Below, piece by piece: positions 1 to 64,000 of a stretch of DNA of 64,000 bases. Each line of letters begins with the position of its first letter. Positions within the stretch are counted from its first letter, which is position 1. A program made the translations under genes and the position numbers. The stretch is from Oceanicaulis sp. (lineage in GTDB: Bacteria > Pseudomonadota > Alphaproteobacteria > Caulobacterales > Maricaulaceae): positions 133,476 to 197,475 of the forward strand of contig JBNPED010000019.1 of assembly GCA_051117435.1 (NCBI GenBank), given 5' to 3'. The notes under the pieces were generated by a model. The model was not told the DNA's origin. It saw nothing but the letters and a program-made list of their open reading frames with translations, and searched no databases.

Positions 1-1128
1 ATGGTCGGGATCGGCGAGCACCCTGGCCGTTTCATCGATCCCGTTCGACCAGTCGGCCGCCCCGGTGGCGGCGAAGGCGTCGCCGGCCGCGTCGTCCACC
101 GCATCGCGCAGGGCGACGGGCTGAAGGTCCGGCGCCGCCTCGCGGGTGCGGCCATAGTCCAGAGTCTCCTGGCAGAGCCGAATGCCCCGATCCACGGCGC
201 GTAAAAGCCGGGCGCCCATATTGGCGACGCGCTCATCCGAACTCATGGCGAGCCGGTCGGAGACCAGCTGCGCGCTGGCGAGCACGTTTCGAAGATCGTG
301 ATTGATGCGCGCCACCGCGCCGCCCAGCGCGGCCAGCCGTTCTCGCTGGGCGAACGCCTCGCGCACCTGGTCCTGCATGGCGGCGAGCGCGGCCTGGGCT
401 TCGCCAAGCTCGTCGGACCGCGCCGCGCCGGGCGCGCGCCGGGCCGGGTCCAGCGGGTCCTCGGCGAAGGCGGTCATGGCCCGGGCGAGCCGGCGCATGG
501 GGCGCACCAGCATGTACAACAGCACCAGATACAGAAGGCCGCCGGTCTTCGCGGCGATGAACAGGGACAGCCACAATATGCGCCAGGAAAAGGCGATGAG
601 ATCGGCTCTCAGCCCGGCTTCGGGCACGATGACGCTGATCTGCTCGCCGGCGCGGGTGCGCGGCTCGGCGATGATGCGCAGATACCGCCCCTCCGGCGCC
701 AGGACCGTGTGGCAGACGCCCACCAGACCGTCGAAGAAGCCTTCCTGCGTCAGGTCCGCGGTGACCAGCTCCGCCTCGCCGATGGCGCCGCCGAGCACCA
801 GCTCGTTGACGCCCTCCATGACGCGGCTGACCGCGACGACTTCGGCGCCGGCGAGCAGCTCGCGCACCATGTCTTCGCCCAGCTGCATGTCGCCGGCGCT
901 CTCCGCGGCGAGGGCGGCGAGATGGGCGGCGTCGGCCCGGTCCATCAGCCATTCGGCGCGAAAATTGGCGGCGCTGGGAAAGAAGATCAGCACCTCGGCC
1001 AGCAGCACGAAGGCGACCGACAGCCCAAGGAGCTTTCCGGGCAAGGAGAGGGCGCCGGCGCGCAACGGGGCCCAGAGGCGCGCCAAGCGGCCGGTCAACG
1101 CCGAACCCGAACCCTCGCCGTCCTTCAT
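1..1128 (-). CDS. Membrane sensor histidine kinase (HAMP-HisKA), truncated by the window edge
   Basis: Not in the ORF track because its stop lies outside the window. Manual translation from ATG 1128 gives MKDGEGSG..., two TM segments, a HAMP-like RPMRRLARAM...DELG, and H-box INHDLRN; the frame is open to position 1. Confidence 0.85.
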   Translation of the reverse strand, partial: MKDGEGSGSALTGRLARLWAPLRAGALSLPGKLLGLSVAFVLLAEVLIFFPSAANFRAEWLMDRADAAHLAALAAESAGDMQLGEDMVRELLAGAEVVAVSRVMEGVNELVLGGAIGEAELVTADLTQEGFFDGLVGVCHTVLAPEGRYLRIIAEPRTRAGEQISVIVPEAGLRADLIAFSWRILWLSLFIAAKTGGLLYLVLLYMLVRPMRRLARAMTAFAEDPLDPARRAPGAARSDELGEAQAALAAMQDQVREAFAQRERLAALGGAVARINHDLRNVLASAQLVSDRLAMSSDERVANMGARLLRAVDRGIRLCQETLDYGRTREAAPDLQPVALRDAVDDAAGDAFAATGAADWSNGIDETARVLADPDH

Positions 1129-1151
1129 GCGCCCCCGCCCGGCCCGGCGGC

Positions 1152-2576
1152 CTAGTGGAACATCGTCAACAACCCGGCCCAGGTCTTCGCCGCAGGGCCG
1201 AACACGGTGGGTTCGTAATACTTGCCCGCGGCGCGTTTGAACACTTCCCCGCGCGTGGGATAGGGCGCGACCGGGCTGGTGAGGTCCTTCACAGAACCGC
1301 CCGTGGCCATCACCGCCTGGGCGATCTGGATGAGATCGTCGGCGCGCGTCCCAAGCGCATGGGCGCCGAGGATCTTGCCGCCCTTGCCGATCACCAGGCG
1401 CGCGTCGCCCACCGTGTCGAGCTCGGCGATCGCGCGGTCGTTGTCGGCGAAGGGGAAGCTTTTCACGGTGACCTTGTCGCCGTGCTTTTCGCGCGCCTCG
1501 GCTTCGGTGAGGCCGATCCCGGCCAGCGGCGGGTCGGTGTAGACCGCCTGCGGGATGGGCTGGCTCGACTGCCTGGTGGGCAGGCCGAAATAGAGATTGC
1601 GCACGATCACCGAGCCGTGCCAGCCGGCGAGATGGGTGAGCGCGCCCTTGCCGGCGATGTCGCCGGCGGCGAAGACGCGCTTGTTGGTCGTGCGCAGCTT
1701 GTCGTCGCACACCACGCCGCTTGCGTCGGTCTCGATCCCCGCCTTGTCCAGATCCAGGCCTTCGAAGACCGGCTCGCGCCCGATCGCCACCAGCAGATGG
1801 GAGCCGGCGATGGTCTCGCGCAGGGACGTGGTCACCTCGACCCCGCCCGCCTCGGTGCGGCGCACGCCGGTGGCGCGCACGCCCACCTTGACGTCCACCC
1901 CGTCGGCGGCGAGCGCCTGGGCGACGATCTCGGCGTGATCGGGCTCGGCGCGCGCCAGGATCCGGCCGGCCTCCAGCAGCGTCACCTTCGAGCCGAGCCG
2001 GGCGAAGGCCTGGCCGAGCTCGGTCCCGATGGGCCCGCCGCCCAGGATGATCAGGTGCTCGGGCAGGGTCTCCACCGACCAGATGGTCTCGTTGGTCAGA
2101 TAGGGGGTCTCTTCGATCCCGGATATGCCGGGAACCCGGGCGCGCGTGCCGGAGGCGAGGACGATGCGCTTCGCCTCCACCTCCAGGCTTTCGGAGGCCA
2201 CGGTCTTTTCGTTAAGGAAGCGCGCGTGCTCGCGCACCACCCTTACGCCGAGGCCTTCGAAGCGCTCCTGGCTGTCATTGGGTTCGATGGCGGTGATGGA
2301 GGCGGCGATGTTCTCGCGCACCTTGGCGAAGTCGATGCTGACCTCGCCGGTCCCGATCCCGTACCTGGCGGCGGTGCGCACCGTATGAGCCTTGTGCGCG
2401 GCGGTGAGGATCGCCTTGGACGGCACGCAGCCATAGTTCAGGCAGTCCCCGCCCATCTCGCCGCGCTCGAACAGCACGACCTTGCGCCCCAGCATGGCCG
2501 CGCCGGCGCTGGTGACGAGACCGCCCGAGCCTGCGCCGATCACGGCGAGATCGGCCTTGATGCGTTCACGCGCCAT
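1152..2576 (-). CDS. Pyridine nucleotide-disulfide oxidoreductase (Lpd/MerA-like)
   Basis: GAGSGG FAD motif, redox-active GGDCLNYGCVPSK, NAD motif GGGPIG, AAGD, C-terminal YPTRGE. Confidence 0.9.
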   Translation of the reverse strand: MARERIKADLAVIGAGSGGLVTSAGAAMLGRKVVLFERGEMGGDCLNYGCVPSKAILTAAHKAHTVRTAARYGIGTGEVSIDFAKVRENIAASITAIEPNDSQERFEGLGVRVVREHARFLNEKTVASESLEVEAKRIVLASGTRARVPGISGIEETPYLTNETIWSVETLPEHLIILGGGPIGTELGQAFARLGSKVTLLEAGRILARAEPDHAEIVAQALAADGVDVKVGVRATGVRRTEAGGVEVTTSLRETIAGSHLLVAIGREPVFEGLDLDKAGIETDASGVVCDDKLRTTNKRVFAAGDIAGKGALTHLAGWHGSVIVRNLYFGLPTRQSSQPIPQAVYTDPPLAGIGLTEAEAREKHGDKVTVKSFPFADNDRAIAELDTVGDARLVIGKGGKILGAHALGTRADDLIQIAQAVMATGGSVKDLTSPVAPYPTRGEVFKRAAGKYYEPTVFGPAAKTWAGLLTMFH

Positions 2577-3341
2577 TTATGCGTCTCCTTCGACCGGCTT
2601 GGCCGGCGCTTTCTTTCCCGTCACCCGCTTGTAGACCGCCGGCAGCACCGCGAGCAGGGCGAACACCACGAGCGCCAGGATCAGCTCCAGGTCCAGAAGC
2701 TCGGTGAAGGAGGGGATTCCCTCCTCCACCACGCTGGAAAGCTTGCCGCCGACGGTGGCGTAGACATAGGCGCCCGGGGCCATGCCGATGAACGAGGCCA
2801 GCACGAAGGCGCGCAGCGGCACGTTCAAAAGCGCGGTGACGATATTGATCGCCCAGAACGGAAACACCGGGATCAGGCGCAGGATCATCACATAGGTGAA
2901 CGCATCCTGGGAGAACCCGTCCTGCAGCCGATTCACATAGCCTGGAAATTTCCGCCGGACCCAGTCTGCAAAGGCGTACCGGGCCGCCAGAAACAGGATC
3001 GTCGCCCCGATCGTGGCGCCCAGAAGCGCAACCCCTGCGCCGAGCCAGGGCCCGAACAGAAAGCCCGCCCCCAGCGTGAACCAGATCGCGCCGGGCACCG
3101 AGACAGACACCGCCAGGGCGTAGAACACGAGATAGGCCAGCGCGGCGAGCCAGAGATTGGCCTCCACGAACCCGGTGAGGTCGCGCAGCACCGCCGCCGC
3201 CGCCTCCGGGTTCAGATAGCGCTGACCGCCGAGCGCAAAGAACAGGGCGAGCCCCGCCGCCAGCACCGCAAGCGGCAGAAGCCGCTTCCAGAGGGGGGTG
3301 GACGGCGCGTCCGCGTCCGGTGTGTCGTTGTCGGCGCTCAT
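2577..3341 (-). CDS. TVP38/TMEM64 (DedA/VTT) family membrane protein
   Basis: Multiple TM segments; motifs PGAIWFTLGAGFLFG, LRLIPVFPF, GMAPG. Confidence 0.9.
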   Translation of the reverse strand: MSADNDTPDADAPSTPLWKRLLPLAVLAAGLALFFALGGQRYLNPEAAAAVLRDLTGFVEANLWLAALAYLVFYALAVSVSVPGAIWFTLGAGFLFGPWLGAGVALLGATIGATILFLAARYAFADWVRRKFPGYVNRLQDGFSQDAFTYVMILRLIPVFPFWAINIVTALLNVPLRAFVLASFIGMAPGAYVYATVGGKLSSVVEEGIPSFTELLDLELILALVVFALLAVLPAVYKRVTGKKAPAKPVEGDA

Positions 3342-3510
3342 GGGGGGTCCTTTTCAGTGCCTGGCCTCAGAAGCTGGCATATACGCCCTGACACGGCCAG
3401 CGACACTCACGAGACGCCCGGCTCCTTTCACCTTGGTGTGACCGCGCCCGTGTTGGACTGCAGCCCCGCCGCCTGTTAGCGTCTGAATAGAGGTATCCAA
3501 GGGGGCGGCC

Positions 3511-4986
3511 ATGCTGACGCGGCGGCTGATGCTTCAATCCGGCGCCGCTTCGGGCCTTGCGTCTACGCTTGGTCCGCGCGCGCGAAGCCAGGCGGGCCGG
3601 CGCGTGCTGATCGCCGGCGGCGGCTTGTCGGGCTTGTGCGCGGCGTACGAACTGCTCCAGCGCGGGTTCGATCCGCTGGTCTTCGAGGCCGCGCCGCGGG
3701 CCGGCGGCAAGATCCGCACCCTGCGCGAGCCCTTCGACGACGGGCTGCATGTGGAGGCCGGCGCCCTCTGGCTGTTCTCCCGGCTCATCGAAGACTATGC
3801 GGACCGCTTCGGCCTGACGCTCATCCCCATCGACAACGCCTTGATGAACGGGCCGGTCCATATCGAGGGCGTTCTGGTCGATCAGGTCCCAGGCGAGACG
3901 CGCTGGCCGGATTCGCTCGGCCTTCACGCCCATGAACACGGTCTGAGCCAAAGCGAGATGTTCGCCCGCTATGGCGGCGGGATCCTGAGCGGGGGGCCGT
4001 TGATGCAGCGCGCCTTCGGTCTGGACCTTACTGACTTTCCCTATCCTCAGCTCGCCGATCTGGACGCGGTGTCGCTGGTGCGGTTCTGGCGCGACGGCGG
4101 CGCGTCCGAGGGCGCGATCCGTGTCATGAGCCTGGGTTATCTGCGCCAGACCGGCGAGGGGCCAGAGCGGCTCAGCGCCCTGTCGCGCGTGGTGGAGGCG
4201 GCCGACATGATGGACGCGGCCGGCCGGCTGCCGCCCTTCGTGATCGAGGGCGGAAACGATCGGCTCACCGCCGCCTTTGAAGCCGCACTCGGCGAGCGCG
4301 TCGTCCTGAACGCCCCGGTCCGCGCGATCGATCAAGACGCGGGCGGGGTGCGGTTCTCGGTGATGCGCGAGGGCCGCGTCGCCGAGGTGCGCGGCGATTA
4401 CGCCGTATGCGCCGTTCCGTTGCCGATGATGGGACGGATTACGTTCGCCTCCGGCCTCTCCGATTTGCGGCGCGAAGCGATCGAGGCGATCGCCTATGAT
4501 TCGGTCACGCGCATCTTCCTGCAATACCGCAGCCGGTTCTGGGAGGCCGAGGGGCGCAGCCCCAGCGGCACGACCGAGGCCTTGAGCAACGCGCTCTATT
4601 TCTCAACCGTCGCTCAGCAGGCGTCGAGCCCGCGCGGGATCCTTGAATCCTTTGCAGGCGGCGCGCGCGCCCGCGCCTTCGACGCCATGGGCGAGGAGGG
4701 CGCCCTCGCCCGGGCGCTCGCCGACCAGAGCGCCTTCCATCCCGAGGCGGCGGCCCATTATGAAAAAGGCCGCGTCTTCAGCTGGGACGACGAGCCGTGG
4801 CAGGGCGGCCATCAGGCCTTTTTCGCGCCGGGCCAGCTGACCCGGTATTTTCCGGCGCTGCAGCAAGCGGAAGGCCGGCTCGCCTTCGCCGGAGAACATG
4901 TCGCCGGCGTGCCCGGCGCGTCGCACAGCGCGCTCGCCGCAGCCCATGCGGCGGTTGAGAGGCTGGGCGCCATGGCGGCGCTGTGA
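3511..4986 (+). CDS. Flavin monoamine oxidase / amino acid oxidase family protein with Tat signal
   Basis: TRRLML twin-arginine leader, GGGLSGL..A, EA..RAGGK, EAGA, C-terminal FAGEH. Confidence 0.85.
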   Translation: MLTRRLMLQSGAASGLASTLGPRARSQAGRRVLIAGGGLSGLCAAYELLQRGFDPLVFEAAPRAGGKIRTLREPFDDGLHVEAGALWLFSRLIEDYADRFGLTLIPIDNALMNGPVHIEGVLVDQVPGETRWPDSLGLHAHEHGLSQSEMFARYGGGILSGGPLMQRAFGLDLTDFPYPQLADLDAVSLVRFWRDGGASEGAIRVMSLGYLRQTGEGPERLSALSRVVEAADMMDAAGRLPPFVIEGGNDRLTAAFEAALGERVVLNAPVRAIDQDAGGVRFSVMREGRVAEVRGDYAVCAVPLPMMGRITFASGLSDLRREAIEAIAYDSVTRIFLQYRSRFWEAEGRSPSGTTEALSNALYFSTVAQQASSPRGILESFAGGARARAFDAMGEEGALARALADQSAFHPEAAAHYEKGRVFSWDDEPWQGGHQAFFAPGQLTRYFPALQQAEGRLAFAGEHVAGVPGASHSALAAAHAAVERLGAMAAL

Positions 4987-5011
4987 AGCGCGCAGGAGTC
5001 ACCCGCCGCGC

Positions 5012-5040
5012 TTGACTAGACCGGGCGCATCCCGTAACTA
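5012..5040 (+). promoter_or_regulatory. Housekeeping sigma promoter for rpmH operon
   Basis: TTGACT-N17-TAACTA, 60 nt upstream of the rpmH start. Confidence 0.55.
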
Positions 5041-5099
5041 CCGCGCCTCGATTTTGAGCCGCCGGGGGACCGGCCGCTGATCCCGATGGGAGAGCCACC

Positions 5100-5234
5100 G
5101 TGAAACGTACATTCCAGCCGTCGAAACTGGTTCGCGCCCGCCGCCACGGTTTCCGCGCGCGCATGGCGACCAAGGCCGGCCGTCAGGTCATCGCGCGTCG
5201 CCGGTCCAAGGGCCGCAAGCGGCTCTCGGCCTAA
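5100..5234 (+). CDS. rpmH: 50S ribosomal protein L34
   Basis: Below the ORF track cutoff. GTG start, [44 protein letters not shown]. Confidence 0.98.
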
Positions 5235-5246
5235 GGGCCGTTCGGC

Positions 5247-5660
5247 ATTCTTCCCGCCTACCCGAATCGCGCCGCGCGGATCACGCTGCGGCGCGATTTT
5301 TTGCGTGCGCGCGAGGCGCCGCGACAGGCCCGCCCCGGCGTCGTGGTTCAGATGCGCGCGCGCTGCGAAGATCCAGACGGGCCCGCCCGCGCCGGCTTCA
5401 CCGCGACGAAGAAGATCGGCAATGCGGTGGTAAGAAACCGCGCCAAGCGCCGGCTGCGCGAAGCCGCCCGCCTGCTCTTGCCCCTCCACGGGCGACCGGG
5501 GACCGACTATGTCTTCATCGCGCGCGCTGCGACGCCGGACCGCGCCTGGCCGGCCTTGCTTGACGATGTGGAAAGCGCATTGGTAAGCCTCGCGCGCCGC
5601 GCTGAAGGGCCGCGCGCAACTGATCCAGACACGGCTGCGCCCGGCGCGCCCGGCAGGTAA
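5247..5660 (+). CDS. rnpA: Ribonuclease P protein component (start uncertain: ATT 5247 proposed, TTG 5301 in track)
   Basis: RNR motif AVVRNRAKRRLRE, GFTATKKIG, position between rpmH and yidC. Confidence 0.92.
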   Translation: MLPAYPNRAARITLRRDFLRAREAPRQARPGVVVQMRARCEDPDGPARAGFTATKKIGNAVVRNRAKRRLREAARLLLPLHGRPGTDYVFIARAATPDRAWPALLDDVESALVSLARRAEGPRATDPDTAAPGAPGR

Positions 5661-5671
5661 GGACCGCATTC

Positions 5672-7804
5672 GTGGGTGAACATCGCAATCTGATCATCGC
5701 CGTCGTCGTGCTGATGCTCTTCATGCTCGGCTATCAGGCGCTGGTTCTGGACCCGATGGCGCGCGAGCGTCAGGCCGAACGCGAGGCGACCCAGGCCGAG
5801 ACGGTCCAGGGCGACGACGCGCCCACGGCCTCGCCCGACAGTTTCGGCCTCGGCGACGCGGCCGTGCCGGTCTCGCGCGAGGAAGCGATCGCCCGGTCCC
5901 AGCGCATTCCCGTGCGCACCGAGGCGCTGTCCGGTTCGATCAATCTCACCGGCGCGCGCCTGGATGATCTCGACCTGCTGCGCTACGACACCGAGCCGGA
6001 CAACGATATTCCCGTCACCCTGCTGACGCCGGAAGGCGCGCCGGGCGGCCATTACGCCGCCGCGGGCTGGCTGGGCCAGGTCCCCAACCTGCCGGGCCTT
6101 TCAAGCCAGTGGACGCTGGTGGAGGGCGAGGTTCTGACGCCGGAAACGCCGGTCGTGCTGGAGTATCGCTCGGGCTATCTGGTGTTCCGCCGCACCATCG
6201 AGGTGGACCAGGACTATCTGTTCACCATGACCGACACGGTGGCCAACACCTCCGGCGAGGCGGTGGCGCTGCGTCCCTACGCCCTGGTGCGCCAGGAAGG
6301 CGTGCCGGCCGATCTGCAGAACTTCTTCATCCTGCATGAGGGCGCGGTCGGCGTGGTCGGCCAGGAGATGTTCGACCGCAAGTACGGCAAGATGGAGGAC
6401 GAGGGCCGCGGCGACCTGACCGAGAGGACCGGCGCCGGCGGCTGGATGGGCCTCACCTCCAAATACTGGCTCGCCGCCGTGGCGCCGGGGGACGAGACGA
6501 CGATCCGCGGCCAGTTCCGGGTGCTCGACCGACCCGGCGCGCCGGTGTTTGAATCCAACTATCTCGCCGAGGCGATGACAATCCCCGCCGGCGGCGTGAT
6601 CGAGAACGTCTCCCATGTCTACGCCGGCGCGAAATCCCAGCCGATCCTCGCGCGCTATGAAGACGAGGCGGGCATCGAGCGCCTGACCATGGCGATCGAC
6701 TGGGGCATGTTCTGGTTCTTCACCCGGCCGTTCTTCGCGATCCTGCACTTCTTCTACGGGATCATGGGCAATTACGGCCTGGCCATCATGGCGCTGGTGC
6801 TGGTGCTCAAGATCGTTCTGTTCCCGCTCAACAAACGCGCCTTCGCCTCCATGGCCAAGATGCGCGCGGTGGCGCCGAAGATGACGGAGATCCGCGAGCG
6901 CCATAAGGACAATCCCCAGGCCCAGCAGCAGGCCATGATGGAGCTGTACAAGAAGGAGAAGATCAATCCGGTGGCCGGCTGTCTGCCGATCCTGCCGCAG
7001 ATCCCGATCTTCTTCGCGCTCTACAAGACCGTGTTCATCTCGCTGGACGCGCGCCATGCGCCCTTCTTCGGCTGGATCGAGGACATGAGCGTCGCCGATC
7101 CGACGAATATGTGGAATCTGTTCGGCCTTCTGCCTTACGACCCGTCGGGCGTGCCGATTATCGGCGGCGTGCTGGCGATCGGGCTGTGGCCGCTGATCAT
7201 GGGCGTGACCATGTGGGCGCAGCAATCGCTGAACCCGCCGCCGCCCGACAAGATCCAGCGCCAGATCTTCGCCTTCCTGCCGATCGTGTTCACCATCGTC
7301 ATGGCGCCGTTCCCGGCCGCGCTGATCATCTACTGGTCGTGGAACAACCTGCTGACCGTGGGCCAGCAATACCTGATCATGCGCCGCCAGGGCGTGGAGA
7401 CCGAGCTCGACAAGAACCTGGTGCGCCTCAAGGCCCGGCTTCAGGGCAAGCCGCGCCCGGTCATCGGCGATGAAGGCGCGGGCGCGACGCTGAAGGAGAA
7501 GGTCTCCAGCGTCGAGGGTCAGGCCCTGACCGAAGGCGCGCGCGACGACGCCCAGGCCACGCCGGATCCGGAAAAGGGCGACGCCGCCGCGGCCCAGGTC
7601 TCCGGCGACAGCGTGGACGGCGGCGCCGCGGCCGATCCCGAGGACAAGACCGTCCAGGGCGAGGCGAAGGCCGACGCCATGGGCGAGGGGGAAAAGCCCG
7701 CCGCAAAGCCGGCCTCGGCCGCAGGGTCTACGGCGGGGCGCACGCGCTCCAATCCGGCGGCCAAGAAGAAGCGCCCCACGCCGAAGAAGAAGCCGAGGTC
7801 GTAG
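5672..7804 (+). CDS. yidC: Membrane protein insertase YidC with long C-terminal tail
   Basis: IDWGMFWFF, NYGLAI, SMAKMR..PK..E, GCLP...QIPIFFALY, LIIYW.WNN. Confidence 0.97.
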   Translation: MGEHRNLIIAVVVLMLFMLGYQALVLDPMARERQAEREATQAETVQGDDAPTASPDSFGLGDAAVPVSREEAIARSQRIPVRTEALSGSINLTGARLDDLDLLRYDTEPDNDIPVTLLTPEGAPGGHYAAAGWLGQVPNLPGLSSQWTLVEGEVLTPETPVVLEYRSGYLVFRRTIEVDQDYLFTMTDTVANTSGEAVALRPYALVRQEGVPADLQNFFILHEGAVGVVGQEMFDRKYGKMEDEGRGDLTERTGAGGWMGLTSKYWLAAVAPGDETTIRGQFRVLDRPGAPVFESNYLAEAMTIPAGGVIENVSHVYAGAKSQPILARYEDEAGIERLTMAIDWGMFWFFTRPFFAILHFFYGIMGNYGLAIMALVLVLKIVLFPLNKRAFASMAKMRAVAPKMTEIRERHKDNPQAQQQAMMELYKKEKINPVAGCLPILPQIPIFFALYKTVFISLDARHAPFFGWIEDMSVADPTNMWNLFGLLPYDPSGVPIIGGVLAIGLWPLIMGVTMWAQQSLNPPPPDKIQRQIFAFLPIVFTIVMAPFPAALIIYWSWNNLLTVGQQYLIMRRQGVETELDKNLVRLKARLQGKPRPVIGDEGAGATLKEKVSSVEGQALTEGARDDAQATPDPEKGDAAAAQVSGDSVDGGAAADPEDKTVQGEAKADAMGEGEKPAAKPASAAGSTAGRTRSNPAAKKKRPTPKKKPRS

Positions 7805-7809
7805 GCTCC

Positions 7810-8466
7810 ATGACCGGACCGGGCGAGGGCGACGATCCTGAGCGTCAGGCCTGGCTTGAGGACGGCCGCAAGCTGTTCGCGGGCGATTGCGACTTCATGC
7901 TGGGGGTGGTGAGCCTTGCGACCCTGCCAGAGCCGACCGCGCCGGAAGTGGCGTTCGCCGGCCGCTCGAATGTCGGCAAATCCTCGCTGATCAACGCGCT
8001 CACCGGGCGCAAGAATCTGGCGCGCGCGTCGAACGAGCCGGGGCGCACGCGCGAGCTCAATTTCTTCGATCTCGGCGGGCGCCTCAGAATCGTCGACCTT
8101 CCCGGCTACGGCTTTGCGAAAGCGCCGAAAAAAGTGGTCGACCGCTGGACGGCGCTGACCAAGAATTATCTGCGGGGCCGGGTGAACCTGAAACGGGTCA
8201 TCCTGCTGATCGACTCCCGCCATGGGATCAAGCCGACCGACGAGGGGATCATGAAGGCGCTCGACGAAGCCGCCGTGGTCTATCAGATCGCATTGACCAA
8301 GATCGACAAGCTGAAACCCGCCGAGGCCGAGGCGCGCCGCATCGAGACCGAGGAGAAGATCCGCCGGCGCCCCGCCGCCTTTCCGGTCGTGGCGATGACC
8401 AGCGCGTCCAAGGGCGAGGGGCTGCCCGAACTGCGCGCCGAAATCGCGGCGCTGGGCCTGCAATGA
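7810..8466 (+). CDS. engB: GTP-binding protein EngB/YihA
   Basis: GRSNVGKSS, PGRT, DLPGYG, LTKIDK. Confidence 0.96.
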   Translation: MTGPGEGDDPERQAWLEDGRKLFAGDCDFMLGVVSLATLPEPTAPEVAFAGRSNVGKSSLINALTGRKNLARASNEPGRTRELNFFDLGGRLRIVDLPGYGFAKAPKKVVDRWTALTKNYLRGRVNLKRVILLIDSRHGIKPTDEGIMKALDEAAVVYQIALTKIDKLKPAEAEARRIETEEKIRRRPAAFPVVAMTSASKGEGLPELRAEIAALGLQ

Positions 8467-9446
8467 TGCGCGCGCTCATCGTCCTGGCCGGACTGCTGTC
8501 AGCGCTCGCCTTCACCGCGCCGGCGCGCGCGGGCGAGGTGTGCAACGAGACCAGCTTCATGGTGGAGGTGGCCAAGGCTTGGCGCACGCCCTCCGGCGTC
8601 GCGGCCGAGGGCTGGGTGCGCATCGCGCCGGGCGGCTGCGGCGAGATCGGACCGGGGCCCGAGACCGATCAGTATCTCTATGCGCGCTCCACCACAGCCT
8701 ATCTCGGCGGCGTGCGCGAATGGCGCGGCGGGCTGGACGTCTGCGTCGATGAAACCGATTTCCAGATCGAGGGCGTCGCCGATTGCGCGGCGCTGGGCCT
8801 TGAGACGCGTCAGTTCCGCCAGCTGGACGAGGCCGAGCGCAGCCGCGCCGTGCTTGTGGAGCTCGCCGATTTCAGAGAGCGCGCCGAGGAGGCGGGTTTG
8901 CAGCGCCTGTTGCAGGCGGCCGGCTACGACATTCGCGTGATCGACGGCTATGCGGGCCGGCGCACGCGCCGCCAGATCGAGGCGTTTGAAAGCGATGTGG
9001 GCCGCAGCTTCGGCGCCGACCGGGCCGGGCTGATCGAGGCGCTGCACGCCCAGGCGGTGGAGCGCAACGCCAATGCGGGTCTGCGCATTTGCAACGACGC
9101 CGGTCTGCCGCTCGCCGCGGCGGTGTCGCGCGCCGAGGGTCAAGCCTACATCACCCGCGGCTGGTGGCGTGTGGAGCCCGGCGCCTGCGCCCAACCGCTC
9201 GCCGAGCGGCTGACTGCGGGCGAGGTCTTCGTGCACGCCCGCCTGATCGAGGGCGCGGCCATGCGCCCGCTGGCCCGGGCCGAGACCGCGTTCTGCGTGG
9301 CGCCGGGGCGGTTCTCCACCGAGCTGCGGGAGGGCTGCCGCGATCTCGGCTATGAGGCGGCGACCTTCCGCCCGGCGCCGGAGCCGGAGAACGGCGGTGC
9401 GACCTTGCGCCTGACCGACCGCGATTTTGAAGAGGCTCTGCCGTGA
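8463..9446 (+). CDS. Secreted protein with two DUF1036-like repeats and a central peptidoglycan-binding-like segment
   Basis: ATG 8463 overlaps the engB stop; signal peptide; repeated CN..S/AG...GW.r..PG.C units; LQRLLQAAGY...IDGYAGRRTRRQI. Confidence 0.7.
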   Translation: MMRALIVLAGLLSALAFTAPARAGEVCNETSFMVEVAKAWRTPSGVAAEGWVRIAPGGCGEIGPGPETDQYLYARSTTAYLGGVREWRGGLDVCVDETDFQIEGVADCAALGLETRQFRQLDEAERSRAVLVELADFRERAEEAGLQRLLQAAGYDIRVIDGYAGRRTRRQIEAFESDVGRSFGADRAGLIEALHAQAVERNANAGLRICNDAGLPLAAAVSRAEGQAYITRGWWRVEPGACAQPLAERLTAGEVFVHARLIEGAAMRPLARAETAFCVAPGRFSTELREGCRDLGYEAATFRPAPEPENGGATLRLTDRDFEEALP

Positions 9447-10144
9447 GCGGACCGAAGCTCGACCATGTGGACACCTGGGTCTTCGACCTGGACAACACGC
9501 TTTATCCCGCCGACGCGGACATCATGGTCCAGGTCGACCGGCGCATGACCGAGTTCGTCATGAAGCTGCTCGATCTCGACCGGGACCAGGCCCGGGCGGT
9601 GCAGAAATCCTACTGGCATGAATACGGCGCGACGCTCACCGGCCTGATCGACAATCACCAGGTCGACATGGCCGAGTTTCTCGATTTCGTACACGATGTC
9701 GACCATGACGTGATCACGCCGGACCCCGTGCTCGCCGACCATGTGCGCGCGATCGAGGGGCGCCGCCTGGTCTTCACCAACGGCAGCTACAAGCACGCCG
9801 AAAAGGTCATCGACCGGCTCGGCCTGAACGGATTGTTCGACGATCTCTACGATATCGAGGCGGGCGGCTATACGCCGAAGCCGCATCGGGAAAGCTTCGA
9901 ACGGTTCACCCGGAAGTTCGGCTTCGATCCCAAGGGCGCGGTGATGTTCGAGGATTCCGCCCGCAATCTGGAGACCGCCGCGGCCATGGGCTACACCACC
10001 GTCCTGGTGCGCGCCGCGCGCGAGATTCCCGGCGGCGAGACGGCGGGACCGGGCGTGGAGCCGCCCCATGTCCACTACACCGCCGACTGCCTGCGCACTT
10101 TCCTCGGCGACTGGCGCAAGACCGCGCTGAAGCCGGCCGGATAA
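9443..10144 (+). CDS. HAD-family pyrimidine 5'-nucleotidase
   Basis: WVFDLDNTLYP, FTNG, PKP, MFEDSARNL. Confidence 0.92.
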   Translation: MSGPKLDHVDTWVFDLDNTLYPADADIMVQVDRRMTEFVMKLLDLDRDQARAVQKSYWHEYGATLTGLIDNHQVDMAEFLDFVHDVDHDVITPDPVLADHVRAIEGRRLVFTNGSYKHAEKVIDRLGLNGLFDDLYDIEAGGYTPKPHRESFERFTRKFGFDPKGAVMFEDSARNLETAAAMGYTTVLVRAAREIPGGETAGPGVEPPHVHYTADCLRTFLGDWRKTALKPAG

Positions 10145-10199
10145 GACAAAGCCGCGACCCGGAACTCCGAGCCGCGGCCGATTCAGGCGGGATGTCGCG

Positions 10200-10397
10200 C
10201 TATTGGCGCTCGATCCAGTCGTTCACTTCCTTGTCGGCTTCGTCCTTGGACTTGCCGTAGCGCTGCTGGACCTTCCCGGAGAGCTTGTCCTTGTCGCCCT
10301 CGGCGGTCTTCAGATCGTCATCGGTGAGCTTGCCCCATTGGCGCTTGGCGTCGCCCTGAAGCTCTTTCCATTTGCCCTTGAGTTGATCGGCGTGCAT
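10200..10397 (-). CDS. csbD: CsbD family general stress protein
   Basis: MHADQLKGKWKELQGDAKRQWGKLTDDDL; GGAGG SD upstream of ATG 10397. Confidence 0.93.
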   Translation of the reverse strand: MHADQLKGKWKELQGDAKRQWGKLTDDDLKTAEGDKDKLSGKVQQRYGKSKDEADKEVNDWIERQ

Positions 10398-10429
10398 CGG
10401 CGTGATCCTCCTGATGTGGGTGAGAATCA

Positions 10430-10454
10430 AACCTGCCCCGGGGGTTCCGGTTCC
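10430..10454 (-). promoter_or_regulatory. Candidate sigma-EcfG (general stress) promoter of csbD
   Basis: GGAAC-N16-GGTT on the minus strand versus consensus GGAAC-N16/17-CGTT. Confidence 0.5.
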
Positions 10455-10515
10455 ATCGCCTCGCTCCGGTCCGACGCACATGCTAAGCTGCACATATTGG
10501 CGATCGGAGGCTGGC

Positions 10516-10689
10516 GTGGCGGACAAGAAGACCATCAGCATTCAGCAGCACAGCGGTCTCGGCATGCTCTGGTTCGCCGGCTGGCTGTTCACCATCGGCT
10601 ATCTCAAGCTGGGCTTCTGGAGCGGGGTGTTGGCGCTTCTGGTTTGGCCCTACTTCCTCGGATCGCACTTCACGCCGCCCGTCGGCTGA
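10516..10689 (+). CDS. Small (57 aa) membrane protein
   Basis: GGAGG SD at 10506-10510, GTG start, two hydrophobic aromatic-rich segments. Confidence 0.75.
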   Translation: MADKKTISIQQHSGLGMLWFAGWLFTIGYLKLGFWSGVLALLVWPYFLGSHFTPPVG

Positions 10690-10753
10690 GCCCACGCCGA
10701 TCAGGCGGAGCCCGCCCGATGCGCAGGGCCGCCGGGTTTGCGGTTCCCGCCGC

Positions 10754-11404
10754 CTAGAGCAGCGCCCCGGAAATCCCGTCGAAGATGAACTGCGCCGCGA
10801 GCGCGGCGAGGATGACGCCGAGAATGCGGGTGATCATGGCCGCCAGCGTGTCGCCGATGACGCGCATGATCCAGCCCACCGCCAGGAACAGAATGAGGCA
10901 GACCAGAAGGTTCGCGCCCATGCCGGCGAAGACGAGGACCTGGCCGACGCGGTCGCCAGCGGCCTCGCTCATGAACAGCATGATGGAGGCGATGGCGCCC
11001 GGCCCGGCGAGCATGGGGATCGCCATGGGAAAGACCGAGATGTCCTCATGGGTGCCCGGCATGGTGTCGTCGGCTTCATTCAGCGCCTCGGCGCGCTCTT
11101 CGCGGCGTTTCGACCGGGTCTCGAAAATCATGTCCAGAGCGAGCATGAAGAGCAGCACCCCGCCCGCCGCGCGGAAGGCGTCGAGACTGACATGCAACGC
11201 GCTCAACAGCCATTCCCCGCCGAAGGCGAAGCCGAACAGCACCACGGTGGCGATCAGCACCGACTTGATCGCCATCTTGCGCTTGTGGGCGGCGTCCGCC
11301 CCCTCGGTGAGGCTGGCGAAGATCGGCGCCACGCCGATCGGGTCGATCACCACGAAAAAGGTGACGAGCGATGCGGTGAGCAGCGAATAATCGACGGCGT
11401 CCAT
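10754..11404 (-). CDS. MarC family integral membrane protein
   Basis: FFVVIDPIG..PIF, FRAAGG.LL, FPMAIPMLAGPGAI, ITRILGVILAALA. Confidence 0.93.
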   Translation of the reverse strand: MDAVDYSLLTASLVTFFVVIDPIGVAPIFASLTEGADAAHKRKMAIKSVLIATVVLFGFAFGGEWLLSALHVSLDAFRAAGGVLLFMLALDMIFETRSKRREERAEALNEADDTMPGTHEDISVFPMAIPMLAGPGAIASIMLFMSEAAGDRVGQVLVFAGMGANLLVCLILFLAVGWIMRVIGDTLAAMITRILGVILAALAAQFIFDGISGALL

Positions 11405-11536
11405 GCAGGTCTCCGGCGGTGTGTGTGAAGAGGTCCCGCTTAACACCGGCGCGCCGGGGTGGCGAGGCCGCGAATTGCGCTGACGGCTATGCGTTCAAGC
11501 GGGAGCAAAGCGCACGCCTGCGGCGTTGAAGCGGCC

Positions 11537-12370
11537 ATGAAACGAGACCCCGAAACCTCGAAATCCTACGAGATCGCCGGCCGGGCCGGGCTGTTCGCCC
11601 GCGCGGTGGTCTACGCCCTCATCGCAGGGCTGATGCTGCGCGCCGTGTTTCTTTCCGGCGCCGGCGGCGGGGCCGAGGGCGGCGAGGAGGGCGTGCGCCC
11701 CAGCGAAGCCTTTCAATGGCTTGAGACCGAGCTTTACGGGAACGTCCTGCTCGCCGCCATCGGGCTGGGGCTTGCCCTCTACGCAATCTGGCGCTTCGTC
11801 GAGGCCGGCGCCGACACGGGCGATGAAGGCGAAGACGCGGAAGGCGTTCTGGCCCGGCTCGGCATGGTGGCGTCCGGGGCCGGCTATGCACTGGTCGGGG
11901 TCACGGCGATAGCCGTGCTGTTCGGTCGTGATCAGGGCGGCGGAGACGGCGGCGCGACCAAGACGGCCGTGCGCTGGCTCCTGGAACAACCCTTCGGCCC
12001 GGCGCTCGTCATCGTATTGGGCCTCATTCTGGCGGGTATCGGGGCTGCTCAGATATGGCGGGCCTGGAAGGGCGAATGGAAGGACGATCTCGACCTTTCC
12101 GGCTGGGCCGGACGGACCACCGGCGTAATCACCGCGGCCATCGCGCTTCGCGGGGTGTTGTTCATCGTGGTGGGCGTGTTCGTGATCCTGGCCGGCTGGC
12201 AGGTGGACCCCTCCGACGCCAAAGGCCTTTCCGGCGCCATCACCTGGCTCAGAGGCCAGCCTTACGGGGTGTATCTCTACATTCTCGGCGCGCTGACGCT
12301 GGCGGGTTACGGGCTCTACTCGTTCGTTCAGGCCCGGCGGATGGATTTCGGACCCAGCCCTCACGCGTGA
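11537..12370 (+). CDS. DUF1206 family membrane protein
   Basis: Three repeats of the R.G..ARA/RG.vy... TM hairpin followed by G.lll...G.GL..Y..W. Confidence 0.8.
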   Translation: MKRDPETSKSYEIAGRAGLFARAVVYALIAGLMLRAVFLSGAGGGAEGGEEGVRPSEAFQWLETELYGNVLLAAIGLGLALYAIWRFVEAGADTGDEGEDAEGVLARLGMVASGAGYALVGVTAIAVLFGRDQGGGDGGATKTAVRWLLEQPFGPALVIVLGLILAGIGAAQIWRAWKGEWKDDLDLSGWAGRTTGVITAAIALRGVLFIVVGVFVILAGWQVDPSDAKGLSGAITWLRGQPYGVYLYILGALTLAGYGLYSFVQARRMDFGPSPHA

Positions 12371-12407
12371 GGCGGCGGTCTGAGGCGCGGCGGCAGAGGG
12401 CCGCGGC

Positions 12408-13406
12408 CTAAGGCGCGGCCTCCAACCGGAACGCCAGCAGGAGCGTGCGCTGCTCGGCGTTGAAATTGTCGTCCGACATCAAGATCAGCATGGGCGCGCC
12501 GTCGATTTCGGCGAAGGCGGCGGCTTCGATATTGTCCACCGTCATGTCCGGGCTGAGAGTCGCCAGGCGTTCCGGCGTCAGCGGCGCGCCGCCGGCGGCC
12601 GCGAGCTGATCGGCCGACAGGCGGGAGATATGAATGCGGTTGCCCACCTCGCGCGCCCAGAACCGCTCGACCAGATAAAGCGCGCCGTCCGGCCCGATGG
12701 TCAGGGCGGTCAGTCCGAAACCCGGCTCCAGAGCGAGCTGGAGCGCGCGAGGCGGCGCGCCGAGCGCGGTGCGGTCATAGACCCAGAGCGTGTGCGGCTG
12801 ACCGGAGACCAGCGGATCCTCCACCCCGGCGTAGAGCCGTTCGGCATCGGCGGCGAGGGCTTCGATCCCGGCGTTGGCGCGCAGCCGGTCCGCGCCGGGC
12901 GGGGCGGGGAAGGCCGTCTCGACGGCCGTGTCGATCCCGCTCCAGTCCGCGCCCAGCTCGAACACGGCGATGCGGTGGTCGCGCTCGAAGCTGACGGCGT
13001 ACCGGCCGTCGCCCAGCGGGGCCAACCCTTCCGCGTCGGCGCGGTCTCCGGCGAGCGGCGCGCCGTCGGGCCCGAGCACCGGCGCGAGGCGAATCTCGGC
13101 GAGGCCCGCCGGCGAGCCGTCTTCGACCTCCAGCCGGGCGCGCATCCAGACGCCGGAATCCGACAGCGCCAGCAGACGCGATCCGTCTTCGTTCAGCTCC
13201 AGCGCCGACCAGCCTCCGAAGCCCTGGGTCTCACTGGTGAGGACGAGCCCGCCCGCATAGCGCAAGGCGCCGATCTGCGCGCGGCCGGGATCGTCTGGAA
13301 ACAGCGCCGCCGGCTCGGCCGCCACCCCGGCGTCCTGCGGCGCAGGCGATCCGCACGCCGCAGCCAGCATCGCTAGAAGAAGGGCGGCGGTCCGGCGTGC
13401 GGTCAT
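12408..13406 (-). CDS. Esterase-like activity of phytase family lipoprotein
   Basis: Lipobox LAAAC, FGGWSAL, DAEGL, VSFE, DNIEA, LMSDDNF...QRTLL. Confidence 0.85.
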   Translation of the reverse strand: MTARRTAALLLAMLAAACGSPAPQDAGVAAEPAALFPDDPGRAQIGALRYAGGLVLTSETQGFGGWSALELNEDGSRLLALSDSGVWMRARLEVEDGSPAGLAEIRLAPVLGPDGAPLAGDRADAEGLAPLGDGRYAVSFERDHRIAVFELGADWSGIDTAVETAFPAPPGADRLRANAGIEALAADAERLYAGVEDPLVSGQPHTLWVYDRTALGAPPRALQLALEPGFGLTALTIGPDGALYLVERFWAREVGNRIHISRLSADQLAAAGGAPLTPERLATLSPDMTVDNIEAAAFAEIDGAPMLILMSDDNFNAEQRTLLLAFRLEAAP

Positions 13407-13423
13407 GGCGGGTCTCCGTCGGC

Positions 13424-13744
13424 CTAAAACTTCTCCGGCCGCAGCACTTCGACCTGATCCATATACACGATGCCGGGATACTCGTTGAAGTACCGGGTCG
13501 CCACAGCTTCTGCGATGCGTTCGGCGGCCGCGCGGTCGGCGACGATCACTTCGATGCGCACGATGGTGAAGCCGGGCGCGATGCCGGGCCGGTCCGACCC
13601 GTGCAGGCCATGGGCGCCTTTGCCGACGCCTTCGGTGACGGTGTAGCCCTTCGCGCCCTCCTTCTCGACGATGGCGAGCACTTTGTCGCGCAGCAGCCGC
13701 TCGACGACGAGGATGATCTTGGTGGCCTTGTGAAACAGGGTCAT
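13424..13744 (-). CDS. sbtB: PII-like signal transduction protein SbtB
   Basis: PII fold motifs KGYTV....GKG..G, IEVIV, PGIVY...VEVLRPEKF; directly downstream of sbtA. Confidence 0.85.
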   Translation of the reverse strand: MTLFHKATKIILVVERLLRDKVLAIVEKEGAKGYTVTEGVGKGAHGLHGSDRPGIAPGFTIVRIEVIVADRAAAERIAEAVATRYFNEYPGIVYMDQVEVLRPEKF

Positions 13745-13762
13745 GGGTCTGATCCTTGAGCC

Positions 13763-14770
13763 TTAAAGGTCGAACACGAGCTGGGCGAGGGCGACGTAGA
13801 GCGGGATGCCGATCGCGATCGCCACCGGGGTGCCCACCGCGGTGGACGAGCCGATATAGGCGGAAGGATTGGCTCCGGGGATGCCGGCGCGCAAGGTGGG
13901 CGGACCGGAGATGTCCGAGCTTGAGCCCGCCATCACCGCCAGGAGCACCACCCCGCCCGGCGAGAAGCCGGTCGTGACATGGGCGACATAGCCGAGCCCG
14001 AAGGCGGCGAGGCCGTGGAGGAGGGGCGAGATCAGCGCATAGGTGGCGTACCAATGGGCGACCTTGGCGAGTTCCGCCATGCGCGACCAGGCCTCCATGC
14101 CGAGCACCAGCATCAGGATTGAAAGAAGACCGCGGAACAGCGGGTCGTAGAAGCTCTCCACCACGCTGTCCGGCCGCGTGATGATGCCGAGCAACATGCC
14201 TAGAAGCAGGGCGGAGATCGCCGAGCCGCGCAGCGAGTCCAGGATGATCGCCTTGATGTCGGCCTTCCCCGCGCCGCCGCTCGCGGTCTTCTGACGCGCC
14301 ATGCCGGCCAGGATGATCGCGGCGAGAAGCGCGGGAATGTCCATGAAGGGATAGAGCGCAGGGACCCAGGCCTCGAAGGGAATGCCTTCCTCGTCGAGCA
14401 CCACCATGGCCGCGGCGAGGGTCGAGGCGGAGACGGCGCCGAACAGGCCGGCCGTGGCGTAATTGTCGTCGCCCTTCAGCTTCGGCAGGCGGTTCAGGGC
14501 GAACGCGCCGATCACGACGATGCCGACCCCGAGCAGGACCGCGAAAAACGCGGGCAACAGCATGGAGATCAGGTCGGCTTCACGCAGCTCCATGCCGGCG
14601 CGCAGGCCGATCGTGATCAGCAGCATGAAGACGATGAAGCGGTAGATCGGGTCGGGAATGGTGAGATTGCTGCCCAGCGCCGCGATCAGCATCCCGCCGA
14701 GCAGGAAGGCGAGGGTGGGCTTTTGCAGCTGCGAGGCGAAGGTGGAGAGAAAGTCGAGCAGGACGTCCAT
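13763..14770 (-). CDS. sbtA: Sodium-dependent bicarbonate transporter SbtA
   Basis: QLQKPTLAFLLGGMLIAALGS, FGAVSASTLAAA, YPFMDIPAL, SSSDISGPPTLRAGIP.ANPSAYIG. Confidence 0.92.
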   Translation of the reverse strand: MDVLLDFLSTFASQLQKPTLAFLLGGMLIAALGSNLTIPDPIYRFIVFMLLITIGLRAGMELREADLISMLLPAFFAVLLGVGIVVIGAFALNRLPKLKGDDNYATAGLFGAVSASTLAAAMVVLDEEGIPFEAWVPALYPFMDIPALLAAIILAGMARQKTASGGAGKADIKAIILDSLRGSAISALLLGMLLGIITRPDSVVESFYDPLFRGLLSILMLVLGMEAWSRMAELAKVAHWYATYALISPLLHGLAAFGLGYVAHVTTGFSPGGVVLLAVMAGSSSDISGPPTLRAGIPGANPSAYIGSSTAVGTPVAIAIGIPLYVALAQLVFDL

Positions 14771-14888
14771 GGGCGCTCCAAGCCGAAAAGAAAATCAACA
14801 GCGCGGACCTAGGCCAGGATTATCGATAGAAAAATTACATTGATTGGATATAATCGTTCCATAATCTGGATGTAAAACGACGATGGTG

Positions 14889-15761
14889 ATGAATTACAAA
14901 CACTTACGCTATTTCCGCGCGGTCGCCCATGAGGGCCGGCTGACCAGGGCCGCCGAGCGGCTGAATCTCTCCCAATCCGCGCTCTCCACCCAGATCCGCC
15001 AGCTGGAGGACCAGCTGGGCCACGCCCTGTTCGAGCGCACGGGGCGGACCTTGACCCTGACCGAGGCGGGGCGGGTGGCGCTGGATTACGCCGATGCGAT
15101 CTTCAGCGCGGGCGACGAGCTGGAGGCGGTGCTCAAGGCCGGAGCCGGCGCGGCGCGCCGCCCGCTCCATGTGGGCGCGCTGGCCACGCTCTCGCGCAAT
15201 TTCCAGACCGATCTCCTGGCGCCGGTGCTTTCCGCGGGCGGGGTGGAGATTCACCTTCGCTCCGGTTCGCTGGCCGAGCTGATGGATGAGCTGGCGGCGC
15301 ATAATCTCGATCTGGTGCTCGCCAACCAGGCGCCGCTGCGCGGATCGGACAGCGCGTGGACCGTCCATCGCCTGGCCGAGCAGCCTGTCAGCCTGATGGG
15401 CGCGCCCGAGCGCGTCGGGGACGAGCGCGACCTCGCCGCGCTGCTCAAGGCGCATCCGTTGATCCTGCCCTCGCGGCGCAGCGGGGTGAGGTCGGGCTTC
15501 GACGCGCTCGCCGCACGGCTGTCCATCACGCCGGTGATCGCCGCGGAGGTCGACGACATGGCCATGCTGCGCCTTCTGGCGCGCCATGACGCCGGCCTCG
15601 CCGTGGCCCCGCCGATCGTTGTGCGTGACGAGCTGGCGAGCGGGCGCCTTCTGGAGGCCGCCAAGCTGCCCGGCATCGCTGAAACATTTTATGCGATCAC
15701 GCTGGAGCGCCGTTTCGCCAACCCCCTGGTGACCGAAATCCTCGCGCGCGCGGCGGTCTAG
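14889..15761 (+). CDS. LysR family transcriptional regulator (NhaR-like)
   Basis: NYKHLRYF..VA.EG.LTRAAERLNLSQSALSTQI..LE HTH; divergent from sbtA across an AT-rich spacer. Confidence 0.92.
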   Translation: MNYKHLRYFRAVAHEGRLTRAAERLNLSQSALSTQIRQLEDQLGHALFERTGRTLTLTEAGRVALDYADAIFSAGDELEAVLKAGAGAARRPLHVGALATLSRNFQTDLLAPVLSAGGVEIHLRSGSLAELMDELAAHNLDLVLANQAPLRGSDSAWTVHRLAEQPVSLMGAPERVGDERDLAALLKAHPLILPSRRSGVRSGFDALAARLSITPVIAAEVDDMAMLRLLARHDAGLAVAPPIVVRDELASGRLLEAAKLPGIAETFYAITLERRFANPLVTEILARAAV

Positions 15762-15861
15762 AGCCGATTCGGCCGATCTTGATCGATCAAAACGGCTCTA
15801 GCCTGGTGGAATTCAGCCTTTTCGAAACGCGAACCCGGTGTCCACTTTCGCTGAAAAGGCT

Positions 15862-17784
15862 CTATCGCTTCGCCGCGCCGGCGGTGGCGCGTTTCAGCGC
15901 CGACAGGCCCGGCCCGCCGCGATCCTTGCGCGCTTCGCCGTTGCGGCCCCGGCGCGCGCGTTTCGGCGTCTTGTCGAACAGATCGGCGAGCTGGTCGGTC
16001 ATGGCGCCGGCGAGCTGCTCCACGTCCACGATGGTCACCGCGCGCTTGTAGTAGCGCGTCACGTCATGGCCGATGCCGATGGCGAGCAGCTCCACATCGG
16101 ACTTGCCCTCGATCATGGCGATGGTCTCGCGCAGATGCTTCTCCAGATAGGCCGGGGAGTTCGCCGACTGGGTGCCGTCGTCCACCGGGGCGCCGTCGGA
16201 GATCACCATGAGGATGCGGCGCTGTTCGGGCCGGGCGAGCAGGCGTTTATGGGCCCAGAGCAGCGCCTCGCCGTCGATGTTTTCCTTCAGCAGACCGTCG
16301 CGCAGCATCAGGCCCAGATTGGGTCGTGCGCGCCGCCAGGGCGCGTCGGCGTTCTTGTAGACGATATGGCGCAGATCATTGAGCCGGCCCGGATTCGGAG
16401 GCTTGCCCTGTTCAAGCCACAGCTCCTTGGAGCGCCCGCCCTTCCAGGCCTTGGTGGTGAAGCCCAGGATCTCGGTCTTCACGCCGGAGCGCTCCAGCGT
16501 GCGCGCCAGGATGTCCGCGCACGCCGCAGCCACCAGGATGGGCCGGCCGCGCATGGAGCCGGAATTATCCAGAAGCAGCGTCACCACGGTGTCGCGGAAC
16601 TCCATGTCCTGCTCCTGCTTGAAGGAGAGGGGCTGCATGGGGTCCAGGATGACGCGCGGCAGGCGGGCGGGGTCGAGCACGCCTTCTTCCAGATCGAAGG
16701 CCCAGCTTCTCTGCTGCTTGGCCATCAGTTTTCTCTGCAGCCGGTTGGCCAGCCGGCCCACGGCGCCTTCCAGGCCTTTGAGGTGCTGATCGAGATTGCG
16801 GCGTAGCCTGGCGAGTTCGTCCGTGTCGCACAGATCGCCGGCCTGGATCACCTCGTCAAACTTGGTGGTGAAGACTTTGTAGGCGTCGGCGTCTTCATTC
16901 TTCGGCGCGACCCAGTTCGGCCGGGCGGCCTCCATGGACTCGCCGGGCTCGTCGTCGGCCTCGATGCGGGTCTGGCTTTCCTCGGCGTAGTGAATTTCGT
17001 CGGTGTCGGCCGCGGTGCCCTTGGCGTCGGCGGGCTGGTCGTCCTCGCCGGTGTCGGGGTCCTGATCGCCGGGGTCGTCGCCGGACTGGGGCTCCTGATC
17101 GACGCCGGAATCCTCTTCGGAGTCGTCCTGGTCCTCGTCCTCCTCGACCTCGCCCAGTTCATCAGAAAGGTCGAGATCGCGGATCAGCTGGCGCAGGGCC
17201 TCGGCGAACTTCTTCTGGTCGCCCGCCGCGTCGGCGAGCGCGTCCAGCGCGTCGCCGGCGGCGGCCTCGAGATCCTCGCGCCAGACCTTCATCAGGCCCT
17301 TGGCGTCCTCCGGCGCCGCGCGTCCTGAAATGCGCTCGCGAACCAGCATGGAGACTGCGTCGGCCAACGGCGCGGCCTGGCGGTCCTCGGCGACGTTCCA
17401 GCCCTGCCGGCGGCATTTGTCGATCAGCGCCGCGTCCAGATTGTCGGCCACGCCGCGCATGGCCTTCGCGCCCAGGCCTTCGCAGCGCGCCTGCTCGGCG
17501 GCGTCGAAAATCTTGCGCGCCGTGTCGCCGGGCGGCAGGCTCTGCTGGTGCGCGCGGCTGTCGTGCAGGGCGTAGCGCAGCGCCAGCGCGTCGGCGCGGC
17601 CCCGGGCTTTGGACGCCTCGTCGAGCGTCAGCTTGTCCGGCGGATTGGGAAGCACCACGCCGCCGCGCGCGATGGCGGCCTTGTCCCCGCCGTACTTCAC
17701 CTCAAGCTCGCGCTCCTTCGACAGGGCGCGGGTGGTGGTGGCGAGGGCGCGGCGGAACTGTTCGGCGGGAGACTGATCGGTCAT
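15862..17784 (-). CDS. cobT: Cobaltochelatase subunit CobT (VWA domain)
   Basis: Acidic linker; [36 protein letters not shown]. Confidence 0.95.
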
Positions 17785-17850
17785 GGCGCTACAGATAGCC
17801 CCGCCGAGGCGACTTGCGAACCCGGATCGGTGCAGCGCGTCATCCCCGCA

Positions 17851-17881
17851 TCGACAAAGTTAGCTAAGTTGACTAAGCTAA
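17851..17881 (+). promoter_or_regulatory. vapBC promoter with overlapping palindromic operator
   Basis: TCGACA-N17-TAAGCT; inverted repeat TTAGCTAAG-ttga-CTAAGCTAA (17860-17881); ATG 7 nt after the -10. Confidence 0.6.
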
Positions 17882-17886
17882 TCCCC

Positions 17887-18162
17887 ATGAAAACCGTCAC
17901 GGTCCACGAAGCGAAAACCCATCTCTCCCGCCTTCTCAAAGAGGTGGAGGCGGGCGAGACCATCATCATCTGTCGGGGAAAGACCCCGGTGGCGCGGCTG
18001 GAAGCAAGCGAAGCCGCTTCGCCGCCGCTACGCAAACCTGGTGAACTCAAACACATCGGCTGGAGCAAGGCGGCCGATCGCGCGCTGGAGTCCGACGCGT
18101 TTAGCGAGGCGGAGCTGGCGCAGATGGAGTCGCCGTTTTCCGAACCTGAATCGGCGCGCTGA
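17887..18162 (+). CDS. vapB: Phd/YefM family antitoxin
   Basis: MKTVTVHEAKTHLSRLL..VEAGE..II.R...PVARL. Confidence 0.9.
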   Translation: MKTVTVHEAKTHLSRLLKEVEAGETIIICRGKTPVARLEASEAASPPLRKPGELKHIGWSKAADRALESDAFSEAELAQMESPFSEPESAR

Positions 18163-18164
18163 TC

Positions 18165-18551
18165 GTGCTGGTCGATACCCAGGCTGCGGCATGGTGGGCT
18201 GTGGATTCGCCGCGGTTGACGAAGCGGGCGGCGGACGCGATGGGACGCGCCGACAGTCTTTTCCTGTCCATCACCTCGGTCTGGGAAACCTCGATCAAGC
18301 TCAGGAAGTTCGGCCGCGCCGGCTCCGAGCCGCTGGGCGACTGGTTTGACGCCGTCGTTGATCCCGCGGTGAGCCTTTCAACGACGTTGCTCCCGATCGA
18401 GCCCGCCGACTGCGTGATGCTGCTCGACTTACCCGCCATCCACGGCGACCCGTTCGACCGGATGATCGCGGCGCAGGCGGTGCGCCGCGGTCTTCCGGTG
18501 GTCAGCGCCGATCCGGTGTTCGAGGCCTATGGCTGTAAGCGGGTGTGGTAG
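18165..18551 (+). CDS. vapC: PIN-domain VapC toxin (start may be CTG 18159)
   Basis: LVDT, SITSVWETSIK, HGDPFDRMIAAQA, VSAD acidic PIN residues. Confidence 0.9.
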   Translation: MLVDTQAAAWWAVDSPRLTKRAADAMGRADSLFLSITSVWETSIKLRKFGRAGSEPLGDWFDAVVDPAVSLSTTLLPIEPADCVMLLDLPAIHGDPFDRMIAAQAVRRGLPVVSADPVFEAYGCKRVW

Positions 18552-18567
18552 CGCGCCCTATGGGTCC

Positions 18568-19557
18568 CTACGCCGCCTGGCCCGGCTTCACCGGGCTTTC
18601 GGGCAGGTTCTCTCCGAACACGCGCTGGTACATCTCCGCCACGACGGGCCGTTCCAGCTCGTCGCACTTGTTCAGGAAGGTGAGGCGGAAGGCGATGCCC
18701 GGATCGCCGAAGATCTGCGCGTTCTCCGCCCAGGTGAGCACGGTGCGCGGGCTCATCACGGTCGACAGATCGCCGTTGATGAAGGCCTCGCGGGTCATGT
18801 CGGCCACGTTCACCATGTCGGCGATGGCTTTCCTGCCCGCGTCCGACTTGCCGAACTCGCCAAGCTTCGCCGCGACGATTTCGCGCTCGGTCTCCGCCGG
18901 CAGATAATTCAGCGTCGAGACGATGGACCAGCGGTCCATCTGGCCCTGGTTGATCTGCTGGGTGCCGTGATAAAGCCCCGTCGTGTCGCCGAGGCCCACC
19001 GTGTTGGTGGTGGCGAACAGACGGAAATTCGGGTTCGGGCGGATCACACGGGTCTGGTCGAGCAGGGTGAGCGAGCCGGACGCCTCCAGCACGCGCTGAA
19101 TGACGAACATCACGTCGGGCCGGCCCGCATCGTATTCGTCGAAAAGCAGCGCCACGGGCCGTTGCACCGCCCAGGGCAGGATGCCTTCCTGGAACTCGGT
19201 GACCTGCTGGCCGTCTTTGAGAACGATCTGGTCCTTGCCCACCATGTCGATGCGGCTGACATGGCTGTCGAGATTGACCCGGATCATCGGCCAGTTCAGC
19301 CGCGCGGCGACCTGTTCGACATGGGTGGATTTGCCGGTGCCGTGATAGCCCTGGATCATCACCCGGCGATTGAAGGCGAAGCCGGCGAGAATGGCGCGCG
19401 TGGTGGCGGGATCGAAGACATAGGTCTCGTCGATGTCCGGCACGTGGCTGTCGCGCTCCTTGAAGGCGGGAACCTCGAAGCCGGGATCGAAGCCGAACAG
19501 AGCCTGGCAATCGGCCTTGGTGTCGGGGGTCAGGGCGGTCAGCGCGTCGTCGGTCAT
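18568..19557 (-). CDS. cobS: Cobaltochelatase subunit CobS (MoxR-like AAA+)
   Basis: [10 protein letters not shown] Walker [14 protein letters not shown] Walker B, MDRW; GAGG SD before ATG 19557. Confidence 0.96.
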
Positions 19558-19673
19558 GTCGCCTCGAAATCTTCCAGTCTGCAAAACCTAAAGGGCCGGG
19601 GCGCCGCCCCGCAGTCCCGGCTTACCTAGCGCGCGCACGCGCTCGGCGCCACCGGGACCGGTGAATAAGCGCT

Positions 19674-20306
19674 TCACGCCATGCCTGCGCCTTTGAGGAT
19701 CTGGTAGCTTTGCACCACCTTGGTGAGCAGCTCCTCCATGGAGCGGTCGCCGCCGTTGGAGTCCGGGTGATAGGCGCGCACCAGCTCGGCGTAGCGCTTG
19801 CGCACCTCGGATTTCGAGGCGCCGGGCTCGAGGCTCAGCGTCTCATAGGCGCGGCGTTGCAGCCGGCCCATGGCGGCGTGCGGATCTTCGGCTTCGCGCT
19901 GGCGGCGTTCGGCGCCCGGCGGGGGGCGGTCGCCGAAAATGGAGAACGGATCCTCGAACCCCTCATGGAAGTCCTTGCTGGCGCGTTCGGCCTTCTTGCG
20001 GGCCGTTGACCCGGCCGCGAAGCTCCAGGTGGGGCGATGGCCGTAGAAATCGGCCTCCATATGGGCGCGCGCGGCGTCCTCGCTCATGCCCTCGAAGAAA
20101 TTCCACTGCTTGTTGTATTCGGCGGCGTGGCTCTGGCAGAACCAGTAGAACTCGTCGCGCTTGGCCGCGCTCTTGGGCGCGCGCGCGGTCGCCTTGGACC
20201 TACACTGGGGGTGCTCGCACACGCGTTCCTCCGCAGAGGCCTCGTGCTTGGGCTTCTTGATGCGGATGTCCACAAAGCGCGGGCGGTATTTGTAATCGCC
20301 GTCCAT
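19674..20306 (-). CDS. J-domain (DnaJ-like) protein with N-terminal Cys/His motif
   Basis: C-terminal J domain with HPD; N-terminal CEHPQC...WFCQSHAAEYNK. Confidence 0.9.
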   Translation of the reverse strand: MDGDYKYRPRFVDIRIKKPKHEASAEERVCEHPQCRSKATARAPKSAAKRDEFYWFCQSHAAEYNKQWNFFEGMSEDAARAHMEADFYGHRPTWSFAAGSTARKKAERASKDFHEGFEDPFSIFGDRPPPGAERRQREAEDPHAAMGRLQRRAYETLSLEPGASKSEVRKRYAELVRAYHPDSNGGDRSMEELLTKVVQSYQILKGAGMA

Positions 20307-20360
20307 GGGGCCAAAGTATGGGGTGCGCCGCGGGCCGCGGCAACGAAGGGGAGATGACGA

Positions 20361-20630
20361 TTGCAACGCGTGACGCAGCGCCTTGAGGACAAACTGAACG
20401 CAGCCTTCGCGCCCAGCGCGCTGGCGATCACCGACGACAGCGCGCTTCACGCCGGTCACGCCGGCGCGCGTGAAGGCGGGGAGAGCCATTTCACCGTGGC
20501 GATCACGGCCGCGGCCTTCACGGGCAAGAGCCGGCTGGAGCGCCACCGCATGGTCAACGCCGCCCTGGCCGACGAACTGGCCGGGCCTGTCCACGCGCTG
20601 GTGATCAAGGCGAAGGCGCCGGGGGAGTAG
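20361..20630 (+). CDS. bolA: BolA family protein
   Basis: DDSALHAGH, ESHF, FTGKSRLERHRMV, VHALVI. Confidence 0.93.
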   Translation: MQRVTQRLEDKLNAAFAPSALAITDDSALHAGHAGAREGGESHFTVAITAAAFTGKSRLERHRMVNAALADELAGPVHALVIKAKAPGE

Positions 20631-20703
20631 CGCGTTTTTCTTGACGGGGCGCGCGCCGTGGGTACTGTGCCGCGCTTTCCAGCGCCGGGAGGGGTGAAAC
20701 CCA

Positions 20704-21195
20704 ATGGCCGAAAGCGCCGCACCCATCGCCATCATCATGGGGTCCAGGTCCGACTGGCCCACGCTGAAGCGCGCCGCCGAACTGCTGGACGAGCTGGGCG
20801 CCGGCTATGAAGCCAGGGTGGTGAGCGCCCACCGCACGCCGGACCGGCTGGTGGAGTTCTCCAAGACGGCGGCCGAGCGCGGCGTGCAGGTGATCATCGC
20901 CGGCGCGGGCGGCGCGGCGCATCTGCCCGGCATGGTCGCGTCCATGACCCATCTGCCGGTGCTGGGCGTTCCGGTGCAGAGCAAGGCCCTGTCCGGTCTC
21001 GATAGCTTGCTGTCCATCGTCCAGATGCCCGGCGGCGTGCCGGTCGGCACGCTGGCCATCGGGGAGGCGGGCGCGAAGAACGCCGCGATCCTCGCCGCCT
21101 CCATCGTCGGGCTTGGCGACGCCGCCTTGATGGAGCGGGTGAAGGCCTATCGCGCCGCGCTGACCGAGTCCGTGCCCGAAACCGTCGAGGACTAG
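20704..21195 (+). CDS. purE: N5-CAIR mutase
   Basis: [38 protein letters not shown]. Confidence 0.98.
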
Positions 21196-22266
21196 ATGAC
21201 CGGCCTTGCTCCGTGCGCACGCATCGGGATTCTAGGCGGGGGGCAGCTGGGACGCATGCTGGCGCTCGCCGGCGCCCGGCTCGGCCTGGACGTGGTGATC
21301 TTCGATCCAGAGCCCGGCTGCCCGGCGAGCCGCGTCGCCGCCGAGACGATCACCGCCCCTTATGACGATCTCGCCGCCGTGGCGCGCTTTGCCCAAAGCG
21401 TCGATGCGGTGACCTACGAGTTCGAGAACGTGCCGGTGGAGACCGCGCTTGAGGCGGCAAGGCACGCGCCCTTGCGTCCCGGCGCGAACGCGCTGGAGGC
21501 CGCCCAGGACCGGCTCACCGAAAAGACCTTCCTGAACGCGAACACCGCGCCCACGGTGACCTTCCGCGCGGTGGACACGTCCGCCGACGCGCGCGCCGCG
21601 GCGGAAGCGCTGGGGGTCCCTTCGATTCTCAAAACCCGCCGTTTCGGTTATGACGGCAAGGGTCAGCAGGTGGTGCGCGCGGTTCAGCAGGCTGAAGCGG
21701 CTTTCGAGGCCCTCGGCGCGCGCCCGGCCATACTGGAGGCCTTCGCCCCGTTCCAGCGCGAGCTGTCCATCGTCGCGGCTCGCTCGATCGAGGGCGAGGT
21801 GCGCGCCTTTCCCTTGAGCGAGAACCGACACGCGGACGGCATTCTGCGCGAGACCCTCGCCCCGGCCGAGGCCGACGACGCGACCCGCGCCGAGGCGCTG
21901 CGCATCGTCACGGCGCTTCTAGAGGCGCTCGACTATGTGGGCGTTCTCGCCGTGGAGCTGTTCGCGCTGGAAGACGGGAGGCTCCTCGTCAACGAGATCG
22001 CGCCGCGCGTCCACAACACCGGCCACTGGACCCAGGACGCCTGCCTCACCGATCAGTTCGAGCAGCACATGCGCGCGGTGGCCGGCTGGCCGCTGGGCGA
22101 CCCCGCCCCGTTCGCCCCGGCGCGCATGATCAATCTGATCGGTGCGGACGCCGACGACTGGCTCCGCTGGCTCACCGAGCCGGGCGCGGTGCTCCATCTC
22201 TACGGCAAGCGCGAAACCCGCGAGGGCCGCAAGATGGGCCATGTGAACATCGTCGAGCGGGGGTGA
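21196..22266 (+). CDS. purK: N5-CAIR synthetase
   Basis: GILGGGQLGRM, TYEFEN, GYDGKGQ, NEIAPRVHNTGH, RKMGH. Confidence 0.97.
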   Translation: MTGLAPCARIGILGGGQLGRMLALAGARLGLDVVIFDPEPGCPASRVAAETITAPYDDLAAVARFAQSVDAVTYEFENVPVETALEAARHAPLRPGANALEAAQDRLTEKTFLNANTAPTVTFRAVDTSADARAAAEALGVPSILKTRRFGYDGKGQQVVRAVQQAEAAFEALGARPAILEAFAPFQRELSIVAARSIEGEVRAFPLSENRHADGILRETLAPAEADDATRAEALRIVTALLEALDYVGVLAVELFALEDGRLLVNEIAPRVHNTGHWTQDACLTDQFEQHMRAVAGWPLGDPAPFAPARMINLIGADADDWLRWLTEPGAVLHLYGKRETREGRKMGHVNIVERG

Positions 22267-22287
22267 GCTGCGGTCTGCCGTCGTAAG

Positions 22288-22340
22288 TCCTCCCCCTTCA
22301 CGGGGGAGGTGCGCCGCGCGCCAGCGCGGGGCGGAGGGGG
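22288..22340. repeat. REP-like palindromic element, single arm (copy A)
   Basis: CCTCCCCCttcacGGGGGAGGTG...CGGAGGGGG, homologous to the arms at 42964-43011 and 52764-52810; lies between convergent purK and ubiE. Confidence 0.7.
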
Positions 22341-22385
22341 TGCGGTGCGAGACGCGCCTTCAAAGGCGCCTCAGGCGCCGCTGCC

Positions 22386-23144
22386 CTAAAGCTTCCACCC
22401 GGTATGGATCGCCGCGATGCCGCCGGAGAGGTTCTCCACCTTCACCTGCTTGAAGCCGGCCCCTTCCAGCTCGGCGGCGAAGGCGGCCTGGTGGGGGAAG
22501 CGGCGGATGGACTCCACCAGATACTGATAGCTGTCACGGTCGTTCGCGATGCGCTCGCCGAGCACCGGGATCGCGTTGAACGACCAGGCGTCGTAGATTG
22601 TCTCCAGCGCGCGCGTGGTGGGCCGGGAGAACTCCAGGCACACGAACCGGCCGCCGCGTTTCAGCACGCGGCGCATTTCGCCCAGCGCCTTGATCCGGTC
22701 GGTGACGTTGCGGATGCCGAAGCCGATCGTGACCGCGTCCGCGCTCTGGTCGTCGAAGGGCAGCATTTCCGCGTTCGCGGTGACCCAGTCGAGCCGGTCG
22801 CGGGCGCCGCGTTTGAGGCCGGCGCGCAGCATCTGCTCGTTGATGTCGGCGACCACCGCCTCGGCCATCGGTCCGCCGCGGCGTTTCTGCAGGCGGTCTG
22901 ACCGGTCGAGGAAATCGCGGGCGATGTCGCCGGTGCCGCCGGCCACGTCGATCAGGCGCGCGCCGGGGCGCGGGCCCGCCTTGGTGACCGTAATCTCCTT
23001 CCAGACCCGATGCACGCCGAGGCTCATCAGATCGTTCATCAGATCATAGCGCCGGGCGCTGGAATCGAAGACGCGCCGGACAAGACCCTGCTTGTCCTCG
23101 CGGGCGACTTGCTTGAAGCCGAAGGAGACGGTGTCGTTGCTCAT
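22386..23144 (-). CDS. ubiE: Ubiquinone/menaquinone biosynthesis C-methyltransferase
   Basis: YDLMNDLMSLGVHRVWK, DVAGGTGD, FGIRNVT, YLVESIRRFP. Confidence 0.97.
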   Translation of the reverse strand: MSNDTVSFGFKQVAREDKQGLVRRVFDSSARRYDLMNDLMSLGVHRVWKEITVTKAGPRPGARLIDVAGGTGDIARDFLDRSDRLQKRRGGPMAEAVVADINEQMLRAGLKRGARDRLDWVTANAEMLPFDDQSADAVTIGFGIRNVTDRIKALGEMRRVLKRGGRFVCLEFSRPTTRALETIYDAWSFNAIPVLGERIANDRDSYQYLVESIRRFPHQAAFAAELEGAGFKQVKVENLSGGIAAIHTGWKL

Positions 23145-23193
23145 GGCCGGCAAGCTAGAGCGGCCGGGCGGCGAGCGCCAGTGGGGCGCGCCG

Positions 23194-23547
23194 TCACGCC
23201 TCGCCTTCCAGCCGGCAGTCGCGGTCGGGTTCGCCCGGCAGGCCGAGCACGGCGGCTTCGCCCATGTTCCAGAAAAACAGCGCGCTGTCGTTCACGCCTT
23301 CGAACCGCGTTCCGGTCTCGGCCTCCACCCGCTCGAGATCATAGGTGGCGCTGTCCACGGTGACGCGCGCGCTCTCGCGCAGGAAGCGCGCCTCCACCTC
23401 CAGATCGCCGCACAGGAAGGCGTAGGTCTCGCTCTCGGCGTAAGGATCAGCCGAGCCCGGGCGCGGGTCGCCGGGGGTGTCCGGCGCGTCCCCGCACGCG
23501 GCGAGCGCGACGGGCAGGGCGAAAGCGGCGAAGGCGGCGGGGCGCAT
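23194..23547 (-). CDS. MliC-like lysozyme inhibitor lipoprotein
   Basis: Lipobox LAAC; Y.C, L......GTRF, FFWN.GEAA, terminal C. Confidence 0.7.
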   Translation of the reverse strand: MRPAAFAAFALPVALAACGDAPDTPGDPRPGSADPYAESETYAFLCGDLEVEARFLRESARVTVDSATYDLERVEAETGTRFEGVNDSALFFWNMGEAAVLGLPGEPDRDCRLEGEA

Positions 23548-23589
23548 GGGCGAACCTCTTCAATCAGCGGCTCGCGGGGTAACCCGTGA

Positions 23590-24228
23590 TCACCCGTGCG
23601 GGTTCACGGCGAAGACCTGATCCTCGCCGGTCACGTGGGTGTGGACGGCGAAGCCCGCGGTTTCGCGCCAGCTTCCCGCCCTGCCGTAGAAGGCGAGCAT
23701 CACGTCTTCGCCGGGCGGCGCGAACGCCGAGATGCGAAACGCGCAGGCCTGAACCAGGGTCATGCCGCCGATATCGCGGTCCGGATCGTCCATGGCGCAC
23801 AGGAGCTTCACATGGGCGCGGCCCTGGGCGAGCCGGTCGGCCGCCGCCGAGAGCGATCGCCAGCCGCCGCGCCAGGCGCATTCGGCGATCAGCGGCTGAG
23901 CGAGCATGGCCGAGCCGTCCGCAGCATAGACCCGCCAGGCGATGTCGTAGAGCGGATCGGAGGTCGCCAGCACCGGTCCGTCCTTTATCAGAGAGGGAAA
24001 GCGCCAGCGCGCCGCCACGGCGTGACAACCGCCATGGGCCGGCCCCAGCACGCCCGCCACCGCCTCGCGGAGCTCGCGCGCGATCCGGTCGGTCCACGGA
24101 TTGTCGTCAGAGGCGAACAGCCCTGGATGGTCGGCCCCGGCGCGCGCCTCGGCCGTCGCGCTCAGCGCGCGCAGCGCCAGGCCGGCGGCGGTCTCGGCGC
24201 CGTTCGGGCTCGCCCCGTCGCGCGCCAT
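23590..24228 (-). CDS. Hypothetical protein, possible degenerate PD-(D/E)XK fold
   Basis: Open frame between MliC-like gene and mutM; LYDIAW...LIAECAW pattern. Confidence 0.6.
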   Translation of the reverse strand: MARDGASPNGAETAAGLALRALSATAEARAGADHPGLFASDDNPWTDRIARELREAVAGVLGPAHGGCHAVAARWRFPSLIKDGPVLATSDPLYDIAWRVYAADGSAMLAQPLIAECAWRGGWRSLSAAADRLAQGRAHVKLLCAMDDPDRDIGGMTLVQACAFRISAFAPPGEDVMLAFYGRAGSWRETAGFAVHTHVTGEDQVFAVNPHG

Positions 24229-24269
24229 CGTTAGAGTTCCCCTCGAAACACGATCATTAAGGAAGGGTG

Positions 24270-25130
24270 ATGCCAGAACTGCCCGAAGTCGAGACCGTGC
24301 GGCGCGGATTGCAGCCCGCCATGGAGGGGCGTCGCATTTTGGCCGCACGGGCGAACCGCCCCGATCTGAGGTTTCCGCTGCCCGAGCGGTTCGAGACCCG
24401 GCTCGCCGGAACCACGGTGGAACGCCTCGACCGGCGGGCGAAATACCTGCTGGCGCGCCTGGGTTCGGGCGAGACGCTGCTCATGCATCTGGGCATGTCC
24501 GGTCGGTTCTCCATCATCGCGGACGACCTGAAGCGCCAGCCCGGCGATTTCGTGTATGCGCCGGCCGCGAATCCGAAACACGACCATGTGGTCTTCGAGA
24601 TGCAGGGCGGGGTGACCGTCACCTATAACGACCCGCGCCGGTTCGGGTTCATGGACCTGTTCGCCGGCGCGGAGGACGCCGCCAACGCCTATCTGCGCGA
24701 TCTCGGCCCGGAGCCGGACTCCAACGTATTTTCCTCGGCGCATCTGGGCGAGGCGTTCGCCGGGCGCAAAAGCCCGGTCAAGGCGGGCCTGCTGGATCAG
24801 ACCGTGGTGGCCGGGCTCGGCAATATCTATGTCTGCGAGGCGCTGTGGCGGGCGAGGATTTCGCCGAGACGGCTATGCGCCTCCATCCCCGGCGCGCGCG
24901 CCGAGCGCCTCGCCCCGGCGGTGCGCCAGGTCATCGCCGAGGCGATCGCGGCGGGCGGATCGACCCTTCGCGACTATGCCGGCGCCGACGGCGCCATGGG
25001 CTATTTCCAGCACAGCTTCGACGCCTACGGCCGGGAAGGCGAACCGTGCCGGCGCGAGGACGGCGGGGTCATCCAGCGCATCGTGCAGTCGGGCCGCTCC
25101 ACCTTCTTCTGCCCGAAATGCCAACGGTGA
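24270..25130 (+). CDS. mutM: Formamidopyrimidine-DNA glycosylase
   Basis: [29 protein letters not shown]-terminal [11 protein letters not shown]. Confidence 0.98.
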
Positions 25131-25157
25131 AGCGGCGTTATATCAAATATGAAAGTT

Positions 25158-25186
25158 TAGACATATTTCCCGAAATGTTGTAGACT
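25158..25186 (+). promoter_or_regulatory. Candidate sigma70 promoter with two overlapping inverted repeats
   Basis: TAGACA-N17-TAGACT in an AT-rich patch; AAATATG-N10-CATATTT (25145-25168) and GTTGT-N6-ACAAC (25177-25192). Confidence 0.5.
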
Positions 25187-25252
25187 CACAACAAATGATC
25201 GGATATCACCATAGCGCTCGCCAAGAGAGGCGGGTTTGCAAGAGGTTGCATC

Positions 25253-25360
25253 ATGGCCGACATCGTCGCCGCCCTGATCTGCGTCGCGATCGCGCTCTGG
25301 GGCGGCCATCAAACGATCACATCGCTGCGGTGTAAGAGATCCGAGACGACGCGCGACTGA
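25253..25360 (+). CDS. Putative 35-aa single-TM small protein
   Basis: GAGG SD, ATG; MADIVAALICVAIALWGGHQTITSLRCKRSETTRD. Absent from the ORF track (too short). Confidence 0.55.
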   Translation: MADIVAALICVAIALWGGHQTITSLRCKRSETTRD

Positions 25361-25395
25361 CGCGACACCGCACTGGGAAAACGAGGGATACACCC

Positions 25396-26322
25396 ATGAA
25401 GAAGCTACTCAACTGCGCCGCCATGCTCGCCGCCGGCTTTGTCGCCGGGATGGGCCTCGCGCGCGTCGCCGAGGCCCAGACGGACTACGCCGCCATCGAG
25501 GCGAACCCGGCCATCTGGTCAATCTCCGATGAGGACTCCACCGTCTACCTGTTCGGCACGGTGCACATCCTGCCGCCGGAGCTGAACTGGCGCACGCCGG
25601 CGGTCGACGCCGCGCTTGAAGACTCCGAGATCGTCTATCTGGAGGCCGACGTGCTGTCCGCCGAGGCGCAGGCCCAGGTGCAGGCCCTGATCCCGCAGCT
25701 GGGGCTGAACGAGCCGGGCGTGACTTTGAGCTCCTTGATCAGCGACGAAGCCAAAGCCCACATGGCCACCATCGCGCAGCGCATCGGCGCGCCGCCCCAG
25801 GCGCTCGCCGCCCAGATGGATCCGCTCCAGCCCTGGCTCGCGAGCCTGACGCTCGCCGTATTGCAGATCCAGGCCGGCGGTTACGATCCGGAGTCCGGCG
25901 TTGAATACAAGCTCGGCGCAGCCGCCGCCGAAGCCGGAAAATCCTTTGGGTACTTCGAAACCGCGGAGGAGCAGCTGCGCTTCTTCGCCGGCATGCCCAT
26001 GGAGACTCAGGTCGCCGATTTCGAGATCGGCGTCGAGCAGATGGTCGAAGACCCCGACATGCTCTCGGAGCTGGTCCAGGCCTGGGCGATCGGCGACATG
26101 GGCGCGCTGGACGAAGCCTTCAACGGGGCCATGCGTGAGACTTCCGCCGACCTCTACGACGCGCTGATCGTCCAGCGAAACCTCAACTGGATCCCGCAGA
26201 TCGAGGCGGCGCTGGCCACCGATCAGGACGCGTTCGTCGCGGTCGGCGCAGGGCACATGCCGGGCGAGAACGGGGTGATCGCGCTTCTCGAAGCGAACGG
26301 CCACACCGTGACCCGCCAATAG
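25396..26322 (+). CDS. TraB/GumN (TIKI-like) family secreted protein
   Basis: Signal peptide, [26 protein letters not shown]. Confidence 0.92.
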
Positions 26323-26464
26323 GCTGCTTTCCGGACGCCTGAACCAGCCCGCGCCGGGGGTGTCGACCCCGGCGCGGGCTTCGTGTATAGCGGCGCGCGT
26401 TTTGTCGCTCACCTGCGCGCGCCGCTGCGCTTTTCGGCGCGCCCCAGACCGCTTGGAGGGCCTG

Positions 26465-27241
26465 ATGGCCTACACCACCATCCAGACCAAGACCGAAGGG
26501 CGCGTCGGCGTCATCACGCTCGACCGGCCCCAGGCGCTGAACGCCCTGTGCGACGAACTCACCGCCGAGCTCACCGCCGCGCTCGCCGCGTTCGAGCGCG
26601 ACGAGGACATCGGCTGCGTGGTGCTGACCGGGTCGGCCAAGGCGTTCGCCGCCGGCGCCGACATCAAGGAGCTGCAGGAGAAGGATTTCGTCTCGCTCTA
26701 CAAGCACGATCCCTTTGCGGAGACGTGGGAGAGCGTGGCCCGGTTCAGAAAGCCGATCATCGCCGCGGTGTCCGGCTACGCCCTGGGCGGCGGCTGCGAG
26801 ATCGCCATGATGTGCGATTTCATCATCGCGGCCGAAAGCGCCAAGTTCGGCCAGCCGGAGATCAATCTCGGCGTCATGCCTGGCGCGGGCGGCACCCAGC
26901 GCCTGCCGCGCGCGGTGGGCAAGGCCAAGGCGATGGATCTGTGCCTGACCGGCCGGATGATGAACGCCGAAGAAGCCGAGCGCGCCGGCCTTGTGAGCCG
27001 CGTGGTGCCCGCCGACGAACTCCTGGACGTCGCCATGGAGGCGGCCTCCACGATCGCGTCGAAATCCCTGCCCATCGCCATGATGACCAAGGAGGCGATC
27101 AACATGGCGTTCGAGATGGGGCTGGCCGAGGGCGTGCGCTTCGAGCGCCGGGTCTTCCAGTCCCAGTTCGCCACCGAAGATCAGAGCGAAGGCATGGCCG
27201 CCTTCGCCGACAAGCGCGCCGCGCATTTCAAGCACCGCTAG
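26465..27241 (+). CDS. Enoyl-CoA hydratase
   Basis: [36 protein letters not shown]. Confidence 0.95.
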
Positions 27242-27261
27242 GCGATTTCAGCGCATCGCGG

Positions 27262-27290
27262 TTGACGCCCGGGCCGCCCGGAGCTATACG
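27262..27290 (+). promoter_or_regulatory. Housekeeping sigma promoter of rpsT
   Basis: TTGACG-N17-TATACG with GC extension (GCTATAC). Confidence 0.65.
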
Positions 27291-27361
27291 CCGCGCCTTG
27301 TCGAATTTCTAAGCCAGCGCCATGTCGGGCCGCCGGCGTGAACGAGAGAGCTTGAACACCC

Positions 27362-27631
27362 ATGGCGAACACTCGCTCCGCGAAGAAGATGGCGCGCAAG
27401 ATCGAGCGCCGCACCGCGCTCAATAAAGGCCGCCGCACGCGCATGCGGACCTTCATCCGCAAACTCAACGAGGCGGTGGCCGCCGGCGACGCCGCCCAGG
27501 CCCGCGCCGCGCTGCAGACTGCGGAGTCCGAGGTGATGAAAGCGGTGTCCAAAGGGGTCATCCACAAGAACACCGGGTCACGGACGGTTTCGCGTCTCTC
27601 CGCCCGGGTCAAATCGATGACGGCTCAGTAA
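27362..27631 (+). CDS. rpsT: 30S ribosomal protein S20
   Basis: [27 protein letters not shown]. Confidence 0.98.
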
Positions 27632-27662
27632 AAATCGCTCCCGAGCCGGATAAAAAACCGAG

Positions 27663-27694
27663 AACGCCCGCGGCCTGCGCCGCGGGCGTTTTTT
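27663..27694 (+). terminator. Intrinsic terminator after rpsT
   Basis: AACGCCCGCGGC-ctgc-GCCGCGGGCGTT followed by a T run. Confidence 0.8.
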
Positions 27695-27731
27695 ATGGCG
27701 TCGCGACAATTGCGTGAAGGCTCGTTTTTCC

Positions 27732-27919
27732 TTATGCACAAGGTGATCTGCGCCATTTCGGCACAGCCGCTGGAACAATGTTTCGAGTCCGATTTCAAAG
27801 CCGATTTCAAGCGAAAAACGCGGCGAAATTTTTTTCATCGCGCAAACGCCCAAGCTGCTTTGTGAATCCCTCTGTCAAGGGCTGATTCGGCCGATTTGCG
27901 TGGTTAATGGAGTTGATTC
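27732..27919. promoter_or_regulatory. dnaA upstream region: DnaA box and four GANTC sites
   Basis: TTATGCACA at 27732-27740; GANTC at 27785, 27864, 27884 and 27915. Confidence 0.55.
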
Positions 27920-28090
27920 GTTCGTCCGCACGGCTAACCTGAGCTCCTCGACGTTAGTTATCTCCATACGGAACGAAAAACACACCGGGACGCCGGAAGG
28001 CGGCGTGTGTCCGGACGGGGGAACTGCGTCCAAAATCAGACACTTGACCGCCTCCTGAAGGAGGTGGCGAACCTTGAAGGTTGGGGTTCC

Positions 28091-29566
28091 ATGGGGCATG
28101 AAAACAGAGCATCTGCAGCGTTGCGCTACGAGGCCGTCGCCATGACCGGAGGTCAGACCGCGGTGGGAATCTGGCGCGAGGTCCGCGCCACGCTCCGCAA
28201 GGAATTCGGCGACATCGTCTACGCCTCGGAGATCGCGCGCTTGCGGGTGATGGAGGACGAAACCGGGCGGGTCTTCATCATTTGCCCGAACGATTTTTCC
28301 AGATCCTGGGTCGAGGACCATCTCGGCGCGCGCCTGCGCGCCTTGTGGGCGGCGGCTGAAGACGCGCCGCGCGACATTCTGATCGCCACCGAAGCCGGGG
28401 CGATCGCCGCGGCCCGGCGCGCCGCGCCGCGGGCCGACGAGACCGGCCGCGCCTACGCCCGCGCCGTCGAGCCGGGCCGCGCCGCGCTGGAGACCCACGC
28501 CGCGCCGGCCGCGCTCGCCGCGGCGGAGACGCGCGACGTCAAGGAAGCGCGCTTCACCTTCGACACCTTCATGGTGGGCTCGGCCAACATCATGGCCGCC
28601 ACCGCGGCGAAGGCCGTCGCCGGGTCCGGCGCGCCGCCCTTCAATCCGGTGTTCTTCCACGGTGACTACGGCGTCGGCAAAACCCATCTCATGGCCGCCA
28701 TCGCGCACGCTGTTGAGCTGGGGGAGTCCAAGCGCAAGGCGCTCTATCTCACCGCCGAAGAGTTCATCAACGGCTTTCAGTCCGCCCTGCGCGCCCGTGA
28801 CACGCGCCCGTTCAAGGAGGAGATGCGCGACTGCGACGTCCTCCTCATCGACGACGTGCACTTCATCGCCGGCAAGGCCGCGACCGAGCTGGAATTCCTG
28901 CAGACCGTCAACGCCCTCATGGCGGCCGACAAGCAGGTCGTGCTCGCCAGCCATTGCGCGCCGAACGATCTCAATGTCGCCGACCGGCGCCTGAAGGACA
29001 TCCTGTCGGGCGGCTTCCACTGCCCGCTGGCGGGTCCCGATCTCGATCTGCGCCGCAAGATCATCGACTGCAAGATCGCCCAGGCGCGCCGCCACTGCCC
29101 GGATCTCGAAGTGCCCGAGCAGGTGCGCGACTTCCTCGCCGCGCGGGTGACCAGCTCGGCGCGCGAGCTGGAAGGCGTGCTGAACAACATCATCGTGCGC
29201 ACCGCGCTGCTGCACCGTCCGGTGACGCTGGACAGCGTCGAGGAGGCGCTCGGCGAGCTTCCGGTGCGCAGCGAGAAGCGGGTGACCGTGGACGACATCC
29301 AGAAGGCGACGGCGGTCTATTTCGACATCGCCGTGGACGACATCCTGTCGAAACGGCGCACCAAGACCGTCGTGCGGCCGCGTCATATCGCCATGTATCT
29401 GGCCAAGACCATGACCACGCGCTCGCTGCCCGATATCGGTCGACGTTTCGGCGGGCGGGACCACTCCACGGTGATCCATGCGGTCAACAAGGTGACCGGG
29501 GCGCTCAAGGACGACGCCGCGCTCGCCGAGGACGTGGACGCGATCCGGCGCCGGCTGCGCGGTTAG
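28091..29566 (+). CDS. dnaA: Chromosomal replication initiator DnaA (start uncertain: 28091 or 28142)
   Basis: FTFDTF, NPVFFHG.YGVGKTHL, LLIDDVHF, RELEG, SLPDIGRRFGGRDHSTVIHA. Confidence 0.97.
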   Translation: MGHENRASAALRYEAVAMTGGQTAVGIWREVRATLRKEFGDIVYASEIARLRVMEDETGRVFIICPNDFSRSWVEDHLGARLRALWAAAEDAPRDILIATEAGAIAAARRAAPRADETGRAYARAVEPGRAALETHAAPAALAAAETRDVKEARFTFDTFMVGSANIMAATAAKAVAGSGAPPFNPVFFHGDYGVGKTHLMAAIAHAVELGESKRKALYLTAEEFINGFQSALRARDTRPFKEEMRDCDVLLIDDVHFIAGKAATELEFLQTVNALMAADKQVVLASHCAPNDLNVADRRLKDILSGGFHCPLAGPDLDLRRKIIDCKIAQARRHCPDLEVPEQVRDFLAARVTSSARELEGVLNNIIVRTALLHRPVTLDSVEEALGELPVRSEKRVTVDDIQKATAVYFDIAVDDILSKRRTKTVVRPRHIAMYLAKTMTTRSLPDIGRRFGGRDHSTVIHAVNKVTGALKDDAALAEDVDAIRRRLRG

Positions 29567-29593
29567 GCGCGCAATTCCAACCCCCTCTGAGAG

Positions 29594-29632
29594 ATCGGCC
29601 GCAAGAGACCCCTTCTTGCGGCCGATTTTTTT
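29594..29632 (+). terminator. Intrinsic terminator after dnaA
   Basis: ATCGGCCGCAAGA...TCTTGCGGCCGAT followed by T6. Confidence 0.75.
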
Positions 29633-29718
29633 AGTTTAGAGTGTCTTGCTTTTCAGACTCAGGCGATTCCCGTCCGACCGGTTCGCCCCACAGATAAAAG
29701 ACAGGCAAAGGCGAGACC

Positions 29719-30837
29719 ATGAAGCTCACCATCGAGCGCGCGACGCTGCTCAAAGCCCTCGGACACGTTCAGGCCGTCGTGGAGCGGCGCAACACCATTC
29801 CGATCCTGTCCAACGTGCTGATCAACGCCGAAGGCGGGTTCGCGCGCTTCACCGCCACAGACCTGGACATGGAGATCGTCGAGGAGGCCGAGGCCCGGTC
29901 CGAGCGCGACGGCGTCGTCACCGCGCCCGCCCACACCCTCTACGAGATCGCCCGCAAGCTGCCCGAAGGCAGTCAGGTGACGCTGGAGCTCTCCGGCGAC
30001 GATCCGCGGCTTTCGCTGTCGGCCGGGCGCTCGCGCTTCAACCTGCCGGTCCTGCCGCCGGGCGATTTCCCGGTCATGCCGAGCGAAGACCTGGCGGTGA
30101 CCTTCACCGCGCCGGCCAGCGAGATCGCGCGCCTGATCGACAAGACCCGCTTCGCGGTCTCCACCGAGGAGACGCGTTATTACCTGAACGGCATCCACAT
30201 GCACGCCGCCGATCGCGACGGGCGCAAGACGCTGCGGGCCGTGGCCACCGACGGTCACCGCCTGGCGCTCGCCGAGACCGATCTGCCCGACGGCGCCGGC
30301 GCCATGCCGGCCGTCATCGTGCCGCGCAAACCGATCCAGGAGCTGCGCCGCCTGCTCGAGGATCTCGACGGCGATGTCGAAATCTCCGTGAGCGAAGGCA
30401 AGATCCGCTTCCAGCTGGGCGCGGCGGTGCTCACCTCGAAGCTCATCGACGGGACCTTCCCGGACTATGAGCGCGTGATCCCGCGCGGCAACGACAAGAT
30501 CCTGCGCGTCGACCGGGCGCCGTTCGCCCAGGCCGTCGACCGGGTGGCGACGATCAGCCAGGAGAAATCGCGCTCGGTGAAGCTCGCCCTCGCTGACGGG
30601 CAGCTCACCCTCACCGTGAACAATCCCGAAAGCGGGGCGGCGAGCGAGGAGCTGTCGGCGGACTATTCCAGCGACGAAATGGCGATCGGCTTCAACGCCC
30701 GCTATCTGCTGGACGTGGCCGGCCAGATCGAGGGCGATGAGGCGATCTTCGAATTCGCCGATTCCGGCTCGCCCACGCGCGTCACCGATTCCGGCGACAA
30801 GGATGCGGAGTACGTGCTGATGCCGCTGCGGGTGTGA
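29719..30837 (+). CDS. dnaN: DNA polymerase III beta clamp
   Basis: ERRNTIPILSN, ATDLD, ETRYYLNG, ATDGHRLA, FPDYERVIP, VLMPLRV. Confidence 0.98.
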   Translation: MKLTIERATLLKALGHVQAVVERRNTIPILSNVLINAEGGFARFTATDLDMEIVEEAEARSERDGVVTAPAHTLYEIARKLPEGSQVTLELSGDDPRLSLSAGRSRFNLPVLPPGDFPVMPSEDLAVTFTAPASEIARLIDKTRFAVSTEETRYYLNGIHMHAADRDGRKTLRAVATDGHRLALAETDLPDGAGAMPAVIVPRKPIQELRRLLEDLDGDVEISVSEGKIRFQLGAAVLTSKLIDGTFPDYERVIPRGNDKILRVDRAPFAQAVDRVATISQEKSRSVKLALADGQLTLTVNNPESGAASEELSADYSSDEMAIGFNARYLLDVAGQIEGDEAIFEFADSGSPTRVTDSGDKDAEYVLMPLRV

Positions 30838-30875
30838 CGGGCGAACCCGGCTCCCCTCCCGCGCCGGATCTCGCA

Positions 30876-32021
30876 ATGGACACCCCGGCGGTCACCCGGC
30901 TGAAGCTCACCGGCTTTCGCAATTACGCCCGGCTCGATCTGGAGCTGGATGCGCGCCCCGTGGCGCTGTTCGGACCCAACGGGGCGGGCAAGACCAATCT
31001 CGTCGAGGCGGTGAGCTTTCTCGGGCCCGGCCGCGGCGTGCGCGCGGCGGGCGCCGAGGCGGTGCGCATGAAGACGCCCGACGGGCCGGCGCCGATCTGG
31101 GCTGTGTACGCCGAGGCGATGACGCGCGAGGGCGCGGTGAGCCTCGCCACGGGCTCCGACCCGGCCGAGCCCTCGCGGCGCAAGACCCGGCTCGACGGCG
31201 TGGCGGCGACGCAGGGCGAGCTCGCCCGGCTTTTTCCGATGGTCTGGCTCACCCCGCGCGAGGACCGGCTGTGGGCCGGGCCGCGCGCGGACCGGCTGAA
31301 ATTCTTCGACCGCCTGGTGCTCGCCGGCGCGCCCGATCACGCCGCGGAAGCCTCCGCCTATGAGAAGGCCCAGCGCGAGCGCCAGCGCCTTCTCGATCGG
31401 ATCGAGGAGGGCGGCCGCGCCGATCCGGCCTGGCTCGACGCGCTGGAAAGCGAAATGGCCCAGCGCGGCGTGGCGCTCGCCGCCGCGCGCCTGGACGCCC
31501 TCGCACGGCTGCAGGCCGAAATCGACGCGCGCCCCGACAGCGCCTTCCCGAAGGCCGATCTGGCGCTTGACGGGGTTGTGGAGCTGAAGCTCGCCGAAGG
31601 GCTCAAAGCCGGCGAGGCCGAGGACTGGTTCCAGGCCGCGCTCAAAGAGGCCCGTCGCCGCGACGGGGCGGCCGGGCGCGCGCTCGTGGGGCCCCATCGC
31701 ACCGAACTCGCCGCGCGCCACCGCGAGAAGGAGCAGCCCGCCGCCGACTGCTCCACCGGCGAGCAGAAGGCGCTTGTTCTGGGCCTGGCGCTCGCCCAGG
31801 CCGGCGCGGTGAAACGCAGCCATGGCGCGGCGCCGGTCCTGATCTTCGACGAAGCCTGCGCCCATCTGGACGCGGCGCGCCGCGCCGGCCTCGCCGAGGC
31901 GATCCTGGCGCTGGAGGTTCAGGCCTGGCTCACCGGCGTCGAGCCGGTGCTCTTCGAGCCCTTCGGCGCGGGCGCGCAGAAGCTGGCGGTGGTGGACGGG
32001 ACCGCCCGGCGCATGGACTGA
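30876..32021 (+). CDS. recF: DNA replication/repair protein RecF
   Basis: FRNY, GPNGAGKTN, GPHRT, STGEQK, LIFDE..AHLD..RR. Confidence 0.96.
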   Translation: MDTPAVTRLKLTGFRNYARLDLELDARPVALFGPNGAGKTNLVEAVSFLGPGRGVRAAGAEAVRMKTPDGPAPIWAVYAEAMTREGAVSLATGSDPAEPSRRKTRLDGVAATQGELARLFPMVWLTPREDRLWAGPRADRLKFFDRLVLAGAPDHAAEASAYEKAQRERQRLLDRIEEGGRADPAWLDALESEMAQRGVALAAARLDALARLQAEIDARPDSAFPKADLALDGVVELKLAEGLKAGEAEDWFQAALKEARRRDGAAGRALVGPHRTELAARHREKEQPAADCSTGEQKALVLGLALAQAGAVKRSHGAAPVLIFDEACAHLDAARRAGLAEAILALEVQAWLTGVEPVLFEPFGAGAQKLAVVDGTARRMD

Positions 32022-32035
32022 TCGAGGCCTGCGGG

Positions 32036-32461
32036 TCAGCCGCCCAGATGGCTGATGAAAGGCAGGCCGAGCGCGGACGCCATGACCAGCTCGAACCCGA
32101 CGCCCATCCAGTTATAGGACGTCGCCGTCTCCTTCTCCCGGTCCGCGAAGATGGAGACCACGCGGCCGAGCGCCATGCCGAGCCAGTAACACGCGGCGGC
32201 GAAGCTTGCGCCCATCACCGCCCCGGCGCCGGCCTGAAAGCTCATGGCGAGGGTCAGAAGAACCGCGCCGTGAAGCAGGACCAGCGCGCCGCCATAGCTG
32301 GCGCGAAACTCCGCCCAGCCGCCTTTCCAGCGCGGATCGGGCGCCAGACGGACCACGCTCTGGCCCCAGCGCGGATTGAAGAGGCTCAAGAGCCCCATCA
32401 CCGCTCCGCCCGCCGCAGCGATCCCGGCGATGATCCAGGTGATCGGCAGCCCGTCGCCCAT
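32036..32461 (-). CDS. Small membrane protein (DUF4345-like)
   Basis: Four hydrophobic segments, AEFRASYGG motif. Confidence 0.7.
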   Translation of the reverse strand: MGDGLPITWIIAGIAAAGGAVMGLLSLFNPRWGQSVVRLAPDPRWKGGWAEFRASYGGALVLLHGAVLLTLAMSFQAGAGAVMGASFAAACYWLGMALGRVVSIFADREKETATSYNWMGVGFELVMASALGLPFISHLGG

Positions 32462-32560
32462 GGCGCGCTCCGTTGATCGATTGTCGTCAGCCTGCGGTCA
32501 AACCTAGCGCGTATGGCGGCGAAGAAAAGCGCAAGAGCCTGCCGAATTCGCTGAGTTCGT

Positions 32561-33574
32561 TCACGCGTCGTCTGCGAGGCGTCCGACCAGGATGTAAAGG
32601 GCGGTGAGAATGAGCGTCCACAGGGCGAACACCGCAGCAACCGCGCCGTCCGGGCCCTGCGCCGCCGCCAGGCCTGAGAGCGCGATCAAGGTCGTCAGCC
32701 CGCCATAGGCGAGGGCGGTGCGGCCATGGCTCCAGCCCGCCGCGATCAGGCGCTGATAGGCGTGTTCGCGATGGGCGGACAGCGAGAACCGGCCATGGCG
32801 CGCGCGCCTGAGCAGCGTCAGCAGCACGTCGGCGAGGAACACCAGCACGAAAAGCGGGGCGAGCCAGAGCGAGCCGGAAAACCCGAGCCCCGCCATGGCC
32901 AGCGCCCCTCCGGCATAGGCCGCCCCGGCGGCGAGGGATCCGCTATCGCCCGCAAAGACGCGCGCAGGCGGGGTATTGAACACCGCAAATCCGGCGAGCC
33001 CTGCAGCGAGCGCGGCGCCGATCAGTGCGGCGTTGAGCGCCCCGGCGACGAGCCCCGCCATTGTCAGGGCGAGGCTCGCCGGAATCATCACCGCGGCGAG
33101 CATGCCGTCCGAGCCGTCCATGAAATTGACCGCGTTGACGACCACGAAGACGAACAGCGCCGACCCGGCGAGGCCCAGCCAGACCGGCAGGGCGAGCGCC
33201 AGCTCCGCGGTGAGCGCCAGCCGCGTCACCGGCCCGGCGAACCAGGCGAGCGCTACGGACAATGTGACGAACACGGCGAATTTCGCGCGCTCGTCCAGCG
33301 TCACCAGATCGTCAGCGAGGCCGAGCGCGCAGAACAGGGCGATGGTCGCGGCCATGGGCGCCAGCGCGGCGCTTCCCACCGGAAACGCGCTGGCCGCGGC
33401 GAGCCCTGCGCCGAGCCCGGCCGCGATCCCCAGCCCGCCGGCGCGCGGAGTGGGCCGTTTATGGCTGGAGCGGTCGTTCGGCTGGTCGATCACCCCGGCC
33501 TTCCAGGCCAGAAACGTAACCAGGAGGCTGAGGGCGAGGCCGGTCAACGCCGTGGTGAAAAGGACCGGCGTCAC
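32561..33574 (-). CDS. Glycosyltransferase family 4 (MraY/WecA-like) polyprenyl-phosphate transferase
   Basis: IDQPNDRSSH..PTPR.GG, GLADD, NAVNFMDGSDG, FAGDSGS, H.YQRL. Confidence 0.92.
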   Translation of the reverse strand: MTPVLFTTALTGLALSLLVTFLAWKAGVIDQPNDRSSHKRPTPRAGGLGIAAGLGAGLAAASAFPVGSAALAPMAATIALFCALGLADDLVTLDERAKFAVFVTLSVALAWFAGPVTRLALTAELALALPVWLGLAGSALFVFVVVNAVNFMDGSDGMLAAVMIPASLALTMAGLVAGALNAALIGAALAAGLAGFAVFNTPPARVFAGDSGSLAAGAAYAGGALAMAGLGFSGSLWLAPLFVLVFLADVLLTLLRRARHGRFSLSAHREHAYQRLIAAGWSHGRTALAYGGLTTLIALSGLAAAQGPDGAVAAVFALWTLILTALYILVGRLADDA

Positions 33575-34443
33575 GCCGCGCCCCCGAGCGTCACCGCGCG
33601 CACCGTCCAGCCCGGCCGGGCCAGCGCCTCGGCCGCCGCGAGGGCGGCGGGCTTGGAGTCGAAGAGCGCGAAAGCGCTGGCGCCGGAACCGGACATGCGC
33701 GCCAGGCGCGCGCCATCGAGCGCACTGAGCGCGTCGAGCGTTTCGCCCACGGCCGGCTCCAGGGTGCGCGCAGGCGTCTCCAGATCGTTGGCGCTGTCCT
33801 GCAGGACGGTGAGGACCGCCTCAAGCCCGCCGGCGGCCGGCGCGCGCACCGACGCCAGCAGGGGCGGATCGGTCCCGTCATAGGCCTTGAAGACCGGGCC
33901 GGTGGGCGTGGCGACGCCAGGATTGGCGATGACCGCGTGCAGCTCGGGCCAGGCGATGAGCGGCGTGATGGTCTCGCCGATCCCCGTCATCAGCAGCGGG
34001 CGCGCATGGACGCAGGCGGGAACGTCCGCGCCCACGACCGTTCCGATGTCGGCGAGCGCGCGGGTGGAAAAGCCCAGATCCCAGACCCGGTTCAAAAGGC
34101 GCAGCGCGGCGGCCGCGTCGGCCGATCCGCCGCCGAGCCCGGCCGCGACGGGCAGGTGCTTTTCAAGCGTGAGCGCGGCGCCGAGTTCCGGTTTTCCGGC
34201 TGCGGCGCGCAGCGCGTAGGCCGCCTTCAGCACCAGGTTTTCCGGCTCGGCGGCCAACGCCTCGCCGTTCGGCCCGGTCAGGGCGAGGGTGAGGGCGTCG
34301 GCCGGCTCCGCGCCCAGCGCGTCGCCCCAGTCGGCGAACACGACGATGGAGGCGAGCGGGTGATAGCCGTCGGCGCGCGCGCGGCCGACGCGCAAGGTGA
34401 GGTTCACCTTCGCGGGCGCGAACTCGGTCGCCGGCGCGCTCAT
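33571..34443 (-). CDS. ispE: 4-diphosphocytidyl-2-C-methyl-D-erythritol kinase
   Basis: APAKVNL.L, YH.L.S, PVAAGLGGGSADAAA, GADVP, MSGSG; ATG overlaps the TPR gene stop. Confidence 0.96.
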   Translation of the reverse strand: MSAPATEFAPAKVNLTLRVGRARADGYHPLASIVVFADWGDALGAEPADALTLALTGPNGEALAAEPENLVLKAAYALRAAAGKPELGAALTLEKHLPVAAGLGGGSADAAAALRLLNRVWDLGFSTRALADIGTVVGADVPACVHARPLLMTGIGETITPLIAWPELHAVIANPGVATPTGPVFKAYDGTDPPLLASVRAPAAGGLEAVLTVLQDSANDLETPARTLEPAVGETLDALSALDGARLARMSGSGASAFALFDSKPAALAAAEALARPGWTVRAVTLGGAA

Positions 34444-36122
34444 TCCAGATCGTCCGGACCGGCCGCCAGGCCCAGTTCGAGCCGGCGCGCCAGCAGCGCC
34501 TCTTCGCGCGCGTCGGGGTCCAGCTCCAGAGCCCGCCGCCATTGGAAGCGCGCCTCGAGATCGCGGCCGGCGGCGGCGTAGGCGTCGCCCAGATGCCAGT
34601 TGATCGTGGGGTCGGACGGGCTGCGTTCCACGGCGCGCTCCAGCCAGGTCACGGCCGCGTCGAGCCGGCCCTGTTTGAAATGGCCCCATCCAAGAGAGTC
34701 CAGGATCGCCCCGTTCTCCGGCGCCAGCTCGGCGGCGCGCGAGACCAGCTCGAAGCCCTCCTCGACACGCTCGCCCAGCACGATCCAGTTATACCCCAGA
34801 TGGTTCAGAACACGCGGCTCTTCGGGCGCGGCGTCCAGCGCTTCGATGAAATAAGGCTCCGCCGCGCGCCAGCCCTGCACGGACTGGCGGCACACGCCGG
34901 CGTAATAGAGCGGGCGCCAGTCGAGCGGTTCGCCGGCTTCCCGCCGGCGCTCCACCACGGCGTCATAAAGCGTGGCCGCCTCCTCACAGCGCCCGGAGGC
35001 GCGCAGCATGTCGGCGAGCAGAAGCCGCGGCGCCTCGCGCCGGGTCTCCCCGGCGAGGGCGCGGGCCTCCTCCAGCGCCGCGTCGCGCGCGCCGGAGCGG
35101 AACTCCAGCCAGGCCGCGGTGACGGCGGCTTCAGGCGCGAACGGCCCATCCTCGACCGTGCGATAGGTTTGGATCGCCGCCTCGACGAGGGCGAGCTCCT
35201 CCAGCATTTCCGCGAGCGCCATGGCGCCGCGCTGGAAGTCCGGGTCGAGGCGCTGAATGAGCCGCAGATAGAGCGCGGAATAATCCACCGGCGCCTGGCT
35301 CGTCAGAAGCGCGGCCGGCGCGAACAGGGCGCGTGCGGCGGCCTCTTCGGGATCGGGGAAGCGCGGCGCGCGCCCCCCGGTGCGCACCCGGTCCAGCGCT
35401 GCGGCGACTTCCGGGTCTTCCTCGCCCGGCGCCTGCGCCAGGCGGGCTTCGTAAAGCCCCTGCGCGTCCGCGCGGCGCCCGCGGCGCTCCAGAAACTCGC
35501 CCAGCAGCACCGTGGTGAAATCCTCCAGCTCCAGCGCGGCGAGGGCGGCGCGATAGGCGCTTTCGGCGGCGTCGTAATCGCGCGCGGCTTCAGCCAGCAG
35601 GGCGCGGTGCACCACCAGATGGCCGGTGACGGAAAACGGCGAGGTCACCGCCGCGCCCGACCCGTGGGCCTCGCCCGCGCGGCGTTCGTCGACCAGGCGC
35701 CAGTCGTCGAGCATCGCCCCGATCATGTCGCTGAACGGGTCCGGGCTGTCGCCCGGGTCCAGCTCCACGCCGCGCAGACCGGCCAGCGCGGCGGCCTGCA
35801 GATAGAGCCGGGCGAGCCGAGAGGCGCCCTGATCGCCGGCGGCGGCGGGCGCGGCGGCGTCGGCGCGGTCGAACTCGCCGGCCATGAGCGCGGCGAGGAA
35901 GGCGCGTTCCGACAACAGCCCTAAGTCCGGCTCGAAGGCGAGCGCGTCGGCGTAGAGCCGCGCCGAGGCGTCGACATCGCGCGCCGCGCCGGCGTAGCGC
36001 GCGGCGAGGAAGGCGCCGTAGACCGATTGCGGCTCGTCGTCGGGCGGGAGAAAGCCGCCCGGCACGGCGGTGCACGCGCTCATCGTCAGGCTTGCAAGAA
36101 TGATCGCGCCGGCGCGCAGCAT
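34440..36122 (-). CDS. Tetratricopeptide-repeat lipoprotein
   Basis: Lipobox MSAC; C-terminal TPRs LNHLGY, DSLGW..F, WHLGDAY. Confidence 0.88.
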   Translation of the reverse strand: MLRAGAIILASLTMSACTAVPGGFLPPDDEPQSVYGAFLAARYAGAARDVDASARLYADALAFEPDLGLLSERAFLAALMAGEFDRADAAAPAAAGDQGASRLARLYLQAAALAGLRGVELDPGDSPDPFSDMIGAMLDDWRLVDERRAGEAHGSGAAVTSPFSVTGHLVVHRALLAEAARDYDAAESAYRAALAALELEDFTTVLLGEFLERRGRRADAQGLYEARLAQAPGEEDPEVAAALDRVRTGGRAPRFPDPEEAAARALFAPAALLTSQAPVDYSALYLRLIQRLDPDFQRGAMALAEMLEELALVEAAIQTYRTVEDGPFAPEAAVTAAWLEFRSGARDAALEEARALAGETRREAPRLLLADMLRASGRCEEAATLYDAVVERRREAGEPLDWRPLYYAGVCRQSVQGWRAAEPYFIEALDAAPEEPRVLNHLGYNWIVLGERVEEGFELVSRAAELAPENGAILDSLGWGHFKQGRLDAAVTWLERAVERSPSDPTINWHLGDAYAAAGRDLEARFQWRRALELDPDAREEALLARRLELGLAAGPDDLE

Positions 36123-36159
36123 GGCGTTCACGGGATGCGTCGAGCGCACCCCGCGCCCC

Positions 36160-37833
36160 TTACATGTTGGGATAATTCGGACCGCCGCCGCCTTCGGGCG
36201 TGGTCCAGTTGATGTTCTGGTTCGGATCCTTGATGTCGCAGGTTTTGCAGTGCACGCAGTTCTGCGCGTTGATCACGAATTTCCGCTCGCCCGCGCCCTC
36301 ATCCTCGGTCCATTCATAGACCGCCGCCGGGCAATAGCGCGCCGACGGCCCGCCGAAGACCTTCAGCTCGCTTTCCTTCTGAAGGGCCCAGTCGGAGACC
36401 TTCAGATGGACCGGCTGGTCCTCCTCATGGTTTGTGTTGGAGATGAACACCGAGGAGAGCCGGTCGAAGGTAAGCACGTTGTCCGGCTTGGGATAATCTT
36501 TCGGCTTGCACTTGTCGGCCGGCTTGGTCGCCTCGTAGTCGGCGCCGCCATGGCCCATCGTGCCGAAGATGGAGAAGCCGAACAGCTCGTTGGTCCACAT
36601 GTCCAGCCCGCCGAGGCCCACGCCTGCAAGCGTGCCGTACTTGGTCCAGAGCGGCTTGACGTTGCGCACCTTCTTCAGCTCGGCCTTCACCCAGGAGTTC
36701 TCATAGGCGGTGGCGTAAGCGTCGAGCCGATCGTGCTGACGGCCCTCGGCCAGCGCGTCGAAAGCGGCTTCGGCGGCCATCATGCCGGTCTTCATGGCGT
36801 TATGGCTGCCCTTGATGCGCGGCACGTTCACGAAGCCGGCCGAGCAGCCGATCAGCGCGCCGCCGGGGAAGATCAGCTCGGGCACCGACTGATAGCCGCC
36901 TTCGGTGATGGCGCGCGCGCCGTAGGACAGGCGCTCGCCGCCCTCCAGGATCTCCTGAATGTCGGGATGGGTCTTGAACTTCTGGAACTCGCCGAACGGG
37001 AAGAGGTGCGGGTTCTTGTAATTGAGATGCACCACGAACCCGATGGAGACGAGGTTGTCTCCGAACATGTACAGGAAGCTGCCCCCGCCGGTGTCGTTGT
37101 CCAGCGGCCAGCCCATGGTGTGCTGGACGAGGCCCTTCTTGAACTTCTCCGGCTTGATGCGCCAGAGCTCCTTCATCCCCAGGCCGTATTTCTGCGGCTC
37201 GCGGTCCTTGCCCAGATTGAACTCGCGGATCAGCTTTTTCGACAGATTGCCGCGCGCGCCCTCGGCGATGAGGGTGTACTTGCCGCGCAGCTCCATGCCG
37301 GGCTGGTACATGTCCTTGTGAGAACCGTCCTTGGCCACGCCCATGTCGCCGGTGACGACGCCCTTCACCACGCCGTCCTCGACGATGTAGTCGGCGGCCG
37401 GGAAGCCGGGATAGATCTCCACGCCCATGGCCTCGGCCTTCTCGCCGAGCCAGCGGCAGAGATTGGCGAGCGAGCCCACATAGCAGCCCTTGTTGTGCAT
37501 GAAGCCGGGCATGCCCCAGCCGGGCAGGGTCGCCGAGCCGGCTTCGCCGAGCGCGATGAACTTGTCGTCGGTCACCTCGGTGTCGAAGGGCTGGGTCTCG
37601 TCGTCGCGCCAGTCGGGCAGAAGCTCGTCGAGGGCCTTGGGATCGAACACCACGCCGGAGAGGATATGCGCGCCGACTTCCGAACCCTTCTCCAGAACCG
37701 CGATGGACAGGTCCTGGCCGGTCTCCTCGCATTTCTGCTTCAGGCGGATCGCGGCGGCGAGCCCGGCCGGGCCCGCGCCTGCGATGACGACGTCGTACTC
37801 CATGGATTCGCGCTCGATCGCCTCGTCGGCCAT
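36160..37833 (-). CDS. Electron transfer flavoprotein-ubiquinone oxidoreductase
   Basis: GAGPAGL, GAHILSG, IKGSHNAM, CPAAVYE, NCVHCKTCDIKDP. Confidence 0.97.
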   Translation of the reverse strand: MADEAIERESMEYDVVIAGAGPAGLAAAIRLKQKCEETGQDLSIAVLEKGSEVGAHILSGVVFDPKALDELLPDWRDDETQPFDTEVTDDKFIALGEAGSATLPGWGMPGFMHNKGCYVGSLANLCRWLGEKAEAMGVEIYPGFPAADYIVEDGVVKGVVTGDMGVAKDGSHKDMYQPGMELRGKYTLIAEGARGNLSKKLIREFNLGKDREPQKYGLGMKELWRIKPEKFKKGLVQHTMGWPLDNDTGGGSFLYMFGDNLVSIGFVVHLNYKNPHLFPFGEFQKFKTHPDIQEILEGGERLSYGARAITEGGYQSVPELIFPGGALIGCSAGFVNVPRIKGSHNAMKTGMMAAEAAFDALAEGRQHDRLDAYATAYENSWVKAELKKVRNVKPLWTKYGTLAGVGLGGLDMWTNELFGFSIFGTMGHGGADYEATKPADKCKPKDYPKPDNVLTFDRLSSVFISNTNHEEDQPVHLKVSDWALQKESELKVFGGPSARYCPAAVYEWTEDEGAGERKFVINAQNCVHCKTCDIKDPNQNINWTTPEGGGGPNYPNM

Positions 37834-37988
37834 GTCGTCTCCTGTATCTCTGCAGCCCCCGCGCGCTGATGCAGGCTGGCGCGCCCGTTTGGCCTGTCTT
37901 AGCCTAGGCTTTCCCCATGAGCTAGGGCGCCGCGCGGGCGAAGGCCAGCGCCCGGGTTTCGCAATCGCCGCAAGGATCGCCGCCGTCC

Positions 37989-38798
37989 ATGAGCGCGCCG
38001 TTAAGTCAAACCGATCTCAAGGCGCTTGAGAGCCTGATCGACTGGTGGGACCAGGCGGGCGTTGAGACCCTGCCGGTTCCTGCAAGCGAGGTGCGCGCCG
38101 CGCGCCCCGCGCCGCAAAGCGCGCCGCAGGCCGAGCGTCCCCGCCCGGCGCCGCCGCGCGCCACGGCCGCCGCGGCGCGCGCCGCCGGCTATGGCGGCGC
38201 GCCGGAACAGAACGCGCGCGACCTCGCCGCCCGGTGCGCGACGCTGGACGATCTCAAAGCCGCGGTCGCGGCCTTCGACGGCTGTCCGCTGAAAGCCACC
38301 GCCACCCAGGCCGTGTTCGCGCGCGGGACCCCCGAAGCGAAGGTCATGGTGATCGGCGAGGCGCCGGGCCGTGAAGAGGACCGCGAAGGCCGGCCGTTCG
38401 TGGGCGTGGCCGGTCAGCTTCTCGACCGCATGCTCGCCGCCATCGGGCTTGATGAAAGCTCGGCCTACATCACCAATGTCGTGTTCTGGCGGCCTCCTGG
38501 GAACAGAAAGCCCACCGACGCCGAAATCGAATCCTGCCGCCCCTTCGCCGAGCGCCATATCGAGCTCGTAAGACCCGACCTCATCGTCCTCGCCGGCGGC
38601 ATCAGCGCCCAGACCCTGCTCAGACAGCGCGCCGGAGTCACCCAGCTGCGCGGGCGATGGTCGGATCTGAAGGTGGGCGATCTCACCGTCCCGGCGCTGC
38701 CGATCTTCCACCCGGCTTTTCTCCTGCGCCGCCCGCAGGAAAAGGCGAAGGCCTGGGCCGATCTGTTGAGCTTGAAGGCGCGGCTGGGCGGCGCCTGA
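37989..38798 (+). CDS. Uracil-DNA glycosylase family 4
   Basis: GEAPG.EED..G.PFVG.AG.LL, NR.P, HPAFLLR. Confidence 0.93.
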
Positions 38799-38819
38799 CG
38801 CCTGGTCTGGCGGCGAACC

Positions 38820-41800
38820 CTAGCCCGCCTTGCCCTTCAAACTGGCGAGGCTGGCGCGCAGCACCGCGGGAGGCGCGGGTTTGGCCAGCAGGTCCAGGCC
38901 CGAGGCGGCCGCGTCCGCGCGCGCGTCCTCGCCGCGCTCGGCGGTGATCAGCAGGCCGGGCGGGCGCGCGTTCCAGTGCGCGCACAGGGCCTCATAGACC
39001 GCCGGGCCGGTGTCGGCGTCGGCCAGCCGGTAATCCACCAGCACGGCGTCGGGCGCGGTCCCGTTGAAGGCGCGCACCGCGCCGTCGCGGTCCCGGGCGC
39101 CGCGCGCGTCGCATCCCCAGCGCTGCAAAAGGGCCACCATGGCGTCCAACACCGGCGGTTCGTCGTCGAGGCACAGCACTTTCAGCCCTTCCAGCGAGGC
39201 GGCCGTCCGGCGGGCCGGGCGCGCCGCGCCGGGCTTCGCCTTGGCGCGCGGCAGGCGGACCTCGAAAACCGAGCCGGCGCCCACTTCGCTTCGCAGGATC
39301 AGCTTATGGCCCAGCGACTTGCAGATCCGGTCCACCACGGCCAGGCCGAGCCCGAGCCCGCGATCCTCGCTGGAGGCCATGGCGCCGCGTTCGAACTCCC
39401 GGAAGATCGCGGCGCGCCGCGCTTCCGGAACGCCGGGGCCGGTGTCGATCACCTGCAGGCGCACCTCCTTGCCCGAGCGGCGCGCGCCCACCAGAACCGT
39501 GCCGGACTGGGTGTAGCGCACGGCGTTGGAGATCAGGTTCTGCACCACGCTGGTCATCAGGCCGCGATCGGTGAAGACCGCGAGCCGGCAGGGCATCACT
39601 TTCAAAGTCAAACCCTTGGCCTTCGCCGCCGGCGTGAACTGGGCGGCGGTCTCCTCGATCAGCTCGCCCAGCGAGAACACGGTGGGGCGCGGCGTCACCC
39701 CGCCCGCATCCAGCCGGGAGATGTCCAGCAGCGCGCGCAACAGCTTGTCGGCGTGATCGATGGCCCGTTCGATGCGGCGCGCGGTGTCGCGCGGCCCGTC
39801 TTCCTCAAGCTCGGCTTCCAGCGCGCCGGCGAAGAGCCGCGCGGCGGACAGCGGCTGCAACAGGTCGTGGCTCGCGGCGGCGAGGAAGCGGGTTTTTGAT
39901 TGCGTGGCCGCTTCGGCGGCGGCGCGGGCCTGTTCGAGATCCTCGGCCAGCTGAAGCCGGGCTTCGCTTTCCGCCTTCAGCGCGGCGGTGCGCTCCTCCA
40001 CCCGTGTCTCCAGCGTTTCATAGGCCCGCTTCAGCCCGACTTCGGCCTCGCGCCGCGCGGTGTTGTCCTGATACACGCCGAAAAAGCCGACCACCTCGCC
40101 GTCTTCGATGCGCGGCTGATAGACCAGCTGCCAGGAGCGGCGCCGGCCGCCCGGCTGTTTGCGCGAGATGTCGAAAACCTGGCGCTCGCCGCTCAACGCC
40201 GCCTCCATATGGGGCCGGCGCAAGGCGTAATCGGCGGGGCTCATGAAGCTCGCCATGGGCTTGCCGATGGCGCTTTCATCAAGCCCGAAGAAATCGAGAT
40301 AGCCGCGATTGGCGAACCGCAGGCGGTAATCCCGGTCGGCGTAGGAGAGCAGGGCCGGAAGATTGTCGGTGTAGAACCGGATGGAGCGCTCGCTCTCCTC
40401 CAGCCGGTCATGGCTGGTGCGCAGCTTTTCCGCCGTTTCGTCGATGAGCGCCACGACTTCACCGGCGCTGACGCGCGATCCGCCGATCACCCGCGTCATC
40501 AGGATGCGCGCCGAGGCCGCGCCGACGGCTCGCGCGAGGCGCGCCTCGGCGAGGCCGGTGACGGCGCTGGTGGGCGAATCGCCGGCGCGCATCGGCCGGC
40601 CCACGGCGCGCGCGATCTCGTCCATGGCGCGGCGCGCCTCCTCCGCTCCCAGCACGCGGGCGAGCACGGTCTCCACGTCGGCGATGCGCGCGCCGGGCGC
40701 GGTCTGGCCCGCGGCTGACGCGCCGCCGGTGAAGGCGTCGGCCTGCAGCCGGTCGATGAGCCCGCCCTCGAAAAACGCCACCGCGACGATGAAGGCGAGC
40801 GCGTTCGCGCAGAGGCTGACCAGGGCGGCGAAGGCGAAGGGATCGACGCCCGCCGGCGCGGGCGGGCTGAGTCCGGCATAGCTCGGGATCAGGATCATCA
40901 GCAGCCACAGCGTAAAGCCGGTCGTCATTCCGGCGAGCGCGCCCGCCCGGTTCGCGCGCCGCCAGAACAGGCCGAACAGGAGCGCCGGGGCGAGCTGGGC
41001 GGCTCCGGCGAAGGCCACCAGGCCGATCCCGGCGAGCGCCATGGACCGGTCCATGCCCAGCTGAAACGCGAACGCGGCGCCCACCAGCACCACCACGGCG
41101 AGTCGGCGCCAGACGAGCAGGCTCGACGCAAAGCGCCGCGCCGCCGCGCCATGGGCGCGCAGAAGAAGCGGCGCGGCGATATCGTTGACCAGCATGGTCG
41201 ACATGGCGAGCGCGGCCACCGTCACCATGCCCGCCGCGGCCGAAAAGCCGCCGATGAAGGCGAGCAGGGCGAGCCCGTCCGCGCCCAGAGCCAGCGGCAG
41301 GGCGAGCACGTAGGCGTCCGGGTCCGCGCCGGTCAGCGCCGCGGCGCCGGCGAGCGCCACCGGCGGCGCCGTCACCGCCACCAGCGCCAGATAGGCCGGG
41401 AAAGCCCAGCGCGACAGGCGCGCGTCGTCAGGCCGGCGGGCCTCCACCACCATCATGTGAAACTGACGCGGCAGGGTGAGCGCGGCGAAACCGGCCAGCA
41501 GGGTGATCACCGCGAAGCGGAAATCGAATCCGGCCTCGAACAGCGGCGAGGCGGCGATCGCACCAGCGCGCGCCGCCTCCGGGGTCGCCACCCAGACCCG
41601 CCAGGCGAAGACGCCCACGGCGAGCATGGCGATGAGCTTGATTGCACTTTCCAGCGCCACGGCGAGCACCAGCCCGCGATTGCCCAACGCCGCGTCGGCC
41701 TTGCGCTGGCCGAACAGGATCGCGAACCCGGCGAAGGCCACGGCCACCGGCAACCCCCATTCCGCGCCGCCGGCCTCGCCGGTGGTGACGAGCGACAGCG

Positions 41801-42224
41801 AGCTCGCCGCGCTTTTCAGCTGCAGCGCGATATAGGGGATGACCGCCAGCAGAAGCCCGCCGGCCGCCAGCGCGCCCACGGCGGCGGACTTGCCGTAGCG
41901 GGCGGAGAGAAAATCCGCGATGGAGCCGGTGTCGTGCTCGCGGCCGAGGCGCACCAGACGGCGCACGATGAAGAAGCCGAAGACGAAGAGCAGCGCCGGG
42001 CCGAGATAGATCGGCAGATAATCCCAGCCGTCGCGCGCCGCCGCGCCCACCGCGCCGTAGAACGTCCAGCTGGTGCAGTAGACGCCCAGCCCCAGCGCAT
42101 AGAGCCAGGCGCGCCGGGCCGGGCTGGCGTCCATCGTCTTCGCGCGCGCATCACCGTAGAACGCCACGGCGAACAAGAGCGCCGTCCAGGCGCTCAGCAC
42201 GATGAGCGTCGCCGTCAGGCCCAA
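38820..42224 (-). CDS. Hybrid sensor kinase with SLC5 transporter-like domain (CrbS/MxtR/PrlS-type): SLC5-STAC-PAS-HisKA-HATPase-REC
   Basis: YCTSWTFYGAVG, LPRQFH, about 13 TM segments, PAS, ASHDLLQPL, GLGLGL, C-terminal receiver domain. Confidence 0.92.
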   Translation of the reverse strand: MGLTATLIVLSAWTALLFAVAFYGDARAKTMDASPARRAWLYALGLGVYCTSWTFYGAVGAAARDGWDYLPIYLGPALLFVFGFFIVRRLVRLGREHDTGSIADFLSARYGKSAAVGALAAGGLLLAVIPYIALQLKSAASSLSLVTTGEAGGAEWGLPVAVAFAGFAILFGQRKADAALGNRGLVLAVALESAIKLIAMLAVGVFAWRVWVATPEAARAGAIAASPLFEAGFDFRFAVITLLAGFAALTLPRQFHMMVVEARRPDDARLSRWAFPAYLALVAVTAPPVALAGAAALTGADPDAYVLALPLALGADGLALLAFIGGFSAAAGMVTVAALAMSTMLVNDIAAPLLLRAHGAAARRFASSLLVWRRLAVVVLVGAAFAFQLGMDRSMALAGIGLVAFAGAAQLAPALLFGLFWRRANRAGALAGMTTGFTLWLLMILIPSYAGLSPPAPAGVDPFAFAALVSLCANALAFIVAVAFFEGGLIDRLQADAFTGGASAAGQTAPGARIADVETVLARVLGAEEARRAMDEIARAVGRPMRAGDSPTSAVTGLAEARLARAVGAASARILMTRVIGGSRVSAGEVVALIDETAEKLRTSHDRLEESERSIRFYTDNLPALLSYADRDYRLRFANRGYLDFFGLDESAIGKPMASFMSPADYALRRPHMEAALSGERQVFDISRKQPGGRRRSWQLVYQPRIEDGEVVGFFGVYQDNTARREAEVGLKRAYETLETRVEERTAALKAESEARLQLAEDLEQARAAAEAATQSKTRFLAAASHDLLQPLSAARLFAGALEAELEEDGPRDTARRIERAIDHADKLLRALLDISRLDAGGVTPRPTVFSLGELIEETAAQFTPAAKAKGLTLKVMPCRLAVFTDRGLMTSVVQNLISNAVRYTQSGTVLVGARRSGKEVRLQVIDTGPGVPEARRAAIFREFERGAMASSEDRGLGLGLAVVDRICKSLGHKLILRSEVGAGSVFEVRLPRAKAKPGAARPARRTAASLEGLKVLCLDDEPPVLDAMVALLQRWGCDARGARDRDGAVRAFNGTAPDAVLVDYRLADADTGPAVYEALCAHWNARPPGLLITAERGEDARADAAASGLDLLAKPAPPAVLRASLASLKGKAG

Positions 42225-42321
42225 GGGCCGCCTCCCCGAAGTCGCGCATCTGCTGGCGCGTTCAGGGGACGGAGCTTAGCATGCAAGAGGGTCCGAGCGC
42301 TGCGCCAATGCGCCGCGCGGG

Positions 42322-42756
42322 TCAGGCGCGGAGCTTCAGCGCCTCCAGCGCCTTGCGTCCGTCTTCCGGTATGGCGGCGGGGGTGTGGCCGTCCGTATTG
42401 ACGAGCACCGTTTCGCACACGCCCACGCACGCGCCGTTCTGAAACAGGCCGAGCGCGATCGTGTAGCTGGTGCGGCCGATTTTCAGGACGCCGGCGCGCA
42501 CCTCCAGATCGCCCGGGTAATGGGCTTCCGCCAGATAGGCGATGTGCACGTCCACGATCAGCATGCGCATGGAGTGCGCACGGCGGTAGTCCGGCGGAAA
42601 GGCCGTGCGGTTCAACTCCGCGCGCCCCTCCTCGTAGAAGGAGCCGATGGCGACATTGTTGATATGGCCGAGCGTGTCGAGATCGCGAAAACGCGACGGC
42701 ACGACGACCCCGAGCGGGTAGGCGGCCGGGTCGAGACGGGCGGGATCGGGTTTCAT
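42322..42756 (-). CDS. Acyl-CoA thioesterase (hotdog, 4HBT-like)
   Basis: RFRDLDTLGHINN, IGRTS. Confidence 0.9.
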   Translation of the reverse strand: MKPDPARLDPAAYPLGVVVPSRFRDLDTLGHINNVAIGSFYEEGRAELNRTAFPPDYRRAHSMRMLIVDVHIAYLAEAHYPGDLEVRAGVLKIGRTSYTIALGLFQNGACVGVCETVLVNTDGHTPAAIPEDGRKALEALKLRA

Positions 42757-42859
42757 CGGCGAGGTCCGGATTTGAGACGCGGGGCTTTATGGCGCGGGCC
42801 GCCGGGCGTGTCACGGTGCGGTGATGGCGCTCGGGTTCGCAGAACGCAGACTCTCTCTT

Positions 42860-43011
42860 TCTCCCCCCGCCTCCGGGGGGAGTGGGCCGGAGCGAAGCTC
42901 CGGGTCGAGGGGGGCGAGCCGCAGTCCGCAAGGTCTCATTGTAGGGTTTGGTGGCCGCCGCTTCCCCCCTCCGTCCGCTTCGCGGACACCTCCCCCGCAA
43001 GCAGGGGAGGA
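42860..43011. repeat. Bipartite REP-like palindromic element (copy B)
   Basis: Arm 42860-42914 TCTCCCCCCGcctcCGGGGGGAGTG...GAGGGGGG; arm 42964-43011 CCCCCTCCGTCCGC...GGACACCTCCCC...GGGGAGGA. Confidence 0.85.
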
Positions 43012-43039
43012 AAACGCTTCTGGCTGGACCGCGCGGCGC

Positions 43040-44047
43040 CTACCGCTCCAGCGCCTCCACCAGAAACGGCAGGCTCACATCCATGCGGTAATCGATGCCG
43101 GAGTGATCGTCGGGGAATTCCTCATAGCGATGGGTCACGCCCATCTCCTGCAGGCGCCGGTGCAGGCGGCGCGCGCCATAGACAAGGTCGTACTGGTCCA
43201 CATCGCCGCAATCGATGAACAGGCCTTTGAGTGCTTTGAGGTTTTCGCCCTTCTCCTCGACCATCACCAGCGGGTCGAAGGCGAGCCAGTTCGCCCAGCG
43301 CTGGTCGTCGCGCTCGCATGTGTGAAGGTCCACCGGCAGACGCACGCCGAACCGGTTCTCCGGGCAGGGGTCGTAGCTCGCCGCCATGGCGAGCGTCATC
43401 AGGACGTGGATGTCGCCGCCGGCAGGTTTGGGCGAGGCCTCCAGCTTTTCGATGAAGGCGTCGATGGAGCCGGCCTTGGCGATCGCGCGCAGCGCCGCCG
43501 GGAAGTCCCGCGCATAGCAGAGCTCGAACGCCATGTCGCCGGAATGGCAGGCGGCCGCCGCCCAGAAATCGGAATGGCGCAGGGCGTGGACCAGAGCGCC
43601 GTAGCCGCCCGAGCTCTTGCCGAACACCGCACGCCGGCCCGCGCCGCCGCAGGCGAAACGGTCCTCCACCGCCGGCACGAATTCTTGAAGGATCACATCC
43701 TCCCACGGCCCCATGGCGGCGGAGTTCACATACTGATTGCCGCCCAGCCGCGTGAAGCAGTCGGGGAAGGCGACGACCGCCGGACTCATGTCGCCTGACC
43801 CGATCAGCCGGTCGAGGCGCTCGGGAACGTTCTCGCCGAAATTCTTCCAGTTGGTGTGCGACAGCCCGCTTCCCGTGTAGCCGGCGAGATCCACCAGAAG
43901 CGGCAGATCCGCGCCGTCATGGCCGTGGGGAACATAAACATCGACCGTGCGCACATGGGGGTCGCCGAGCTGATTGTCCTTCAACAGGTCGGAGTCGACC
44001 GACAGCTTGTAGAGCGTGCCGGCGGGATGGCTGTGGCGGGCGGTCAT
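43040..44047 (-). CDS. Putative esterase (alpha/beta hydrolase, enterochelin esterase-like)
   Basis: Nucleophile motif GKSSGGYG, DCG..D, C-terminal DDHS. Confidence 0.85.
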   Translation of the reverse strand: MTARHSHPAGTLYKLSVDSDLLKDNQLGDPHVRTVDVYVPHGHDGADLPLLVDLAGYTGSGLSHTNWKNFGENVPERLDRLIGSGDMSPAVVAFPDCFTRLGGNQYVNSAAMGPWEDVILQEFVPAVEDRFACGGAGRRAVFGKSSGGYGALVHALRHSDFWAAAACHSGDMAFELCYARDFPAALRAIAKAGSIDAFIEKLEASPKPAGGDIHVLMTLAMAASYDPCPENRFGVRLPVDLHTCERDDQRWANWLAFDPLVMVEEKGENLKALKGLFIDCGDVDQYDLVYGARRLHRRLQEMGVTHRYEEFPDDHSGIDYRMDVSLPFLVEALER

Positions 44048-44099
44048 GGCGGCTCCTGGCGCGGCGCAACGCGGGTGCGGACGGGAGGGGAGGGGACGT

Positions 44100-44441
44100 T
44101 TAAAACGGCCCCTTCATCCCGAAGGGCGGGTTGAAGCCCGGCGGCAGGCCCATGCCCTTGGTGGCCTCGCCGATCACTTGCTGCTGGGCTTCGTCGGCCT
44201 TGCGCTTGGCGTCGGCGTGGGCGGCCTTGATCAGGTCTTCGAGCACCTCGGCCTCGTCCTTGTCGATGACGGACGGGTCGAGGGACAGGCCGCGCATCTC
44301 GCCCTTGGCGGTGAGCGTGACGCGCACCATCCCGGCGCCGGATTCGCCCACCACCTCCAGATCCTCAAGCTTCGACTGGGCTTCGGTCATACGCTTCTGC
44401 ATTTCCTGGGCCTGTTTCATCAGGCCGGCGAGGTCCTTCAT
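44100..44441 (-). CDS. YbaB/EbfC nucleoid-associated protein
   Basis: MKQAQEMQ, GESGAGMV, EDLIKAA; follows dnaX. Confidence 0.95.
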   Translation of the reverse strand: MKDLAGLMKQAQEMQKRMTEAQSKLEDLEVVGESGAGMVRVTLTAKGEMRGLSLDPSVIDKDEAEVLEDLIKAAHADAKRKADEAQQQVIGEATKGMGLPPGFNPPFGMKGPF

Positions 44442-46291
44442 CGCGAGGTCTCCTGGCGTTGCGCGCCGGGTTCGCCGGCGTCTTCGGTGTCGAATTTCGG
44501 CGCGTCGTCCACGCTGACGAGTTCCGCGCCGGGAAACAGGGTGAGGGCCTTGATCATCACCGGGTCGCGCAGGATCGCCGCCTGGCGTTCCTCGCGTTCG
44601 CGGATGCGTCGTTCGGCGACGGTCTCGCCGCCGCCCCTGGCCGTGGCGTCCACCAGCCAGCGCTGACCGGTCTGTTCGGTGAGGAAGCTGGCGATGCGTC
44701 CGCCCAGCGAGACCGGCGGCTGCCCGGCGGGCTCGAAGGAGAACCGGCCCGGCCGGATCGAGACGGGACGCACATGGCGTTCGATGTCGAGCTTCAGATT
44801 GATGTCGCGGCTGTTCTCCACCAGAGCGAGGAAGGCTTCGATGGCGCCCGGTCCGTCGCCAAGCCCATGCGCCGGCTCGGCGGAGGGCTCGCCAGAGGGC
44901 TCGGCGGGCGGCTCGCTCGCCGCCTGGCGCGCGACGGCGGGCGCGGGCGAGTGGTCGCCGGGCGCGGCGTGGGCGGCGGGGCCTTGCGGCGGCGCGGACG
45001 GCGCGGCTTGCCCGGCGCCGGAAGCCTTCGCGGCGGCCAGGAGGCGCGCGGCGTCCTCCGGACTCGGCAGGCTCGCCGCGGCCATCAGCCGGATCACCGC
45101 CATCTCCGCGGCGCTCACCGGATCAGGTGCGGAGCGCACGTCGTCGAGCCCGCTGAGCGCGGTCTTCCACAAACGCCCCAGACCGGCCAGCGACTGGGCT
45201 TCGGACAGCCGGGTCAGGCGCTCGATCGTCTCCTTGGCTTCCGCAAGATCGGCGTCGGCGCCGGCGGCCTTGATCCGGCTCATGGCGTGGAGGTGATCGA
45301 GCAGATCGCGCATCAGCACCTGCGGATCGGCGCCGGAATCATACTGGTGGCGCAGCTCGTCCAGCGCGTCCTTCGCCCGGTTCTCCAGCGCCGCCTCAAG
45401 AAGGTCCAGCACGCGCGAGCGGTCCGCGAGGCCCAGCATGTCTCGCACCATGGCGGCGGTGACGGGCCCGTCCTCGCCCTCGCCCTCGCCCTGGACGATG
45501 GCCTGATCGAGCAAAGAGAGCGCGTCGCGCACCGAGCCTTCCGCGGCGCGCGCGATCGCGGCGAGGCCGTCGCGCTCCACTTTCGCGTTCTCCTTGGCGC
45601 AGATGCGATCGAGATGGTCGGTCAGCACGTCGCGGTCCACGCGCTTCAGATCGAAGCGCTGGCAGCGGCTGAGCACGGTGACCGGCACCTTGCGGATCTC
45701 GGTGGTGGCGAAGATGAATTTCACATGGGGCGGCGGCTCCTCGAGCGTCTTGAGGAGCGCGTTGAACGCCGAGGTCGACAGCATGTGGACCTCGTCGATG
45801 ATGTAGACCTTGTAGCGCGCGCTCACCGGGGCGTAGCGCACGCCCTCCAGGATTTCGCGGATGTCGCCGACGCCGGTGCGGCTGGCGGCGTCCATCTCCA
45901 TCACGTCCACATGGGCCGATTTCGCGATGGCGGCGCAGTGCCGGCCGGGCGGGTCGAGGACGATGGAGGGCGCGTCCTGGCTGTCGGTCTCGTAATTGAG
46001 CGCGCGCGCAATGAGGCGGGCGGTGGTGGTCTTGCCGATCCCGCGAACGCCGGTGAGCATGTAGGCGTGGGCGATGCGGCCCGCGGCGAACGCGTTCTTC
46101 AGCGTGCGCACCATGGGTCCCTGGCCGATCAGATCCTCGAAGGTCTGCGGCCGGTACTTGCGGGCGAGCACCTGATAGCCGGGATCGGGCGCGGCGGGCG
46201 CCTCCATGCCGGGAAGCGCGGGGCCGGGGTCTTCAGCCGCAGCGAGGCCCTCATCGGGCATGTCCGTATCGCCGCGGCCGTCGTCCATCAT
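44438..46291 (-). CDS. dnaX: DNA polymerase III subunit gamma/tau
   Basis: YQVLARKYRP, G.RGIGKTT, IIDEVHML, NALLKTLEEPP, SRCQRF. Confidence 0.97.
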   Translation of the reverse strand: MMDDGRGDTDMPDEGLAAAEDPGPALPGMEAPAAPDPGYQVLARKYRPQTFEDLIGQGPMVRTLKNAFAAGRIAHAYMLTGVRGIGKTTTARLIARALNYETDSQDAPSIVLDPPGRHCAAIAKSAHVDVMEMDAASRTGVGDIREILEGVRYAPVSARYKVYIIDEVHMLSTSAFNALLKTLEEPPPHVKFIFATTEIRKVPVTVLSRCQRFDLKRVDRDVLTDHLDRICAKENAKVERDGLAAIARAAEGSVRDALSLLDQAIVQGEGEGEDGPVTAAMVRDMLGLADRSRVLDLLEAALENRAKDALDELRHQYDSGADPQVLMRDLLDHLHAMSRIKAAGADADLAEAKETIERLTRLSEAQSLAGLGRLWKTALSGLDDVRSAPDPVSAAEMAVIRLMAAASLPSPEDAARLLAAAKASGAGQAAPSAPPQGPAAHAAPGDHSPAPAVARQAASEPPAEPSGEPSAEPAHGLGDGPGAIEAFLALVENSRDINLKLDIERHVRPVSIRPGRFSFEPAGQPPVSLGGRIASFLTEQTGQRWLVDATARGGGETVAERRIREREERQAAILRDPVMIKALTLFPGAELVSVDDAPKFDTEDAGEPGAQRQETSR

Positions 46292-46362
46292 CGCAAATGA
46301 TCCTCTACGCGCCGCGCCGCCCGGCGCGCCGACTCTTCATACCCTGAAGGGTAAAGGCTGGA

Positions 46363-46468
46363 GGAAGGCGGCGGAAGACCGAACGGCGACCCGAAGCGAA
46401 ACTCGTTACGGCTGCTTCCTTCCGGACCTGACCGGGTTGGCGAGAGCTCCGTCCGCCGCCGGCCTTCC
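46363..46468 (-). ncRNA. ffs: Small SRP RNA (4.5S)
   Basis: Minus strand carries the conserved core CCGGTCAGGTCCGGAAGGAAGCAGCCG, closed by a long terminal stem; lies upstream of dnaX. Confidence 0.96.
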
Positions 46469-46548
46469 TGACGGAGAATATCAAGCTTCGCCGCGATCGA
46501 ATCAAGGCGGGCGCTCAGCCCGGACGGTCGGCGCGCCTGCGGGCGCGC

Positions 46549-46755
46549 TCACAGAGCGTCGCGCGCTTCGGCCAGAAAGGCGGCGTGCTGGTCGAGCAGG
46601 GCGATCAGCCGCACGTCGCCGCTTTCGGCCACGAGCCGCTCGCGCCAGGCGCAGACCAGCCGGGCCTGGGCCTCCACCCAGTCGGCGAACGGCGCGCCGG
46701 GCGTTCGCGCGGCGGCGGCGCGGGAGGCGGGAAGGGCGTAGAGGGCGGCGGACAT
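46549..46755 (-). CDS. Small hypothetical protein (68 aa)
   Basis: ATG 46755 with GGAG upstream; plausible helical protein; candidate promoter and Fur box upstream. Confidence 0.6.
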   Translation of the reverse strand: MSAALYALPASRAAAARTPGAPFADWVEAQARLVCAWRERLVAESGDVRLIALLDQHAAFLAEARDAL

Positions 46756-46777
46756 GATTCCGCTCCGGATCAGTTGA

Positions 46778-46796
46778 AATTGCGAAGCATTCTCAT
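46778..46796. promoter_or_regulatory. Candidate alphaproteobacterial Fur box
   Basis: AATTGCGAAGCATTCTCAT = TGCGA-N5-TCTCA dyad, overlapping a -10-like GCTATGAG on the minus strand. Confidence 0.6.
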
Positions 46797-46869
46797 AGCA
46801 ATTCCGGAGGGCGCGCAAGGCTTTTTGCTGCGGCGATGCGGCGCAGACGCGCCGGCGGGAGGGTTTGCA

Positions 46870-46898
46870 AAGAAAACCCCGCGCCGTGCGGCGCGGGG
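46870..46898 (-). terminator. Terminator after OMP copy 1
   Basis: CCCCGCGCC-gtgc-GGCGCGGGG with an A run on the plus strand (U tail on the minus strand). Confidence 0.7.
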
Positions 46899-46925
46899 CT
46901 CTCCTTCAAGAATGCAGACGCGATC

Positions 46926-47477
46926 CTAGAAGCGGCGGATATAGGAGATCGAGAGCATGGATGGGGTGTCGAGACCCGCGTCGTCAATTTCTTCGACTTC
47001 GTAGCGCGTGTAATCGATGCGCACCGCATTCGGACCGGCGAAAGCAACCTCGCCGCCGATGCCATAGGCCAGCCCGTCGAACGTGTCCGAGTCGCCTCCA
47101 GAGAACAGTCCCGGAAGATTCGCCTCGGCTTCGAGTTCGAAGGTCGAATACCCGACGCGGCCGAAGACGGAGACCTGCTCGCCAAGAGGATACTGGGCGC
47201 GGAGGAAGGCGCTGAGCCCGTAATTCGTTTTTACCGAAGCCGAGATCGTGCCGTCGTCGAATTCTTCTTCCGAGATGCCGATATAGGCTTCAGCTTCAGC
47301 CGCGAAGTATGGATTGAAGGTGTAGCCGCCGATAAGATTCAGGCCGTCAAAGTCGAGCAAATCCACATCGAGCTTCGAGTAGCCGACGCCAATATAGGCC
47401 GAGCCGTCAGCCGTTTGGGCCGAAGCCGCGGACGTCACGGCCACGGCCGCGATGGAGGCAAGAAGAATGATGCGCAT
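46926..47477 (-). CDS. Small outer-membrane beta-barrel protein (OmpA-like transmembrane/porin family), copy 1
   Basis: Signal peptide, alternating beta strands, GY.F..YFAAE.E, C-terminal YIRRF. Confidence 0.9.
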   Translation of the reverse strand: MRIILLASIAAVAVTSAASAQTADGSAYIGVGYSKLDVDLLDFDGLNLIGGYTFNPYFAAEAEAYIGISEEEFDDGTISASVKTNYGLSAFLRAQYPLGEQVSVFGRVGYSTFELEAEANLPGLFSGGDSDTFDGLAYGIGGEVAFAGPNAVRIDYTRYEVEEIDDAGLDTPSMLSISYIRRF

Positions 47478-47576
47478 GGGAACTCCCCCTTTAATTGAAC
47501 CAAATTTCCAATACGTGTGCATCTCTCAAATTGTAAGAATATTGTTATGCTCACATTGCGCTTAAATGACGCAACG

Positions 47577-47604
47577 AAAACCCCCGCGCTTGTGGCGCGG
47601 GGGT
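47577..47604 (-). terminator. Terminator after OMP copy 2
   Basis: AAAA-CCCCCGCGC-ttgtg-GCGCGGGG, same stem as 46877-46898. Confidence 0.65.
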
Positions 47605-47666
47605 TCGCGTCTCCAACCGGGCCCGCAGAGGGGAGGAGCGGGGCCCGGTCGGCGATGGCGTACGGC

Positions 47667-48167
47667 CTAGAAGCGGCGGACGTAGGACACCGAATAGGCG
47701 TCGGCTTCCGCGTCGTCTTCGAGCTCGTAGCGGGTGTACTCCACGCGCACGGCGTTCGGGCCCGCGAAGGCGTATTCGACGCCGGCGCCGTAGCCGAAGC
47801 CGTCGGCGTCGTCGGAGCCGAAGCCTTCCAGTTCGGCTTCAACCCAGGTGTAGCCCACGCGGCCGAATACGGAGACCGCGTCGGTGAGCGGGTACTGGCC
47901 TTTCACATAGGCGCCGAGGCCGTAGTTCAGCGACGCGTCCAGACCGGCGACGTCTTCGTCGCCGAGGCCGAACAGGGCTTCGCCTTCAACACCGAAGAAC
48001 TCGGTGAAGTCATAGCCGCCGCGAACGGTCAGCGTGTCGAACTCGACATCGTCGCCGTCCACGAGCGTGTAGCCGGCGCCGAGGTGGAACTGGCCGTCGA
48101 CGGCTTGAGCCGAAGCGGCGGACGCGGCGATCAGGGCCGCGGCGGTGGAGAGGAGGATCGTTTTCAT
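47667..48167 (-). CDS. Small outer-membrane beta-barrel protein, copy 2
   Basis: Signal peptide, GGYDFTEFFGVEGE, VFGRVGY, C-terminal YVRRF; clear paralog of copy 1. Confidence 0.92.
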   Translation of the reverse strand: MKTILLSTAAALIAASAASAQAVDGQFHLGAGYTLVDGDDVEFDTLTVRGGYDFTEFFGVEGEALFGLGDEDVAGLDASLNYGLGAYVKGQYPLTDAVSVFGRVGYTWVEAELEGFGSDDADGFGYGAGVEYAFAGPNAVRVEYTRYELEDDAEADAYSVSYVRRF

Positions 48168-48450
48168 AATCGGTGTCCTTTGGGTTTGGTCCGGGTCTTG
48201 CGCCCGGATCGAGCGCAGAGATGCGCCGCTTCAAAGCGCGCCACAAGCGGGGCTCTCAGCGCGTCTGCGCACATCAATTGCGCCTGTGGCGAACAAATCC
48301 CGCACAGCGGCGGAAATGCGGCGGAGACGCGGCGCGAACCCGGCAAGTCTTTCAAACTCGCAATGTTTTCGCGCTCCGTTCCGCCCCGCCCGGCCGGGCG
48401 CGTGAGCTGGCGCTGGTCAGCGGGGCCGCGGCGCGCTACGCCTGCCGGCC

Positions 48451-49323
48451 ATGACCTTGACCTTTACAAACTCTCCGCTCGATTTCGGCGATCTCCGGCG
48501 CTCCGATCCCGACTGGATCGAGGATTTGCGCTACGAGAAGGGCGCGAAGGCCGTGCTGTTCTGCGGCGGCGATCTGGCCGTGGGCGAGGACGGCGCGCCC
48601 ATGGTGGTTCCCGCGCGGCGCACCTCGCTTTTGCCGCTGAAGCGGCCGGGCCTGGTGTTCCTGGGCCTGCAGGACGGTGCGGCCTGGTTCGCCGGCGCCC
48701 TGGAGGAGGGCGTGGCGGCGGCCGGGCCGGATTTCAGGATGAGCGCCATCGACGCCGAGCCCGATTTCGCCTGCGTCATCGGGCGGGCGCGTGCGATCCT
48801 GCAATGGCACGCGCGCCGGCGTTACTGCTCCAATTGCGCCGGGGAGAATCAGGCGCGCGACGGCGGGCTGAAGCTCGTCTGCGCGGCCTGCGGGATGGAG
48901 CATTTCCCGCGCGTGGATCCCAGCGTGATCATGCTGCCTTATAGCGGCGATCGCTGCGTGCTCGGCCGCCAGGCGAAATGGCCGGCCGGGCTCTACGCCA
49001 CGCTCGCCGGCTTCATGGAGCCGGGCGAAACCATAGAGGCGGCCTGCGCGCGCGAGGTGATGGAGGAGATCCACCGCCCCGTGATCAGGGCCGAGTACGT
49101 GGCGAGCCAGCCCTGGCCGTTTCCCTCCTCGCTGATGATCGGGCTGATGGCCGAGATCGAACCGGGAGACCTTGTGCCGGACGACGACATCGAGGATGCG
49201 CGCTGGTTCACTCGCGACGAGGTGCGCGCGCTTTACCGGGACATGGACGTGGCGCGGTTCGCGCCGGCGAATTTCTCCATCTCCCGGCTGCTGATCGATC
49301 GCTGGCTGGACGCGCCGGCCTGA
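48451..49323 (+). CDS. nudC: NAD(+) diphosphatase
   Basis: CSNC...CAAC zinc finger, FPRVDP, Nudix box GFMEPGETIEAACAREVMEE, SQPWPFP. Confidence 0.95.
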   Translation: MTLTFTNSPLDFGDLRRSDPDWIEDLRYEKGAKAVLFCGGDLAVGEDGAPMVVPARRTSLLPLKRPGLVFLGLQDGAAWFAGALEEGVAAAGPDFRMSAIDAEPDFACVIGRARAILQWHARRRYCSNCAGENQARDGGLKLVCAACGMEHFPRVDPSVIMLPYSGDRCVLGRQAKWPAGLYATLAGFMEPGETIEAACAREVMEEIHRPVIRAEYVASQPWPFPSSLMIGLMAEIEPGDLVPDDDIEDARWFTRDEVRALYRDMDVARFAPANFSISRLLIDRWLDAPA

Positions 49324-49458
49324 AGGCGCGACGCCGTGACGCGTGGCGCCCTTTGGGCCGTGCGTTAGCTAAGCAACCGCGACAATCGGTTGCCACACCC
49401 CGCGCAGCGTGCCAAACACCCGCGCGATCATGACACCTTCGATCTTGAGAGAACGCTG

Positions 49459-50199
49459 ATGGGCAGTCTTTTCTTCAACAAGGTGGCCGCCGCTCTGCTG
49501 GCGACCGGCCTTTTGATTCTGGGGCTGATGACTTTGTCAGACGGCCTGTTCCACACCGAAGAGCCTGAGCGTCCGGCTTACCCGGTCGATCTGGCCGTGC
49601 TGGAAGCCGCCGCGCCTCAGGAAGAAGAAGAGCAGGGCCCGCCCGATTTCGGCGTGCTCCTGGCCGGCGCCGACATCGGCGCGGGCGAGCGCGTGGCGCG
49701 CCGCTGCGTCAGCTGCCACACTTTCGAGGAAGGCGGCGCGGACGGCACCGGTCCGCACCTGTGGGGCGTGATGGGCCGCGACGTGGCCGAAGTCTCCGGG
49801 TTCAACTATTCGCAGGCCATGAACGAGTACGCCGAAGGCGGGACCGAGTGGGGCTTCCAGAACATGTACGACTATCTGGAGAACCCGCGCGGCTACGTGC
49901 CGGGCACGGCGATGAGCTTCGCCGGCCTTCGCGACCAGGCCGACCGGGTGAACCTGATCGCCTATATGCGCACCCTGTCGAACGATCCGCTTGAAATCCC
50001 CGAGCCGCGCGAAGCCGCGCCGGCCGAAGGCGAGGCCGAAGCCGCGGAAGCCGCCGAATCCACCGGCGAAGCGGCGGCGACCCAAAGCGGCGCTGAAGAG
50101 CCCGGCTTTGAAGACATCGAAGGCGGTGAGGGCGAAACCGCCCAAGAGGGCTTCGATCCGATCGAGGGCGAAGGCGAGAGCGAGCCGCAAGAGGGCTGA
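49459..50199 (+). CDS. Membrane-anchored cytochrome c (CycM/cy type) with acidic tail
   Basis: N-terminal TM, CVSCH, GPHLWGV, PGTAMSFAG; Glu-rich C-terminus. Confidence 0.93.
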   Translation: MGSLFFNKVAAALLATGLLILGLMTLSDGLFHTEEPERPAYPVDLAVLEAAAPQEEEEQGPPDFGVLLAGADIGAGERVARRCVSCHTFEEGGADGTGPHLWGVMGRDVAEVSGFNYSQAMNEYAEGGTEWGFQNMYDYLENPRGYVPGTAMSFAGLRDQADRVNLIAYMRTLSNDPLEIPEPREAAPAEGEAEAAEAAESTGEAAATQSGAEEPGFEDIEGGEGETAQEGFDPIEGEGESEPQEG

Positions 50200-50226
50200 T
50201 CCCGGCCTCATCGGTTCACATGGAGC

Positions 50227-50256
50227 AAGGCGCGTCCTCACCGGGCGCGCCTTTTT
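50227..50256 (+). terminator. Terminator after cytochrome c
   Basis: AAGGCGCGTCC...GGGCGCGCCTT followed by Ts. Confidence 0.65.
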
Positions 50257-50310
50257 CTTCGCCCCGCCGCAGCGCGCGCCCGCCGGCGCGCTTGACTCTG
50301 TCGCGCGGCG

Positions 50311-50325
50311 GAACAAAAATAGAAC
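50311..50325 (+). promoter_or_regulatory. Alphaproteobacterial LexA (SOS) box
   Basis: GAAC-AAAAATA-GAAC (GAAC-N7-GAAC) downstream of -35 TTGACT (50292), upstream of imuA. Confidence 0.88.
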
Positions 50326-50405
50326 GTACGAGATTGGAAAGACCGCCGGGGCCCGTTTCGGGCCCGGCGGCGCCCTGACCACGCCGCTGACCGGGAGAGC
50401 GTCCC

Positions 50406-51251
50406 ATGAGCCGCGCCGCATCCGAGCGCGAGAGCCCGCACGTGCGGGCCGGAGCTTGCGCGGAAGCCTGCGCCGGCCGTCCGGCGCGCCTGGCCGCGCT
50501 GAAGGCGAAGATCGCCGCGCTGGAGGCGGACGGCGGCCGCTTCGTGCAGCCCGGGCGGCCCCGGCTGACCGCGCCGCGCCGGGCCGATCCCGCGGCGAAC
50601 GATTCCGATCCGCTGAGCGAGTTCCGGGCGCAGGCGGGTCTGCACGATCTGCGGCCGGAGACCTATCTGGACGCGCCGGCCGCCTACGCCTTCGCGGTGC
50701 GCTGGCTGGCGGGCCTGCCTCGCGACCGGCTCCTGGTCTGGGTGCGTGCGGCCGGGGAGGCCCGGCTCGATTTCGGCGCGCCCAGCCCCGACGGGCTGAA
50801 CCAGGCCGGGATCGATCCGGCCCGGCTGATGCGGGTGGACGCCAGGCCCGGCGCGGACGCGCTGTGGGCCATGGAGGAGGCGCTGAAATGCGGCGCCCTG
50901 GTGTTCGGCGAGGCCGGCGCGGCGAAGGGCTACGACCTCACCGCCTCGCGCCGGCTGCACGGCGCGGCGAAGGCGAACGGCGGCCAGATCCTGGTCGCCC
51001 GCGCCCATGACGCGGACGGGACGAGCGCCGCGCTCACCCGCTGGCGGATCGCCGCCGCGCCCGGCGCGCCCGCGCCCTGGCGCGGCGCGGGCGGGCTTTG
51101 GGGACTTGGAAGTCTGAAACTCACCGCCGTTCTGGAGCGCCGCCGCGGCGGCGCGCCGGACCGGTTCGAACTGGAATGGACAGAGGATGCGCTACGCCGC
51201 CTTGAGCCTGCCGCGCTGGCCGACCGAGCGCCTCAAGCCGCGACCGGCTGA
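50406..51251 (+). CDS. imuA: Mutasome protein ImuA
   Basis: GLHDL, LWAMEEALKCGAL, LTASRRL..AA, W.I.AAP; first gene of the cassette. Confidence 0.88.
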   Translation: MSRAASERESPHVRAGACAEACAGRPARLAALKAKIAALEADGGRFVQPGRPRLTAPRRADPAANDSDPLSEFRAQAGLHDLRPETYLDAPAAYAFAVRWLAGLPRDRLLVWVRAAGEARLDFGAPSPDGLNQAGIDPARLMRVDARPGADALWAMEEALKCGALVFGEAGAAKGYDLTASRRLHGAAKANGGQILVARAHDADGTSAALTRWRIAAAPGAPAPWRGAGGLWGLGSLKLTAVLERRRGGAPDRFELEWTEDALRRLEPAALADRAPQAATG

Positions 51252-52737
51252 CAGACCGGAAGACAGCCCGGAAGACAGCGAGAACGCGCCGTTCGTCCTG
51301 ACGCTCGCCGGGGCCGGAGGCGAACGGCTGCACGCGCTCACCCCCAACGCCGAGGCCGCGGGGCTCAAACCTGCGATGACCGTCGCCGACGCCCGCGCCC
51401 TGGCGCCGCGGCTTGTCGCCAAGGCCGCCGATCCGGACGGCGACCGGGCGGCGCTGGTGCGCTTCGCACGCTGGTGCGGACGGTTTTCCCCGTGGACGGC
51501 CGCGGATCCGCAAAACCCCGGCCTGGACGGGGTGCTGCTGGACATCACCGGGTGCGCGCAGGTGTTCGGCGGCGAGGACCGGCTTCTCGACCGGCTGGTG
51601 GAGGAGACGCGCGCCCTGGGCCTCACCGCTGCGGCGGCCGCGGCGCCCACGATCGGTCTCGCCTGGGCGCTGGCGCGCACCAAAGCCCCGCGCGCCGCGC
51701 GCGGCTGGATGAGCGTGGACACGGTCCGGCCCGCCCTCGACACGGTTCCGGTGGAGGCGTTGCGCCTGGGCGATGCGGCCGCGAAGCTGCGCCGTTTCGG
51801 CCTGAACACCGCAGGTGATCTTCTGGGCCTGCCGCGCGGCTCGCTCGCCAAACGGTTCGGGCTGGAGCTGGTGCGCCGGCTCGATCAGGCCGCGGGCGCG
51901 GAACGCGAGACCCTCACCCCGCTCAAACCCCAGGCCGATCTGCGCGCGCGTGTGCGCTTTGCAGAGCCCTTGCAGACCCAAGACGGGATCAAGGAGGCGG
52001 CCGGGCGCGCCATCGAAAAGCTCTGCGAGGCCCTGAAGACCGAAGGGCTCGGCGCCACGCGCCTGCGCCTCACGCTCTACCGGGTGGACGGCCAGGCGCG
52101 CGATCTGATCGTCGGCGCCGCCGCGCCGAGCCGGGATGCGGCCCATCTCGCCCGGCTCATGGGCGAGCGGCTGGAGCGTTCCGGGATCGATATCGGCTTC
52201 GGGATCGATCTGGTGGAGGCCGGCGCCGCACTCGCCCGGCGTTTCGATCATGCCCAGACCGATCTGACCGGCGAGGCGGACACCAGCTCCGACGCCGCGC
52301 GGCTGGCCGACCGGATCAACGCCCGGCTAGGCGAGGACGCCGCCCGCCGCCCGCGGCCGGGAAACAGCCATGTCCCCGAACGCGCCGCGCGCTGGACCGA
52401 CGCCGGGGCGTCGCCCCAGGCCTGGCCGGCGCGGCTGGAGCGCCGGCCCTTGCTGATCTTCGACCGGCCCGAGCCCGCCGAGGCGGTGGCGGAAATCCCC
52501 GACGGCCCGCCGCGGCGCTTCACCTGGCGCCGGGTCCGCCACACGGTTTCAAGAGCCGAAGGCCCCGAACGCATCGCGCCGGAATGGTGGCGTTCAGCGC
52601 CCGGCTCCGGCGCCGGCAAGGTGCGCGATTATTTCCGCGTCGAAACCGGCGAGGGCCGCCGCTTCTGGCTCTATCGCGAGGGCTTGTACGGGCGGGAAAC
52701 CGACCACCCCGCCTGGTTCGTGCACGGGGCCGGGTGA
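51187..52737 (+). CDS. imuB: Y-family polymerase-like ImuB
   Basis: R...L.LPRWPTERL, FSPW.A, LDITGCA..FGGE, GPERIAPEWW, RDYFRVE, C-terminal W.VHG. Confidence 0.95.
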   Translation: MRYAALSLPRWPTERLKPRPADRPEDSPEDSENAPFVLTLAGAGGERLHALTPNAEAAGLKPAMTVADARALAPRLVAKAADPDGDRAALVRFARWCGRFSPWTAADPQNPGLDGVLLDITGCAQVFGGEDRLLDRLVEETRALGLTAAAAAAPTIGLAWALARTKAPRAARGWMSVDTVRPALDTVPVEALRLGDAAAKLRRFGLNTAGDLLGLPRGSLAKRFGLELVRRLDQAAGAERETLTPLKPQADLRARVRFAEPLQTQDGIKEAAGRAIEKLCEALKTEGLGATRLRLTLYRVDGQARDLIVGAAAPSRDAAHLARLMGERLERSGIDIGFGIDLVEAGAALARRFDHAQTDLTGEADTSSDAARLADRINARLGEDAARRPRPGNSHVPERAARWTDAGASPQAWPARLERRPLLIFDRPEPAEAVAEIPDGPPRRFTWRRVRHTVSRAEGPERIAPEWWRSAPGSGAGKVRDYFRVETGEGRRFWLYREGLYGRETDHPAWFVHGAG

Positions 52738-52763
52738 TGGGCGGCGAGGGCGCCCGCGCGATG

Positions 52764-52881
52764 TCCTCCCCCGCCTGCGGGGGAGGTGTCCGCGCAGCGG
52801 ACGGAGGGGGCTGCGTTGGCGTTCACCGCCGCGCCGCCCCCCTCGGCCCTTCGGGCCACTCCCCCCGTAAACGGGGGGAGA
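52764..52881. repeat. Bipartite REP-like palindromic element (copy C) between imuB and dnaE2
   Basis: Left arm 52764-52810 is nearly the reverse complement of 42964-43011; right arm 52837-52881 matches 42860-42914. Confidence 0.88.
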
Positions 52882-52912
52882 CACCTCGCCGCGCCGCCAC
52901 GGCCCCCCGCCC

Positions 52913-55900
52913 ATGACCCGTTTCGCCGAACTTTGCGCCGCCACGAACTTCTCCTTCCTGCGCGGGGCCAGCCACCCCCATGAGATGGTGGAAACCGCCG
53001 CCGCGCTGGGGATCGAGGCGCTGGCGGTGGCCGACCGCAACACGCTGGCGGGCGTGGTGCGCGCCCATCTCGTGGCGAAGGAGCACGGGATGAAGCTGCT
53101 CGTGGGCGCCCGGCTGGCGACGGCGGAGGGAGTGGACTGCGTGTGCCTGCCGAAGACCCGCACCGCCTATGGCCGGCTCTCGCGCTTTCTCACCGACGCG
53201 CAATTCGCCGGCGAGCCGGGCGAGCCGGACGTGCGCCTGTCGGCGGCGGGCGAGCAATTGGGCGAAGACCAGGTGCTGATCCTCATTCCGCCGCCGGAGG
53301 AGGACACGGACTGGGCGACGCAGGCCGAGCGCTTTGTCCGGGCCAGCGAAAGTCCGGTGCATCTGGCGCTCGTACGCCGCTTCGACGGGCGCGACGGGGC
53401 GCGGCTCCTGCGCCAGACCCGGCTCGCCCAGCGGCTGGACGTGGAGACCGTGGCGACCACCGATGCGCTCTATCACATCCCCGAACGCCGGCTTTTGCAG
53501 GACGTGGTCACCTGCATCCGCGAGCATGTGCGCATCGACGAGGCCGGCCGCATGCTGGAGGCGAACGCCGAGCGGCATCTGAAACCCGCGCGCGAGATGC
53601 GCCGCCTGTTCGCCGGTTATGAAGACGCGGTCGCACGAAGTGTGGCGCTCGCCGGAGAGATCGATTTCAAGCTCACCGAGCTGGTCTATGAATACCCCGA
53701 CGAGGTGATCGGGGCGGGCGAAACACCCATGCAGACCCTGCGCCGCCTCACGAGGGAGGGCGAGGCGCGCCGCTGGCCGGACGGGACGCCGGAAAAGACC
53801 CGCCAGGCCATCGATTACGAGCTGGGGCTGATCGAGCAGCTCGATTACGCGAGCTATTTCCTCACCGTGTACGATCTTGTCCGCTTCGCGCGCTCGCAAG
53901 GAATCCTCTGCCAGGGCCGGGGGTCTGCGGCCAATTCGGCGGTGTGTTTCGCCATCGGGGTCACGGAGGTGGACCCGTCCAAGATCGATCTCCTGTTCGA
54001 ACGCTTCGTCTCCGCCGAACGCGGCGAGCCGCCCGATATCGACGTGGATTTCGAGCACGAGCGCCGCGAGGAGGTGATCCAGTACGTCTATGAGAAGTAC
54101 GGGCGCCGGCGCGCAGGGATGACCGCGGTGGTCAATTGCTACCGCCCGCGCGGCGCGATCCGCGAGGCGGGCAAGGCGTTTGGGTTATCCGGCGACGTCA
54201 TCGCGGCGCTGTCGAAAGCCGTCTGGGGCTGGCGCGAGGGGATCACCGACGAGGTGATTCGCGGCGAGCTGGGGCTGGACCCCGACAGCCCGGCCCTGCG
54301 CCGGGCGCTGGGGGCGGCGCGCGCGCTGCAGGGGTTTCCCCGTCACCTGTCCCAGCATCCCGGCGGGTTCGTCATCACGCTGGGCCGGCTCGACGAGATC
54401 GTGCCGGTGCGCCGCGCCGCCATGCCCGAACGCACCGCGATCGAATGGGACAAGGAGGATATCGAGGCGCTGGGCCTGATGAAGGTGGACGTCTTGGGCC
54501 TTGGGATGCTCACCGCGGTGAGCAAGAGCTTCGACATCATCGCCGAGGCCTATGGCCGCGAGCTCGCAATGGCCGATCTGCCGGCCGAGGACCCCCGCGT
54601 CTACGACATGATCTGCAAGGCCGATACGCTGGGGGTCTTCCAGATCGAGAGCCGGGCGCAGATGACCATGCTGCCGCGCCTGAAGCCGCGCACCTTCTAT
54701 GATCTCGTCATCGAGGTGGCGATCGTGCGTCCCGGCCCCATCCAGGGCGACATGGTCCACCCCTATCTGCGCCGCCGCGAGGGCAAGGAAAAGGTCGAGT
54801 TTCCTTCAAAGGCGCTCGAAGACGTGCTGGGCAAGACTCTCGGCGTGCCGCTGTTTCAGGAGCAGGCGATGAAGATCGCCATCGTCGCGGCCGGCTTCAG
54901 TCCGAGCGAGGCCGACCGCTTGCGCCGCTCCATGGCCGCCTTCCGGCGCTCCGGCACGATCCAGGAGATGGGCGAAAAGCTGATCTCCGGCATGATCGCC
55001 AACGGGTATGAGCGCGACTTCGCCGAGCGCTGCTTCAAACAGCTGGAAGGCTTCGGCGAGTACGGCTTTCCCGAAAGCCATGCGGCGAGTTTTGCGCTGA
55101 TCGTCTATGTCTCCTGCTGGATCAAGCGGCATTATCCCGACGCCTTCCTCGCCGCCATGCTGAACAGCCAGCCGCTGGGCTTCTACGCCCCGGCCCAGCT
55201 GGTGCGCGACGCGCGCGAGCACGGCGTCGTGGTGCGCCCGCCGGACGTGAATTATTCCGACTGGGACTGCACGATGGAGCGCCTTGAGCCGTTTGACGGT
55301 CCGCCCGCCACGCCCGAAGGCGGCGCGCGCCGGGCGGTACGCCTGGGCCTCAGGCAGATCAAGGGCTTGAGCGAAATCACCGCCGCCCGCGTCATGGCCG
55401 CCCGCGCCGAAGGCGGGCTGTTCGACAGCGTGGAGGACCTGGCGCGCCGCGCCCGGCTTCAGCGCTCGGAAACCGACCGGCTGGCGGCCGGCGACGCCTT
55501 CGGCTCGCTGGTCTCCCGGCGCGAGGCGGGCTGGCGGGCGCTGGCCCAGGCCGGCCCGGACCTGCCGCTGTTTCAGGCCGGCGGCGAGCGCCATGCGCCC
55601 GACCTTTCCGGCGCGCGCCTGCCGGTGATGAGCCTGTCTGAAGAGGTGGCGCGGGACTACTCCACCCTGGCTCTGTCGCTAAAGGCCCATCCGCTGAGCT
55701 TTCTGCGCGCGGCGATTTCGGAGGCGGGCTACCGCACCTGCGCCGAGCTTCTGACGGCCCGAAACGGCGCGCGCGTGGGCGTCGCCGGCCTGGTGCTGGT
55801 GCGCCAGCGGCCGGGTTCGGCCAAGGGCGTGATCTTCGCCACGCTGGAGGACGAGACGGGGATCGCCAACGTCATCATCTGGCCGGCCATGTTCGCGCGC

Positions 55901-56167
55901 TTCCGCCGCACCGTGATCGGGGCCAAGCTGCTGGCCGTCACCGGCAAGCTGCAGCGCGAGGGCGATGTGATCCATCTGGTGGCCGATCAGCTGGTGGACT
56001 GGACCGGCGCGCTCGCCAGCTTGGGCGAAGGCGGGCTCGCCAACGCCTTCGCCCACGCGGACGAAATCGAGCGCCCGGGCATGGACCCGCGCGAAAAACC
56101 CAAGCGCGGTCAGGGCTTCGCCACGCCGGGCGCGGAGATCATCCCGGCGAGCCGGGACTTTCATTAA
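52913..56167 (+). CDS. dnaE2: Error-prone DNA polymerase DnaE2/ImuC
   Basis: NFSFLRGASHP, GRGSAANS, PPDIDVDFE, C-terminal SRDFH. Confidence 0.97.
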   Translation: MTRFAELCAATNFSFLRGASHPHEMVETAAALGIEALAVADRNTLAGVVRAHLVAKEHGMKLLVGARLATAEGVDCVCLPKTRTAYGRLSRFLTDAQFAGEPGEPDVRLSAAGEQLGEDQVLILIPPPEEDTDWATQAERFVRASESPVHLALVRRFDGRDGARLLRQTRLAQRLDVETVATTDALYHIPERRLLQDVVTCIREHVRIDEAGRMLEANAERHLKPAREMRRLFAGYEDAVARSVALAGEIDFKLTELVYEYPDEVIGAGETPMQTLRRLTREGEARRWPDGTPEKTRQAIDYELGLIEQLDYASYFLTVYDLVRFARSQGILCQGRGSAANSAVCFAIGVTEVDPSKIDLLFERFVSAERGEPPDIDVDFEHERREEVIQYVYEKYGRRRAGMTAVVNCYRPRGAIREAGKAFGLSGDVIAALSKAVWGWREGITDEVIRGELGLDPDSPALRRALGAARALQGFPRHLSQHPGGFVITLGRLDEIVPVRRAAMPERTAIEWDKEDIEALGLMKVDVLGLGMLTAVSKSFDIIAEAYGRELAMADLPAEDPRVYDMICKADTLGVFQIESRAQMTMLPRLKPRTFYDLVIEVAIVRPGPIQGDMVHPYLRRREGKEKVEFPSKALEDVLGKTLGVPLFQEQAMKIAIVAAGFSPSEADRLRRSMAAFRRSGTIQEMGEKLISGMIANGYERDFAERCFKQLEGFGEYGFPESHAASFALIVYVSCWIKRHYPDAFLAAMLNSQPLGFYAPAQLVRDAREHGVVVRPPDVNYSDWDCTMERLEPFDGPPATPEGGARRAVRLGLRQIKGLSEITAARVMAARAEGGLFDSVEDLARRARLQRSETDRLAAGDAFGSLVSRREAGWRALAQAGPDLPLFQAGGERHAPDLSGARLPVMSLSEEVARDYSTLALSLKAHPLSFLRAAISEAGYRTCAELLTARNGARVGVAGLVLVRQRPGSAKGVIFATLEDETGIANVIIWPAMFARFRRTVIGAKLLAVTGKLQREGDVIHLVADQLVDWTGALASLGEGGLANAFAHADEIERPGMDPREKPKRGQGFATPGAEIIPASRDFH

Positions 56168-56209
56168 AGCCCGAGCGCGGGAAAGGGGCTTGATCCTCAC
56201 CCGAAAACC

Positions 56210-56225
56210 AAATGATATATCATTT
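56210..56225. promoter_or_regulatory. Perfect 16-bp palindromic operator (copy 1)
   Basis: AAATGATATATCATTT, 43 nt upstream of ATG 56269, downstream of TTGATC (56190). Confidence 0.75.
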
Positions 56226-56268
56226 AGGACAAGCGGCGACCCAACGCCGCCCCAAGGAGGAGAGAGCC

Positions 56269-57159
56269 ATGAAAACCCTGATCGCCGCGCTGGGCGCGGC
56301 CAGCTTCACAGTTTCGGCGGCCGCCGCCCAGGAGCGTCTCAGCTTCGACGACCCGGCCGACGTGCTGGAGATGAACCGCAAGATCGGTTGCTCCACGGTC
56401 GACGGGGAGCCGGTGACGTTCTACTGGCACGGCTACGCCTTCTCCCGGCGCATGGGCGAGGCCGACCGGCGCCTGTTCCGCGTGGAAGGCATGAACGTGC
56501 GCGCCTGCGGCACGGTCGAACATCCTGAATACGGGACCGGCTATCGCCTGGTGAGCCGGGAGCTCCTGCTCTATCTCGACCCGGAGACCGGCGAGATCCT
56601 CTCCACCTGGGACAATCCCTGGACCGGCGAGACCGTCGACGTGCTCCATGTGGCCAACGATCCGGTCAATATGCGCGCGCCCAACTATGTGAACGGTCCG
56701 CGCGGGCCGGCCACCTTCCGCGGCTCCATCCAGGGCGACGATTTCTGGCAGACCGCCACCGTCCCGCTCTGGTATCCCAACCCGCTCGCTAGCGAGTTCG
56801 AGGCCGAGATCGGCGGCACCTATCACGCCACCGAGATGTTCAACTTCTTCGGCAATGTGTCGAACCTCACCGATCCGAACGAGACCACCGCCGATGTGGA
56901 GGTGGGCTGGGTGCGCATGTCCGACTGGCTGCCCTGGATGAAGATGAACGGGCGCGACGGCGTGATCTATTTCCACACCGCCGGCACCAAGCTGGACAGC
57001 TGGGACGAACTGCCCGACTTCTTCAAGGAGGAGATCGCGCGCCATTATCCCGAATACACCGCGCCGCCCCCGCTGGACGATGATCGCGAGAACGTCACCA
57101 GCTGGATCTATTACCGCGACGTGGCGCGGGGCGAGATCGAGGCGCCGGACCGCAACTAG
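56269..57159 (+). CDS. Secreted DUF1838-like protein
   Basis: AAGGAGG SD, signal peptide; W.G..FS......LF..EGMN, SREL..YLDP.TGEIL..W.NPWTGE.V.V.HVANDPVN, RMS.WLPWM.M. Confidence 0.75.
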   Translation: MKTLIAALGAASFTVSAAAAQERLSFDDPADVLEMNRKIGCSTVDGEPVTFYWHGYAFSRRMGEADRRLFRVEGMNVRACGTVEHPEYGTGYRLVSRELLLYLDPETGEILSTWDNPWTGETVDVLHVANDPVNMRAPNYVNGPRGPATFRGSIQGDDFWQTATVPLWYPNPLASEFEAEIGGTYHATEMFNFFGNVSNLTDPNETTADVEVGWVRMSDWLPWMKMNGRDGVIYFHTAGTKLDSWDELPDFFKEEIARHYPEYTAPPPLDDDRENVTSWIYYRDVARGEIEAPDRN

Positions 57160-57174
57160 CGCTCTGCAGGATCG

Positions 57175-57203
57175 ACGGGCCGCCGCGCAGGCGGCCCGTT
57201 TGT
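57175..57203 (+). terminator. Terminator-like hairpin after the DUF1838-like gene
   Basis: ACGGGCCGCC-gcgca-GGCGGCCCGT followed by TTGT. Confidence 0.55.
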
Positions 57204-57271
57204 CACGTAAATGCAACAGTGCGGCGCTCATGCGTCCTCGCCCCCTAGACGAGGCAGGGCGGGGCGGCGCC

Positions 57272-57287
57272 AAATGATATACCATTA
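57272..57287. promoter_or_regulatory. Palindromic operator (copy 2)
   Basis: AAATGATATACCATTA, 14/16 identical to copy 1, upstream of the TonB-dependent receptor. Confidence 0.75.
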
Positions 57288-57375
57288 AATCAAATCCGCC
57301 GCAGAAGGCCGGACCAACGGTCGGCGGAGATACGATGCGAGAGCCCGCACACGGGCGCCAAGGGGAGAGTGACAG

Positions 57376-59850
57376 GTGACCAGATTTGCATTGATGACGT
57401 CGGCCGCCGTTCTGGCGCTGACCGGCCTGACCGCGACATCGGCGACGGCGCAGGAGGGCTCCACGCCCGAGCCCGAAGCGGGCGCACAGCGCAGCCAGGA
57501 CGTGATCACGATCACGGCGCGCCGCCGCGAAGAGAGCCTTCTGGACGCGCCGGTGGCGGTAAGCGCGTTCGGAGAGGACGACATCCGCACGCTCGGCATT
57601 GAAAGCGTCGACGACGTGGCGCGCTTCACCCCCGGCTTGAGTTTCTCGGCCGCCTTCGGGCGCACCACCGAACGCCCGGTCGTGCGCGGCCAGTCCAACG
57701 TGCTCGCCGGCGTGCAGTTCGGCGTGGAGTCCGGCACCGCCTATTTCCTCGACGGGATCTACTATTCCGGTCCGATCTCCGCGCTTGACCCCAACGACCT
57801 CGAGCGCGTCGAAGTGATCAAGGGACCCCAGTCGGCGCTCTACGGCCGGAACACCTACGCCGGCGCGATCAACTATGTCACGCGCGGAGCCACGGACGAG
57901 TTCGAGGGCGATCTGCGCCTGCGCGCGGGCAGCCATGGCGAGCGCGAGATCGCCGGGCGCATCTCCGGCCCGCTGGTCGAAGACCGGCTCGGATACTCGA
58001 TCTCCGTGCGCGATTACAATTACGACGGCGAACACACCAATCTGGTCACCGGCGAGAAGGTGGGCCAGGAGACCTCGTTCAACGTCTCCGGCGTGATCGA
58101 GGCGAGCTTCACGCCGAACTGGGACCTGCGCCTGCGCGGGATGTATTTCTCGGACGACGACGGCACGCTGCCGATCTTCCTGCAGCCTTCCGCCGCGAAC
58201 AACTGCTCGCCCGGTTGGGGCTCGCTGTCGCGCTATCCCGCCTCGGGATCGACGAACAACAATCAGTATTTCTGCGGCGTGATCCAGCCGCGTCCGGTCC
58301 AGCTCAACACCGGTCCGGGACAGATCATTCTGGTCGACGGCGTTCCGAACACCGCGACCTTCCCGTTTTTGCCGCCGCCTTATTCGACGGCGGACGCCAC
58401 CGCCTTCGACGGGCTGGAGCGCGACGGGGTCATGGGCTCGGTGCAATCCAGCTGGGATATCGGCGGCTCGGGCTATGTCTTCGACGCCTCCGCGTCCTCC
58501 TGGACCCAGGAGCGCAAGTTCGGCACCGACTCCGACCATTCCAGCGTCAACTTCATCCTCGGCCCTCCCGGAGTCGCGGAGGCCTTCCTCGCCGACACCG
58601 GCCGCAAGGAGCAGAGCGACTACTCCTTGGAGGTGAAGCTCTCCTCTCCCGTGGACCGCGCCTTCCGCTGGGCGATCGGGGCGTTCTACTATGATTTTGA
58701 AGAGACCGGCTTCGATCTCTCCTTCGCCGATATCGAGCGCGGCGCGCTGTCGCTGAACATCGGCACCACCAACCAGGCGGTCTACGGCCTGGCCGAATAC
58801 GACTTCTCTCCCAACCTCACAGCCACGGTCGAGGCGCGCTGGGCCGAGGAAGAGAAGACGCGGACCGAAATCAGCACCGCGACCGGCGCGGTCACCCTGG
58901 AGCAGGAGGGCGCCTACGACAGCTTCACGCCGCGCTTCACGCTCGACTGGCAGACCGAGATGGGCCTGTTCTATGCGGTCTACGCCCAGGGCGTGAAGCC
59001 CGGCGGGCTCAACGGCTCGTCAGGCGCCACGGTCGGCCAGGAGGTCTTCGACCAGGAAGAGTCCGACAATTACGAGCTGGGCTACAAGAACACCCTGCTC
59101 GGCGGCGATGCGGTGCTCACCGCGGCCGGCTACTTCATCGAAGCCAGCGACGTGCAGGTGACCCGGGCGGTCGCCGCGCTCGCGGGCGGCTCGGGCACCT
59201 CGATCGCGGTCAATCAGGGCGCGGCCGAAATCTGGGGCGTGGAGCTTGCCTGGAACCACGCGCCGGCGGACTTCTTCACCTACGGGCTCACCTATGCGTG
59301 GACCTCGCCTGAGTTCACCGAGGGCTGCGACGACTTCCAGTGGACGCTGACCTCGGGCGGCGGCGTGATCGATCCCGGCTCCTCGGCGCCGGGCACCGGA
59401 ACCGAGTTCTTCGGCCAGACCGGAAACTGCGACATTTCCGGCAATCAGCTGCCGCTGACTTCGGAACACCAGTTCTCCGCGTTCGGCGAGTTCCGCGCTC
59501 CGCTCGGCGGAGGCTGGGAATGGTTCGCCCAGTCCGACGTCACCTATGAGTCCTCCAAATTCGTCCAGGTCCACAATCTGGCCGAAACCGGCGAAACCAC
59601 GCTGATCGGCGCGCGCCTGGGCGTGGAGACCGACACCATGACCTTCCAGGTCTGGGGCCGGAATATCGGCGACGAGGATTCCATCATCATGGCCACGCGG
59701 TGGGGCCAGACGCCCTATCATTTCGGCGGCGCGTTCAGCCCGGACATCGCCCCTGCGGGCGCGGCGGGCGGCTTCTTCCCGACCCGGGCCTTCTTCGGCA
59801 ATCTGCGCCGGGGGCCGGCCTACGGCGTCGAGGCGCGGCTGCGCTTCTAA
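57376..59850 (+). CDS. TonB-dependent receptor
   Basis: Signal peptide, TonB box DVITITARRREE, plug motif ERVEVIKGPQSALYGRN..AGAIN, C-terminal YGVEARLRF. Confidence 0.97.
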   Translation: MTRFALMTSAAVLALTGLTATSATAQEGSTPEPEAGAQRSQDVITITARRREESLLDAPVAVSAFGEDDIRTLGIESVDDVARFTPGLSFSAAFGRTTERPVVRGQSNVLAGVQFGVESGTAYFLDGIYYSGPISALDPNDLERVEVIKGPQSALYGRNTYAGAINYVTRGATDEFEGDLRLRAGSHGEREIAGRISGPLVEDRLGYSISVRDYNYDGEHTNLVTGEKVGQETSFNVSGVIEASFTPNWDLRLRGMYFSDDDGTLPIFLQPSAANNCSPGWGSLSRYPASGSTNNNQYFCGVIQPRPVQLNTGPGQIILVDGVPNTATFPFLPPPYSTADATAFDGLERDGVMGSVQSSWDIGGSGYVFDASASSWTQERKFGTDSDHSSVNFILGPPGVAEAFLADTGRKEQSDYSLEVKLSSPVDRAFRWAIGAFYYDFEETGFDLSFADIERGALSLNIGTTNQAVYGLAEYDFSPNLTATVEARWAEEEKTRTEISTATGAVTLEQEGAYDSFTPRFTLDWQTEMGLFYAVYAQGVKPGGLNGSSGATVGQEVFDQEESDNYELGYKNTLLGGDAVLTAAGYFIEASDVQVTRAVAALAGGSGTSIAVNQGAAEIWGVELAWNHAPADFFTYGLTYAWTSPEFTEGCDDFQWTLTSGGGVIDPGSSAPGTGTEFFGQTGNCDISGNQLPLTSEHQFSAFGEFRAPLGGGWEWFAQSDVTYESSKFVQVHNLAETGETTLIGARLGVETDTMTFQVWGRNIGDEDSIIMATRWGQTPYHFGGAFSPDIAPAGAAGGFFPTRAFFGNLRRGPAYGVEARLRF

Positions 59851-59875
59851 ACCCCGGGGCGGCTTGATGCGGGGG

Positions 59876-59913
59876 AACGGCCGGGCGCCTGGCGTCCGGC
59901 CGTTTCTGTTTCC
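59876..59913 (+). terminator. Hairpin (terminator or processing site) between the receptor and the CpcT-like gene
   Basis: AACGGCCGGGCGCC-t-GGCGTCCGGCCGTT followed by TCTGTTTCCC. Confidence 0.5.
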
Positions 59914-59934
59914 CTTCACAGAGAAGGCTTTGAC

Positions 59935-60963
59935 ATGCTTCGCGCTTTCATCACCGGCGCCGCCTTGGCGCTGACCGGTTTCGCGCCGGTCTCCGCCCAG
60001 GCGCCGCAAGGCGTGCAGGACGCCGACTTCGCCGAATTCCTGTCCTGGTTCGAGGGCCGGTTCGATAATGATCATCAGGTCTTCTTCGCCGAGGCGCTCG
60101 GCGTGCCGGAGGATGCGCGCCATGAACGCATCCATTCGATCTTCCGGCCGGTGGACCCGCCGCAGATCGGCGCGCACGTATTTTATGTGGAGCAATACTC
60201 GAACGCCGATCCGGCCGACCTCTACCGCCAAAGGCTCTACGTCTTCGAGCCGGTCTACGAGACCGGCGAGATCCGCCTCGACATTCTGGCGCCGCGCGAC
60301 CCCGGCGCGCTCGCCGGCGCCCATCTCGACCCGTCCAGGCTTGAAGGCCTCACGCGGGAGGATTTCGTCGCCTATCCCCAATGCGCGGTCTATTGGCGCC
60401 GTCAGGAGAACCAGTTCGTCGGCGAGACCCGGCGGGGCGAGTGCCGGATCGAAAGCACGCGCTCGGGCCGCACGCTGGTGATCGAGGATGATCTCGTGCT
60501 CACCCCGGACGCGATCTGGATTCTCGACCGCGCGGAGACGGAAGAGGGCGAATACGTCTACGGCAACCGCGCCGGCGTTCCCCACAAGCTGCGCCGGGCG
60601 CGGCCGTTCCAGTGCTGGGTGGCGGTGCTGCGCGGCGCCGAACACGGCGACAGCGGCGAGGGCGTGCCCCCTTCGGCCTGGGATTTCCGCCAGGACGTCT
60701 TCATCCATGACCAGGGCGGGCGCGCTCAGATCGTCACCGATGAGGAGACCCCGCGGACCGTCGAGCTGCGCCTGCGCGACGTGGTCTGGCCGGACGCCTC
60801 GCGCCGGCCCTCGCTGACGCTCTACGTGCACGAAAACGGCTCGGACCGCGCCACCAGCTACGCCTGGACCGAAGGCGGCGCCGAGCGGGTCGGACTGAAC
60901 CTGCGCTGGCTGCAGGCGAGCTGCACCCATGCGCCGGGGGTGTGGGGGCCGGCGGGGGAGTAG
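59935..60963 (+). CDS. CpcT/CpeT (T-type bilin lyase)-like secreted protein with extra C-terminal domain
   Basis: Signal peptide; WFEGRFDN..Q, HERIH, YVEQY, LYRQRLY, C.V.W, F.G.....EC, ILDRA, VYG. Confidence 0.78.
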   Translation: MLRAFITGAALALTGFAPVSAQAPQGVQDADFAEFLSWFEGRFDNDHQVFFAEALGVPEDARHERIHSIFRPVDPPQIGAHVFYVEQYSNADPADLYRQRLYVFEPVYETGEIRLDILAPRDPGALAGAHLDPSRLEGLTREDFVAYPQCAVYWRRQENQFVGETRRGECRIESTRSGRTLVIEDDLVLTPDAIWILDRAETEEGEYVYGNRAGVPHKLRRARPFQCWVAVLRGAEHGDSGEGVPPSAWDFRQDVFIHDQGGRAQIVTDEETPRTVELRLRDVVWPDASRRPSLTLYVHENGSDRATSYAWTEGGAERVGLNLRWLQASCTHAPGVWGPAGE

Positions 60964-61013
60964 TCGGCTTGACCTTCCCTTCATGTCCTTAGGTGATCGC
61001 GTTCGCCGGTCAG

Positions 61014-61173
61014 GCCTCCCCGTCGTTCCATGCTGGAGGACACCGCAAGGCGATCGCAGGCTGTCAAGGACGGGCCTTCGGCCCGCCGCGCCGCGGCGAC
61101 CGGGCGAACGCCCGGTCGTCCTTGACAGCCTGCGACACTTGCGAAAATGGCTCGGCATGGATCGACGGAGAGG
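61014..61173. repeat. Nested inverted-repeat (cruciform) intergenic element
   Basis: Perfect 19-bp IR 61054-61072/61117-61135 enclosing internal hairpins; imperfect outer IR 61015-61038/61151-61173. Confidence 0.8.
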
Positions 61174-61394
61174 TAGGGAGACGCCGTCACCTTGGCCGAG
61201 CGAACACCCCGAGGCTGTGTGAGCGCTCACTCACGTCAGCGGCGTTTCAACACGCCTCCCGCGCACGAAATCGCTTTCAGCATGACAGGGCTCTCAAGCC
61301 CAGGGTTCTATCGCGGTCGGTGGAAAGCCTCCCCCCTTGCACCCCCGGCGCCGCCCGTCTAGCTCACGGGACCGACGCGCAACGGAGCCCGCCC

Positions 61395-62270
61395 ATGACC
61401 GACGACATCGAAATCGACGACAGCCCGCTCACCGACCGCGAGGATCCCAAAGGCCGCGTGCTCATCGTCGCCGGTTCCGACAGCTCGGGCGGGGCGGGAA
61501 TCCAGGCCGACATCAAGACGGTCACCGCGCTTGGCGGCTATGCGGCCACCGCGATCAGCGCCGTGACCGTGCAGTCGACCGAGGGCGTACGCGCCGTCCA
61601 CCCGATCCCGCAGGACATCCTCGCCGGACAGATCGAGGCCGTGCTCACCGATATCGGCGCGGACGTCATCAAGACCGGCATGCTGGGCTCGGCCGAGACC
61701 GTGGACACGGTGCTCCAGGCCCTGGACGCGCATGCCGATCCGGCGATTCCCCTGATCATCGATCCGGTCATGGTCGCGGCCTCCGGCGACCGCCTGGTGG
61801 ACGACACCGCGCTTGAAGCCATTCGCGACCGGCTGGCCCCTCGCGCCTATCTGCTCACCCCCAACATGCCCGAAGCCGCCGCCCTGACCGGTGTCGAGGT
61901 GGAGGACATGGACGGCCAGCGCGAAGCGGCCGAAATCCTGCTCAAGTGCGGGGCCAAGGCGGTGCTGGTGAAGGGCGGCCATGTGGAGAGCGGCGACGTG
62001 ATCGACTTGCTGGCCACCCGCAACGGCGTGCGCCTGTTCACCCGCCCGCGCATCAAGACCCGCCACACCCACGGCACGGGCTGCACGCTGGCGAGCGCGA
62101 TCGCCGCGCTGGTCGCCCAGGGTCTCAGCCTCGACCGCGCGGTGGAGCAGGGCGGCGACTATCTCCATGAGGCGATCAAACGCGCGCCCGGCTTCGGCAA
62201 GGGCGCCGGGCCGGTCCATCACGGCTGGACGATGTCGGGCGGCTTCGGCCACGCGCCGGTGCGCGAGTAG
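61395..62270 (+). CDS. thiD: Hydroxymethylpyrimidine/phosphomethylpyrimidine kinase
   Basis: AGSDSSGGAGIQADIKT, KTGML, DPVM, TPN.PEA, KGGH, HTHGTGCTL.SAI. Confidence 0.95.
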   Translation: MTDDIEIDDSPLTDREDPKGRVLIVAGSDSSGGAGIQADIKTVTALGGYAATAISAVTVQSTEGVRAVHPIPQDILAGQIEAVLTDIGADVIKTGMLGSAETVDTVLQALDAHADPAIPLIIDPVMVAASGDRLVDDTALEAIRDRLAPRAYLLTPNMPEAAALTGVEVEDMDGQREAAEILLKCGAKAVLVKGGHVESGDVIDLLATRNGVRLFTRPRIKTRHTHGTGCTLASAIAALVAQGLSLDRAVEQGGDYLHEAIKRAPGFGKGAGPVHHGWTMSGGFGHAPVRE

Positions 62271-62273
62271 GCC

Positions 62274-63713
62274 CTACTCCGCCGCCATCATCGCCGGGGC
62301 GAGGGCCGCGAGGAGCGGGCCCCATTTGTCGTCGGCGTCCGAAACGCGGCCGTCATAGAGGATGCGGTCCTCATAGCCGGTGATCCAGAGCGCGTCGGGA
62401 TTTCTGCGCGCGATGACGATATCGCTCTGGCGGTCCGAATGGGGCGTGCGGTGCAGGCGGAAGACGACGATCCCGTCCGCCATCGCCTCGCCCAGCGGGC
62501 CGGGCAGGTGGGCGAGGCGGTCGTCGCCCTCGATGACGGAGACCAGCTCCATCTTGCCGGCTTCGGTGGAGAGCGCGAAGCGCGAGCGCTCGATGCCGGA
62601 GAGGCCATGCTGGCTTTCGGCGTGGAGCTTCCAGGCGGTCTCCACCGGCACGGCGAAGGCGCGGTGGCCCTCGATCTCCCGGCACTGGAAGAAATAGTGA
62701 TTGTTCACGCCCATGCGCTTCAATTCCTGCTGCATCAGGCGCAGCGTATCGGCGTCGTCATTGACCGAATCGATGATCGGCGTCTGGTTCTCCAGCGTCA
62801 CGAAGGGGCGCGAGCGCAGCTGTCTTGCGGCGTTTTCCACCAGCGGATTGCGCAGAACGCGGCCCTGCTCGTCGCGCACATACTCGCCCGCCTCGTTGAG
62901 GCGCAGGAACTCGTCCGGGTGGGTGAAGTGGACCATGAAGGCGAGCAGGACCTGCGGGTGCAGCTCGTGGAACAGGTCCAGCATCTCGAAGAAATTCGCG
63001 TCGAACCGCTCGGGGAAGAAGGCCATCTCCTTGGTCCCGATGCGGATCACCTCCAGCCCGGCCTCGGCCAGACCGTTCAGGTAGTCGAACAGATTGCGGT
63101 TCGACAGGACCATGGGATCGCCGCCCGACAGAAGCGCCTCGCGAATCTTCGGCTTGTCGGTGATCTCGCCGGACGCGACCTTGGCGTTGTGGGAGGTCAC
63201 GTACGCCTTGATCTCATGGATCGAGGCGGTGTCCTTCTCCGTCTTGCCGGTGAGGAAGTCGGAGCGGTAGCAGTACCGGCACCAGCTCGAGCACGCGCGC
63301 ACCACGTAGAGAAGGATCAGCTCGTACTTGTGCAAGAGGCCCGGCGTCGGGGAGTATTTCAACTGATTGGACGGATCGGCCTCGCCGCTGAGGTCGTCCA
63401 TCTCCTCCGGGCGCGCCTTGATGAGGTTCTTCACCGCTTCGGAGCGGCGCGCCAGATCGAGATAATATCCCGTGGCGCGCGGCGGCAGGCGATCGGACAC
63501 GCCGGCGGCTTCGAGCTCGTCGAGCTCGGCCTGGGAGTACACTTCCGCGCCGCCGTTTTCGACATAGTCGCGATAGCGCGCGATGTCGTGGATGACATAG
63601 CGCTGGAACTTCGTCTCTTCGATGCGCGCGTAGAGATTGTCCTTGTGACGGCGGGAGACCGCCTTCTTCTTCGGACGCGAACCGGCGATGCGGATTTTTC
63701 CGTCAAGCGGCAT
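62274..63713 (-). CDS. KamA-family radical SAM aminomutase-like protein
   Basis: HKYE, CSSWCRYCYR (CxxxCxxC), LLSGGDPM, IRIGTK, HFTHPDE, NQTP, VNDD, YFFQ, STEAGK. Confidence 0.88.
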   Translation of the reverse strand: MPLDGKIRIAGSRPKKKAVSRRHKDNLYARIEETKFQRYVIHDIARYRDYVENGGAEVYSQAELDELEAAGVSDRLPPRATGYYLDLARRSEAVKNLIKARPEEMDDLSGEADPSNQLKYSPTPGLLHKYELILLYVVRACSSWCRYCYRSDFLTGKTEKDTASIHEIKAYVTSHNAKVASGEITDKPKIREALLSGGDPMVLSNRNLFDYLNGLAEAGLEVIRIGTKEMAFFPERFDANFFEMLDLFHELHPQVLLAFMVHFTHPDEFLRLNEAGEYVRDEQGRVLRNPLVENAARQLRSRPFVTLENQTPIIDSVNDDADTLRLMQQELKRMGVNNHYFFQCREIEGHRAFAVPVETAWKLHAESQHGLSGIERSRFALSTEAGKMELVSVIEGDDRLAHLPGPLGEAMADGIVVFRLHRTPHSDRQSDIVIARRNPDALWITGYEDRILYDGRVSDADDKWGPLLAALAPAMMAAE

Positions 63714-64000
63714 AGGGCTCTCCTCGTCGTCGACTGCTCGGCGGCGGCGATACGCCAGCGATGGGGTATGGCGCGGAACGCAACCCGGTCCCGCAGGGCT
63801 CGAACATTTAGCCCGCGATCATCTGGAAAGACGGATGGTCTCCAGGTCCGCCCCCGGACCTGATCGGCCCGCCCTCGGCGGCGAGGGGGAAAATAGCGGG
63901 TTTCGCGCAGAATGGAACAGCCGCACGGCTTTTTTCGCGGAACAAGAATGAATGGCCCGCGTAACGGCTGCGCTTCGAAACAGGCTTTTGTCAGGCCGGC

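Follow-up and report, generated by a model that had tools for sequence, protein, structure and literature searches.

A predicted 16-bp operator of DUF1838, TonB-dependent receptor and catabolic genes in Oceanicaulis, and a HutC-type GntR protein as its candidate regulator

Two AT-rich palindromes of 16 bp in a 64,000-nucleotide stretch of an Oceanicaulis genome (the window, C26:133476-197475; genome size 3.35 Mb, 68% G+C) are predicted, from sequence comparison, to be conserved sites to which a single transcription factor binds, and we regard them with good confidence as operators of one regulon. The explanation that best fits the data, and which we consider fairly probable, is that a HutC-type member of the GntR family, here called regulator A, binds these palindromes and controls the regulon as a ligand-released repressor; that A is the factor and that it acts as a repressor are proposed with moderate confidence. 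In this genome the regulon comprises about 11 operators, which serve at least 15 transcription units and are most likely controlled by one factor, and it probably delimits an undescribed catabolic pathway.

Both palindromes were found where the preliminary description had placed them. Operator 1, AAATGATATATCATTT, at positions 56210-56225 of the window, is a perfect 16-bp palindrome and has the top score of the genome under our position weight matrix (PWM). Operator 2, AAATGATATACCATTA, at 57272-57287, was read directly and recovered by the window and PWM scans; two substitutions relative to operator 1, T11C and T16A, break its symmetry. Neither site is assigned to a strand. The earlier statement that the window holds no further copy was borne out, as the pattern AATGRTATAYCATT with up to two mismatches matches operators 1 and 2 alone, and two matches to it occurred in 0 of 100 dinucleotide-preserving shuffles of the window (mean 0.05). 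The CC reported to precede each palindrome is indeed present at both sites in this genome, but it is not conserved in relatives and thus lies outside the site proper. A GT..AC signature is usual in GntR operators; the G variant of the operator, TGGTATACCA, carries it and the A-rich variant, TGATATATCA, does not.

Operator 1 lies 43 nt downstream of the stop codon of a dnaE2-type polymerase gene, which ends an imuA-imuB-dnaE2-like cassette, and 43 nt upstream of the ATG of the first regulated unit, a gene for a secreted DUF1838 protein of 296 aa (56269..57159, forward strand; Pfam PF08894, E = 6e-73) whose N-terminus looks like a signal peptide on direct reading of the translation. Operator 2 lies 88 nt upstream of the GTG start of the second unit, which begins with a gene for a TonB-dependent receptor of 824 aa (57376..59850, forward strand; Pfam Plug and TonB_dep_Rec_b-barrel) that scores under all NCBIfam equivalog cut-offs. 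The next gene encodes a secreted CpeT/CpcT-like (DUF1001) protein (59935..60963, forward strand; Pfam PF06206, E = 3e-30) and is probably co-transcribed with the receptor gene, judging from the common strand and the gap of 84 nt.

The terminator-like hairpin that had been described between the two units was recovered at 57174..57200 on the forward strand, at the end of the DUF1838 unit. Its G+C-rich 11-bp stem pairs 57174-57184 with 57190-57200 around a 5-nt loop, with a folding energy of -31.6 kcal/mol and a z score of -4.1 against shuffled sequences, and its position is kept in 10 congeners with differing stem sequences. The T tail is weak (GTTTGT), and for this reason the hairpin was not called by a simple terminator scan. 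A conserved box, TTTGTCACnnAAATGCAACA, follows at 57199..57221 (forward strand); it is near-invariant in 10 Oceanicaulis genomes, in a spacer that is variable elsewhere. An Rfam scan of 56100-57450, which includes this box, returned nothing at the gathering score, and by eye the box fits neither a sigma-70 nor a sigma-54 (GG-N10-GC) pattern, so that both of these assignments were rejected.

Upstream of operator 1, a -35-like hexamer TTGATC occupies 56190..56195 on the forward strand at a fixed distance from the operator: the order CTTGATC, 14 nt and operator 1 was found in all 10 Oceanicaulis genomes compared, within surrounding DNA that varies. If TTGATC is read as the -35 box of the DUF1838 promoter, then positions 4-9 of operator 1 (TGATAT, 56213-56218) stand 17 nt downstream of it, at the place expected of a -10 element. 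Promoters of alphaproteobacteria show the pattern CTTGAC-N17-CTATAT, which the arrangement TTGATC-17 nt-TGATAT resembles. A sigma-70 consensus scan of 56050-57450 reported no promoter, and the proposal for the DUF1838 promoter rests accordingly on the conservation of TTGATC and on its constant distance to the operator. Overlap of the operator with the predicted -10 region, a position that fits repression, is thus supported at the DUF1838 promoter only; upstream of the receptor gene no convincing -35 or -10 element could be placed. Similar spacings (TTGCCT-N13) occur upstream of both sites on contig C2.

The preliminary description had expected a genome-wide scan to reveal further members of the regulon, and such a scan, carried out with mismatches and then with a palindromic weight matrix, indeed added about nine sites outside the window, for a total of about 11. 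Nine sites score at least 27 bits with the whole-genome PWM, every one of them intergenic (9/9), and two lower-scoring sites, which are conserved, complete the set; all of the approximately 11 sites are intergenic. With at most one mismatch the genome contains seven matches, against none for the reversed control pattern. Besides the DUF1838 gene and the receptor and CpcT-like operon of the window (both on C26), the sites are linked to a second TonB-dependent receptor gene (C15), a DUF1838-like gene divergent from a sodium:solute symporter gene (C19), and the genes of two paralogous polytopic membrane proteins that belong to no Pfam family (C2 and C22), the one on C22 being followed by FAD-linked oxidase and aldehyde dehydrogenase genes. 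Other sites lie between divergent genes: an enoyl-CoA hydratase gene and that of a 148-aa protein (C26:3312); an operon for HapK-like, SDR, deacetylase-like and CpcT-like proteins and a methyltransferase gene (C13); genes for a VOC-family protein and an oxidoreductase and that of a 251-aa secreted protein (C2:90708); and a glutaryl-CoA-dehydrogenase-like gene and that of a LeuC-like hydratase (C22:274880). A weaker site is located between the genes of a DctP-like protein, so assigned by eye, and an amine oxidase (C2:87617).

The preliminary description had made its proposal depend on conservation of the motif upstream of orthologous genes, and the motif is conserved there: sites precede orthologous genes in 13 congeneric genomes, and alignments of 10 Oceanicaulis genomes show it before both the DUF1838 and the receptor orthologs. 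The word AAATGATATAYCATTT precedes the DUF1838 orthologs in these 10 genomes and in two genomes of Henriciella, and a spacing of about 1050-1090 bp between two sites recurs across genomes, the two lying on either side of the DUF1838 gene. Alignment of both intergenic regions from the 10 genomes revealed the invariant operator columns AATG.TATA.CA.T in otherwise variable spacers, and variation within the operator is limited to symmetric R/Y positions and the outer bases. Within the genus, the motif is present in four to eight copies in 14 of the 25 genomes, that is, the present genome and 13 congeners. Among the remaining 11, nine have no match and two have none above chance (G007, with two chance-like matches in which the TATA core is broken, and G006, whose sole match is to the reversed control word). 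In the two genomes of Henriciella, which belongs to another family, 9-12 sites are found inside one catabolic island of about 55 kb, and nearly all of the site-linked genes, which in the present genome are dispersed over seven contigs, have their orthologs in this island.

The preliminary description had also postulated a GntR-type repressor encoded elsewhere in the genome. Analysis of the three GntR-family genes of this genome (A, B and C) agrees with that part of the proposal, since the best candidate, A, is encoded on C22, outside the window; the suggested affinity to the FadR subfamily and to ExuR/UxuR did not hold, as A belongs to the HutC subfamily. The protein has 272 aa (C22:267148-267966) and combines a winged helix-turn-helix domain (PF00392, E = 2e-18, residues 24-87) with a UTRA domain (PF07702, E = 2e-31, residues 110-248), and it scores below all named NCBIfam equivalog cut-offs, with 112 bits against 220 for HutC and 107 against 157 for PhnF. 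The gene is present in 13 of the 14 motif-bearing Oceanicaulis genomes and in none of the 11 without the motif (Fisher p = 2.7e-6). At the level of the order, 15 of 201 genomes had five or more matches and were counted as motif-rich; A was detected in 14 of these, against 26 of the remaining 186 (p = 2.4e-10), and the fifteenth motif-rich genome, which lacks A, has scattered, chance-like matches. In those 26 genomes the strict pattern finds few matches, perhaps because their sites are of a variant form or because their A is a paralog with another specificity.

The position of the sites relative to A also points to this protein. The density of half-sites was compared over 80 loci with A homologs, which come from several alphaproteobacterial groups (Maricaulaceae, Hyphomonadaceae, Parvularcula, Sneathiellales and Rhodospirillaceae). 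It is 2.75 per kb up to 300 bp from the A homolog and 0.10 per kb farther away, a difference of about 27-fold, and 54 of the 80 loci have a half-site nearby. A site lies 41-68 nt downstream of the stop codon of the A homolog in 27 of these loci and 134-161 nt upstream of its start codon in eight. In 14 further loci of the Oceanicaulis type a 24-bp composite site (for example AAAAGATATATAACTATACCATTT) follows the stop codon of A, with the variant AAAAGATATATAAGTATATCATTT in this genome and in its closest locus, L031. Much of the co-localisation signal comes from the site downstream of the A stop codon. This site forms the promoter of the gene that follows; it is no proof of autoregulation. Distant homologs of A, with 35-39% identity, have TAATGATATAACTATAGATCATTT upstream of their own genes, and a TGACAATCA-type variant adjoins 56% A homologs in Azospirillum RU38E.

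The best matches of A among proteins of solved structure are NagR/YvoA of Bacillus subtilis (E = 1.5e-25) and DasR of Streptomyces (E = 3.7e-20), which share its architecture of a GntR winged helix-turn-helix and a UTRA domain. Both act as dimers that repress uptake and catabolic genes; their binding sites are palindromes with TGGT...ACCA arms, and a metabolite of the pathway releases them. The operator core attributed to A, TGGTATACCA, is two bases shorter than the NagR/DasR core TGGTCTAGACCA, and the regulon of A differs from theirs in having no amino-sugar genes. These comparisons are consistent with a HutC-family repressor of known type that would have its own regulon here. Because NagR and DasR are repressors released by ligands, metabolite-relieved repression is the most likely mode of action of A. 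Ligand-free A would bind AAATGRTATAYCATTT as a dimer, and at the DUF1838 promoter the bound protein would cover the -10 region (TTGATC, 17 nt, TGATAT); with the operator overlapping this element, it would exclude RNA polymerase. A substrate or intermediate of the pathway, bound by the UTRA domain, would then free A from the DNA and turn on the genes for the outer-membrane receptors and inner-membrane transporters, for the DUF1838 and CpcT-like proteins of the periplasm, and for the upper catabolic enzymes.

Other factors could in principle account for the sites. They might be bound by a different, non-GntR protein encoded outside the island, with A merely a co-inherited member of the regulon, a possibility to which we assign a rather low probability. 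A correlation with the motif would be expected of any gene in a co-inherited island, the small ORFs of the island were checked in part and by eye, and one congener, G020, keeps eight well-conserved sites with no A gene in its assembly. The missing gene coincides, however, with contig breaks adjoining its expected position: two G020 contigs end within the same approximately 150 bp of a duplicated gcdH-like gene, which lies about 5.6 kb from A in the present genome, so that A may simply be unassembled there. Moreover, sites precede the genes of A homologs themselves in distant lineages in which the remainder of the island is different, and the Henriciella island shows no additional regulator, none other than A and B having been seen there (Pfam on 20 proteins, the rest by eye). 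That second HutC regulator, B (C19:37203-37907; GntR and UTRA domains, according to Pfam on the 42%-identical Henriciella ortholog and a HutC-type NCBIfam profile for the G000 protein), is itself an improbable ligand of the AT-rich palindrome. It is present in G020 (95% identical) and directly adjoins the DUF1838 operator in G015 and G010, but it also occurs in six congeners without any copy of the motif, the AT-rich site is missing from its divergon, and its operon promoter has a conserved palindrome of its own, TTGTCCGGACAT. We rejected B as the factor on its phyletic pattern and this distinct palindrome.

The remaining alternatives appear very improbable. The resemblance to UxuR operators that had been pointed out is real, as can be seen by comparing the Escherichia coli UxuR site AAATTGGTATACCAATTT (PMC8092373) with one genomic copy, AAATGGTATACCATTT, and the core GGTATACC is identical in both; the UxuR operator nevertheless has 18 bp against 16 bp here, each arm being one base shorter in our sites. 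UxuR and ExuR belong to the FadR subfamily and have an FCD domain, where A has a UTRA domain, and unlike theirs the regulon described here contains no hexuronate genes. The only FadR-like GntR gene of this genome is C (C9:31415-32098; FadR/FCD type assigned by eye), which has no site nearby. No homolog of C was found at E <= 1e-30 in 40 relatives searched, 15 of which bear the motif (G020, G030 and G038 among them), and C cannot therefore serve a motif common to those 15; a FadR-type regulator is contradicted by this phyletic pattern and has very little to recommend it. Fur boxes of the AATGATAAT type look like the palindrome found here, which precedes two TonB-dependent receptor genes, as would befit a metal-regulator box of Fur or Zur. 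Most members of the regulon, however, are catabolic enzymes (CoA transferases, dehydrogenases, an amidase and hydratases), it has no recognisable metal-homeostasis genes beyond the receptors, and the motif is absent or at chance level in 11 of 25 congeners, whereas Fur and Zur are near-universal. We dropped a Fur/Zur box, now a most doubtful candidate, on the content of the regulon and its patchy distribution in the genus. It is equally hard to credit that the sites are a promoter element or a dispersed repeat with no bound protein, even though operator 1 overlaps the likely -10 region and contains TATA: such elements would not account for the perfect two-fold symmetry, for lone copies shared by divergent genes in both orientations, or for R/Y positions that co-vary symmetrically between flanks with nothing in common.

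Although B is not favoured as the factor for the AT-rich sites, it appears to control a module of its own further down the pathway. The B-type palindrome TTGTCCGGACAW is distinct from the AT-rich operator; the form TGTCCGGACA was found in this analysis, and TTGTCCGGACAT stands at the promoter of the B operon in 17 of 24 B-bearing genomes (18 with the G010 variant), other families included. An operon for a lyase, a hydratase, a dehydrogenase and a CoA transferase shares with the B operon the B-type and not the A-type palindrome, here and in both Henriciella genomes. The B-linked module comprises a citramalyl-CoA-lyase-like enzyme, a MaoC hydratase, an acyl-CoA dehydrogenase and CoA transferases. 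The presence of the B-type palindrome at this C5 module suggests two tiers of control, with A acting on uptake and the upper steps and B on the C5-dicarboxylate end.

The genes of the pathway were grouped by family-level annotation of the Henriciella island and of the orthologs in the present genome. An uptake group consists of the TonB-dependent receptors, the SSF symporter, the DctP-like protein (assigned by eye) and the periplasmic DUF1838 and CpcT-like proteins; a nitrogen-releasing group of an amidase, two CN-hydrolases, the deacetylase-like protein and the amine oxidase; and a further group of a PaaK-like ligase and the methyltransferase. The fourth group matches the enzymes of the itaconate/methylsuccinate cluster of Pseudomonas and Cupriavidus, which encodes Ict, Ich, Ccl, methylsuccinyl-CoA dehydrogenase and an MmgE/PrpD isomerase (PMC12290011). 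At the family level, at which the enzymes here were assigned, both systems contain family III CoA transferases, a MaoC-type hydratase, an HpcH/CitE-like lyase, an acyl-CoA dehydrogenase and MmgE/PrpD proteins, when the regulon and the B module are taken together. The set described here is much larger, and extends beyond that cluster to TonB receptors, DUF1838 and CpcT-like proteins, the amidase, CN-hydrolases, the deacetylase-like protein, the methyltransferase, the amine oxidase and the HutC-type regulators.

A nitrogen heterocycle that is ring-opened to branched dicarboxylates would be compatible with this mixture of genes. The family-level annotation fits several routes for nitrogen compounds, and the CpcT-like proteins have a bilin-lyase fold. 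As a tentative proposal, which we regard as possible but not probable, marine Maricaulaceae and Hyphomonadaceae would have an undescribed two-tier pathway, controlled by A and then B, in which TonB-dependent receptors import a nitrogen compound, helped by the periplasmic DUF1838 and CpcT-like proteins. Amidases, CN-hydrolases and the deacetylase-like enzyme would open this compound, which might stem from the breakdown of pigments and be of the pyrrole or imide type, and the branched C5-dicarboxylates so formed would be burned in a CoA module of the itaconate/methylsuccinate type.

A literature search found no paper on A or on the motif, and the operator words were absent in any relevant context; for DUF1838 the search found passing mentions only, in two papers on Streptomyces gene clusters. 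The operator itself is of an ordinary GntR-family kind, and its value is that of a map of a catabolic pathway. A single 16-bp word links about 40 genes, spread over seven contigs in Oceanicaulis and gathered in a single island in Henriciella, and among them are many without an assigned function, including those of the DUF1838 proteins, of CpcT-like proteins outside cyanobacteria, of the two polytopic membrane families and of the 148-aa and 251-aa proteins. If the proposed two-tier pathway is real, the operator would provide the first functional context for DUF1838, for the CpcT-like proteins and for the two membrane-protein families. The gene list, together with a candidate ligand-sensing regulator, offers a route to the marine compound that these bacteria import via TonB-dependent receptors.

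Regulator A, the HutC-type GntR protein (C22:267148-267966) that is the candidate for the AT-rich 16-bp operators, is accompanied in the source Oceanicaulis genome by a 24-bp composite operator (C22:268007-268030) directly 3' of its stop codon. This composite form consists of two good half-sites with a spacing 8 bp wider than that of the 16-bp site, for example AAAAGATATATAACTATACCATTT. In loci L031-L045, which hold homologs of A, it lies about 50-85 nt past the regulator gene, and distant A homologs display a matching composite layout upstream of their own genes. The homologs of Azospirillum sp. RU38E (loci L047 and L048; about 56% identity) have a different upstream palindrome, TTGACAATCAnnTGATTGTCAA, and this sequence difference suggests that specificity has shifted in that branch. 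In the congeneric genome G020, contigs C7 and C17 end (at 98684 and 229021, respectively) in a common terminal stretch of about 150 bp inside a gcdH-like acyl-CoA dehydrogenase gene, indicating that this gene is duplicated and that the duplication breaks the assembly beside the expected position of A.

Within the window, a box, TTTGTCACnnAAATGCAACA (57199-57221), lies immediately 3' of the terminator hairpin of the DUF1838 gene and about 50 nt 5' of operator 2 (57272-57287), and is nearly invariant among 10 Oceanicaulis genomes. A comparison with Rfam gave no family above threshold for this box, and neither sigma-70 nor sigma-54 spacing fits it. It may be the site for an additional factor.

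The imuA-like, imuB (IMS plus DUF6504) and dnaE2 mutagenesis cassette (50406-56167), which ends 43 nt 5' of operator 1 (56210-56225), appears to have no relation to the regulon. Downstream of the CpcT-like gene and on the same strand is a gene for a ThiD-like phosphomethylpyrimidine kinase (60993-62270), whose Pfam domain begins at residue 163 of 425; the N-terminal part of roughly 160 residues matched no family. An ORF of 479 aa on the minus strand (62274-63713) shows high third-position G+C and has no Pfam match.

A second palindrome, TTGTCCGGACAW, was found at another set of promoters of the source genome, all outside the window (C13:26444, C19:39289, C8:118162, C8:119299, C16:29133, C22:263719, C26:48102 and C26:209723). 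The promoters marked by it include those of a lyase/hydratase/acyl-CoA-dehydrogenase/CoA-transferase operon and of the operon of regulator B, the second HutC-type regulator (C19:37203-37907), where the palindrome is kept in 17-18 of 24 genomes. It is also conserved in the catabolic islands of Henriciella. In five loci of the Oceanicaulis type a word resembling it, ATAGTCCGGACAT, precedes the gene for regulator A; this hints at a regulatory cascade that would lead from B to A.
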